Source: Kondoa subrosea (lineage: Eukaryota). From it: a DNA stretch of 64,000 nt. The stretch covers positions 734,925-798,924 of the forward strand of contig BCIN01000004.1 of NCBI GenBank assembly GCA_039545335.1, written 5' to 3'. Positions 1 to 64,000 of the stretch are shown here, piece by piece (the stretch's first letter is position 1; each line of letters opens with the position of its first letter). The translations under genes were made by a program, and so were the position numbers. The notes under the pieces were generated by a model that was not told the DNA's origin, ran no database searches, and saw only the letters and a program-made list of their open reading frames with translations.

Positions 1-668
1 TCGAGTTCATAAGCCATGGAGCCGGAAGGTATCTTTGTTTAGTCGAATTGTTTTCCAGCGTCAAGCTGACGACGTAAGTTTGTGAGATCACTGCCAACCA
101 TCCACCGATAATGAAGAGAAGAGGTGATAGATCTACAGAACCGTCTCAGAACCTCATACTGTCCAGAATTCTACCACATACACATTGCGGCGTTTCCTAT
201 GGGGTAAGGGAAATTTTGATATTGATAGCTGTACAACGCCATGGCATATGCGAGTGTTTTTACTGTGAAATAGTCAGTACACAGCAACAAGGCAAACACT
301 TCTGGACTGACGGCCGTAGCAGAAAACTCCCACAATCATAAAAATGAAAGCACCGTTAGGATTTATGTAGACTCCTGATTTGTACTAGTCAATTGTGTTC
401 AAAGCGGTTGATGAAGTCCACACTCACCTGCATGTCTATGGAGAGCTCGGAAAAGCCAAAATTTACGACCCCGACGAATACGATAAAAGCTTATGGCAAG
501 CATAATAATGTACATGACAGTCACAGCTAGGAAGATGATAGCCAGCATCCATGTTTGAGCGCTTTGAGAACGACTGAGAGAAGGATAGAGTGAATCATTC
601 AAGCTTTGTAGTTGAGCGGAAGCAATTTCAGGAGTCAAGAATGCACTGGCTCTTTCCTGCACCGGCAT
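1..668 (-). CDS. Hypothetical multi-pass membrane protein (5' part; runs off window start, spliced)
   Basis: ORF 399-668 has a hydrophobic helix (WMLAIIFLAVTVMYIIMLAISFY) followed by RIRRGRKFWLFR. A GTGAGT donor lies near 429, and the next exon reads GVYINPNGAFIFMIVGVFCYG. Confidence 0.6.
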
Positions 669-886
669 CTTCCCACACCCCTGTTGTTCTTGTTCCTAAA
701 TTTCCTATGCTGGATATTTGCTTGTGTTGATGCAGATCTTGATCAACGCGAAATTTTGCGAATGCTATGTATGTAATTTTCAAATGAGTGACTGGAGTAG
801 TAGACTGGATGCTGAAAGCAAAATCGTTCCAAATTGACGTTGGGGTGAGCTGGCAGGGGCGCAAATCTGAAATTCATAATACCAAA

Positions 887-1161
887 TGCAGCTGGAGTCC
901 GGTGTCGATCGCGAAGCCCGCCCTCCGATAAATGAAGCACCAGGCGCGGACCCCATCCGAGGCTATCCCGTCAGTAGTCCTCCTTGTCCACCGGAGTGTT
1001 TTACCGCTGAGGCATTATTCTTGGAGACTACTTTGAGACTGCTAGCAAGGTCGACGCCATCTGCGACCTTGGATAGTAATTGTCGAAGTTCTCGCCAGGT
1101 CCGCAAGGGCATTATGCGAAGTTCGAATGTAGCGGGAACCTAGGACAAATAACGACCTGCA
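887..1161. ncRNA. Candidate structured non-coding RNA or structured leader (unidentified)
   Basis: GC-rich segment with several complementary stems: 973-983/1023-1032, 1046-1053/1064-1071, 1088-1095/1132-1139, 898-904/989-995, a GTCC-GCAA-GGGC hairpin at 1099-1110, and terminal TGCAG/CTGCA. Confidence 0.3.
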
Positions 1162-1777
1162 GCGGTATGGTAGACAACAAGAAACAGTACAAAGAGCAAC
1201 TTGAAGATTAGAAGAGCAAGAAGGAACAAGGCATGTTAGCGTGTAGCACAGCAAGTAATGCACCGTGCAGGCACGGCAATAATCCAACCGCTGGCCATGA
1301 ACCAAACAAGCACGAAGTTATTGTCTGGAAAGAATCGATATCGACTCGTTGTGATCAGATGCGTATTCTCGTTGAATATCAGCCTGCTTGTTAAATGAAA
1401 CATCATACGCACACAGCGTCTTGCATTCAAGGTTGTTCGCTGTCTAAGGAAGCGTGTTAAAAATCAGATGCATCGAAATATGTGCACGGACTTTGTTGTG
1501 TTTGCGCATCTGAAGCAAATCTACGAGCCTCGGGTCTATCTCTCGCGCAAAAATTCACGAGCTGAAGAGATCCCCAGCCTGGAATCCCGCCAAAGCGCTG
1601 CTCTTTTTCTTTTTCCTGCGGACGATTGCTAGCAGCTGAAAGCTACATGTAGCCTGCTCAGGGGTTCGAATAGATCCCGATTGCTTGATCAGGTAGCAAC
1701 ATGGATGAAAAAAGGCATCTCGATTGAGAGAGGTCCTTCGGACTAGGAGGGGAAGAAGGGGTCAATCATTAGACGCA

Positions 1778-4700
1778 CTAATCTTCAGTTACTCCATAAT
1801 CATGCCAATGCGAGATACACGAAAGCATATACACTCTCAGCGTTCTAAAATAGATTGAGCACAGCTTTACCGACTTCTTTCGCAGCGTCTTTTTGACTCT
1901 TGACAAGGTCTTCCACGAAGAGATCCAGGTTGAGCTGGTAGAGGATGAGGCTGAGCTGAGCTGAGCTTTAGCGGAAGCGAGCTGGCTTACCTCTTGCAAG
2001 GCTTCGAGGCATTGCAAAGTCGGTGTGATCTTGCTGACTTTGACGCTGTCCGCATGATTGATTAGCTTGGATGCCACTGTACGGCATGCAGTCTTGGCAT
2101 TCATCGACAAGGGTTTCAAGCGTTTGGCGAGCTTAGACTGTCGAAAAGATCAGCGAAGCCGACATGGCTACTCGCAGTACGTACGACTTTCTTCCCTTGC
2201 GAATCGCAGAAATCGAGATCACTCTGTCCGTCTGCGACAGAAAGCAATAGAGTGCAGGCCTAATACATGATCAGCGTTGCGCTTTGTGGCTTCATTCAGC
2301 AGACCTCTGTCATCAGGTGTAGTCTGTGGAGACATTGCCAATCATATATTCCGGACTTGAAAGAGGCTTGCATATCGCGCGAAAAGTCTGTAATCTGATC
2401 AGCATGACTGTCATAACATAAAAGCGAAGGGTGCACCTTCAAAGTACGCCGAGAGTACCTTGTACAGGCGATCAGCCTCGTTTGTTTCCGAAGCTTGAGA
2501 GAACTGCTGCAGATGTATGAAGAATTCGATAAATAGCTTCTCGCTTGATGTGAGTTCTGCCATAGCTTCCTGTATAAGCCCGTATTAGCAGATCACAGGC
2601 GATAGAGATCAACAAACATCGATATCTGCTTGAGATATTCGCGTCGTGCTGCCTGAAGGTGTTGCAAATAAGCTGAAGTGTGCTTTAGCCATGATCGCGT
2701 TCCATGCAGCCTACTTATATGATCAGTCATTGAGTATCATACAAGATAATCGAGCCTCACCCCCGTGCGAGGGCCCATCGAACATGCCTTCAGGCTCGAT
2801 GGAGAAAGAAGGCTAAAATCGCGGTTGTCCTGGTTCGCTTCAATGATCTCGTGCAATTCATTTGGTAGGTCTTGCACGCTTGCAGTTGCTATAGTCTCTC
2901 TTCGGTATGATTCAATGCTTGTCGTGGCTCTAGAGACCGAGTTCTGTAATCGCTTGCTAAATTCCGTATACTCCTCGATCTGTGACGCTAGTCAGTCGGG
3001 CAAAGATGTCGGCTACATGGAAAATCACCTTGATGAAGGTTAGCTGATTCCATACACGACCGCTTGCCTCTAGTGCTTGACGGTCTGCAAGGTTATGAAA
3101 GTTGGTCGTGGCAGAAATAGCTTTAGCCAATCTGTCTGCTTGAGGTGGAGCATTCTTCAGTTGCTTGACTGAGAAGGCTAATGTGAAGGTAGAGATACGA
3201 TCCAGGAAGTAATGAGATATAGAATCATGTTGGATTGATTTCGGATTGAGCAGAATGTAGTGCTTTAGGGCGAGAGATGGTGCACCTGAAAAGTGATGCG
3301 TAAGAAGGGTCCTACGTAATAATGAAGACGCACTGAGTAGTCGATAGAGTTGAATCAAGAATATCCGGAACTGAAACTTATATGGGCTTTTTGATATGCC
3401 GAATTCTGCCAAGCATGCAGCCTGGAGAAGATAAGCTTGCCGCTCAGTGTGCTTCACTATGTCCGCAGACTCTGGAAGCGACTGATTAATGAGGGCTCGA
3501 GCCGCCGATAGCAGTAGTCTTACCTGTCTGAACAGCTGCAAGTATCCAGGTCTCAATGGCGAATAAAGCCAGATCATCTGCAGGCTGTAGATCTGCCTGC
3601 GGTAAATCGGCACCTGATTATTGGTGTGAGCGAGATCGCTGTCGCTCTGAAAGAACAGCTCACCGAGAGGCAGGTGATCAAAATACATCTTTGTGAAGCG
3701 CAAGGCTTGTTTTGATGGGTTCGCAGACGGCGCAGGACCAATTTGCTGCTTGACTTTGACAATATTGATCAAACGATAGAGCTCATTCACAGTCTGGCGA
3801 ATCAAACATCAGACTGTGCTACTCAAGGGCCGATCAAGCAGAAACAACACACTGAAGCAGAATCGTTCGACACAAGTTTCGATTGCAAAGCTATCTTATC
3901 TTCTGATGACATTGAAGCTATCGTGCTAGCTAGATCGTCCGCGCAACACATCTTGCTACCGAAGCGCTCGATATACAGTGCAACATGATCCACAAGGTTG
4001 AGATCTTCATAGTTCTAGCATGAGCAAGAAGGAGGTAGGGCAAGATACAGCCGTTACTCACTTTTGTAACCCTTAGCTAGATATACTAAGCCCAAAGTAT
4101 AACCTCTCTCGCGGCCGATCTTTGGATCATCAGCCAAATTCTGCAGGCATTTTCGAGTTTCTTCCTGATACGTAGAGTCGTCTGAAGCAGCTTCGTTCGC
4201 ATCTAGCTTGATAGCGGCTTGTATCAAAGACTGGAGTGAATGCCAATTACTGTCTTTGCCATCTTTCATGCCATCTCGCAATCGCTCGAACAATGGTGTC
4301 AGGTCTTCTTCCAGCCCATAAAGCAGAAATAAGTCTCTATGCCATAACTCTAAACCCAAATGGCGATTTCGGAAATCTTGGCCTTCAGTCGTATCGAACA
4401 ATTCCAATAATTCTTTCCTTTTCGCGGTAGTCTTCTCACCCTCTTCCAGACCAGACTGCAACTGCAAGAGTTTCGCGCGAAGCCAGAACTCGCTCAATGC
4501 ATAGTCTACATCACCTCTTCCTAAACTATAGATGTCTACACTCTGTGAGAAAGGTGGATTGGAAGGAGTGACAGCTTCATCTATTGATTCTTTTAGTGTA
4601 GTATACTGCCGAAGATAAGCATCGGCTAGATCGAGGTACATTGGAGTGGGTTCGGGTTGACATTGCATTAGTAGAGCAGCAATAGCTGTAAGAAGATAGC

Positions 4701-5340
4701 GTTTCCGATAATAGCTGTTGCGTAATTTCGATTCAGGTGTAGGAGAAGAAAGAACAAAGTCGAGGGTAGACCTCCGTGTGTGCAGCTTGAGAGCGAGTTT
4801 GGATGCTTTGTCAAATTCGTTTCTTGACAGCATGAGGTTCAGAACGAATAGAGTGAGGTCGACATCGTCTATATATGTTTTTGCTGCCTTGTCACATGCT
4901 TCCAGTAGGTCATTCCCTGTGACATAGGCTCAGGCATATCACTGACTGCTGAAAGTGCATCACGAACGAGAAAGGATCAAAGGACAGAGCAGATCCAAGA
5001 ATTTGACGATGTGCAAATCTCCCAGGCCGTACTCAGACACATCCTGGCATACATGATTCCGCAGCAAATCCGCCGATGCAGTCTTGTTGTCACCATTTTC
5101 AAAGAATAATGCAACAGCCTTGAGCAATCGCAGCGTTGAGCCAGTAACAGGGGAGGGCTTCTCTAGTGCCTTAGTACAAGCCTTGATTACTGCTTTGTAC
5201 TGCAAAGCATCCAAAGCTTCGACAATAGGTCCAATCATTTTCCGATGTTTGAAGAGCTTGCCATTGGACGTAGCGATGTTTGCTTGAAAGAGCTCATACA
5301 GTCGCTTCTGTACTGCGTTCAAGACATGGTTATAATTCAT
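1778..5340 (-). CDS. MDM20: NatB N-terminal acetyltransferase auxiliary subunit (MDM20/NAA25-like), multi-exon; 3' end approximate
   Basis: N-terminal IGPIVEALDALQYKAVIKACTKALEK and internal ALKHYILLNPKSIQHDSISHY resemble NatB_MDM20 motifs. Helical ORFs 4960-5382, 4054-4833, 2957-3805 and 1778-2119 lie on one strand, separated by short introns. Confidence 0.8.
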
Positions 5341-5551
5341 TCGGGGTATATCCAAGTCAATCCTGGTGTCGGAACAAGACAACAGAGAACTATACTTTGC
5401 ATTGCAAGGGAGACAATCTTCTGATCCGCCAGTATTGGAAGGGAGATACTAGAGACCAGAAAAGAAGCCACGTCCCCTTTCTCCTACACTTTACTCAAAA
5501 GACCGCCGAAAGTATTCACAGAGAAACCAGAAGTTGCACAATGTCCGTCAT

Positions 5552-7233
5552 TTAGGCACCTCCAGTAGCCTTCAAGAGCACTGCGATTGTCAATTAGCAT
5601 GATTACGCATACAGAAGGTTGAACATACTAGCAATCTGCTTGCTTTTCTCCTTCTTCTCTTCCTATAGGCGAATTGAAATGAAACTCTTCCGCGATCGAA
5701 CACACCTACCTTTACGCTGATAGCTGCAACAACCTTTTTCTCTGCATCTGCTTTAGCCGATTCCCACTGTGCAGACAACGTAAGATGAGATCACTGTGAA
5801 ATGACAACAAGACGCACCTGATCCTGCAAGCCTTGAATAGTTTCCATGTCTTTATCATCTATTAAGTCCTCTCGTGATCAAGCCTACCCAAAGACTGATG
5901 AATAGAGTCCGACGTACGAGCAGCGCGAAGTTCTTCCGTGATGTGACCAGGTCGATTATTTTTGACATGAGTAGCTTTAGACCAAAGATCAGCTTGTTTT
6001 TCAGCTTGTTTCTGTTGATGTTCAAGTCTATTCCAAGCTCTTCAAGCGTCCGAAAGACCAAGAACGAACCTTGATACCTTCCAATTTCTGTAAAAGGGTG
6101 AAAATGTTGTTGTTACCTTGATCGGACCATTCCTTGTTAGTGCCAACACCTCGTTCAAGAGTAGATCTGTACATAGAAACTCTTCAAGAAGGCACAATTC
6201 GCCAATCAAAGCAATTCACGTACGCTAGACTCTTGGATAAATCAAGTAGTGCATGCGCGAGAAGGTAATTTAAGTCTTCAGCAGCAGCAATCTGAGTTTC
6301 TCCTCCCGAAGTATTTGCTTCTTCGAAAGATCCAACAATAGCAGCTGTGTCTATGGTCGGCAGAGTAGATACACCCAAGAAGACAAACTCACTTTTCATA
6401 GCTTTGACAACATTTAAACGAGATTTCTCTTCTTCGACAGTGAGGATTTTGTTAGAAGTAGGTGGTACGCCAGTAGTAGTATGTTGTACTGTCGCTGCTG
6501 TATTCTTGCGAGCAGAAGCAGGTCGAGATGAAGGCGAAGAGCTTTCATCGGTGTTTGGTGCTGCGGGCTGTTGTTGCTGTGGAGGTTGTTGCGAAGGAGT
6601 ATCCGAAACAGGATGCTGCGTTCCACCACGTCCATTGAATGAATCTCCCAACAAGAACGAATCGTCATCTTCTTCTTCCTCCTCTTCGCTGAATTCGGCA
6701 TGTCGAGCATTTCGTTTTTTAGGGCCGCCGCGAGATAAAAGCATGCTCGTGAATCTGTTTGTGGGTTCTGATTGTTGTGCGACGAAAGCTGAACGACTGG
6801 TACTAGGTCGAGGTGCAAAGAAAGAGCGATGACCTCCTGCTGCGACATCATCTGAATCTTGTTCGTTGATGCGGGTCATGGCAAAAGTCTTCTTCGATGG
6901 CTCATCACGAGGAGCAAAGCCTTTAAAAGCAGGAATAGCACGACTAGAAGAGCTAGCAGCTGCAGGTCTGCTAGCCTTCGTTTTCTTGCGGGGCAAAGCG
7001 AAATCAGGCAAGTCTGAGCGGGAATTGGACAAGAAAGATCGAGGAGCTATACAGGTGAGATATCGAAACGAGAATAGCGAAGTAGGAGCCAGCTTACAGC
7101 GAGATTGTTTGGCTAATTTGGAAACAGTAGACATGACTTTGCCAGTGTTTCGGGGCGCAGCATTGTGCGTAGGAGCTGGTTTAGCTGTGCGGGCGCGCTG
7201 TGCAAGTAGAGACGCAGCAAGAGAGCCAGCCAT
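5552..7233 (-). CDS. Hypothetical protein with low-complexity N-terminus and coiled-coil-like C-terminus, multi-exon
   Basis: Long ORF 6184-7251 (ATG at 7233) plus small downstream exons (LEHQQKQAEKQADLWSK; AQWESAKADAEKKVVAAISVK). The last exon ends in TAA at 5552-5554. Confidence 0.55.
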
Positions 7234-7467
7234 GCTGTAAAGGGCGCGCAAGAGGTGGAAGTTTCAGGTCGACCAACTCAGATCGATGATTTACAAGTTG
7301 GTACGCTGTTTTGGTCAGTCTTCTGTCACTCGCTTCATTCGCTGCGAATCAAGAGCATACCAACAATCTACAGACATCATACAGGTAAGAAATACAAATC
7401 GGACTCAGCTAAATACATGACAAGTAGTACAAAGGCTGAAAAGCCAAAGAAAATCGTACAAGCACTA

Positions 7468-8748
7468 TCATTCAGTCTTTCCCCTCACAGCTGAAGAGGA
7501 AGAAGAAGAAGGGGAACCGCTGAAAGAAGCAACTCTATTGCTGTTCCAAAACCAACCTGTCCTTCCACTAGCAGGTGTAGCTACAGTTTCATGAGCTGGA
7601 TACCCAGGGCCCCATAAGCCAGAGGGTTTCAAAGGTGCTTCATCTTTCCCGATCAAATCGAAATTGCTTTCTTCCATGCCAGTCAGGTCTCGTTCAATTT
7701 CCGAATGTCTTTGCCTGACTTCTGTCATGGACGTAGAGCGAGAAGAAACGAACTGAGATGCTGAATTAGGTAAAGTTGATATTGGAGCTGGTTCGACTGG
7801 TTTGAGGATCTCAGGTTCATGAACACGAGCGGAAATCGGCGAGGGAGCATTGGAAGAAGCCATAGGTGCCATAGCTAGAGCTGCACCCTCAAGAAATTTC
7901 CTCCCTTGCGCTGCTAAAGGGTTGAGCCAATCCAAAGAAGATGCGACATCATTATCTGGTTGTCGATTCGGCTGTTGCCTCAAGGTGGCTTCCGGCACAG
8001 TTTGCTGGAAGACTGTCAGCTTTCTTTCGGCATTGAGACTTGATGCTCACAGCCAGTACATCTCCACCAGAGAAAGCTATTTCCCTTACTTTCTGCCAAA
8101 GGATCTTTAACCATTCACTACCTGCAGCTCTCGCGCTAGTCTTCGCCTTCACAATCAACGAATCAATGTCATCTTCTCTTGACATGAGGAAAGGATGTAG
8201 ATAAGTGAGATAAACATAAGAAGAGCCCTGTAACACACATCAGCTTCGTACCAAATCTATACGACTCGCTTTACCTGGATCTGGGGGAGTACAAGCCAGA
8301 GCAGTACTAGCGTCTTCGCTTCGTAGTAGAAAGGCAACCTATTACATTCTCCTCAGGTGAGTTTCTCTCTGGACGGACACGCAAACAAATGCACCAATGC
8401 ACCAACCACTCAACAGTCGATTCAGCTACGGAAATAGATCCAATCACAGCCCAGTACATCAGCCAGGTTTCCAGCTTAGTCGTCTAGACAAGGGGCAGAG
8501 GAGATTATTAGCGGTAGTCCGCTGATGAAAGAAAGGGATCAACGTGCGTCGTTGGCTTTGATAGCTTTAAAGGCTGTAGTGAATCAAGCACAATGAGAGA
8601 AACGAAACCCAGAACGCAAATAGAAGCTAACAAGCATATACAGGATACAAGAATCCGCTTGTCACGCTGCATTCGAAATCTCAGCGACTGCGCAACGATA
8701 AGAGCTGATGCAGACACACGTTATAGCCTTGCAGGTATAATAGAACAT
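7468..8748 (-). CDS. TB2/DP1/HVA22 (REEP/Yop1-family) protein with disordered C-terminal tail
   Basis: Spliced fragments GFLYPVYA, AFKAIKAND, TWLMYWAVIG, LLWLVLPQIQ and GSSYVYLTYLHPFLMSREDDID match the HVA22 family pattern. Confidence 0.85.
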
Positions 8749-9055
8749 GCTAGGGTATAGATCGTGGCACGAGCGAGGGAATCAAAGGGTTGCCGTATCA
8801 AGAGAAGAGGTCGTCCAGTCCGACACGTCCGGAGTAGTCATAGGGACTAGTTAGGGACTATTACAGTATTCAATAATGCAATGCAAGGCTAACACAAATT
8901 AATCAGGAGTATCTCGAATGAAAGCTTCTTCTACTATAAACAGTTGATTGTCTTTTTTTACGTTCTTTATTACTGCACTACAACCCTAAGGCTTTCGTCA
9001 GATAAGCAGAGACTGCACGTAAAGTACTCACTACCTCACTAATGTGTTGACGCAA

Positions 9056-11653
9056 TCATTTGCCATTGTGCCGTTGACGAGCATGACTAAGCAAGACGAA
9101 AGTCAGCCAATGAAGATCAAAAGGGACACAAGAAAGCTCACCGAAGCAGAGCATCCTTACGCGAGAACGAATGCTGACAGGTTTCGCACTTCCAACTAGG
9201 TTTTGTTCCACCAGCAGCATGAATAGTTTCCTTGTGTCTCGCGAGCTGTGAATTATGCAGCTACTTCAGCACGGTTCATTGCTGCGATAGGGCATACAAC
9301 TCACATCATAAGGCCTTCTGAAGGGTGTCCCACACTCTTTCCCATTCGCGTCCAAGAAATCGCAGCGAATGTTACCGGGTTCAGTGTTTCCATTTCTACC
9401 AGGTCTTGGCGCTTTAGGTTTGTCGGACTGCTTCCTTTGCTTCTTCTTAGGTGGAGGTGATGGTAAATCAGGAGATCCCTCTTCATCGTCATCTCCATCA
9501 TCTTTCGACGAAACCGTAGCAGAAGGAACAGGAATTGAATCACTTTGTTGCTGTGGTTGAGTAGTTCTACGTCGCTTGTTCGGACTCGTACTTGTAGGTG
9601 GTCTTGCAGAACCCGGTGGAACGTATTCTTGCTCCTCTTCCAAAGTTGGAACATAATCATCCCCATCTCCTGAATCATCTCCATCATCGTACTCCTCCTC
9701 TTGCTGCCCTGGTTGCTGTAACACCTCTCCTTCCACTTTCACTGCACCATTGACTAACACATCACCAGCTTCTAAATTCGAAGGACCAGGAATTGGAATT
9801 TCATTGGTATTGAGATAAACAGCAGGTGAACCAGATTTTTTCTTCTGGTGAGCTTTGGTAGAGTTGTTGTTCGAACGACTGGACATAGGCGTAGGCGGAG
9901 CAGCCATTAGATCATCATTCTGAGCAAGTGGCGTAATTTGTGGAATTGGGATATCTTCAGCTTCCTCGTTCTCTGCAACGTACTGATTCATTCTGTTCTT
10001 TCCTTTCTTGTTCTTGGTTGTAGCTCTTACAGCATTGGACGACTGTGCAGCAAAAGATGAAGTTGGTTGTGATGATTCAAGATTCAAATGCGAAGGAGTG
10101 GCGTAACCTTCATTCGGCGTTTGCCCGAATTGCAGTGGAAACCTTCCTCCTTCGCCTGGCCAAGAGGATGAAGCAGTAGAAGTAGACGCTTGAGATGGTG
10201 CAGGTGAGAAACCGGGAGTTGAAGCCGTTTCACTTCCAGCAGTGCCTAAACCGAAATTGAAGTACGAGTCTGCTTGCTGTTGAGGCATCAAAGGCAGATT
10301 GGATCTGGGTTGTTGCAGAGAAGGATCAATAGCCATACTTCTCTGATAAAGAAAATGTGGATTATCGTTCAAAGGAGTACCAGAATTGCTTTCTGCATCG
10401 GAAGCGCTTGGGCTGAAATCGAAAGCGTTGTCAAAGCTACGAGTCGAGTTTTGTCTACTTGCTGGTCCGACTGGTTGACGCGGTGCCATCCATGACGAGT
10501 TCTTGTTCCAATTGTTGGAACCTTCGTTGCTTGTTTGCCAACCAATTGCATTCTTTGGATACGAGAAACCAAAAGTAGGGGATTGTGTTTTAGTGACTGA
10601 CTCCAATAGATTAGCAAGCTCTTCTCCTTCTGGTGACATTCGATTCAATGATGAAGCAGAATGAAGAGCACTTGCAGATTCAATTGTAGGTGACCCAGGC
10701 AAGGGAGCAAAGAGCGGTTGCGATGGGGTTGGCTCTCCACCGTGATGATCCATGACTTCTTCGTAATCCTCGAAAGCCTGTTGAGGACTGACCGTCATTT
10801 CTTGAGTGTTGGCTTTTCGAGATGGCCGTCGCATGGCGTAATCGGCTAACTGTTGAGCTGAGTTGTAAGCTGCTGCCTGTTTCGCCAGATGCTTGAATGG
10901 CCCAGTCAACGCATTCGGGTCGACTCCTGCTAGATCCGCTTGCAACCTTTCGAGGATCTCATTTTGTTCTTTCGGACAAAGTGGATGATCGGTGTGAGGA
11001 GTCTGCCACGGTGCGGAAGAGTCAGGTCGAATACCGTAGAATGCTCCTTGATCCGCATCAACAAGAGGATATTCGTTCATTGAGAAGTCCAGATTCGAAG
11101 CATTTGCTAATGGTGACGTAGGAGCAACAGGATACAGAGAAGGCATGAGATTAGACCCAATCATTGCCATAGTCTCTTGGGTACGCCTTGAGGGTCGACG
11201 TGGTAGACCAGGCGGAGGTAGACTAGAGCAGCGCTGACCATTGCTACCGTCGTCGAGATTCTTTGGCAAAGCTGGAGAAGAAGGCATAGGCGTTGTCTCG
11301 CGCGATAAAGAAGAATCATCTGGCTTGGGCAAGAGGTAAGGTTTGCGAATGCCTAGATTTGGAAACGGGGAGAGAGGCTTAGGAGCTTTCTGCTCAAAGA
11401 AATTGAACTGCTTGCTGAGCGCCAGATCTTGCATAGCGGACCTCGCTTGTGGTGAGACAGGTGAGCTGGGCCAGAAGATATCAGTGGGCAGCTGCGGGCA
11501 TATATCAGTCCACAACTCCGATTGGAGTCGGAATGATGCAGTGCTTACTAGACTCTCCGATATAGGCCAATCTACATAAGTCAAATACTCCTCTTGCTGT
11601 GCTTGTACGTCTAAGTCTTGGAGCCAACGTTCAACGTAAGCTGCCTTTGACAT
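9056..11653 (-). CDS. C2H2 zinc-finger transcription factor (two C-terminal fingers, long S/P/Q-rich region)
   Basis: The 795-aa ORF ends in CDFLDANGKECGTPFRRPYD. Following exons give RHKETIH and WKCETCQHSFSRKDALLR/HARQRH. A basic NLS-like PPKKKQRK precedes the fingers. Confidence 0.85.
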
Positions 11654-12100
11654 TTTGCAATTAAATCAGCCAAGCTGGTCTCTGGCTTGTCGGGTGACAG
11701 GATATTGAATCACCTGAGCTCGTGGTTCTGTGTCACAACAAAGAAGGAGTCTGTACAAACGGCCGAATCGTTGAGCTGACTCAGAAGTCCCGTGGTTCGA
11801 GAAAAGAACATATTCATTCGTAGTAAGAGTCTGATGCCCTCGTAAGCGACGATCTTCCGCTTCTGATCGGCCTGCTCTCGTTTAAAGTATGAGCTTTGGG
11901 ATATGCAATGCAATTTACACAACTGAAGTCCTAGCTTTACAAATGCAAATGACGAAAGGGATAACATAGAAATTGAAGTTCCAAATGCTGCATGCTGAGG
12001 TGATGCATGACGCGCATGGCGATTTAGGTGCAGGACTTTCTATCGCACCATGGCCAAGTCAGCCATGTCACGCAGCAAAACGCGCAGGAAACTCACCAGA

Positions 12101-15100
12101 TCACGAAGTGCCGATTTCCAGCCGGATGCCCATACTTGCCAATTCTGCTAATAGATATCGGAAGACTAGACAATAGACAGCATAGATGAGCGTTGCATAT
12201 TTAATACTTGGAATGAGCATACCGAATGGAACCGCGATCAGATCCATCCTGCCCTTCTTTGCGATCGTAGTCTTGCCATTCGTCAGACTGACATGAACTG
12301 GTTTCCCAGCATCGCGTTGCTCTTCATCTTTCGCTCTGCACACTCGACAATATTCCCCTCCAGGGCCAAGATCAGCAGTTGGTTCATATTCTTCGCCATT
12401 AGGTCCAGCAATCACTTGAGTTCCCAAACCAACTTCATCATACCCAAGAGTGATCATGCTGCCACAATCTCTGCAGACCCAGGCGGTTGAGTAATCCGAG
12501 CAGTTCATCAGTCGATCTTGCAAGAGGAAAGAAGTGCCGTGAGCGAGTAAAGCATCTCGTTCCATTTCACCGAAACGGATACCACCTCCACGTTTTCGTC
12601 CCTGTAAGTTTTGTTAAGACTTCCATGAATACGAAAAAGAATAGAAATACCTTAATGGGTTGTCGAGTCAATTGATCATATTGACCTGTTGTCCTCACTT
12701 GCCATTTGTCGGAGACCATATGTCTCAAGCGTTGATAATAGACCAAACCAATAAAGATATCAGCATGGAACTCTTCACCCGTCATACCGGAATACATCGG
12801 TTCATTGCCATGATAACCATAACCAGCAGCTTTGAGTTGTTCTCCAAAATATTCAGCAGGTGTGTTCTCTTCCGAAAATGTAAAAGGAGTAGCGTCTTGG
12901 GGGATTCCGTGACATGCACCGGCCTTGCCAGCAAGGGATTCGACAAACATGCCGATAGTCATACGGGAAGGGAAAGCGTGCGGGTTGATGATGACATCAG
13001 GTTGCATACCAGATTCAGAGAATGGCATATCGATAGCTGGCCATTTCTGTGAGCAGACACCTTTTTGTCCATGTCGAGAGGAGAACTTGTCACCGATTAC
13101 CGGCGCACGAGGAACTCGGAGTTTGATATGTATCTTGGTGAGGTGTGAGTCACCAGTATCGCTACCTGTAAAATTGAATAAGATCGTATCACATTGACAA
13201 ATAGCAGGATGAACGTACCTATTAGGCGAACTTCATCAATATAAGCAACTTCATCACCCTTATACTTCTCCCAGATAGTTCTTCCCGTAGTCGGATCAAA
13301 GTAAGCCGCTATTGCTTGACCCTTCTTCAGTTTGGTGCCTATAAACGGTAAACCATCCACGTCGACCATCTCTCTCCTCTCATCTTCAGCCCGTACATCA
13401 GGTCCAAGACAGAAATAGAAAGCTTTATTATTGCCTCTTTTATCTTTCAGATCGACAATCATTGATTTGTAGATTGTTCCATAACCAAATCCACGTTCGT
13501 GAGCTGATTTGTTCAGAATCATAGCATCTTCCATATCGTAGCCAGTGTAAGAGATGACTGCTACAACAGCATTGGTTCCGTTGGGGAAAGAGTCAAAACC
13601 ATAAGTATCGTGAAGGGCTGGCCTGACTATTGGTGTCTGAGGAGACTGAATCCGATATAATTTGTTGTCCGTCCGATGCGGTAAGTTGGTAGAAGGTGTT
13701 CCCATAGTTTGTTTACCCATTTGACATTGATACATATTACGAGGACTTTGGTTGTAGTCGGAGAAAGGTGTGAGATTTGCGAGAACGGACAGCATATGTG
13801 TTGGTGCGATTTCCACGTGACTGAAAGTTGTGGAACCAGCCTTGACTTCATCAGGGATGCAAGCGATATCAAGGTAGACTTGTTCGAAAGAACCGACCAT
13901 GTCTGTTTTCATGTTTGCAAGATATTTGACGGGTCGCATCATTCTTGATCTGGACGAGAAAATGTACAGCCCAGGGTATTGACCACCTTTTGAAGCAGGA
14001 ACCAGACCAATCTCAAGATCCATTGGTATCCCTTTTTCTCCTGCTGTCTTGTACAGCCGCAAAGCGCGAGCCATTTCTGCAGCCAAAGTTGGACTAGCCC
14101 AACCAACGATCTTTCCATCTACTTGCACGCACACGTTCTTCTTTGCTTCTACTCGTGTACTCCAAGGTTGTGTCATACCGAAAGCGAATAACAGAGGTTC
14201 GACAGTCGAAGCATCGAGAGAAGATGTGATGAGTTTGCATTGATGAGAGAAATGGTTGAGCAGACCACAAGGTGATCCATCTGGTGTATGCACGGGACAC
14301 AGGAAGCCCCAAGAATCAGGTAAGAGTTTGCGCACTGTAGTCGTTCGCAATTCCATGAAGAAAGCACCACGATGGACGCAGCGGAAATGCGCCAGGAAAC
14401 GATAGAAATTGAGCTTTTCAGCTACTATTGTGAAACCTGCAGCTTGTTGCAAGTCAAGACCGGTGGGAGTGATTAGATTGCCAGTAGCGAGGAAGAACCG
14501 AAGTTTTGCGCCAACATCAGCGCTAATCCGAGCGAATTGTTTGTTAAGGTATTTGTTATCGAAGAAGTCGACTCCTTCAACTCCGCGATCAACATCGTTC
14601 TGTATAGCTGCCCGCATGTTGGTAGTCAGTTCTTCCAGCTTCTCTTTGATGATCATTCCGTAAAGGAACCCTGGCATGAGAATTTCCTGATGTTGCGGTG
14701 AGTCTGGGTTGTCTGCACAACATTCTCCTCCGACCAGCGCATACAGCTTTCGAATCATGAATCTACGGAAGATCTTCAGAATCAATTCATAGCAAGATGA
14801 AATCACTGACAATAACATGCGGAATTTATCTTCTGCTCTTGAGAGATGGACGAGGATAATCTTCTTGAGCAGAAACTTGCCCACTTCTTCGTTCGACCAA
14901 TCCGCTGGACACCCCAACACTATCCTGAACCTCATTCCCAAGAACTCTCTACATTGCTTCCCGTTGACCAGGTTGTATGACTTGAAACCACGTAAAAGCA
15001 ATTCAATCCGATCGGTCAAGAAAGGCTCAAGATCGTTTTGCGCTAGACCAGCAAAAATGTCTTTATCCGTTGATGAATTGAGAGCTTTGAGGATCATCAT

Positions 15101-16062
15101 GACCGGAATCATATATTCAGATTTCCGCCAACTGAATCTGATCGTCACACTCCCGTTCGACAGATAATGCAAAGTATTTGTTTGAGCAGTTTCATCTGGT
15201 CGAACGCAACGAATTTGCACACCATAAGGCGAATAAGCATCTCCTCGATTCTGAAACGAGTTTCGGAAAACAGCAATAACGTGGTTTCTTCTCGGTACGA
15301 TCAAGAAGCGAATCAGACGTTCGTTTCCGTTGACGATAAAGTATCCACCCATTTCTTCTGCTTCTTCATGTCTTTGGACTAGCGCAGCAGGTGCCATTCC
15401 GCGAATGTTACAACGAATAGAACGGATCATGATTGGTAGGGAACCCAATTCTCGATTTTCAGTATGTGATGCTCCACCATTGACGGACCAGGAGATCTTT
15501 GCTGTCATTCTTCCGCCGTAAGTAGTCATTCTTTCTCTTGCCTTGATGTAATATGAGAATGCGGATAGCTGGTAAATTGAAGTCTTACCTCAGACGGAAA
15601 GATTCTGGGCTCCGCGGCCTTTGCTCTGTCTGGTTGAACAGGCCTTCCAACAGATATACTGTCTACCTTGACTAGAACACAAATTTTAGTTATGCCGCAT
15701 TTCAACACAAACGAGTCTGAAGACATACTGACTAGCCTATTGCCCTTGCCCTCTTTCTCACTGAAGACTACTTTCGGATCCAAATCTTTCACAGCCAGAT
15801 CCAGCAATCCTCGAGTACCATTGTTTCCTTCAAAGAGTGCATTGAAAGACTCGATATGAGGTCGAATAAGTTCATGAGCTTCAGCATAATGAGCTTCGGT
15901 CTTGCTTGGGTATCTAAACTGCCTTTCTCGCTTTAAAGTGTTGAAGTGCGTTTCTGGCAGGACATTTCCTGGTAAAGCTCTTCTTTTGCCCAATTTCTTG
16001 CTTGATGGAGCAGTAGGGTTAGCTATGACTGGATCCGCCAACGACTGCTCAGCCAAGGACAT
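12101..16062 (-). CDS. RPA135: DNA-directed RNA polymerase I second-largest subunit, multi-exon
   Basis: Motifs [99 protein letters not shown] and ERDALLAHG are Pol I-type. Confidence 0.97.
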
Positions 16063-16389
16063 GTTGAGTGGCCGTCACAAACACTGGTTTTGCGAAAATT
16101 TAAATTTATGCTTTGCTCTCGGTCAGCCATATGATGCTAGTATCTGCTGTGTCTATTGTGAATCTGTACATATACATGCTATCTGCTATCCTATCGAAAC
16201 CCTGTTCCTCTTCAGCGCGATTTCTGACGGCTGGCTGAACGGCACCTTAATCTTTTGCTTGGCGATCCTGACGATGTTAAAAGGCCTCCGAAGCGCCACT
16301 GGTCTCTCTTTCTACACAGCCAAGAGATCTCTTCTTGTTCTGCTACGTGGATCATCTCTAGATCTCGTTTTAATAAACCTCTTGTCGCC

Positions 16390-18214
16390 ATGCTGTCTGC
16401 ACTTTCTCTTTTACTCGCTTTGTCTAGCACTGCCTTGGCGCAATCGTCGACTAGCGGTGCTGCTGAAGGGTGTGTGCAATCCCTAACAGTGGTGTGCAGC
16501 GCTGACCTACTGCTCAGCCTCTTTACCTTTGGACCGAGTACGAATATACATGCTTTATCTTTTGTCCGGATATTGATTGTATTTGTGACCTTCTTGCCAG
16601 CTGGTACTACTTCACGAGAGAACAGTCAGTGCTTCCAGTCTCTATATCATAGATCGAAAAAGTGATGTTCGAAAAAGCGCCTGCTGCCACATCTGGTCTT
16701 GGCTACACGTGAGTCAGCATCGTAATCCGGTGACACATACCTAATATCTCTATATAGTCCTTTGAACAGGAAGGTCATTCCATACAACGAGATTCCAGAA
16801 AAGGTCGACACCGGCGCATGGGGTTCGTTCTCAGGTATCCAGCTATAGGGCTCGGCTAACTTATGTAACAGGACGCGGACCTCAATCTGGTACATTAAAT
16901 GACCCTTAGACCCATCTAACAGCTGACCTTACGAAATTTAGGAACCAATCAATGTCTCAATACTACCGTCGACCCCGCGTCTTCGCAATGTCAGACTGCC
17001 ATTGTCAATTCAATTGAAGATTTCTGTCTTTGGGGCTTACCAGCAGAAGCGAATGTTGGGGATACGGAAGCTGCTGCTGTAACATATTGCACAAATTCTT
17101 CCCATGGTGGACGACCGATCGCCGCTGGATCGATTTACCAAGCTCAATTCACCTACTTTGAGCAATACGTACAGATTACTGGTCTGATCGACCAGACTGT
17201 ATGTTTTCTCTGTCATTGTCCGCGAAAGATTCTTATGGCCAATCTTTCTCAGGTCCTAAACATCACTGCAGGCGATTATGGCGGAGAGCTGGATCCTGTC
17301 GGAGCAGACTATCGAGGTAAGAAGATTTGCAACGCTTTGAGTGATCATCATTGACTTTTGCGACAGGCAATCCATTGGGTGAGAAACAAACAGTCTGATG
17401 CCAGGTTGTCGGCCTAAGATCTTTGTTACAGGTGGTCTGATGTACTCAAGAGTCTTCTCTCCTGAGTACGCAGCTCCTTTTAATCGCCTGACCTGTTCCT
17501 CATTTCTCCAACAGCGGCGAGCTTCAGCAAATTCAGCACTGGACTCAATTCATCGGATCAGATTCTTTCTGCCTAAGGTTATGCCAACCTGGAAGTTACA
17601 ACGCGGTAAATCGAAATCTCGGCCTCGAATCGTTTAGTACTGATGCGACCAATGTCAGACCTTGAACTGCGAGCATATCTACGATAGAATAGGCTGCCAG
17701 TACAACATGCGTATGAATGCTCCTTTCGTCTCTTAAATGATCACTGACATGTGACTTCAGCTCACACCGTTTCGAACAATACCTTTGAAACTTGCTATGG
17801 TCAGGACTTTGCTGTAGGTAAATGAGTGATAGCTGACAACTGTGTAGCCGATATGGGTCTACCTGTCGGAAGATATATCGATGACGCTGGTAACCTGGTG
17901 ACATATACTCAACGTACGTCAAAAGCTATTTGCCCTCATGTCAAACTAAAGGAATGTGTATGTTGACAGCACCGGAGTCGCTTGGTCCAATCACCAGCAT
18001 CCCTTACACACCTGTTACGCCATCTTCTTCCAATTGCTCAAGTCCTACTGCACCGCCAGCTGCCGTAAGTATCCCTTTTAGTTCCCATATCATCCCATGC
18101 TCACATGTCGATCAGTTCCTAATCAATCCCGCCGTCGCTACTTCAGCAGCGTCAGCAGTAATCGAATCAGCTCCAGCTCGACGCGCTTTCCGATTTGATC
18201 GAAACGGTTTCTAA
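16390..18214 (+). CDS. Secreted MP88-like mannoprotein (macrophage-activating glycoprotein family), many small exons; 3' end approximate
   Basis: Signal peptide MLSALSLLLALSSTALAQ. Exons encode CQTAIVNSIEDFCLWGLP, VGDTEAAAVTYCT, YVQITGLIDQT, GDYGGELDPVGADYRG and GGLMYS, recalled as typical of this basidiomycete family. Confidence 0.8.
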
Positions 18215-18340
18215 AAGAACACGATTTGTAAAGAGGTACATGACACGGACATTCAAACAGTCGTTGCAAAATAGATAAAAGATAGTTTCCATATTGCATA
18301 TTACACCGTACCCATACATTCTTCCTCTTGTTAAACCATT

Positions 18341-19665
18341 TTATGCTCCTCTAGGTTTGAACGGTCTTGGTCCATTTCCAGCTACTTGTCCCGTGAATCC
18401 TCTGTTCGCAACATTTGTGCCAGTATTGCCAAAGCGAGGTGCTGTTCGCGCGGAATAATCCATTGGTCTGATAGCAGCTGAAGCACTTCTGCTTGAGGAT
18501 GCCGTCTGCGCATTGAAAGGAAGCGGAGCTCGATTTGTAGATGGAAGAGGAGCGGCTCTCATCAATGGCGTAGCTGTCATTTCTGATTCAGCATAATTTA
18601 CTTGACTTTGAGGTGCCCGGAAGACTGTCCGAGCTTGTGGTGCTCTGTAAGATGGTCTATTTGGAACGGGAGGCGGAGGCATTTGATTTGCAGATAGAGC
18701 TGGAGAATACGATGGCTCGACTTGTCGACGAGCAGTGGGTCGGGAGGTAGATGGAGGTACGAAGGCGAATTGTCTGAATATTGCAAGTCAGGCAGTCCAT
18801 CATCGAGACACATACAAAGCGCTTACTGCAATGTGTCTTTCAGAGTAGGTAAATTCCGATCAGGCGGGGGAAGAGATAAGCGAGCTGGCATTTGACGTGA
18901 ACCAGAAGAAGTTTGCGAGCTGCACTCATCTGAGATATTGAAGGAAGAGACTCTACAGCAATTGCTTACCCAGGAGAGACTCTTTGTTTCCTTTTGCTCG
19001 GCCCTAGCTGAGCTGCAGGCGTAGCATTGGAAGCCAAAGCCTGGCGAAGTTTCTCATTATGGCTTCTCAAGGTTTCAAGCTCTCTGGTAGAGCGGTTCAG
19101 CTAAAGGGCGCTCACTGAACCAACAGTACGTACATTCTTTGAGCTTGCGCGGCTTCTAAGTCAGCTTTCGCACGCGCCAGGTTCTGCTTTTGCCGAAGTA
19201 CCGTCTTCTTCAAAAATCGAGTCTGAGAAACGAGAGAATCATGCTGAAACTCGACGGCTGATGTGAGATCTTTCAGAGTGCTCTCTAGATTGCGGAACAG
19301 CACTGCGATTGAAGGCGGCATCTAAAAGAAAGTGAGCTCATATGAACAGTAACACAGGAGCACAATCACATCAAAGGTCAAGGGAATGAAATTGAGGCGG
19401 TCGCGATTGCATTTTGGACACCGATTGTCGACCGCATCATTGAGGCAATTCGAGCATGCGATGTGTCCACAATCAGTCAGCGCAAAGCTAGATTCGAGAA
19501 AGATGCCATCTTCGCTGTAGCAGTTGCGAATCTCGTTATGAGCGGTAACCTCAGGTTTAAGAGAAGACTCACACTGCATCGCGTCTGCAAACGCTGCAGT
19601 AGATTTCCAAGAAGTCGGATGCGCTCAATAAAGCCAGGAGAAGATTGCCAAAGGCGAGCCTGCAT
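18341..19665 (-). CDS. RNF212/Zip3-like RING-finger coiled-coil protein (putative meiotic E3 ligase); start approximate
   Basis: Spliced RING: DFLEIYCSVC / FALTDCGHIACSNCL...CPKC. It is followed by LFRNLESTLKDLTSAVEFQ, a coiled coil and a disordered tail, which is the RNF212 architecture. Confidence 0.7.
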
Positions 19666-19814
19666 GCATGGGACGCGAGATGAATTTCATAACAACTTGG
19701 CATAAATAATGTGTCACGAACAAGTCCCTGCCTCAATCAAGCGTAGCAGACAAGCCGCGAAAGACAGCGTAGATCGAGACAGTGACCCAAGTGTGAGCTC
19801 GTGGCTGCTGAAGA

Positions 19815-22583
19815 ATGAGCCTTACTATGGTTGTGCGAAAACGTCGACGGTGCGGCCTAAAAATGTCCTCGCTCACAGGTATGCTTCCAGTCAACGGCAG
19901 GAAAGTAGCATCGCATGAATCAGCCTTGATTCCCACGGGAGCGGACGTCTTTTCAAGTCTGAGCAATGAGCTGCTCACTCTCATCTTCCTCAATCTCGAG
20001 AGTCCTGCAGCCTTCGCGCGAGTTCGCAAGCGGTTTCATTCCTTCTCCCTTGATGCTTTCGTTGTGTCTTCTTACTTTCTCAAACGATACTGCGAAAGAA
20101 CAGCACTTTATCAGCTACTTTGTCGCGGCAAGCTTGCAAGCATCGCCAGCCTAAACTTTCTCTTCAAAGGCAATGCGGTGTTCTCACGATATCTGCTGCA
20201 AGCTATCTTCGATGTTTGGCCTGTCCGTGAACCTTCGCCAAAGTTCAGATGGCTCAAGTCACAATGGTCCAGAGGCGCTTCTTTCTATCGCGGGTCAGAT
20301 CTCAGTACGAACAGATTATCTACAGGTTCATCCATCACGGCTGACGTAAGTTCCAGCTTTGGCAGCATATCATCATCTCCTTGGCAAAGGTCTTGAATTG
20401 TATGGAGAAGATGCAAAACCCGTGGTCGAAGATACAACAAACTACTATACAGCCAGATATCAACGGGCCTATCACAATGCAGCCGGATATCAACGGGCTC
20501 AAGACGACTGTACAAAGTTTCTCGGCTTGCTAATCCTGGGGCGCACCAGGTAAGTGCTTGCCGCTATATTCGAACAAAGCCAAATACCCAGAATGCGAAG
20601 GTTCAGCAAAGCATTTTCAATATAGACCCTGTGAAGTTTGTGGAGCTTGAGCAATTCATTTCGTCAACAAACTTCGCCCTCTTTTCTGACCGAGACCCAG
20701 GAACAGAGGTCGTTCTACGATGGCTGCCTTTCTTGAGTGATGTGCTTTACCAACACGTCAAGGCCCTTGGAGTTACCGTTACTATACCTGTCGTGAGAAG
20801 GATACTCGCTTGCCGATTAGCAGTATACCCAGGAGTCAGTCCGCGCGACATTCTGCAAGGTCTTCAAAATTTGGACGATGATCTATCTCTATCTCCCAAG
20901 ATCTTGAGCAACTCTATGCGAGAGTCACCTCCACGTCGGGACTTGATTCACACATTGCAGCAAATGAGTGACGATCAAGAGCTATCTTTCGATGCTCGAC
21001 AGACACTGAGGCAGCAAGTATTACAATTGGGTTTTACACCAGATATTGGAGAGACAAGACGACCATCTGCATCTGATCGCACCACTCGCGAAATCAGCTG
21101 GTTGAAACAATCTACCCTACGGATCGAACTGGCTTTCAAGATGTACAAATCGAATGTCTTCTGGCCGCTTGCATCTTCTCCAACTTCTCTGGGCTTTCTT
21201 CTGCGGCGGATCGAAAGACTGCTTGGGATTCATTACGTATCCCAATGACACCTGCATTAATGGCTCGACTTCTTATTCTACCTGGCGGTTTCAACGCAAG
21301 GTTCCTCATTGAATATACGGACGCACACCTCAAGGATGATATACCTGATATCAAGCAAGCCGCTTTGGCAGCATTGATGCAAGAGGTTGATACGGGTCAG
21401 TGCCTATACGCCGGATTCCGCTCACTTGTCTGAACGCAGATTCCAGGCGCACAAGTAATTGCATTAGTGCTACTATCCTTCTTTAGTAAGAAGGATATCA
21501 GGCAAGCAATCCTCGATCAAGCGGTAGATTCGAAAGCCCTCGATGAACCAGACTATGTTCAAGGCTACAAGACAAGATTGGGAGTAGCCACAGCAAATCA
21601 AGATGATGTGTTCGACATTTCCGTTGATGGTACTTTCGCTCCCTCGACATCTCTGATAGCAGATCCGCGGCCTTGGAATATTCCTCTCTTCTCGATCGAA
21701 GCGAACAGAAGGCAAAAAGAGGATTATACCCTGATGTACCAAGCTATCTTCGTCCGTGTTAGATTGCTAGCGGAATGATGACTCGGCTGACGACTGTACC
21801 AAGGATGTCTTGCACGATGACTGCACCATACTGGAAATTTTGCTCAAACATGCATTATTAAATAACAATCGAAATATGGTTGATATCATTTTTGCTCGTG
21901 GTTTGGCTATCAAGTTCGTCAGCTTCAATGCACCGCAGCGTATGCAGCTTACTTAGCTCATCTAGTGCGAAACATTTCAAATTCGCGGCGCAATTGCCTT
22001 ACCCAGTCAATGAGACATTACTCACAATCACATTGCACTCACCGTTTGCCATTAAGGCTGTCAACCAGAAGTTGAGCATTGTTCGTACATCTTTTTGCTG
22101 AATTTTTATCAACGGCTTACACTTTGCGCAGAGCGACAACCTGATACCGCATGAGCAGTACGGGTAAGCCTTTGTGCTGAGAGCGCAGAATCCAAACTCA
22201 ACGCCTTTCCATGACTATAGCTATAATCGCAATTATGCCGATCTAGAAGGCGATCGCGATTCTAATCAAAGAAGGGCAGAATTGAAGCAATGGCGTACAC
22301 TCTTTCAAGAAATCGTAGCAGACCTGCAACCTGATTCACCTGAAGACGTACGAGCTCAGCGTCTACTAAAAATATCACTGCTTATCATTTTTTTTTTTTT
22401 TTTCAGGAAAGAGAACTAACGCCTCTGGCGGGTGTAACTCAAGAATCCTTCGAAGAAGCAATGAAAAGGGTTGATCTTCAGCTAGAGAATTTGGCAAATG
22501 AGATCGAAACAAAAGGCAAAGGGAAGAAGAAAGGCAAAAAGATCAAAACTGCTGAAGAGAAGGATCCAACTTTCAGGCCATGA
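19815..22583 (+). CDS. F-box-like domain protein, tandem paralogue 1 (multi-exon; start uncertain)
   Basis: N-terminal FSSLSNELLTLIFLNLESPAAFARVRKRF is F-box-like. Colinear with 22979-25635. Ends KGKKIKTAEEKDPTFRP*. Confidence 0.7.
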
Positions 22584-22978
22584 GGTTGTATCGTGCCATG
22601 GTCCTTCAATGCACTTACAAGTGTCATCATGTGGTAACGAGAGAACGGCCACAAGTGCTTCAACAGCACTCCGCGTACAGGCCTTAGCAGTTGTCTCTGC
22701 CTCTGTCTTTGCTGGGGGGATCGTTTGTGGGTTGCATAGATATTACAATTTGCGCAGCGCGCCAGCTCACATCAAGCGCAACGGCTACACGCATCTGTGT
22801 CAAAAGTCCCGTGCTTTTGCTTACGTAAAACACATTTGAAATTAGTCGTTGTCAATATTCTTGCTTTTGACCACATACAGTCACCTAAATTGGGCTACCG
22901 CAACGCATACTTCCCTGAACATTGCCTTGTCAGCTCCTGGCTCACCTGAAGCGGTGGGTACAACCCTAGTATCTGGAC

Positions 22979-25635
22979 ATGTACAACGCTTCAAGAGCTC
23001 CGTACGGTGGGAGAGCGGCGCGGAGTCGATTACCAGTGGCTCCTCAGCTTCAAGCTATTACTCCCGCTACCGCAATAGCACCGAACATCATTTGCGAACT
23101 ACCAGACGAGATCCTTACTCTTATCTTCCTGGAATTGGAAAGCCCTACTGGTTTCGCGACCGTTAGCAAGCGGTTTCATGCACTTTCAATCGATCCGTAC
23201 CTCGTGGCGAGCTACTTCATGAAGCATTACTGCAAGAGAACAGCGCTCTTTCACCTTTTAGGACGAGGAAAGTTGGCTACGCTCGCATCTCTGGACTTTA
23301 TGTTCAAAATGGGAGCATCACTTTCGCGCTATCTGGTTCAGGCTTTACTAGATATGTGGCCTGGCAAAGAACCCGCAGCTTGCTTGAGATGGGTGAGGGA
23401 AATAAGTCCAAACTTCTGCAAACCCGATCTTTGTCAGTTTTGTCGGAATGGCTATCGGGTCTATCTAAATGGTGCAAATAGCGGTCACCGCATTTTACCA
23501 TATCGTAGGCAGGGCTTTGGCTCTGTACGGTGAAGATCTCAAGCCTGTTGTTACTTCTCGCCCTGCTCGTGAATATTGGCATTTTCAATATCAGCATGAC
23601 TCGAGCGATTGCGGAGAATTGAAGGAGCTGATCAACCCGGATGCGCGCCTCGTATGTTGACGACCAGAGATTCTACTTGGCTGTTGAGACTTACGGGACT
23701 ATATTTGTACAGCACCCCGCGGCAAGGAGGAGCATGGATTTGGAGAGTTTGCAGCTTTTCATTTGCAAAACCGGCTTCTCCTTCTTCTGCGATCAGGATC
23801 CAACAATTGAACAACTTCGCATCTTGCTACCCAAGTATTCTGACGCTTTCTATTCCGCTCTGAAACCGCTTGGAGTGCCTGTTACTCCTGAAATGATGAA
23901 GGCTATGCTCGTCAAGCGCCTGCAAAGCGTTTATTCAGCAGCGGACGTGATGATCGCCATCAAGCAGCTGGAAGCACTTGATTCCGAATTGATCTTGTCG
24001 TCAGAAGCTCTGCAAATCTTCTTGCATTGCCAGCCCTTGCACCTTGGTCTGATCGAAGCTGTCCAGCAACTCAGTGATCTCGAAGAACTTCGTTTCAACG
24101 GTCGAGCTACCTTAGTACAGCAAGCTTTGTTATTTGAAGTAGCGGAAGAATCATCAGTAATATACGGTTTCCGAACAACGAACGCGAGCTTGGAAAGGCA
24201 TGCAGATTGGCTACAAGGAGTCTTCATGTCGGATCGTATCGCGTTCCAGAATTCGGGTATTGAATGCCTGCTCGGTGCATCCATCTTTGCTCGAGACCTG
24301 CATCCTTCTACACAATCTCGTAAACTTCGATGGGATACCTTTGGCGTGCGTGCTCATCTGCATCATTCCAAGAGCTGATGCGCAGAATCCCGAGTAGATT
24401 GCTATGACCTCTGTTCTCTTAGCTAGACTACTGATATCGCCGGGAACACATGCACCACACGTGATTAGCTGGGTCGAGGAGTTCTGCAAAGATGATATGG
24501 AAGCGATCAAGCACGCAGCATTGGCAGCTGTGTTGAACGAGGCTGATTTAGCCGAGCATCCATCTTTGTGTCAGCTATGTAAGCTGACTACTTCAGTCCA
24601 GGCGATCGATTGAATACCCTGATCAACTTAAAACTTTTGGATCAGCAAGACATCAAAGAAGCTATCCTAGATCAAGCAATCCTTCCCAAGAATCTCGAAT
24701 TAAGAGACGGTTGCGAAGAATTCAAGACAATTCTAGGGACTTGGGACGTAGACGAGGATGATGTCTTCGATACACAAATTCATGGGCCTCTGTCTCACCC
24801 ACTCGCATTCCAAGCTGCTCCAAGACCACTGAATCTCAAGCACTTCTCTTTAGCTCATCATAAATCACAAAATTGGTTGGTTCTGTCAGAAGCTCTCTTC
24901 GTACGTATGTCTTGCTTACTTATTCATTGGACTCAGAGAGTATTAGGATATCTTCAACGATGATTGTCAAGTCCTGGAAGTCCTTCTACAACATTTCCTG
25001 GCGAATGAAAATCTCAAGATGGTTGAAGGAGTACTTGCCCGCGGGATTCCAGTCAAGTACTGATTGTGCTCTGCGCCATTTTATCCAGCTTATCAGCGTC
25101 TGACAGTGCTACTCATTTCAAATTTGCCGCTTTGTTGCCTTATGCACTCAATGACACGTTGGTGGAAGTCTGCCTGCATTCTTCCTACGCTACAAAAGCG
25201 GTCGCTGTCAAGCTCGAACACGTCTCCAGCCATGTTGCGCGAGGTTATTACGAGTAAGCGGTCAGCGATCGAATCTTGTGTAAACACCGGCTCATGGTAA
25301 CAGGGACTACGAATGGGATTATGCGGATCTTGAAGGCGATCGCAAACTCGCGACAAGAAAAGCAGAACTCAACAAGTGGAAAGCGTTGTTTACAGAGATT
25401 GCTGCATCGCTCGCTCCAGCTGAAGTGTGTTGCTTTCTCGCGCGAGCATGAGACTGATATCGACCGACAGGGAGAAGAAGTACCAGAATACGATGTGAAA
25501 GGGGATTCTTTCTTGATTGCTATCTCTAGGGTTGATCAGATGCTGGAAGCTCTCGACCCCACGACGGACAACGGACAGACCAAAAGGAGCAAGCGCGCCA
25601 GAAAAAAGGAAGATGATCCAACGTGGAAAGGATAG
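22979..25635 (+). CDS. F-box-like domain protein, tandem paralogue 2 (multi-exon)
   Basis: ICELPDEILTLIFLELESPTGFATVSKRF is F-box-like. Shares YCxRTAL..LLxRGKLA, AILDQA and HFKFAA.LPY..N.TL with paralogue 1. Ends KRARKKEDDPTWKG*. Confidence 0.75.
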
Positions 25636-25743
25636 GTCGCTCTATAGGTCCTGCAATGATGTAGTGTCGTTTGCACACTCTTCCATAGCCCAACAATTTG
25701 TGCTTTCATGCAATATGTACAGTGTTACAACTACTTAACGATA

Positions 25744-27904
25744 TTACGACAACTTAGGACTTTCTAATACAGCATTCCCTTCATTCGTTATTCTCAAATC
25801 GCTATTGCTATTGCCTCCAACAACCGGTGTAGAAGGTTGCAAACATATCGGCATAGATCCAGGCAAGACAACGCTGCTCTTCAGCTTGACTTTGCTTGTT
25901 ACGCTGACTCTTGATCTGGCCGATAGAGATCTCGCCATTCCACTGCTGATCATTGTATAAGGATCCGACGGTGGTTCAACATCTTTGACAGAAGGAGGTC
26001 GACTTGACCATAAGAAATTGATGAGCCCTGGCTTGACTGTTTCTGAAGAAGATGAAGAAGATATCGAGTCAATTGTGGAAGTAGACTGAGTTCGTTTTCC
26101 CAACGGAACAGCTTTGAGAAAAGGATATGATCTGACGGAAGCAGAAGTAGTGTTGAGAGAAGCAGGTGAAGACATTGGGGGATCTTCCGCTTCTTGACTA
26201 TCTTCAGCTTCAGTTTCTTTCTCATCCAGTTCAGAATTGATTGTGCTGCCACCTAGACTCATTGATCGTTTGACAGCTGGACGAGTGAAGAGTAGAGCAG
26301 ACACTGGAGGACAATCTGAATCTTGATCGACGGTAGCAGCTTCGTTTGCTTTCTTCTTAATGTAGAGCGCAATCGCCCCGCCAACTAGAGCAAAAGCGAA
26401 CAGTCCACCTATAGCGCTAGCTACTAAGGCTCCGGTGGGCGGAGTTTCCGATTGCGGTTCAGCTGTCATGGAAGGAATTGAACCGCTTGATGATGCTGCA
26501 GCAGGCAGGATTCGAGCTGGGCTAGATCCAGATGTAAGTATTGGGTCTTGTTGTGCGACTTCAGTATGTTGAGGTATGACAGGGGTGTACGAAGGGTCTA
26601 TCATTTTGAGTTGGCGTACCTGCGGAACGAAAGAAGTAGAGAAAGTGTAGCCTTCATGGAAATTTCCGCTGAAGAAGAAGATATCGTTACTTGTCGCGCT
26701 TTCCGAGGCATTCGTTGCTGTAGTATCGAGACCATAAGAGAAAATTATATCGCCAGTTGAAGCGAGGACAGCAGAATGGTAGGCTCGTTTCGGTGAAGGC
26801 AGACTGTGATTGCTGACGACAGGCATTGACCATTGCCACGTGGTAGTGTTCAAGAAATGAATATCGTTTGTTGCTGTGCCATCTTCTTCGATACCGCCAT
26901 GTACTAAGATATGTCTTGATGCGGTGAGCAATCCAGCATGCCCTATTCTGGCAGAAGGTGGGGACCCGAGCGTTTCCTGCCATTATTCAGCTGGCGTTGA
27001 GCATACTGTGAACAGAGCTCACTTCCAAGGACCAGCTCTGACCGGTGGTGTTGAACACGAGAATCCGATCCATATCCACATAATCCCCTGTTGCAGCCTG
27101 ACCTCCAACAAAAGCAACCCTCTCTCCGTCCGGCAGTACTACAGCACTATAGTCGCTTACTGGCGGCCTGTAATTGCTGGGTATTTCTTTTCGCTTGTTG
27201 TTTGAGAAGCTGGACCAAGAGAAAGTTTGGGCTGTTCTTGCTTCCGAGTCCCATAAATCTAGACCCATATATCCAACCGTTTCGAAAGAACATGTGTAAG
27301 GTTCAGCTATTCCGCCCCAGACCCAAATATCGGCGGCAGACGAATCAACTGATTGCGGAATTGTAGTTACTGCTTGAGCTTGTCTTCGTCTGGGAGGAGC
27401 AGAAGAAGTATAAGTTGAAGAGGTGTCGACCGTTGACCATTTCCCATCCAATACAACAGCTAAACTATCACTTGCACAATCCTGAGTTACACCACCTATG
27501 ACCCAAACTCGTTCTTGATGATCCAGCGTTACTCCTGCCCATGCATGAGGCGGTAAGCCAATTGAGAGATCAGGTAAAGGTGAAGGATTTGTTTCGCTTG
27601 GGTATGGCTTCGATAGATCCAATTGCAAAACATCGTTTGTTATGAAAGTACCTGTTTCGCCTACTTGACCACCAATGAAGAGAACGACGCCTTTGCTGGG
27701 TAGGTAAACAGAAGAATGACCATACCGACCTTGCTTCAATGCATGAGATGCTGCTTGAGGCGAAACAGTTGTGTTGGCTATTCGAGTCGTTTCTAGATGT
27801 TGTCGATGTTTCAGTCGAGTAACCAGTCCATTTCGATGATGGGAACCTAAGCTGGAACTCGAAACCAAACTTGAAAGCAAAAGCAAGGTTATAAAGCGAG
27901 CCAT
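25744..27904 (-). CDS. Kelch/galactose-oxidase-repeat type I membrane protein
   Basis: Signal peptide MARFITLLLLSSLVSS, Kelch repeats (RYGHSSV..VLFIGG, VWVIGG, IWVWGG, VAFVGG, ILVHGG, RAYHSAV), a TM helix (ALVASAIGGLFAFALVGGAIALYIKKK) and a Ser-rich tail. Confidence 0.85.
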
Positions 27905-28347
27905 CTTGTGCTGCAAAGTAGATTCGCCAGAGATTGTCAGAAGGTATTCCGAAGATGACCTTGGTATGTTTCAGCTATGGGTGCATCTCGCTCTTTGGGA
28001 AAGAGAAGCAAGAGCGGAAAGTTTGGTAAACAACAAAGTCGGAACCCAGTCGCGTCAATGTCAAGGAGTCGTGCGGCTCTAGCGTTATCAGCAACAGAGT
28101 GCTATACAAGTCCGAACAAGGATACCAGATCGGAACAGCCAAAACAACAAAATACAGTAACTACAGCATTAGGTAATCGATCCAATCTTTAATGTTAGGG
28201 CTTTGCAGTGCTGAGAGGGCTTCACGATTATCTTTTAGATGTAGAGACACAATCTCTGAGTAGCGTCGTGCTCGAATCAAATGATCAGTGTTGACTTGTA
28301 GAGTCAATGGAGAGGCTGACCTTGGAGCTTGCGTGTTTGGCTTGGCT

Positions 28348-28749
28348 CTACAGCCAATCGACATTCTTGTACGTAGCCTCCATTTGCACCTGCTCGGTTC
28401 CGTCATCAGTGTGAATTTCTTCAACAGATAAGAGAGTCATACTTTTCATCTCTGGGATAAATCCAGCAAAATTGTAAGTAACGGCACCTACTTGGTGAGA
28501 GCCCCGGAATAGATCGTGATAGAATAACGTTCGCGCCAAAGGCGAGCTCACCCTGACTATGAATCTTGTGAGTCCTGTCAAAGCCAAATCAAGCCGAAAG
28601 GAGTTGATCGACCGAAACTTCACAAGAACGTACATCAGATCCGAAAATTGGTGCATTGCCATCTTTGTCCGCCATTCCAAGAAGCTATCATATCTTCCTT
28701 TGACATATGCCCTGCCAATACTAGATTCGAGAATCACTGCGAGACGCAC
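28348..28749 (-). CDS. Possible small orphan protein or gene fragment
   Basis: 133-aa open frame with protein-like composition and a candidate internal intron (GTACGT donor near 28631). No clear ATG and no recognised family. Confidence 0.25.
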   Translation of the reverse strand: MRLAVILESSIGRAYVKGRYDSFLEWRTKMAMHQFSDLMYVLVKFRSINSFRLDLALTGLTRFIVRVSSPLARTLFYHDLFRGSHQVGAVTYNFAGFIPEMKSMTLLSVEEIHTDDGTEQVQMEATYKNVDWL

Positions 28750-29334
28750 GGCCGTACTTGTCCATCCTCATACTTTTCAGCGAGAGACGAGCTAAAGAGA
28801 TAGTTTGCAATTCTGGCTTGACCCCTCCCCCAATTTCACTCCTCAAAAAAACGGGCCGGCGAATGTAAAACATTGCAACTTCTTCAGCACTTGATTTCGC
28901 AGTGAAAGCAATCTTACGAATAGGGAACGGTAGTAAGAAAGAACAGAGAAATGAAAGCTAGGCACATGACATATTGATGCACCATGACAAGATTGCGCAC
29001 AGTAATGCACGATATAATACTTGACCAGCCACAAAAATGAAGCTTAAGAAGAAAGACCAGTAGCATGAGTACTCGAAGGAGTACAGAGTTCAGAAACGTT
29101 TTGCATGCAACCTCGGATTTCGATGGTCAGACTGATAACATAAGGGACAACTAGGAGCTCTGCTTTCAATGCAGTACAAAGGGCGACTGTGCCCTAGCTT
29201 TGCATGGCACTGGCTTGACCCAATGTCGACATGTCCAAATTGCTCGAATTTGGTTGGAGCGCAACCTTCACTTCCAAGATCTTCAGGAACTCGACACTAT
29301 TGTGAAGCTATCGCAGTACCAGACCTAGAACACC

Positions 29335-30472
<1,138 letters not shown>

Positions 30473-31388
30473 AGCAACAGAGTAGTGTATATGGCAGACA
30501 TTCTTCCGACCGTCGCTTTCCTCGGTTCTTATGGTCCTTCAGGACTTCTGACTGCTGAGCTCTTATTCATGCTCTGCATTGTCACGAATAGCTCTCTGAC
30601 AAAGTTGTCACCTACATTTTTGACACCTCAACTTTGTGTTTGCTCGAACACTTTGCGTCCTGCTGCTCTTAACATCTGCCAACAGCTCACCAGCCAGCTT
30701 TCCTTGCTTCAGGCTAATACCGATGGAGCATTGCCTTTTCTGAACGTTCCTACTGAAGAGACCCTTGAAGTCAAAATCTGTCTAATGTGACCCTTTTGTC
30801 CGGGTTGTTGTTACTTTCTGGTACGTGGTCTTCGCGACTCAAGATCCCTCTACACTTCAAGTAGACAATTCTCTTCTCTTCTTCCATTCTCCATCCTTCC
30901 AACGCTATCTATACATGCCTCGCAGCGGCCTCAAGATGGGTCGCATCAACCCCTACTGAACACACTAGAGGTAAGAGCTTCCCTCGTAGCTGCTTTCAAC
31001 GCTGAAGTGAACATGGTCGTACTGTTAGACTCCATGATGGCGACCATGCTCCCTTTGTGTCAAAATCCGATGGGAATGGTGGTTCGTCTCTGCGAACGGT
31101 ATTCCGGAGGCCTATCTCTCTGCTCTAGCTCTTCCTCCTGCTAGCCGTCTGCCAGGCCTTCTGCTCGACTCGATGATGTCACTCACGTCTGGAGCTGTCA
31201 AACGACAAAGGGTTTGCGTTGAAACGACCGAAACGACGCATCAGACGTTCGATCAGGCTGTATTGCCCATCATCAAAACCCTGAATTCTGTCTTTTCTCT
31301 CTTTCATCTGCTCAACCCTCAATCTCTATCATTCTCATTTTCCCCCCGTGTCTTCTCAGGTTTACCGTCTATCACATATTCTTCAGCC

Positions 31389-32449
31389 ATGTCTTCCTCA
31401 GCAAGTCAATCAGCTCAATACCAGCATTCGCAGCTCCATCCCCGATCGGATCCCAACTACCCTGCCGCAGACCGACAGGGAGAACGCCAGGACCCGCATA
31501 ACTTGCTGATTATGGACCGTCTGCGTAAGTTTTGGCCTGTCCCAAGCGGAAGAAGCTGATGAAGCAATCTTTCAATAGGCGGTGATCGTGTAGCTTTGGA
31601 CGTCTTTGACTCATCTCTAACTCATTGGTACCGCGGTCCTACCGGCAGACCGACAGACTGTCGTACCCTTTACAATGTCACCACAAGAAAGATTCAACTC
31701 ATGAACAACACAGCTTATCAATCCGCATTCTCTGCCGCGACTCAAATCGATCGTGGGTTTGAACATGCATGGCTGTCAATACACTTAGCTGACTTTCAGT
31801 ATAATGCAGATTATTTCGAAGTAGCTCATATGGGTCTAGCTGTCCAAGCTATGGCTCAATCCGACGGCAATATACACAACATTCGCAACGAGAAATTACG
31901 TGTGCTGCTCCATGAACCTAGAAACCTTCACCTGGTTCCTAAATCCATTCGCGATGATAAGATAGCCTACCTAAATGTGAGTCCTATCAAAAGAAACAGG
32001 AAATGAGCAACTAATCATGCCTGTACGCCATGTAACTAGGGCAGAAAGGACAAAGAAGAGATGAGCCCTGCTCTGAAAGGCTACTTGAAGGCGGCAGCCC
32101 AGGAATTCAAGGCACTCGTTGATGATTACATGCAAGCTTTCGACACCATGCGTTCGGATGCCGGTAAACTTCAAGAAAAGCTGTATCCATGGCTCCGTGA
32201 CAATAGGTCTCACACACGCTACGGCGAAAAAAATTCTACGTACACTCAACAGGCAAGAATTATTGAAGAATGTATACAAGCTCAATCCGTCATGAGGGGT
32301 ATCAAGAACACTCCGTGGTACACCGGCGCTTGGGAAACCGCCTGGCTCGAGTGGGTTATGGATCATTTGCATTGCCTTTCCGTCACTGACTTCACCGCTT
32401 TGATAGACACGGCTTCCACTGGCCTCACATTCACGGCACAGTTGATTGA
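31389..32449 (+). CDS. Orphan protein A with HNH/His-Me-finger-like motif (paralogue of 43491-44614)
   Basis: Introns 31525-31578, 31753-31809, 31977-32039 and 32351-32406 give a continuous frame with IDHYFEV, HEPRNLHLVPKS and WLEHGFHWPH. The gene is well supported by paralogy; the nuclease function is an inference. Confidence 0.75.
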
Positions 32450-32837
32450 GAAAGAGAATGAGATGGCTTGATGACATTGACAGACTCTATGCTTGTTCAT
32501 ATAATTTCGTCTGTTTTCAATCTATGTGTACTTTCCGTTGCAGCAGAATCGCAAATGAGAGCAAGCGGCGGCAAGAGCTCCGCTTACTTCTAGCATAAAT
32601 GACATACATGATCTGTCTTACACAAACACACTTCTTCACCCAAAAAACATCGATGCCCAAACCATCATATCGAAAAAGTTAAATTTCGCAAAGTTGCCGA
32701 ACAGCGTCAACAGCAGAGATCCGTTAAAGAAGAAGATTGCTTGCGGATGTAATGGTGTCTTATCGCCCAGGCGCAAGCTAACAAAAACCTAGCAACTATT
32801 AGCATGTGCCGTTGGCCCGCTTCGTTGCTCGTACCAA

Positions 32838-34526
32838 TCAAGCTATCTTCTCTATCAGCCTCCCGCTGCCGCTCTGTCGATGTGTCTACTCTCGTTCGCC
32901 AAAGCAGCACTTTTGCTGACCAGATTCTCATAGTACCCTTCAGTGAGACCCGCACAGGCTCTATCTTCTACGTTGAAGGCTGTAATTTAGATCAGGGTGG
33001 CTCAAGGTCTACCAAATGACTGCTCATACGAGGTTTCAAACTGCCTGTAAGTGGAATGAGGAACCAGGTCCTGGAAGTTTTGAAGTCAGCATACCGTGGA
33101 AATGCTGCTTTACTTCGCTTCGGAAGCGTTCTATAGGATCTATAGGTGGGTTCTGTTGTGCACAGAGCCATGTATGCCATTTATGACCTGCAAGAGGATC
33201 AGGCTGAAACAAACTAACAAGCTAACTCACGAACCAGCCATTACATGAGTAATCTCGTCGCAATGTATGGTCGTCAACGCTTCCGCGCTTTCATGATCGC
33301 CTGCTGCTTTGACTCGAGCTATCTGAGTTGGATTGACGTCTAGACCTCTCGCTTCGTGAACCATATGTATGACTGGACCAAGATTAGTACAATGCCAATT
33401 TTCAGCGACAGTAACATACTGCATAGGCGAGATATAAGGGAATGAGAAGTATCACGAGCTGACTGAGTAGATCGATTAACTTTTTCATGCAGAGACAGGC
33501 TGACGACGCACCTGCCACAAACCAGAATGGACAGGTAAGGCACCATAATAAGATCCGAGGGCAACTAGTCGATCTTGAAGCAAGCAAAAGTGCTTGCTTT
33601 CATCCTCTGCAACTTTTATAAAATCGCTAAAGAAAGACAATGGCATAGGTTTCTTCCCATCTTCTCCTTTCGCGAAACGTGCAATATCGTCCATTGCCAG
33701 ATCAATAGCATAATGTTCGATATTGGCCAAAGAATGAAGCATTGCAATTCTTGAACGCAAGCTTCCGCCTTTACCTCGTTTGCCAGATTGACCAGGCTGA
33801 ATCATTGAAAGAGAACTCAACCGAGGAGGTTCATCTGGAGGTGAAGCGTTTCCTATTTGCGTGAGTTGACCAGTCCGGAATAGATGAGACAGCTTTCGAA
33901 CCAGCGCAATCTTTTGTTGAGGTTCCGGTGTACGGAGAATAAGAGAAGCGAAACCTGTAACTGTTGTCGGCTCTTCTATATCGTCTGACTGCAAGGAGCG
34001 GGAGTCTAGCGAAGGAATGGGAGCAGCGGGAAATGCTTGGGATGGGATATAAGCCATTGCAATTGTATAATGATTGATAAGCTACCTTCAGAAACAGGTC
34101 TTATGCTCAACAAGCTATACTTGGCCTCCATATCAAGATAAAGTTCATCTTCCTGAATTGACACCTTCCATGTACATGCGTTCATTCCGGTCGATGATGC
34201 TCCGGCTGAGTAGAAAAGCATAAAGACTCGAGAGAACGAGATGCACGAGGGCACGTACTGGCCAGGTTGAAGTCATATGAATGAAATGGACACAGAGCTA
34301 CAATTTCACCGGAATCCTCGATTTCTACTTCCGCGTTTTGCATATCCGCTCCTAGGTGAGGACAATCTTTGACTATAGTATGCCATCGTTCCTCAGAACT
34401 GTCGGTAGAAGGGAAATGGAAGAGGATAATGGACAGATAAACGTCGCTTTCGAGCTTGCGCAGCGTCAGAACATGTCGTATAGAGTTTTGGAAGTCTCTT
34501 GTAGGCCCTAGATATAGCAGGGGCAT
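32838..34526 (-). CDS. Rieske [2Fe-2S]-like domain fused to DUF455 ferritin-like domain
   Basis: N-terminal CPHLG...CPFH (Rieske-type ligands). C-terminal HSLANIEHYAIDLA, KVAEDESKHF, LPVHSGLW, VHEARGLDVNP and DEITHV are DUF455 motifs. Confidence 0.88.
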
Positions 34527-34839
34527 CAGCTGAGGTATAAGGAACTGTGTAATGTGATTTGATGATCGTTCAACATCAATGGTTCTTTGAGAAGCCAGCA
34601 AAGCAAATCAGGCGCGAAAGAAGGTTACATAAGCGAAGCAAGTTCATGAAACAGAGAAATAATGCATAGTCAGGGCTAATCAGGAATTCGATACATGAAC
34701 AGAAGCTCTAACGGTTCCTGCTACCTGCAACGCTTGGCCTGAGGCCGAAACCACCTATTCGCAGAGGTATAAGCCTAGTTACAGAACCATCACAAATTCG
34801 CACTTACTGGTCGATGTCTTGAATCGCTGCATAGGCGTT

Positions 34840-35492
34840 GGTCCTTCATTATGTCCAATTGATTTACCGAAGTTTCTCGAGCCAGAGACGTCTTCCAAAT
34901 CGAAGGTTGCAGCTCGATGCCCATGCCTGCAAGAAAAGATCAAAACAGAATTGGAGGGGCCTGATTCGTGAGTATAGTACTCACATGATGCAACCAATCA
35001 AAGAAGCGACTTCTTTAGCAATAGTGTGAGGAAAAGTAGTTCCAGCTTTCATATGTTGATGATATTCCACCGCGAAAATTTCTTTGTAACGATTGCGGCC
35101 CCCTTCGTCTCGCAGAGACCAGTTTTCTCCCTTAACTTCTATATGACCAAACCACGCAGCCTATAGCAAGGATGAGCGGTATAAAGTTCAAGATTCATAG
35201 CAGAGCTTACTGAGCCCTGGATGTTACAGGATGCGCTACACACCCGATTGCCAGCAGAGTCAAGGCATTCAATATCGAATTCCTTTTTGCCCGGCACGCC
35301 AGCATTGATGTTGTATGCTTTTTGTCGATCAGACACTTCTTCCCACTGTAAGCTGTTCTTTATAAGGAGTCCGGTATGCACGCGGAACTTGATGACTAGA
35401 CGAAGACCCATGCGTTGAATTCGAGCATCAGCAGCTTTGAACGCATTTTGGTCGAGATGAGTTGCATCGACAGAGGTAGAAGAAGAAGCCAT
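34840..35492 (-). CDS. Small hypothetical protein, multi-exon; 3' end approximate
   Basis: ATG in a good context at 35492 and a 117-aa ORF. A further exon reads EVKGENWSLRDEGGRNRYKEIFAVEYHQHMKAGTTFPHTIAKEVASL. A TATAAA lies upstream near 35591-35596. Confidence 0.5.
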
Positions 35493-35705
35493 GTTATTGT
35501 CAGAATCAATGTATCCAGATAACAGGTAAGACGGTCAATCCGAAGAAAGTGATGTTTGGGATCAAGAGGCAGACTCAACGCAAGACGTAATTTATAGCCT
35601 TGAAGAAATCCACGCAGATTCGGAAATCCGACTCGATTCGCTTCTCCGAAGAAAAGCCTAGGAACGCTATAGCCGTAAGCGAATTCTTTGATCATATTTC
35701 GGATA

Positions 35706-35786
35706 TTGAGGACGTTACGGTGAACGAAAACGGAGCAGCGAGTAATTTGAGGACGTTACGGTGGACAACACCGGAGCAGCGAGTAA
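35706..35786 (+). repeat. Two-copy 41-bp tandem duplication
   Basis: TTGAGGACGTTACGGTGAACGAAAACGGAGCAGCGAGTAA (35706-35745) and TTGAGGACGTTACGGTGGACAACACCGGAGCAGCGAGTAA (35747-35786). Confidence 0.9.
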
Positions 35787-36613
35787 GAGCTATGGATTGC
35801 CGAAAATACCATGAAAGGGAAGGGGTAAGCGATATGCCTTGACGACAAACCACGAAAGATGACAAGAGAAAGCGGAGTCGGTCCATAATATTCATCAGAT
35901 TGCCATCTGTTCATTACTCCGCAGCTCGTTGGTCTGCAGTTTATTTGACATCAAGCAGAGATCTATACCTGTTCACGCTTCTTCGCCGTAAAGAATTATG
36001 CTTGGCGAAAATCAACCTCTTTGAAAGATGAGAATGGGAGGTGATGCAGGGAATATCTGATCACGATATACAGACAACGAAGCCAGAGCGACTGTTCTGA
36101 CCATTGGTGACTTGCTAATCCAATCCTATCCTCCGGCTTGGACAGCCAAAGTAAGCAGAAGTTGTCATTCGCGGTTCCTTCAAGTCCGTTACAGTAGATC
36201 CGTTGTTCAGAGCAATCGAATTCATTAAGCCTTTGAAGGTGTTGCAGGCATACGCCCCATCCTCTAGCCCGCGCAGCATCGAAGCAATGGTATCTGTAGC
36301 TGAAGGCTTTCGAAGAGCTTCGTAAACACGATAGTGATATTGGCTTGGATTTGCGCAAAGTCCGGAAGGTGTAATGCAATGGAGCTTAAATCGTACGCAG
36401 ATCTTGGACGAAGCTGAATGATCAATTGTGGTAATGTGGTACAGGACAAGCTACAACTTAAGAAACCGAGGGGGGGATTACGTAAGCACTGGATGTGGCT
36501 GATTAATATCTCTAAAAGCAGATGCATGCAAGATCCCTTTCCTTAGGAGTTAACAACAAAACCCGAAATGATGCAACACAAATGCGCCCAAACAGAAGAA
36601 GACCAAATCAACT

Positions 36614-39531
36614 TCAGAAAGCCAATACCTCGGCTGCACTCGCTTCACCAATGCGACTGCAGAGGAGTATCAGTATCAGACTAGGGACGAAGTTACAACA
36701 TACTCTATCAGTTGAGCAACGAAGAGACTTTCTGGCTGAACACGGGTGCTCGTAGAGACAAGATAACCAGTAGAACCTTTTTGAGTACCAATGCAGCCAA
36801 CGCAGAAGTCTAGTATCAGTATTAGCTCATGAATTGCGCATCGCAATCTTTGTGCTCACTTTGGGATATAGGCGGCCTCGCTACATTGATGTAGTTGCTT
36901 GCTCGTACATTCCAGTTGACTGAGGCCCCGATACTCCAACCTTGCTGGTTGAATCAAAGTGCATTATCAGCGAACTATAGCGAGCCGACAAGGATAACTT
37001 ACACCACTACCAGCAACCCCGCGGTTGATCATTTCTGAGACTGCAACTGTAGAGTTATCGAGCAGAAAACCAGTTGCCCATCTTTGATGCTTCCAGACAG
37101 GTCAAGAGCCGCTAGTAAGAATCTATGACATAAGCTTACAGGTGCGACCGATCCAGCAAGTACGGTGTTCTGATTTAGCATCACGTTTGGTCCAGCAGTC
37201 AGAGTCTGCGTAGTAGACTCGTATGCACTGCTTCCGCCAGGATTGATGGTAGTACATCGTGCGACCAGTACTTGACTCCCTAAGATTCCTATATCTGCAG
37301 CAGAGCCCTTAATCGCGAGCAGACAATCAGCGACAACGTATAGAAGTCAAGTAGAACTCACTGCACTTCTGTCAGGCACAAGATCTCGTCGGAAAATGCT
37401 GTCTACAATGGTGATACGACTTGCGTTGGCTGACACAGTGATCATCTGATTGTAACCTTGAAATTTGACTCGGCGGACGAAAGCATCCGAAACCCAAGCT
37501 TTGAATAGAATTGCAAGATCTGACTGAGTGACAGGTAGACCTGTACCATCGGGAGCTCGAACGAAATTCAAGTCTTCAAGGCCGATTTCTTCAAGCAAGA
37601 TAGGAGGTGTATAAGAAACCAGCTGTCCGTTGTCGTATGTTCCGTTGATTGCATCGGTCAACGGGACATCCAAAGTGACTGTGTTGCCTTCGATATCGAC
37701 GATATTACGTGGTTGTTGCATTGGTCTAGTCACGGTTGAATCTGCAAGCCTCCAGTCAGACTTCGCACACGCACCTTCCCACGGCTAACCAAGTTTGATT
37801 CAGGCCCTAACTGGTCTTTGAACACAAAGCTTCTGAGTCTGTTCGGCATAGCTTACACCTTTGACCAATGTATCCATGCCCATAAACGAAACCCAAGCTT
37901 GGCTGACTGTTCTTTGCACAAAGACAGCTTTGCCAGGATACAGGCCACTCGGATCAGCGACAGTCATCTGTGTAGCACCGACGCCCACATAGGGATCAAG
38001 GATTGGTGTGCTGAACTCAGGAGGAGAAAAGAGATCTGCAACAGAAGGTGAGATAGCGATTAATGTTCTTTGAATGCCTTGCATGACTAGGATTGTCGAG
38101 CCGTCTGGTGCTCCGCGAAGAACGCAAGGCGTGCTTATAAGTACGGTCATACTCAAGCTGAAAGTGTAAGAACCAGAAGCCAATTGTACTACGCCTCCGA
38201 TACATGTGTTTAAAGCCAATTGCAGGTCGAGAGATCGGTCTGTATCATCGCCGGTTGGCAATAGAGTGACAATGACCGGCAGATTGTCGGTGATCGGGAG
38301 AGGTTCGGAAGATTGTCTATAGCCTGCATAGGAATAGTCTGGCAATCTATCGACTCCGTTTTGGAAAGGAAGAGTCTTATAGTCGACGAAAGGTTGGACA
38401 GTTTGTGTTGCGCGAATCAAGTTGTATGAAGTTGTTGTCGAAGGTTCTAAAGCAACAACCGTTTCTACAAAGGTACTGCAGCACATGCTCAGTCACGTGT
38501 AGTTGAAGTTTGAAAAGAGCTCTAACCTGGTAGCCAAAGCTTGAACGACTTGCGTTGTTTGAGCAGTGACAATCTGAGTTACTGGGTTGGCGGTTGATGT
38601 CGATGTGAGGAGCTGAATCAGAGTCTGGGTGACCGGGATAATCGAGGTCTGCTGTTGAGTGATATTGACTATTTGAGTAGAGATTTGGCTTGAGGTGAAG
38701 CTTTTAGTCAGGAAAGTAGTGGATACAGAAGTCTTTGTAGCTCGATACATGGTGACTGTAGTTGCTGGGAGTCTGACGACTGAACTGCATGCTCGAGAAA
38801 TACTTGCGCTTTTGAACTTGGTCAGCTGACTTGGTATCGATGTGACTGTTCGTTTTCTATTTTGACTGCGTGTATCGGTGATGAAGATTGTACTGAATTG
38901 ATCTTGACTGGCAGTGACGACTGGCCTGGAAGTGATGGTGGAAGCTGCTTCGCATATGAGTTTGGAAATTTTGAGATGTGCAAAGTTGAACTCACTGCTA
39001 CTTTCTAAGACAGTCTGAGTGCTCGTAGCAAAGACTGTCTGCAAATTAGTTGATCTAAATAGCAGATTGGCATAGGAAGCACGATGTGTAGAAAGCACCC
39101 ACTGAATAGTTTGAGCTGGAGCGGATTCCACAACAAGACTAGTAGAGGTAGTAGGAACCAAGCTCGTCTGTAGAATGACCGATGTAACTTGCTGTGTTGA
39201 CTGCAAGACAGAAGATTTCATGACAGTGGTCGAGCGAGTAATTCGTTTGGTGCTGAAGACCCTGTTCCATCGAGGTTAGCATATGGGCAGATGGAGGAAT
39301 GTCTGTCGTACGTAGAAGTAGCAGTCACTGGATACCACAATCAGCTTACCGATCTGCATTCCTCAAACCAAACTGACCAGTCCATCGCGGTGGTTGTATA
39401 TAAGTTGAGCAGAATCCCTGTAGTTTGTATTTGCTGATAGAAGCTACCACCGGATCTTGCGCTTGTACAAAGCTCAGAAGGAGATATGAATGGGTGAGAA
39501 ATGAGAGTAGGCAGCTGAAAGATACAGCCAT
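36614..39531 (-). CDS. Secreted protein: Thr/Ser-rich stalk plus C-terminal pectin-lyase-like (right-handed beta-helix) domain
   Basis: Signal peptide ending ...SFVQAQD and a T/S-rich ORF 38493-39221. The domain has LPDYSYAGY, LQLALN..GGVVQLASGSY, WVSFMGMDTLV, VTLDVPLTDAI, HQRWATGFLLD, NRGVAGSG/QGW and PESLFVAQL. Confidence 0.75.
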
Positions 39532-40000
39532 AGTGAAGTTTTAGACAGAAACAGCTTTGAAAGGAATGTGCGAGAGCGAGTACTAGAGAAAGAAAAGACA
39601 GACCCAAATAAACAGAGGACAACGCCGCGAAAAAGGAGATCAAAGAGCACCCCGATCGCTGGGCAAATTGCAATCATGCAATCACATAATTGGAATGCAG
39701 GTTGCGGACACGAGGATCGGAAGGCAAGGCTCGTAGTCTTCTTCTCTGTGACACCGCATCTTAGCCATTGAGCAACAGAGGTCGCCGCTTTTCGAAAACA
39801 GTGTCAAAGCACACCCGACGGATCGGGAAGAACTTGTCAATGGGCATCCCTGAGTGTACTGATGACGTCTCTTTATTTTGCACTTGGATTCACTTATAAA
39901 TTAATGCTAATCTTTTGGTATCGCGAAACGCGGTATCTCTTTTTCTGATAGTAGTACAAAAAAATGGGAATTCTTTCTGTCCATCGACCCCATCTTCTCC

Positions 40001-42082
40001 TTACAGCAGAGCGAACAAGAATGCTACACTTGCAACCAATCCACTGAAAGCCAATAATGATCCTGATGAATCTTTCGACGATGTAGGTTGAGATGAAGAA
40101 GCTGCTGCAGCATCTAAGGCTGCAGTGGCATTGGCTTCCACTACAGATGATGAAAGACTTGAGCTTGGTTCCGGCATGCTTGAATATGCTGTTATCGGTG
40201 TGCCTAGAGGCGCGGTAGCGGTAGCGGCGAAGCTGTCACGAGGATCAGTCAAAGATCAAAATTTCTACCATGAGTACAGATTCTCACTTTGCGCTGTCTG
40301 ACGCCAGCTCCTGTGCATTGAGAGCTGTGTCGTACGTCTCGGTGTAGTCGCCTTGGCCGCAAGTTCCGATATCGGTAAACTGTGGTCAGATTTCAGCTAT
40401 CAAGGAGCATCTCAAAAGCTATTCGACCAACGTAGAAGTACTAGAGCGCTGTATATCAGCGTTTATCCAAATGTCAGCCAGAAGTGAACATACGTGATCA
40501 GCTTCGGATTGCCCACCAGCGCAACGAGCTAAGCATGAGAAAGTTCAGCATACTGAAGCGATACAACATCAACAACAAAAGCTCACGATCCGCGTTCCAG
40601 CCTTCGCAAACCTCAAAGTCTTGTCCATACATTGCTGATTGACCAAAGACATGAATTCCAGTATTCTAGAACCCAAACAGCTCACATCAACATTTCCCTC
40701 TCTACTTTCTGGAGTATACTCAAAAACGCACCACAAAAGTGTAATTCATTGGTCCAGTACCAATAGGTAGCATACCAGGAACCGAGTCATCGTTGGAAAC
40801 TGTTCGTTGGGAAGAATCGCCAGGGAAAGTTTCATCAAATTTAGCTGCTGCGGCTGGATTGAAGACTGGTGGTGAACCGAAAGATTGCACAGAGTAGGCA
40901 AAAGTCCGAATTTTCAGGTCTAAGGCTCCAACTTGTGCTACCATACCTCCAAAACCGTGGCTGTGCACAACCGTCGTCAGTTCGTAAGAAATATATCAAG
41001 ACAATGAAAGTTGACTAACCCAGCAGCTGACCATACGAGGTTTTGTTGAGTTGCTTTGATTTGAGCCATATCGTTGGTATGGGCTTTGATATCTTGCCAT
41101 GCTTGGTACGCGCCAGCGCTACATTTCCTTGCTTTAGCTTTCCCCGATCATTTTTGACGCAAAGAAGAAACCTGACTGTACTTTGCATGTGTCGTCGCAG
41201 CCAATACCGAGATAAGGTACTAAAGTGGCATTGTATTCTTGCCAGCCATAATTACCCTTGAAGACTGAAACAAAAACATCAAACGGGACAATATAAACAG
41301 CATGGAAGGGAAGACCGCACTCATGAGGATCTTGTTCATTTCTGGCACACGCACTGCGTAACCAGTCTGATTGTAAGTTCCAACGTTGAACCATTCATCT
41401 ACAACCTGTTCCAAGACGGCGGCATTAATACTTTAACAGTAACCCAATGACAATGCAGCTGACTTCAAAGGGAGCGTTAGTGTTGCCTGGATACTGTCGT
41501 TGAAGCGTTTCGTAAGTGAAAGCTTGTGGGCATTCACTAACACATGGTCAGTATAGAATCATCTAATTTTGCAACAGAATCAGCTCACGAGCGATAGTTG
41601 CCGTAAGCCGACATTGCGAGTTGACCTATACTAATCGTAAGCTATGTATCTGATGAATATTTGTAGGCCTACCATGGTATTTCTAGGTAATCAAACGAAA
41701 ATTTAAGCCAAGAGCGATTTGTAAAGAAACTTTCTGGGACTCACGTTGTGCCAGTAGAAGCTCGCAGAGCCAACACCGCTATTTAAACACCCATTCTGAG
41801 TCTACATAAATGCATACGTCCTTCAAGAAGAACGCACGACCAAGGATCAGTAGCCGCAGGTGATCCAGCAGCTGGTGCCGCAGCAGCAGTAGGACTAGGA
41901 GCTGGAGTCCAAGGTGATGCATCTTGAGTCCAAGTGTTGCTCGGACCCTGCTCGGTTGCTGCCCAGGTGTTGTCTCCGTTTCCAGGTGCCCAAGTGTTTT
42001 GTGCTACACTAGCATTGGCTGCTGCTGGATCTTGTGCTTGTACAGCATAGACCATGACGGCCAGAAGAATAGAAATGTGCAT
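40001..42082 (-). CDS. Secreted, probably GPI-anchored lipase class 3 (alpha/beta hydrolase) homologue lacking the catalytic Ser
   Basis: Signal peptide; spliced CKVH|AGAYQAW, AAG|HGFGGMVAQVGALDL, SFGSPPVFN, NDDSVP and ADH..YF; S/A-rich stalk and hydrophobic C-terminus SLLAFSGLVASVAFLFALL. Confidence 0.75.
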
Positions 42083-43099
42083 GATATAACGGAAGTTCTG
42101 GTATGAAGTAATAGTCTAATCAGGGTTTGAAAGCTGCGTGAGTGCTTGAAGAAGCTGTGAGGGTTGTGGGCTGATGATAAGAAGAGTAAGCGAAAATCGA
42201 ATGGAAGAGAGAAGACCAGCAAAAGAAGGAAGAAGCAGAAATGCCGAGCGCAAGGTCAATTCAAAACAAATAGTCGGGATTTTGTTAAAGACTGCAGACT
42301 GCATGAGGGCAGAGCGGTGGCATATATGGCAGCCGATGACACGCGAACAGGGATCCAAGAGACTCGCTGAGCAGAAGAGAAGGCGACTTTCACTTCAACC
42401 TGCAATTTCGATATGACGCCTCAATACTACTGCATATCGTATCGTATGCCATCAAGCTAGGGCTGGATGTCTGCTTCACCTGTTTTTGCTTTCATCCATT
42501 CAATCGAAGCTGCCTTCTGTCCTTGGATTCTTTGTCAATCTCTGTCGAGGCATTCATGATCTATCGCGAATACAATCTCGTAGCAACAGCCTAGCAGGTC
42601 TCAAGTGTATGATTCTGCCACATTATTATTCGCTCAAATCCTCTTCAGCAAAGCAAAGCATTCGGCGAATGACCAGCCGTCAAATATAATTCGAATCGAA
42701 CAAGAAGCTCCAATTCCGACGGCCGCCCATTGCTTTACTTTTCTTTATCGGACTGTTTGGATGGCCCAGGGCGCTCCATTTGTGAGAGACCTTTGATGGT
42801 TCTTCTTGGGCTGAACATGCTCTGAATCGCCCAACATCAGGCCAAGACTTGCCTGGTTTGACGTATGAGCGCCTTAGTTCCTACTCATCATGGAGTGAAA
42901 GCAGTCCAATCGTCTCTCATAGTCTCGCTCGATGATACCTTAGCCAATCTGAAGATAGGACTTTACATTCCTAACCTTTGGATATGTTCATACTTGTCGT
43001 TCATGTTTGCTCTGCACTGGTCTTCAATGGCAGTTGCGACTCGGCTTGGATGGTCGTTCCTTGTCAGAGCTGAAAATACATCTGATTCCCATTGTCAAC

Positions 43100-43404
43100 C
43101 GCTATTTGTCAACAGAACGGCTCTTCGACGGTAATCCGATGTGATTTCTCTGATTTCTTCGCTATACGCCGGTCATACTGAATAAAAATAGCAATCCTCG
43201 GTGGAATTGCTGTCGTCCGTTACGGTGAACCGCTATTTCCCTACTTCCGCTATTTTGCCATACGGAAAGACGACGCTATTGCAAGGAGTCACGGAATAGA
43301 ATCTGTATGGCTGCTGGAATTCCGCTTTGGGCCACTTACATCCTGTACTTACACCGAAATCATCTGTTCTTGATCCGTTCTTGGATTAGAATGATGCTAT
43401 ATAA
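43100..43404 (+). promoter_or_regulatory. Putative promoter of orphan gene B with clustered CGCTAT(T/A) motifs and a TATA box
   Basis: CGCTATT at 43100, 43231, 43248 and 43274; CGCTATA at 43160; TATATAA at 43398-43404; ATG at 43491. Confidence 0.45.
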
Positions 43405-43490
43405 GCTGAAGAATTATCTTCTCTCTCTTGTTCTCACCAATATCATTGCTATACTTCTGACCATTCAAGCAAATACTTATCATCAGCATT

Positions 43491-44614
43491 ATGTCATCTC
43501 CTCTTTCGCAGCAGGGTCACTATGACCATACCATGATGCACCCACGGGATGATCCTGATTATCCTGCTGCAAATTCCTATGGAGCACGACTGGAGCCACA
43601 TGGTGGTACGATTACCACAATGCTGCGTGAGCATAACCCTTGCTGTTATGTTTTGTCTGATTGATTGACGCGTCATATAGGGGGAGGACGGACCGCTCTT
43701 GAAAAGGGCGATAACAATGACACTCGATGGTATAGAGGTTCGACCGATAATTGCAACAACCGATACAACTATACCCCGAAATTTGTCACAATTGATAAGA
43801 ACGAATTGAAGCTGCATCGAGATAAGCAAAACGATCATGCTCAATACGAGAGATCCGAAGTCGACCGTGAGTGATAGAGATCAAACCATTTGCATGGTCT
43901 GAACAACTGCTCTTGATGCAGATTATTTCGAAGTCCAGTTTATGGGTGTGTCGCTTATTGTTCTTGGCGTCATCTCTCGTTGATGTGCGTCGTCATTGGT
44001 AGCTCTTGTTGCGGATACACACGGAACAAAGGAGAATGACGAGTTGAAAAGAATTGTCAATGCACCTCGCAATATGCATTTGGTGCGGAAATCACTTCAC
44101 CTAGAGAAGTCGCTTTACCTTTCTGTCAGTTGATCTGACAGCCACAATCGTCAATTGCTCAATAGAAAGAGTTTTGTACAGGGTCACAAAGGCGGAATTG
44201 CAATGAGTAATGAACTTCACTCCTACATGGTGGCTGCTGCTACTGAGTTCAAGAGCTTGGTCAATGAAGAGTTGGCAAGTCTTTTGCAGCGTAAACCGCA
44301 GATCGATAGAGAAGCTGCCAAATCGTCAGAAGAATATAACCGATGTTTGAAGACTTATGGAGAGACAGATTATCGAACAGCCATGGCTAAAGACCCGTTT
44401 ACCAAGGCTATGGCACTGGAGGCTACTTCCAAAGCGGCCATTGAGGTTTTGGAAGATCTCAAGCACTCGCCATTCTATACAGGCAAATGGTCCGACCATT
44501 GGCTGGAGTCAGTCTGCTTCTGGTTACCTTGTGTGTGTGTTTTCGCTGATAGACAACATATGTGTCAGGCATGGTTGGCACTGGCCTCATAACTTGGCTT
44601 CAGGAGCCCAATAA
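43491..44614 (+). CDS. Orphan protein B with HNH/His-Me-finger-like motif (paralogue of 31389-32449)
   Basis: Introns 43627-43680, 43867-43921, about 43946-44002, 44125-44181 and 44508-44568 give VDHYFEVQ, VNAPRNMHLVRKSLHLEK and WLEHGWHWPH. Confidence 0.75.
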
Positions 44615-44922
44615 CTTGAGCTGAAGTAATATGGGAGGTGCTTTCTGCAATTCGTGACAGAAGGGTTCTGCGCATGTCCTACCATACTTTACTATGCATT
44701 ATTTCGTTTCGTTTCTGCTCTGTCACATTGCTTCACTCTTTCGTGATTTTCGACTGCTGAGGCCCTCATAAAGGAAATAGAAATCTGCAATATGGTCAAG
44801 AGGACAGATTGGGAGAGTCTCAGCTAGAATATCTCTGGAATATTCAATGATTGTAAACGACATAATTCTATTCTACATTGGGGATGTTCGAACTGCTTTC
44901 CACACCGACTTCTTCCATTCGA

Positions 44923-45675
44923 TTAAGTGGAAGTAGGGCAAGCGAGAGTGAGATTGACGCTTGGAACACGGATTGATCTGTCATTGTTTCCGTTGACTTG
45001 ATGTTCAACAATACGGAGGCCTGCAGTCCACAGATTCAGAACCGGGTAAAGGCAGAAAGATGCGGAAGCTTACGAATGGGTCCATTGCATGCTACATTGT
45101 CATCATCTGATCCATTACCAGAGACGTCGAAATCATCGTCCAACAAACGGAAGTAAGCACTCATGGGTGCAGTCGCGTTTGATGGGTTAGGTGCCCATTT
45201 CTCAACAACCTATAGATAAATCATCAGAATGTATGGCAAGTGGATGTCAAAAGATAGAGACGAACAGTGTAGCTGCTAGTATCATCATCATCGTCATCAT
45301 CCTCTTCAGATTGTCTCTTCATTCTTCGGCGGTCTTCTTCTCCATCACTGTCTTCGTTAGAATCACCTCCATCTTCTTCTTGAGAGTTTCCACTGCTGGT
45401 AGAGTAAACCAATTCGACCTGGGTTTTCTCGGACAATGAGTCTCGGACTTTGTAAACCACATCAAGACGAAACTCACGTCAATGTATGAAGTCAATGCTC
45501 CAGGAGTGTAGACTACATGGAGAGCTCCAGATTCGCCTCTTGTTACAGATGTACCAGAAGTAGGTAAAGTAACTCGACCGGAAGCAGAGGTAGAAGTAGA
45601 TTGACGAGGTTGAAGAGGAGCTGAGAGAACAGCGAAGGGAATGAGAGCTAGAGCGGTAAGAGTGTTGAGGAGCAT
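44923..45675 (-). CDS. Small secreted acidic protein, multi-exon
   Basis: Signal peptide MLLNTLTALALIPFAVLSAP, an acidic insert with RRRMKR, and a last exon RLRIVEHQVNGNNDRSIRVPSVNLTLACPTST*. Confidence 0.65.
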
Positions 45676-46206
45676 CTTTGAGTTGGTAAGGTGCAGAGTG
45701 TTGAATATGGATGAGAAGAGGGATGAAACAGACAAAAGGAAACAGGTTTGTCCGCATGAGGCGGTGATCCCGACTGCTCTTTACTCCAGTGACGTGCATT
45801 GCACATGCCAAGTGATCCTCGCCTTGCCTTATATGCTCGAAACTCCAGGTGCGCATCAAGAGCGGCACAGGCACAGCATAGCAGAAAACTTCTCGCGGGA
45901 GCTTGGCGCGCGAAGGAGTAAATGACGCGCTCTCCGAAGCAAAGTAGACGGATGTAGTAGCATTCAAACGCATAGTAGAAGCATAGACAGGTATATCGAG
46001 CTCACAGACAGTCAGGGAAACCACTTTGGCTTCATCAGACATGAGGGGATCAAGCCAAAGCGTAAAGACAGCGAGAGCAGGAGATGTCGCATATTCATAC
46101 CAGCTGATGTAGCCAGCATATCTGTGCCACAACGCGAGAGTAAGGTCACAGTGCAAGAACAAGGTCGAGCATCCGAAAATCGAAACAGCGACCCTAAGGC
46201 CTAAAT

Positions 46207-49200
46207 ATGTCTGACTGCCCTCATTTGAGCTCTATCTTGCTATCTGCACCGTCATATAACCAGACTGTTCATCGAGAGGTCCGCTGAGCTGTTTCAAACG
46301 GTACTTTCAGGCCTGACGTTTGCTTTGTTTCCAGGAGTGCACTCAATGCTTCGATGATCAAGTGAGCAGCTCATTCACAACATTGACCGTTTGGCTCATC
46401 TTTGTGAATCATCTCGCTCACAGGACGGTCCAGAAGGCATCGACGTCTGCTTGAAATGCTTCAACGCGGGCTGCACTCGATTACACGCTGCGCTCCATGC
46501 AGACAAAGCTGGCTCGAATCATGCTCTTGCAGTTAACATCAAGAGGAAAAGGAAACCTTTGCCAGAACGAAGCAAACGAGACTCTAATGAACCACCTATG
46601 AAGAAGCTTGCTATTCGCGAAGAAGCCAGTGAGGCTGAGAAGTACGATTGGGAGACTAGTGTTCGTTGTTATGCTTGTCAAGAAGGTGGGAAAGTGTTAC
46701 AAAGCAGTGACAAAGTGTGTGTGTAGCTATGAGTCTTTCGCTCATCGTGCCCAATACGCGATGTGATACAGGTACAACCCATTATTCAAGCTATCATGTC
46801 TTCTATGTCTTCAGCTCAACAATCAGAGGTTAAAGCTTGGGAAGAAGAAATCACTTCCTGCCAGCACGTCACTTCGTTAGAACAAGTCGCTCCTTTCAAG
46901 TTGGAACCATCGGGTAAGTCCAACTCTTCAGATTGGCAATTATTGCTTATCGAAGATTGTGAATGACAGGATTAGCTACCTGCTCGAAATGTGATCTGAA
47001 AGCGAATCTTTGGCTTTGTCTCACTTGTGGTGCACTCGGTTGCGGTAGACAGCAATTCGGCGGTCTAGGAGGTAATGGTCATGCGCTATCGCATTCGGAT
47101 GAGACTGGTCATGGAGTCGCTGTCAAACTTGGGACGGTGGAACCAGAAGGAACAGCAGGTTTGTCGTTCAGCTACGCTTTTTGAAGTTAGCCTCAAAAGG
47201 TAGCTGGTGGCAATAGATATCTACTGTTATATTTGCAATGACGCTCGATTGGATCCTCATCTCGCCAAACATCTGGCCAATTTCGGCATTGAAGTCTCTG
47301 AGCAGACAAAGACTGAGAAATCAATGACAGAGCTGGTCAGTGAGACGTTCTGAAATTCGCTTTTGGCTGATTTCTGGATGATTTCATGACAGCAAGTGGA
47401 GCAGAATCTCAAATTCGATTTCGCTATGACTGGAGAAGATGGGAAAGAGCTCGAACCTCTGTTTGGACCAGGTCTTACAGGTCTGCGCAACTTGGGGAAC
47501 AGGTAAGCTCTTTTGATTCATGGCTATTCATCGGGTGACTCATTGGGCTACTAGCTGTTACATGGCTTCGGTTCTTCAGTCCCTCTTCTCCCTTCCTGAC
47601 TTTGCGAATCGTTACTATGAGTCCGCTGATGCTCAATCTCATGCTTTCCTCTGTACTTCCACCGATCCTTCGACATGCTTAGAATGTCAAATGATCAAAA
47701 TCGGTGATGGACTTTTGAGTGGTCGATACTCTGTTCCTCGCGCACCAGAATCCGATGACGCGCAATTCTCTCCTCCTCCTTCCGAAGCTGCTGAAACTAG
47801 AAATGATCCTCAACTTGCTTTTCAACAAGGAATCAAACCTATCATGTTCAAAACTTTGATCGGGAAAAATCATGAAGAATTCAAGACTATGCGTCAACAA
47901 GATGCTGATGAGTTCTTGAAACATTTGTTCCAGACTCTAGAAAGATCCGTCCCAGGAGGACAAGGCGATGTTGGTGTGAATGAGTTCAAGTTTGGGATGG
48001 AGAACAGGTTACAATGTTTGGAATGCAAGGGAGTTAGGTATAGAGTTGAAGAACAAGATTCGTTGAGCGTTCCTGTGCCGACTAAAGAATTGGAAAAGAG
48101 CATGGAAGTGGACGGGAAAGAAGGCAAAGTCGAGTACGAGTCAGTGAAATTGGAAGATTGTTTGAGCATTCTTACTGGAGAGCAAGAGTTGGAGTATAAA
48201 TGTCCGAATTGCAAGAAGGATGTCAAAGCTATTCAGTGAGTGACGTACGGCAGCTTGAGTGCTTCTGCTGATTGCTTTGGACAGGTCGACAAAGTTCTCT
48301 ACTTTCCCTGATACTCTTGCGATTCATGCAAGGCGGTTCAAGCTTGTTGGTTGGGTACCTCAGAAAGTCGGCGAGTCATTTGCTCTTTCACACTCTTTCA
48401 GCGCTCACTTCATAAAACCCAGATGTTCCAATACAGATACAGGAAGAGTCCCTATCTTTGGATTCCTTCAAGAGTACGGGCAAGCTTGATGCTGAGGTAG
48501 AGCTACCAGAAAGCAAAGATGGTTCGCAATTCTTGCTAGTCGTCATAACTCAACTCACTGAAGTCTAACAGAAGCAACAGCTCTACCGGAATTTAACGCT
48601 GCTGCCATGGCTCAACTTGAGGGAATGGGCTTTCCTACCATTCGCTGCCAGAAAGCTCTACTAGCTACTGGCAATTCAGATGCTGAAGCCGCAATGAATT
48701 GGCTATTTGGCCATATGGAGGATCCGGGTGAGCCCTACTTCACTTTGGATGGGAATTGGATTTGACAATATAGCAGACATTGACGAACCGATTCAAGCAT
48801 CTACTTCAGCTTCAGCGGCGTCTTCCGCAGATGCTTCGCCCGAACAGATCAGTATGATTGTTGATATGGGTTTCTCACCTTCGCAGGCCAGAAAAGCTCT
48901 TCGCGAAACAGTGAGTCTTCTTCTAAAGGCTATTCGCAACACGTTGCTAAATGTACGGTTCAGAGCGGATCTGTCGAGCGGTCGATAGAGTGGCTCTTCT
49001 CTCATCCTGACGATCAAGGTGAAGACGCCGCCTCAAGCGCGACTGATTCATCCCAAAAGAAGATTGGAGGGTCGGCTGATCTTCCGGCAAAGTACCGTCT
49101 CAAGTCGTTCATCTCGCACAAAGGACCTTCAGTACATTCCGGTCACTATGTGGCGCATGTTCGTAAAGATAATGGATGGGTTCTGTTCAATGATGAAAAG

Positions 49201-49339
49201 GTACGCGCACAATTTGCGTCAACGATTATTGCTCACGTCCATTCTGTAGGTTGTAAAGGCAGAAGGTGGACTTCAAAGCGCTGGCGCTCTCAGTCCGTTG
49301 GCCTATTTGTATATCTTTGAGAGAATAAAGAATGCATAG
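46207..49339 (+). CDS. UBP14: Ubiquitin carboxyl-terminal hydrolase 14 (isopeptidase T/USP5 orthologue), multi-exon
   Basis: zf-UBP (CSKCDLKANLWLCLTCGALGCGR), Cys box GLRNLGN/SCYMASVLQ, MRQQDADEF, two UBA domains (MGFP.., DMGFS) and His box HKGPSVHSGHYVAH. Confidence 0.96.
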
Positions 49340-49366
49340 AGGCACAGAGGAAGCGATAAAGGTTTC

Positions 49367-49762
49367 GATTAAATCTATATTCGATGCAATGATCTTCCTT
49401 TACAAGAATAAATATCTGAATCAATGATCTTCCTTTACAAGATCAAATATCTGATTAAATCTATATTCGATGCAATGATCTTCCTTTACAAGAATAAATA
49501 TCTGAATCAATGATCTTCCTTTACAAGATNNNNNNNNNNNNNNNNNNNNNNNNNNNNNNNNNNNNNNNNNNNNNNNNNNNNNNNNNNNNNNNNNNNNNNN
49601 NNNNNNNNNNNNNNNNNNNNNNNNNNNNNTTACAAGATCAAATATCTGATTAAATCTATATTCGATGCAATGATCTTCCTTTACAAGAATAAATATCTGA
49701 ATCAATGATCTTCCTTTACAAGATTAAATATCTGATTAAATCTATAATGATCTTCCTTTACA
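49367..49762 (+). repeat. AT-rich compound tandem repeat (86-bp unit made of ~35- and ~51-bp related subunits) interrupted by an assembly gap
   Basis: The core AATGATCTTCCTTTACAA recurs on both sides of the gap. ATTAAATCTATATTCGATGC occurs at 49368 and 49454. Confidence 0.9.
49530..49629. other. Assembly gap (100 N)
   Basis: Run of exactly 100 n characters. Confidence 1.
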
Positions 49763-49809
49763 AAAGTACAAGCTCACATTGTACATCGTTCACTGTTCTC
49801 AAGCTATAT

Positions 49810-52800
49810 TTATACATTTGCAAAGAGCGGTCTTTGAGGTGGATATCTCGATGTCGGTGAAGTAGGCGAAAGAGTGTAATCACTTCTCGGCGAATTGATG
49901 GTAAAGATAGTTGAAGGGCGGTGAGGTCTTGAAGGCGGACTTACGACAGCTGAGCGATAATCGGATCTGATAGTCGTAACAGGAGAGCGAGGAAGATCAT
50001 CTACTTCTGTTTGGGAAGAGGGTATAGGTTGAAGCTTGTAGAAAGGATTGTTTGATTGGGCTGAGTGCTGACTGCCACTACTATTCGAGCGTTGAACATT
50101 ACTGTAGAAGAAAGGGTTCTTTGAAGATGTTGAAGAGGAAGTGTGCTGCGGAATTAGAGGTGCTTGCAACAGGCGAGGTACCGGAGAAGCTGATCTTGAA
50201 GTATTCTGAGAGTGAGAAGGATTTGGTGTCATGCTATCCGGAGAAGGAGTCGGCGCATGGGATGAAGGCACGCGATAGACATGAGTGTTCTCGGTAACAA
50301 TTGGCCCGTGAACGATGCGAGTTGGTCCAGAGATGGATTGAATGAAATCTCGATCAGCCTTGCTTTCGCCAGGCGAAGTGAAGGATTCCATAGAACGCCT
50401 TCGAGCTGGTGTTCGATGCAAAACATTGCGAGCGCTAAGCTTCATTGATCTGAAGGTGATTCCTTTCGGCCCTTGCTCACTATCAAGAAAAACGTTAGGG
50501 AGATTCCTGAAAAGAGGTGAAAACACTTACAGCCCTTTCTGATCCTGAAATTTTTGCGTTTTCAAGAGTCTTCCTTTTCGCATACACCTTCGGACAAAGA
50601 AAGCCAAGAGTAGAAGTAGAAATAAGAGACCGATAGAGGCGCCGACTATTGCTCCAATATTGAGGGGTTTCTTGTCAGTAGATTTGGTTGCGGTTGAGCT
50701 TGTTTCTTCCGGTTTGGTAGTAACCAATGCTTCCAAGCAGACACCAAATCCAGGAACGACCGAAGTCTCGCCTAAACAAGAGGCTAGTCCGCATGATCCA
50801 TCTTTCAAAGTGTGCTGAGAATCACAAGACAGGCAATTGTCATTGCTTGAGCTCCAGCATGTTTCGCAAGAGGAGTCGCACGATTTGCAGCTTGACGATT
50901 GTTGATCGAAGTATTCATTTTTTGAGCAGGTTTGTAGACAGGAGCCAGAAGAAGAGAGGATAGGTCGATCAGAAGGGCAGGTTGTGCAATGGTCAGAAGA
51001 TCCAGAGCAGCTTGAACAGTCTGCAGAGCATGATAGACAAGAGCTCGAGGTGCTGTCGAAGTATGTTCCGCTCGGACAGGAAGAGGCGACCACACATTTC
51101 GAGTTGATCATGAGACTTCCGCTTGCGCAGGAAGTGCAATTATCTGACGATCCGCTGCACGAGGAACACGATGAGTTGCAGTCTGAATAAGAAATCAGTC
51201 AAGCCGAAAGTTTTAATCCACGAGTACTCACTTTGACACTTGGCAGTGGAATCGGAAGCAACGTTGCCAAATTGACCACTCGGACATGCATCAACGCAGG
51301 TTCCGTTAAGAGATAAGAAAGAGCCAGCAAGACAGGCAGTGCATTGGATGTCGGAGCGAGAAGAAGTGACTGAGAAGTTTGGAATGCGGGCTGCAGTACA
51401 TTTGGCGGGAGCGGCTGCGAAGTATATGAGCATACTGATAGGCACATTGTCAAATTGTACTCACAATCACACTCAATCTTGTTATTGTCAAGGATGAAGA
51501 CAGCGTTCGATCCAGTCTGGGTAACACCAGTCGAAGACGCCTTGTCGCATATACCAGTACTCCTGTGAATCTGTCAGACTAGAAGACGAGGGCAAATGTG
51601 CTAAATGTACCGATCGACATCAACGCATTGGCCGGCCATCAGCACTCTAGGACTATTGCATTGGATGCAGCTGTCTGCACCATCCGCGTAGCAAGTTTTA
51701 CAGACCCCATTACAAGCTGCGCATGTGCCATTGTTGTTGAAGGAGCCATCAGGACATGTCGAGAATTGCGAGGTAGATCCATTTTGCAGAAATGGTGATG
51801 CTTCGCAATCCGTAGGACTGCTGGGCGAGATAGCCATGCCTGGAGCACATGTCAAGCATCGATCTGCAGTACAAGAGGAGCAGCCAGGTTGACAAGCTGG
51901 TCAGCGGATTAGTCAGTCATTATTCATCCTTCCAAGAGCACCTTGACTAACCCAAACAGTCTCCAGAAGTCGACATAGCAAATCCAGCAGCGCATATTGA
52001 GCATCTTTGACCATTGTTTGAAGCATCTGCCCAACCAGCATTACAAGCGCAAGTCGAAGAATTAGCACAAACACCATTCAAGCAATTGCAAGTTTCTTGG
52101 CAAACAATCAGTAAGGTAAGCAATACGAGGGAGGCAATGAAGGACTCACGGGCTGCTGTAGTGATATTCTGAGCCGGCGCAACGCAAAGTCCAGTACCCG
52201 TTATCCCTTGAGAACAGGTTTCTCCGTTCGAGCAATTGCACGGGGAGCAATTCGGACCAAAGAAACCAGATGAACATTGATCTGGTGACAGAATTATATC
52301 GCAATACGATGTACAAGGCAAAAGACATACTGCAAGTATTGCCAGTAAAACCGGGCGAGCAGGAACAAGTTCCGTTGTTGGTACAATATCCAGCTGAAGA
52401 GCAAGGAGTTTGACAAGAAGTGGATTGCACATCGATGAGAGTGACTTGATCCGTTTTGCCAACACTCCAGTGACTTGAATCTGCCACTCCGTCATAGACA
52501 ACAACTCTTCTGACTGAGCCTGAAGCTTGAGTGATGTTGAGAACAGCGAATTGATTGTCGGCCATAAGGAGAGAAGAGAAGGCTAGATTTGCAGGAGCGG
52601 AAGAAGAAGTGTTTGTGGTGATTAACCTAGGAGAGCCGTTGTATAGAGGTGTAGGATAGAGTAAAAGCTGGGTATCAGGTGATAGCGCTACTGTGATACC
52701 ACTCGTCGATGCTGAAGAAGTGAATCCAGAGAAGGCTTCAGGTTGAGATGCCAGCAGAGGTGCCAGAAGTGATGTTGCATTGGTAGTATTGCCATTGAGT

Positions 52801-53070
52801 TGAGGTGTGCTTGCTGAGTATGTGCCAGGTAGAAGTACCACGGTTGAAATGCTGGAGTTGACTGCTGGGGTACCAGCGAGACTTATTCCAGCTGAATGGA
52901 GGATTAGTTTTTCGACTCTTTACCCTTCCCTTTTCAGACTTACCACCTATAGAGCTGTTTCCTATTAGACATCCATCGGAAGAGCAGACTGCATCAACGA
53001 TGCTAGGCTGTTGAGCAATCGCGGAGCGCAATAGTAATGCACTGAAAACAAGTTGAACGAAGAAAGGCAT
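49810..53070 (-). CDS. Cysteine-rich (EGF/furin-like repeat) type I membrane protein, multi-exon
   Basis: Signal peptide; EGF-like CSSAGYCTNNGTCSCSPGFTG; furin-like repeats CPSGTYFD..CLSCSADCSSCSG; TM IGAIVGASIGLLFLLLLLAFFVRR; S/P-rich cytoplasmic tail. Confidence 0.85.
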
Positions 53071-53726
53071 GCTTCGCGTATGGTTGAAACAGATGAAAAG
53101 AGAGAGTTAGAATCAGCAAGATGCCCCTGCGCTGACAGACAAAAGGATTTGTCAGCGCGTATAATAGGACACAGCGAAAAATCAGAGACAATAGGCCAAA
53201 GCGAGAGAAGTATTAGAGAGACTAATCAGAGCATAGTATACAGTGTATAGCGCAATGTCCATGCAGTAGAGCTTGAGAAAGGCACCGAAATCGTCAAAAG
53301 GCGATAAGAGGGATTTTGCGATGATAGTCTTCAATTTACAGCGAATCGACTGAATGGAATCCGTGTAACTGCGCCTCAGCTGGATGTCTTAGTGTTCGTG
53401 CGACCTGCAAAGGCAATCGCTTGCAAAGAAGCAATCAGACCTCCGAGAAAGATGGCAATCGAGAAGAACAATCAAATGTCGTCTCTATTGACAGCAGCTC
53501 CTGCTGCACGTCTGCTTTGCGAATCCAGACCCCTTGTCTGAGTCCGCACTAACTGTTCAGTGTACCTCCTTTCTTACATGTCTCTCTGTCCGACCAACCA
53601 TTATAAGTTGAAACTTGCGTCGCAATGTTGCGTCGCTTTCCCCCTGTGTGTCGCGCTCTTGGCCACCAGTCCTGGATTGCTATATAAGAACATCTCGCTC
53701 TCTTCTCTTTCCTTTCTCATTCTGTT

Positions 53727-53775
53727 CATTCATCAGTCTCACCAGTCTCATTCATCAGTCTCATCAGTCTCATTC
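53727..53775 (+). repeat. Short imperfect CA(T/C)CAGTCT repeats in a probable 5' UTR
   Basis: Four CAGTCTCA units lie between the TATATAA near 53681 and the ATG at 53780. Confidence 0.6.
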
Positions 53776-53779
53776 CATC

Positions 53780-54634
53780 ATGCCATTCACATTCTCTGCA
53801 TCCAAGATACCATCTCCTTCACCCAAGGTCCACACAATTGCCTTTGCTGGTCTCTTCAGTGTTATCGCAGTCCTAGCTTTAGCGGGTCCGTGTTTGCAGA
53901 CGATCCTGGCGAAAGAAATGCTCAGATGCTTATACAGAACTCGGTCTATCGGCCTGGAACCTTCATCTATACCTTACGGGTCAACATGAATATGGTAAGC
54001 ACTTCTGATTTCTCGCCCTTGCATTGCGCTGAAACGATATACGGTATAGCTGCTTCTTATTACTTGCAGTATTATTTGATGGGCATGGTCTTCGTTTCAA
54101 CATGGACAGCTCTCTTTGCTGTACTGCACTTCCTTTCCAGTATGATGATAGGTGTTGCCATGACAGCCAGTATGTAATTTGCGCATTGTATTCCCTTCCA
54201 TCGCTGATTGGATCCGTTCTTACAGTTACCTGGAGTGCGTTATCTTCTTCGCTAGCCTTTCACCTCATCTGACGCCTTTTTATAGTCCAATGGCTTGTGG
54301 TAGCTATTCTTTACCAGGAATATCGCAATCGCCTAGAAGCGACACGGCGGTATCGTTGCAAAGTCTCCTTGGACATTTCTGGCTGCGATCAAGTAAGTTC
54401 ATAAATCATCATGCCTAGGAAAAATCTAATCAGATCCTGGAAACAGCTCAACGCAATCAGCGCAATCGCTTGGCTAGAGCTTGCTCTACTCTTTATCCTA
54501 TTCTTCTGCACCGGAATGTCACTTTACAAGGGAGCACAGGCTTCTGTGCGTCGTGGATGTGAGATGCTTTGGTTCCAGCTTCGAATATCTGCTGATCAGA
54601 CTTCATAGACTATATTCGTCAAGAAAAGGTCTGA
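53780..54634 (+). CDS. Small multi-TM membrane protein, MARVEL-like, multi-exon
   Basis: Hydrophobic exons AFAGLFSVIAVLAL, YLMGMVFVSTWTALFAVLHF, YLECVIFF and QLNAISAIAWLELALLFILFF. The last exon reads YYIRQEKV*. Confidence 0.65.
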
Positions 54635-55367
54635 AGTAGAAATAGAAGTAGAAGTCAAGAGCTGGTCTTTTGACATGAATTATGCTTGATGCAATCCCGA
54701 CATACATCTGACATTTCTACAACCCACCTACTACTCTTCTCTCCTGCTACTACTCTTTTTCGCTGCTTTGGCTTGACACATGGCTCATTGTTCTTTCAGA
54801 ATTGTGCCGCTAATGTTGTTTCTCCCCCTGTGCTTTGTCGGTCTGTGCCAACAATGAAGCTTGGCCGCCGAGCATCATAAGATCGGGCTGCTTTGTCTCT
54901 CTTCCCTTTTGTAAAATATCAAAGAGTCCTGCTTTTCCCCAATCATCTCTCTAAAGATGAGCTCGAGTGTCTTCGGAAATTCCCGCGCTGGCTCCTCCTC
55001 CTTCATCTACAAGGCGCACGTACTCAGGTAATGCTGGTAGCTATGAGTATCCAATATCCGTTGTGGCAATCAAAGAAAGGGCTGACTTTAGTCTGCAACG
55101 TATGAACTGCTTCCAGTGCTCATGTATGCTCTATCTTCAGATTGCTTGAAGTTCATGCCGGAAGAAAGGGCTGAATCACCATAGTTACATCGCTGCCTGC
55201 GTGCAGATACATGACGTATGTCTGAGAAATGTTTACTGCCTCATGCAAAGAGATAGTCCAGAAAGGATTTGACATGCACGAATACCATTGCAAAGAACCT
55301 TCATTTATACTAAATGCACTGCCGCTAAGAAATACAATGAACGAAAAAGCGTTTACTATCCCTGATT

Positions 55368-58300
55368 TTAGATTCTGATCACTTTCGCTCTCGGAACACC
55401 ACATGCTCGTGTGAAATCCAACCTGTTGAGAGGCGAAGCCACTACTTGTCTTTTGTTAGAGCTTAGAATAGGTGCAACTTCGTTTTCAGAGTTGAGTAAA
55501 GCGCGATGGTCTTCAGCAAAGATCGAATCTTCTCTTGCATGACAAAGGTTGGCAGCCGCGCTAGCCATACCTGCTGCGCCAGCACTAGCAGGCACGGCAG
55601 CGAAGGTAGAGGTTATCAGGGAGCTGATGCCTTGCAAACTCATGCGTGACAGCTTGCTTTGGGGCGAAATGTTCGTAGCGCTTGAAGTTGATGAGCTCAG
55701 AGCTGCAGATACACGAGCTGATCTTGAAGGAGGAGGTCCGCTGAGCTGGAATGATGTTCGAACAGGTGAGATGGAAGAGCGAGGGGAAGAAGGTCGACGG
55801 GAATGCAGCGAATCGAAGCTTCGTCTTGCTTCATCTTCGTCCACTACCAGATCGGAAGCGAAGAAAGGAGGCATCTCGAGTGCCAAAGGTGTGAGCGGTA
55901 AGGCAGGTAGACTTTGTGCAGAGGAAACTATTTTCACAGATTAGCTGGATTCCTCTAAGCGACTGATCAGACTTACGCGAGAAGAAGCAATGATCATCAG
56001 GAATGACGATATGTAAAGGTTCCACGACTGGTCCTTTGGGGAAAGTCCATTGCTTGATGAAGGAATCCGATCTTCGATGCATTGAAGCTGGATCCGGTGA
56101 ATCGCGAATAGGTGTTTTGGGCATCGTCTCATCCACACTGGATTGAGTTGATTGTTTAGCGCGAGCAACAGAAGGATCAGTTTCGGTATCTTGGAAGTCG
56201 AGCTCTGGAACTGCATCTTCTTCTTCAGCGTCAGTCCAAGCGCCAGAGTCACCTTCAGCCACAACTTCGGCAACTTCTTGAGTCTCTTCCTCTTCTTCCT
56301 CGTCTTCTTCAGCAAGAGTATGCAGACCACCAAGAGTAGGAGCAGCCAATCCAGGTGAGTTCAGATCAGTGCAAGACATGGAACCGAAGGAGGATGCGCC
56401 ATAGATGCTGTTGCTGGATTCAGAAGTAGAGAAGGAAGTATCGTCTGTCATTTCCGTCATATTGCCAAAGCTGTTGAAAGAGGAATTGAATGATCTTCCA
56501 ATGGACGATGTAGAAGATTCAGAAAGGTTGTGAGATCGATCTGTACCAGGATGATGTTGCTGAACTCGGGTGACTTCCATTTCTTGCAACAACGCTTTCG
56601 TGGCACGATGTTCTCTTTGTTCGCGTTCAAGAGCACCAGCAAGTGAGAAGATTTGATCCCTCATTTCGCCAATGAGTTTCGCTTGAGCGGAGGCCAAAGC
56701 AGCATCTTCATTGCTGTTGGCGGTAGAAGAAGATCCAGCACCGGCAGCCAATCGATCACCCAATTTCCTGAGTTTCTCTCTTGTAAGCAGACCATCTCTT
56801 CGTTCATCTTCAAACTTGGTTCGTTCACTTTGAACAGCCTTTTCCAAATCCGAGCATCGCTGTCGCCAACCATCTACATCTCCTTGCATTTCGTCCCTTT
56901 CAGCAACAGCATCATTGAGAACTTCTTTCAATTCCTCCAATTCAGATGTAACAGTCATCAAATCGCTCTTCATTGCATCCAATTCAGCAACTTTTGCTTG
57001 AACCGAATTCTCCAATTCAAAGACTCGCATATGAAGCGCTCGAGTTTCTTCAACCGTTTTTGATTGCAAATCGGTGAAATCTCGATCGGATTCAGCTTGA
57101 CGAACAGCTAATTCAGCTCGAGCTGCAGAAAGTTCTTCTTGCAACCGAGTCGTATCCGCTTGCAATGTATCAATTTGAGCTTGCAGAGAGCGTTCTTTTT
57201 CATCATTCTGTGCAACCAAAAAGTCTATTAGCACAAAAAGAAGTATATGCATCAGATGCATTGACTGACCACTGAAACAGTTTCGGTCAAATCTTCTTCC
57301 ATGACCAAACTACCAAAGCCAGCAGCCGAGTCCAAATCGTTGAACGAATAACCTTGCTGAGGTTGACTTAAGCCATTCAATCCTTTATAGCTAATCGAAG
57401 TAGATAAACTTGGTTTTCTCGTTGCAGCAGAGGAAGTCATGAAAGAAGAAGATCGTCGGTTTAGGTTATTTGATGAAGAAACACTGTTGGAACTAATTGA
57501 TCGAACAATTCCGCTTGGTGAGCCAGCTGAAGTAGTAGAAGCGCGTCTGATAGGTGAAGTGGTGCTTGACATGGATAGATTGGAGTTGGTTTCAGAGGAA
57601 GGAGTAGAGGCGCCTAGAGTCAACGATCGAAGACAAGATTGTCTTCGTTGTTGTTTCAAAGCTTTGCTGGCTTCTGAGTTGGCTGCACCAGATTTGAGAG
57701 AAAGAGATAGACTGAGCGGTCTTTGAGCGAAACCGGTCGGCGTGACAGAATCTGAAGAAGAAGCGGAAGGAGCGACGAAATTGCTTGATCTAGCAGCAGG
57801 AGGGATAAAGAGAGAAGTAGGTCGTGTTCTTCGGGTAGGTGAAACAGTAGGTGAAGGCAGATCTCTGAGCTGATCATCTTCTTCTTCCTCATCTTCTTCC
57901 TCTTCAACCAACATGCCTAAACATTCGGCTCCTTTTCCACCTTGCAAAGCCATTGCGCTTGCTGCATTGCCCCACGAAGCTCTTTTGTTGGCCAACGACG
58001 TGACTTGAGGTGCAGCTGCAGCAGATTCTTCCGCTACTAAAGGTAAACCCAATTCCTTGTTGACTTCATCACCTCTCGGTGTTCGACCTTCCAAAGCAGA
58101 CAAAGCGCTTTCCCTTTCATTTTCTGTGACCTCCTCTGATTGAGGTACATGAGGTGATCTTGGACTTGCAGGGTATGGGAAAGTAGGACTAGCTCCGCCT
58201 GCACCTTTGAGGAAATCAGGTGACCCATGTGCTGCTAAGTAAGCTGGGTTGGAAGATTGAATAGAACCGGAAGCGATCAGACCAGACATGATGTCCATTG

Positions 58301-59077
58301 ATTCTCTTCGAGTGGAAACGGAAACTTGTCTGGAATGCTTTGAAGATCGTCGAGCATGTCTGTTGACATTCGCATTGCCTGAGTTGGATGCAGTCGATGC
58401 ATCTTTAACCATGGCAACAGATGTTGGGCCTTCAATCACAATTGGACCGGGCGCTAGTTGTAAAGAAGAGCGTCGAACCATGTTGGCTGAAGCAGAAGCT
58501 ACAGGAGGTGGAAAAGAAGCAATGTTGAGACCCTGAGGCATAGATTGCCGACGAGCGAACATTGAAGAATGCGAAGGGGAAGAAACCATTGGAGCTGAAG
58601 TAGGACCGTTTGGGGATTTAGGGAAAGACCAAGAACCCATTGGTTCCATTGGTGCACTTGTTGGTCCAGAGACGAGCGTCTTCATAGCTTGAGGAGAAAG
58701 AATGCTATCGGTCCTAGAGTGCCTTGACCTCCTCTTATTATGTGTCATCATTTGAGCAGATGTGGAAGCGACAGGTGCAGTAGGAATAGCAATGATAGAA
58801 GCTCTAGAAGCTGTTCGCTTGTGAGCGTGTTGCTTGCTAAAGGAAGCCCTCTTGCAAGGTGAAACTGGTGGAGTGCTTGTCTTTTCGCTAATAATTGACG
58901 CTCGCCTGGAGATTGAAGCAGACCTTGAAGCGACGCTGCCATGCTTCTTTGCTCGAAAAGACTTGAGCTAGGATCTCTTGGTCAGAATGCAACTTCTTAG
59001 TGAGCCAACAAAACATCAGGTCGCACCTTTTGCCTTGCGCTCTTTAAAGCGGCATCTCTGTCTGAAGCAGTAGACAT
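55368..59077 (-). CDS. Large hypothetical protein: Ser-rich disordered regions and central coiled coil
   Basis: Consecutive long same-strand ORFs 57252-58751, 55831-57261 and 55368-55937 joined by short introns. Heptad-rich segment LQAQIDTLQADTTRLQEELSAARAEL. Confidence 0.75.
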
Positions 59078-59986
59078 TGTAATAGTGTGTTATAAATCAA
59101 GAGGATAGAAGAAGGGCGTCTGCTAAAGTGAAATCCGAAAGAAAAGGCCTGCTTCTCTTGAAATTAAACGCGCTGATGTTCGTTGCAAAAGTGTAAAGGT
59201 TGCGTGTAGGCCGTGAGTTGTGTGTGTATAAAGGAACGTGCAGTCAAGAGTAACCAAGTGGTGCTCTAGGAGGAAAGGAGAGGGCGAGGGCAGGTTTAGA
59301 ATCCGCTTGGACCTGTTCTGAGTTTGGAAATCGAAGCGTGAGTCGACCAGCGAACTGAGGGAGAGCGTGCAAGTGTGAGAGGAGAGTGAGAACTGATGCG
59401 TGCGAAAAGGTATATCGAGACCCAGACCAGATGAGAACGACCGTTTGGGAACAGTTGCCCAAATTCGCGTCTTGGACGATTTTTGGTTGAAATGGCAAAA
59501 ATCGCGCCGGAAAAGGCGATTTGTTGATCGCTTGTGTAATATGACGAGCAAGTCTCTCTGACTGCTGTCTGATCTCCTGACAGATGCTATCCTACGTATG
59601 TCGTCCTTTCAAGCTGTTCTAAGAAGACTCAAAGCACATTTACGCCATCTCGATGAATTATGAATTTGCTTTCAAAGTCCTGTCACGAGTCTTTACACCT
59701 GACAGACTCACTGTACTCAGTGTACTGCTAATGCGCTTCTTATTTCATCCTCATCTTGTTCTACTCACGTGTTCTTTCATAGGTGACACCAAGTTTCGCG
59801 TAATGTCTCTGAACTTCAGCCATCTTTTATCTATTGATCGCACTGATCTAGCAGATCAGGACAGGCGATGTATTGTTGCAGAACCATGCATGTATTTACA
59901 TATCTATATTCTTGAAACGAAATTCGTTACATCGCTACTTTGTGCGGGGCTAAACATCAGTGTCCGTCTTGCTCTGTTCTCTTTAT

Positions 59987-62461
59987 CTATAGCAACATCG
60001 CCGACACAGCTACCAAGACCATTGCGAACGATACAGACAAAGTAGTTGCGCTTGATTTCTTGCTTGCTTCTTTTGCATCAGCTTGAGCCGCACTCGATTC
60101 ATCCCAGCAGTAGGTATTGAAACAGCTTTGGCACTATCAATCAACAAGATTCAGCATACGTCTGGAAAGCGATATGGAAAGAACTGACAGTAGATGATCT
60201 CGCTACTCCAGCTCTTTCTCTTGCTCGATCCATGACCTAAAGAAAGATAATATCAGTCTTGGTTTCTTCCAGGCGGACGAAGAATCAAACTCACAACACA
60301 AGCTAAACAATCTGGCCAATTCGAGTCTTTCGTTCCAGCCGCAGCATCATTTGCTACTTTACCCTTGAACGCATTTCGTTGAGCTTGATCCAAGAATGAG
60401 GCAGCTTCTTCAACCGAGTATTCTAGTTGAAAAGTTGATGTGTTTGTACTTGGGTCAACACCTGGCAGAGGTGAATTTGGCAAGTAGATGACCAGAGGGT
60501 ATTCGCTTGAGGCATTAGAATTACAGCCGAAAACCGTTGGACGAGTGTTGAGACCTTGATCGACGAAAGTCTGCTGAAGCGGTACAGGAGGGAAAGAAAC
60601 ACTGGTCCTCAAGTCAGGTAATTGAGTTCGGTTGTAAGTATTGACCAAAGAGGTTCCTACCAGACCCGGATCAGCTCATGCCAGTCAACGGATACCAGCA
60701 CAAACCGTTTGGCCAATGGTTATCAGTATCGGCACTGGCATCCAAGGCAATAACAACATCGACTCCTCGAGCTCGAGCCAACAAAGGCTGGAAAGGCACG
60801 TTCTCTCCGTTTTCTCCTCCGTCGACCAGTTCCCTACGAATGGAATGGCTTAGTACGATTGTGAACAATGCGAGTCATAGACTTACAATTGGGGCGAATC
60901 GGCACGAGCGAATTTAGCAGGGTTGATACCTTGGAAAGGATTTGGGTCTGTATATCGACGGATCAGCATACGTGCGCAATTCAGTCAGATGAGTCCATAC
61001 AGTTCGCTACCGAATCATCAGACTGTTGCAAGCTCATGTCTAATCTGTTCAGAATTGCTTGAATCGCAGCTGAAAAAGCGCCATCGACTTGACCGCCAAC
61101 ACCATTCAGAGCAGCATTGAACAAGCTTGAAGAAGTGCCGACAAGGAAACCCTGGATAATAGGTCAGCTTACCGACACTCACGATCTTAAGAGCCAGCTT
61201 ACAAAGTTGTCGAAGCCTACGACGCAGGTAGACCCATTCACTGGTTTGCCTGAATCTAATTCTGTTCCAAGGTAGGTAAGGTTGACAAAAGCAGAGAGGA
61301 AGTTATCGTAAGAGCCAAATTCCTACTCAATCCCAATTGGATGCTTTAGTTAATTTCACAACAAGGAAGCAGCAGAGACGAACATATGGATTGAACTCAA
61401 AGACAGTCTGATTCAGTAAGACCAGATTACTCGAAAGGGGGTTTCCTTGAATACTTTGATTGTCTAAGACGGAATCGGCGACAATGATAGGGAAAGGCAT
61501 GTTGTGATTGATGAAATTGGATTGAGCAGTGATGTTCCCCCAAAGAAGATTTGCGTTATTGGCGCTCGCAGATTGACGTTGGAAAAAAGCATCTTCACCT
61601 CCAGCGGTTTCTGTTCCAAAGTGATACGAAAGAGCTCGTCCCCAAATATCGGTTATACTGACGTTGAAGCCAGCTGCTTCTTTTAGATCTACATCTGCTT
61701 GAATGTTGTCATCTAACAGAAAATTTCAGCTCAAGTACAGTTTACGCCTTGAATAAGCACTTACAGAAATCATTGTTGTCAAAAACAGATAGTACTCCGC
61801 CCGGTACTAGCAAGTTATACTGCAATTGCCAGCCAGGGTCCGAGGAATCGCCCAGTACAAGATCCGTCAAGGTAGGCATATTGTGGATTGCCCAGGAGGA
61901 GACCATCCATGAGCCTCCAGAGAGACCAGAAAGGTAAGTCGTCAATTGTAAGAGACCACCTGTTCCTGCTGATACTGATGTAGAATTTCTCGAGTCGAAT
62001 CCTGATAACGACCCAGCAGAGTACAGGGCTGCTCTGTAACCACCTCCTGAGGCCTGTTTGAAAATGAAGATGAGATCTTGATGAGGCTGAATGGAGAACG
62101 ATACGTACAGCCATAGCCAGTGTCGGCCAAGAAGTAGCATTCGGGAAAGAACTTGAGCTGTAACCAGTATTCCGCTTAGATAGGTATTCAGCCCAAAGAG
62201 GTTCTGTTACTGATTTCCTTCCTTGAATATAGGATTGTTCCCTGCGCATGAGTACATATGAGCGTGATAGGACGAAATTTCCAAGGCAATGACTGACGCT
62301 GACGAAAGTGTTTGATTCGATTGTGGTACTGTTCCTGCTAGTCGAAGTAGTGATTCGTTTGACGGACAGGTGACATAGCTTGGAGCATAAGAATTGGATG
62401 GTGCTTGAGCTTGAACAAGAGCAGTGGCAGAAGCCAAGACGAGGAGAAGAGGGGAAATCAT
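59987..62461 (-). CDS. PLB1: Lysophospholipase / phospholipase B, secreted, probably GPI-anchored, multi-exon
   Basis: Signal peptide; YAPSYVTCP, SGGGYRA, GLSGGSW, LVDGGENGENVPFQPLL, WPNG and PTVFGC; hydrophobic C-terminus SFAMVLVAVSAMLL*. Confidence 0.93.
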
Positions 62462-63046
62462 AGGGATGGGATTGAACAGAGAAGAGATGCAGAAGTGTGC
62501 AGTAGACCGAGAGGATAGCGCAACCCTTAGTAACAGCGAAACTCCGAGAACCGATCTTCTGAAGTTTAGAAGGCAGTGCCGTCAAGCGAGGCGATAGGTT
62601 GAAGTGGCTGTAGCTTGGCCGACGTAGACCGAGTACCAAGACTTGCTCAAGAAGCGATGGCGGATGACAGGCAACAATGCATGAAAAAAAAACAAGCAGA
62701 TCTTTATGCAGGAACGGCCGCCATACAAAATGGAGGCGTCAATGAGTAATCCAGCCGCCGGTCCCATCCTCTTGGCGATCTAGCAGTACATGTATCGCTG
62801 CGAGTCCATTACAATACTCAACTTCAGCAGGCAGATCAATCTCGGTATTACGTAATCGGCTCTGCTAAGGCTTGCTGAGGATTTGTCGATGGGAGCTCGA
62901 TGACTGACTGCATCAACTGACTGCATCTTTTTGACTACTCCGATACTGCTACAAAGATTAGTTTCATGCAATCGCAATGTTTAGCTATATACTTTTTCTT
63001 CCAAATCGGCTTATGCAACACGCTCATGTTTCCTCTTCTGTGCTTC

Positions 63047-63869
63047 TTAAACTCGCTTCTGAATCTCTACTACTCCTTGAAACTCTTCTTCGTTCGAGTA
63101 ATACACTTCTTCCGGGTAAAGCGTTTGCTCCAAAACACCATAATGATGAGGGTTGGATTGACAAGCTTGAGATTGCTGGTAAAGGTACATTGGATGACCT
63201 TGATACGATTGATAGGTATGAGGAGGGATGAAGGCTGATCTCTGTTCCACAGGTGAAACGGAAGCCGAACTTTGGTGATTTGGTAAAGAAGGTGCAAACC
63301 ATCCATCGTTCGAAGAGCTGTTGTATGAACTTTGATTAGAGATAGCTGGAGAAGGTTGAGAAAAGGGAAGAGGTTCAAGATGGATCTGCTGCGGTGCTGC
63401 TACGAAATCTGGTCGGCCCCCATTCTTTTCAGCAAGAAGACTTCGCAAATAGTGGTTCTCGCTGTAGGTACCTGAGCAAAGCTAGAGTGAAGATCAAAGG
63501 CCTGGACAAACCTTTCAAGCTGTTGATTGATCGATTGCAAGTCTGCTACGGTCTGTTGACTTTTCTGGTAGTCTTTTCTCAACTTTGCTAGGTCTTGGTT
63601 CTTTTCAATCCTACGTTGCTTCTGTGATTGTTTGGCTCGGTCTAATCGAATGCTCTGCGACACGTGGGCTATCAGATCTACAGGGCAGAGTTTGCAGACC
63701 TGTGTGCTGACTTCTCTCATTTCCGCTTCTACTAGACTTTTGACTGTGGTAGGGGACCATTAGCTATGTCTATGAGGCTCAGATAAGGGAACTTACTTGT
63801 ACGTGGAGGCCCGACAGCAGGCACAAGGATCGCACCCGAACGAAGCGCTAGGGGACCGCTATCGTACAT
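63047..63869 (-). CDS. bZIP-like transcription factor (divergent), multi-exon
   Basis: Basic segment RAKQSQKQRRIEK, then a zipper-like LAKLRKDYQKSQQTVADLQSINQQLE...ENHYLRSLL, then an S/Q/Y-rich tail. Confidence 0.5.
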
Positions 63870-64000
63870 TTCTGAGGGTTTGCAGATGGTTTTCAAGGCA
63901 AGAGCAAAGAACAAAGGGAGAGAAAAAGAGGCAAAGAAGAAAATCTATAATGGGAAAGTCACAAGCCCATCTTCTGAACATTTGCGCGAATATAGCGCGG

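Follow-up and report, generated by a model that had tools for sequence, protein, structure and literature searches.

GmrSD_C/DUF1524 (PF07510) is a His-Me finger nuclease domain found in restriction enzymes of the GmrD type and in small actinobacterial proteins of the HNH family. PMC4619093 describes GmrD as a His-Me finger with a D113-H114 pair, a long insertion and two Asn, N169 and N178, the second at +9 from the first. In the DH-NNK toxins, according to PMC3113570, the DH dyad lies in strand 1 and the residues N, N and K in a helix. Tox-DHNNK (formerly Pfam DUF1994), a family of nuclease toxins from bacterial polymorphic toxin systems, is given the pattern 'DH, N, N, N, K' without zinc-binding cysteines in PMC3113570 and PMC3482391 (Table 2), the latter table also listing ascomycete and basidiomycete representatives. 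PMC3482391 also names the DHxxE motif as the mark of the Tox-HNH-CIDE clade and GH, E, N, E as the motif of GH-E (PF14410), a family of small stand-alone His-Me fingers with a NucA-like active site (PMC3113570), for which a 2017 census counted 366 bacterial, 8 archaeal and 0 eukaryotic members (PMC5714182).

We analysed a window of 64,000 nucleotides of contig BCIN01000004.1 from Kondoa subrosea (GCA_039545335.1; positions are those of the window), in which an original prediction had proposed two orphan paralogues, A and B, with an HNH/His-Me finger-like motif. On balance, A and B are most likely functional paralogues of a lineage-restricted family of soluble intracellular proteins (~277 residues), the core of which (A ~95–160) would be a very divergent His-Me finger (HNH/EndoVII fold).

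Gene models and paralogy of A and B

Gene A (31389–32449, forward strand) encodes 276 residues (831 nt) in five exons (31389–31524, 31579–31752, 31810–31976, 32040–32350 and 32407–32449), and gene B (43491–44614, forward strand) encodes 279 residues (840 nt) in six (43491–43626, 43681–43866, 43922–43945, 44003–44124, 44182–44507 and 44569–44614). Support for the models comes from splice signals and from sequence conserved in both genes. As modelled from the window, all nine introns are GT-AG introns of 54–63 nt, and only splicing gives each gene an open frame, which starts at a conserved MSS and runs to the stop. Position and phase are common to both genes for four introns (codon 46, phase 1; codon 104 in A and 108 in B, phase 1; 160 and 157, phase 0; 263 and 265, phase 2), and sequence conservation is unbroken over every junction (LRG, DH-YFEV, WLE-HG). 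With 35% identity over 288 columns in blastp (E 2e-54) and 102 identical residues among the 260 aligned by MAFFT, A and B are, judged from their sequences, true paralogues with four introns in common, as had been proposed.

Intron 2 of A (31753–31809, forward strand; 57 nt, phase 1) interrupts the His codon within a conserved DH pair (GAT C/AT, the slash marking the junction), and intron 2 of B (43867–43921, forward strand; 55 nt, phase 1) does the same (GAC C/AT), so that the putative catalytic His is hidden from any ORF-based scan. The split codons match the original prediction exactly, and the intron boundaries given there agree with the rebuilt models. Since the intron of A keeps the frame and contains no stop, ORF 31563–32006 runs through it. 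In B, intron 2 is followed by a micro-exon of 24 nt (43922–43945, forward strand; H-YFEVQFM-A) and then by a fifth intron that is absent from A (43946–44002, forward strand), just 3' of YFEVQFM. Read unspliced, this intron leads into a stop; its sole branch-site candidate is a weak, TTGAT-like sequence.

The genes separating A from B encode DUF455, Rieske and Lipase_3 proteins and are unrelated to both, as had been stated. The neighbours are of the housekeeping kind (Kelch, NADH dehydrogenase 24 kDa-type, DUF455, Rieske, UCH), and no immunity-type neighbour of either gene was seen. Searching A and B against the window by tblastn returned these two genes only and no third copy; a match at 14291–14677 (E 0.18) is antisense to a long minus-strand ORF and was taken as chance. 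No duplicated flanks were found around A and B, the sole match being 39 aa long (E 0.008), and no repeats were seen around them. The composition of the window is even, with 41–49% G+C per 2 kb.

Conserved motifs and protein features

All eight motifs named in the original prediction were found, colinear, in both proteins in the MAFFT alignment: HPRxDPxYPAA, LRG(D/G)RxAL, WYRG, DHYFEV, PRN(L/M)HLVxKS, Y..AAAxEFKxLV, PxYTGxW and WLEHG(F/W)HWPH. The N-terminal one reads HPRSDPNYPAA in A (residues 17–27; 31437–31469, forward strand) and HPRDDPDYPAA in B (43539–43571, forward strand). The C-terminal WLEHGFHWPH of A spans 32343–32428 and is split by intron 4 (32351–32406), and its counterpart in B, WLEHGWHWPH, ends at 44590 (both forward strand). 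Identical residues are rich in His, Tyr and Trp (8 of the 14 His of A, 9 of its 13 Tyr and 4 of its 6 Trp), and A and B have a single conserved Cys in common.

The D-H dyad is kept in both spliced proteins (A 103–104, B 107–108). In A, D103-H104-YFEV lies at 31749–31823 (forward strand) and spans intron 2 (D, 31749–31751; H, 31752 and 31810–31811; YFEV, 31812–31823); it aligns to the DH/EH of the GmrSD_C profiles and is proposed as the catalytic dyad of strand 1, presumably at the strand end. The second segment of interest is P140-RNLHLVPKSIRDD-K154 in A (31917–31961, forward strand) and P137-RNMHLVRKSLHLE-K151 in B (44065–44109, forward strand), with N142 and N139, respectively, as the proposed structural Asn. 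At +9 from this residue stands Arg in A (R151) and His, a possible metal ligand, in B (H148), and at +12 stands Lys in both (K154, K151).

Exon 4 of A (32040–32350, forward strand; B counterpart 44182–44507) makes up the C-terminal half and includes AAAQEFKALV and PWYTGAW. It is predicted by AlphaFold2 from the alignment (pLDDT 76.2) to form a helical hairpin with helices at exon residues 10–54 and 67–88, for which Foldseek returned no PDB match at E ≤ 0.001. The AlphaFold2 model of the read-through piece of A, intron-encoded residues included, was unusable (pLDDT 37.1). The maximal 19-residue Kyte-Doolittle windows (A 0.45, B 0.71) indicate no hydrophobic segment in either protein, which is consistent with the lack of a signal peptide, as originally claimed, and of a membrane span.

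Comparison with known nuclease families

Homologues of A and B were detected neither by word-indexed protein searches nor by phmmer against 1.84 billion representatives, nor in the metagenome and prokaryote contigs that were scanned. On the exon pieces, no family of Pfam, NCBIfam, PHROGs or PADLOC scored above threshold, in keeping with the original statement that no named family was recognised. GmrSD_C (gathering threshold 23 bits), GH-E and HNH were unreported by Pfam on these pieces even at E ≤ 10; its sole His-Me hint was WHH (PF14414), at E 0.083 on residues 19–33 of B exon 4, the PRNMHLV stretch, with 13.1 bits against a gathering cut-off of 25.1. In the ESM Atlas, the top three clusters for the read-through piece of A were GH-E nucleases (0.92, 0.91, 0.91), at a level of 0.9 that 4–10% of shuffled proteins likewise reach. 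The GH-E set accounted for 17 of the 30 matches, GmrSD_C took rank 11 (0.89), and the ten best family-bearing matches all fell within one family or clan; the Atlas match had 160 of 256 features in common, fewer than the 170 that are typical for true members of the same family. The Atlas query contained 20 intron-encoded residues, including DRGFEH, where the His belongs. DRGH is the motif of NucA-type nucleases, and DRGFEH might mimic it.

Profiles were built for GmrSD_C (28 actinomycete loci), WHH (17 loci) and classical HNH (29 loci); for GH-E, no true members for profile building were found in 400 + 401 genomes, the one match (PhnM) being false. The GmrSD_C profile scored 7.9 bits on spliced A, a value that 5 of 5000 shuffles of the same protein also reached, and matched IDH to the family (I)(D/E)H and NLHLV to NLllv; on spliced B it scored 0.2 bits (990 of 5000 shuffles as good). 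With the WHH profile, spliced B reached 5.3 bits (15 of 5000) and spliced A 0.3 bits (497 of 5000). Each protein is nominally significant (p ~0.001–0.003) against one family only, and the families differ. No signal was obtained with the classical HNH profile (A −1.8 bits, 2115 of 5000 shuffles as good; B −1.4 bits, 1978 of 5000).

In hhalign, where probabilities were 11–16%, the A/B core (A 88–160) aligned to GmrSD_C with a score of 22.2 (P 0.0017, probability 15.6%) and to a short actinomycete subfamily with 19.4 (P 0.0028, 33% identity over 49 columns). In each of the two alignments, DH, N and K of the core meet their equivalents, the A/B dyad falling on the catalytic DH of GmrSD_C and N-L-x-L-V on its structural Asn. 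Among the column-shuffled controls, one in 410 per profile scored as high as the true alignment (0/60 + 1/350), a p of ~0.002 that is better read as ~0.01 because four profiles were tried. In the reciprocal search of the core profile against 2203 ORFs of the fetched loci, the best hit was an unrelated ORF (E 0.77) and a GmrSD_C ORF came second (E 0.96).

GmrSD_C is the best profile-profile match of the core, with residues in register. The resemblance comprises an (I/V)-D-H dyad followed by a putative helical insert of ~30 residues, then x-N-x-P-x-N-L-x-x-V and a presumed helix that carries K at +12 and, in the family and in B, N/H at +9; the His-to-Asn spacing of 29 in actinomycete GmrSD_C compares with 31 (B) and 38 (A). 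Set against the GmrD layout given in PMC4619093 (D-H, insertion, N, N at +9), order and spacing agree, with H (B) or R (A) at +9. The family's N and N are, however, H and R in A, and A and B are eukaryotic, have four to five spliceosomal introns and unrelated conserved N- and C-terminal regions, and lack the DUF262 partner domain. Compared by eye with the published description of Tox-DHNNK, B offers DH, N135, N139, H148 and K151 and A offers DH, H, N, R and K, but A and B are no C-terminal cassettes of large secreted toxins.

Membership in three further families was considered and rejected. GH-E is the top language-model look-alike of the A piece, this likeness being its sole support; A and B have DH instead of GH and no Pfam match to the family. 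WHH is the only Pfam family on the motif region (PRNMHLV...H of B), but only ~7 residues separate its HH from LxLV, compared with 31–38 in A/B, the strand-1 site reads (I/V)-D-H with no W-H-H triad, the Pfam score stays below the cut-off, and A gave no signal. By eye, the pattern DH...N-L-x-L-V-x-K-S-x-(H/R)-x-x-K of A/B parallels DH...N-(L/V)-x-x-x-C-x-x-C-N-x-x-K of the fetched classical HNH domains (PF01844; McrA/Cas9-HNH type); A and B are without the zinc cysteines (CxxC...CxxC), have a longer spacer and show no profile signal. Of the original HNH/His-Me proposal, a His-Me finger identity is plausible in view of three weak lines, the WHH match, the GH-E and GmrSD_C look-alikes in the Atlas and the GmrSD_C register. 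Against it stand the null result with the profile of classical HNH, the non-significant reciprocal search, the nominal significance of each protein with a different family only, and the Arg of A at +9.

Proposed active site and alternative readings

A core of the His-Me finger kind would resemble GmrSD_C/DUF1524 and the DH-NNK toxins in having a long helical insert within its beta-hairpin. The dyad of Asp and His (D103-H104 in A, D107-H108 in B) would close strand 1 and supply, with its His, the general base; bracing of the hairpin would fall to the Asn of PRN(L/M)HLV (A N142, B N139), and the +9 residue on the next helix (B H148, A R151) would, with the Lys at +12, complete a metal/phosphate site. 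The flanks of such a core, for which there are no known counterparts, would be the family-specific HPRxDPxYPAA, LRGxRxAL and WYRG blocks, the helical hairpin and the His/Trp-rich tail WLEHG(F/W)HWPH. The putative ligand set is fuller in B (DH, N135, N139, H148, K151) than in A (DH, H138, N142, R151, K154), and on this reading B would be likelier than A to be an active metal-dependent nuclease; A may be a weakened or changed copy.

There is a lesser though appreciable chance that A and B form a lineage-specific non-enzymatic family, for example of scaffold or metal-binding proteins, and that the DH...N...K resemblance arose by chance among eight blocks. All thresholded database searches were blank, only two of the eight motifs are nuclease-like (HPRxDPxYPAA and WLEHGxHWPH have no His-Me counterpart), the C-terminal half is predicted to be a plain helical hairpin, and nothing came of either the reciprocal search or the profile of classical HNH. 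Chance would, however, have to account for three partly independent, weak signals (the WHH match, the Atlas look-alikes and hhalign) that converge on one clan among thousands of families, and for proposed catalytic residues that align in register with a spacer of DUF1524-like length. Least probable of all is that A and/or B, the latter especially, are mis-modelled ORFs or decaying pseudogenes. Both frames run from MSS to stop via nine canonical introns at a size usual for the genome, and conservation across each junction would be unexpected in decaying or imaginary genes, even though neither protein was found in any database searched and B meets a stop unless its micro-exon and the adjoining intron with the weak branch site are used as modelled.

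The toxin, allorecognition or meiotic-drive role of the original prediction found no support. For this pair, such a role would mean an active copy with a degenerate or protective partner. An orphan family with two diverged copies, the fuller putative ligand set of B and the bacterial toxin nucleases among the closest look-alikes (GH-E, WHH, DH-NNK) would suit such a conflict system; the housekeeping neighbours, the unduplicated flanks, the lack of repeats and of a third copy in the window and the even composition argue against it, and 39% identity with four introns kept points to an old duplication rather than a fast-turnover locus, so that we regard this role as very doubtful. Slightly less improbable, yet still unlikely, is a scenario in which a bacterial toxin or defence nuclease of the DUF1524/DH-NNK type was captured by a fungal lineage, loaded with introns and kept as an asymmetric pair; B would then be a still-active cytosolic His-Me finger nuclease that A, with H138 and R151, regulates or neutralises, the two forming a eukaryotic nuclease/pseudo-nuclease module, and the N- and C-terminal His/Trp-rich motifs would be the family's own metal-binding additions.

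Anyone annotating domains in intron-dense fungi can take the split His codon as a useful caution. The findings on A and B have no bearing on any long-standing open question, and should the His-Me finger reading be wrong, A and B are two ordinary lineage-specific fungal genes. If it is true, they would represent a eukaryotic branch of the nuclease superfamily that is both new and very divergent, with bacterial toxin and restriction domains as its closest look-alikes, and would add a modest further case of bacterial conflict nucleases entering eukaryotes.

Gene structure and the split histidine codon

Genes A (31389–32449, + strand) and B (43491–44614, + strand) were modelled from GT-AG boundaries. 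Gene A comprises five exons (31389–31524, 31579–31752, 31810–31976, 32040–32350 and 32407–32449) coding for 276 residues, and gene B six exons (43491–43626, 43681–43866, 43922–43945, 44003–44124, 44182–44507 and 44569–44614) coding for 279 residues. All nine introns of the spliced models measure 54–63 nt, and four are shared in position and phase, namely at codon 46 (phase 1), 104/108 (phase 1), 160/157 (phase 0) and 263/265 (phase 2) of A/B. The common start MSS and the conservation across every junction (LRG, DH-YFEV, WLE-HG) argue for the models. The two proteins can be aligned end to end, with 35% identity over 288 columns (blastp, E 2e-54) and 102 identical residues out of 260 aligned by MAFFT; at this divergence (39% identity) synonymous sites have reached saturation. 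The original prediction had described A and B as a paralogous pair with shared introns, one of which splits the His codon of DHYFEV. Spliced models, blastp and MAFFT confirmed this, the codon being read as C|AT in each gene; the predicted coordinates of both genes were right, as were all eight motifs listed for them.

Intron 2 of A (31753–31809, 57 nt) is in frame and devoid of stops, and for this reason the ORF 31563–32006 spans it. Its retention would maintain the frame and place 20 other residues where the proposed catalytic His stands. Read-through is impossible in the 55-nt counterpart of B. An extra intron in B (43946–44002) leaves a 24-nt micro-exon (43922–43945) and leads to a stop when read through; it is absent from A, which implies an intron gain or loss after the duplication. 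It contains a weak branch-site candidate (TTGAT).

Within the 64 kb, tblastn detected A and B as the only copies. A weak match of B at 14291–14677 was rejected as a third copy, being antisense to an 830-aa open frame (13097–15589, − strand) that by eye resembles the second-largest subunit of RNA polymerase. Flank comparison in the window revealed no duplicated flanks around A and B. Ordinary genes lie between them and on either side: F-box, Kelch, 2Fe-2S thioredoxin-like NADH dehydrogenase subunit, DUF455, Rieske, Lipase_3 and UCH. A hydrophobic stretch is absent from both proteins, in line with the predicted lack of a signal peptide.

Three adjoining ORFs at 37347–39275 (− strand; 145, 230 and 260 aa, the last very Ser/Thr-rich) have no Pfam match and may together form one gene for a secreted or wall protein. 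A 110-aa ORF at 41783–42115 (− strand), likewise without Pfam match, looks like a small secreted protein: it opens with a hydrophobic stretch (MHISILLAVMVYAVQA) and continues into a body rich in Pro, Ala, Thr and Trp. For the ORF at 52146–52919 (− strand), matches to EGF-like or teneurin-type EGF families were weak, with E values from 2e-5 to 5e-4, and stayed under the Pfam cut-offs throughout; if real, they would be unusual in a fungal genome.

Homologue searches and predicted structure

All homologue searches used unspliced exon pieces and a read-through stretch of A (31581–31976; 132 residues, of which 112 are real and 20 are intron-encoded and replace the His) in place of spliced proteins, and their sensitivity is therefore limited; with such pieces, a relative at the level of the paralogues (35–40% identity) would lie close to the limit of what can be detected. 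Three word-indexed protein searches covered 5.8 billion clusters. The 147-aa ORF 31563–32006 (setting ‘longer’) yielded 171 candidates, none at E ≤ 0.01; the alignment of C-terminal exons, A3 (‘longer’), 1028 candidates, none at E ≤ 0.1; and a further exon-piece alignment, A2 (‘near’), 38 candidates, none at E ≤ 10. The two matches returned by phmmer for the 132-aa piece against 1.84 billion representatives were taken as spurious, being proteins with internal repeats that aligned to the query in 10 and 4 stretches. Scanning metagenome contigs with A3 gave 377 pattern matches, none of which was confirmed.

With a degenerate DNA pattern for HPRxDPxYPAA, 19 metagenome and 14 prokaryote-genome loci were retrieved, and tblastn matched the motif alone in all of them. 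One metagenome locus (L010, 1–4531) with WYRG 1 kb downstream of the pattern was rejected as an apparent bacterial transposon region; the pattern occurs there by chance, adjoining ORFs that resemble a bacterial Tn7-type transposition module, and is unrelated to A/B.

Searches of the PDB by sequence returned only CSK (E 0.5) for the read-through piece and nothing for the exon-piece profile A4. No above-threshold match to the exon pieces was found in Pfam, NCBIfam, PHROGs or PADLOC, upholding the view that no named family applies. It is fair to state that these collections contain no close homologue, from which absence elsewhere does not follow.

The AlphaFold2 model of the read-through piece, which holds the intron-encoded residues, was useless for fold assignment (pLDDT 37). 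The C-terminal exon was modelled with fair confidence (pLDDT 76) as a long helical hairpin. Foldseek found no specific structural neighbour for it: no structure reached E ≤ 0.001, and those listed were helical hairpins of a generic kind.

Likeness to His-Me finger nucleases

Three weak lines of evidence, from Pfam, the ESM Atlas and our own family profiles, agree in pointing to the His-Me finger clan for the middle of A/B. The original proposal of an HNH/His-Me-finger-like family is thereby partly supported and plausible at the level of the clan; the classical HNH profile gave no signal for A or B. The sole relevant Pfam match was WHH (PF14414) on the PRNMHLV stretch of B (E 0.083; 13.1 bits against a cut-off of 25.1 bits). 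In the ESM Atlas feature search with the read-through piece of A, GH-E nuclease clusters ranked top (0.92, 0.91, 0.91) and made up 17 of the 30 matches listed, GmrSD_C appeared at rank 11 (0.89), and the ten best matches with a family assignment all belonged to a single family or clan. Shared features number 160, fewer than the 170 typical of same-family matches, and by the Atlas's own calibration the match counts as a lead only. DRGH is a NucA-type motif, which the intron-encoded DRGFEH included in the query could mimic. No usable match was obtained with the C-terminal exon.

For the profiles, bacterial family members were fetched by genome search, giving 17 sequences for WHH, 29 for classical HNH, 28 for GmrSD_C (DUF1524) and 19 for a short GmrSD_C subfamily; the loci of three genomes flagged as unpublished (G044, G811 and G840) were left out throughout, and no conclusion depends on them. 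GH-E members were found in none of 400 gammaproteobacterial genomes, and the single match among 401 Bacteroidota genomes is false, as it lies inside an amidohydrolase ORF that resembles PhnM and belongs to a phosphonate operon. The PF13930 search gave five GH-type sequences, outside the profiles used, and PF09533 (DUF2380) matched none of 301 genomes. Spliced A and B were each scored against 5000 shuffles of themselves. The GmrSD_C profile gave 7.9 bits for A (5/5000 shuffles as good) and 0.2 bits for B (990/5000), the short subfamily 3.9 bits (48/5000) and 0.3 bits (516/5000), WHH 0.3 bits (497/5000) and 5.3 bits (15/5000), and classical HNH −1.8 bits (2115/5000) and −1.4 bits (1978/5000), respectively.

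When the A/B core (A 88–160) was compared profile to profile, the outcome was more consistent than these single-protein scores. The core matched GmrSD_C with a score of 22.2 (P 0.0017, probability 15.6%) and the short subfamily with 19.4 (P 0.0028; 33% of 49 columns identical). In both cases DH falls on the DH/EH of the family, the PRNLHLV Asn on the family Asn and K on K. Actinomycete DUF1524 proteins show VQIDHVVAL...(helical stretch)...FANDPLNLLAVDGxLNxxK, the counterparts being SEVDHYFEV...IVNAPRNMHLVRKSLHLEK in B and TQIDHYFEV...LLHEPRNLHLVPKSIRDDK in A, with 29, 31 and 38 residues from His to Asn. This layout agrees with that given for GmrD in excerpts of PMC4619093 (D113-H114, a long insertion, N169, then N178 at +9), the residue at +9 being H148 in B and R151 in A. 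By eye it also agrees with the DH-NNK toxins, which in excerpts of PMC3113570 and PMC3482391 (Table 2) have their DH dyad in strand 1 and the residues N, N and K within the helix, fungal members being listed; that table also gives DHxxE as the mark of the Tox-HNH-CIDE clade. The residue set is DH, N, N, H, K in B as against DH, H, N, R, K in A, so that A may be a less competent copy.

The N-terminal HPRxDPxYPAA and C-terminal WLEHG(F/W)HWPH have no counterpart in any family compared. HG(F/W)HWPH (32408–32428; 44570–44590) can be weakly aligned to the start of the WHH profile, ‘hGWtWHH’ (hhalign P 0.006, probability 6%). In A/B the motif follows N-L-x-L-V at a distance of about 115 residues, the reverse of the WHH-domain order, and the likeness may reflect chance or a second metal site.

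A candidate nuclease family or a chance motif

Among the column-shuffled controls, one run in 410 did as well as the real core for each of the two GmrSD_C profiles; with four profiles tried, the significance amounts to p ~0.01. In the reciprocal direction, the A/B core profile gave no significant match among the 2203 ORFs that the fetched loci contain, an unrelated ORF being best (E 0.77) and a GmrSD_C ORF second (E 0.96). A serious rival, though the less likely one, is that A/B are a non-enzymatic orphan family carrying the motif by chance. On balance we regard it as somewhat more likely than not that A/B represent a new eukaryotic family of His-Me fingers, very divergent and of DUF1524/DH-NNK type, with family-specific flanks and with its putative catalytic His codon hidden by a conserved phase-1 intron. 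The suggested role in toxicity, allorecognition or drive found no support beyond the company kept by the look-alike families.

Pairs of orphan paralogues are frequent in fungal genomes. A and B, for which a nuclease function is a tentative prediction, provide a tidy example of a motif hidden by splicing within such a family.
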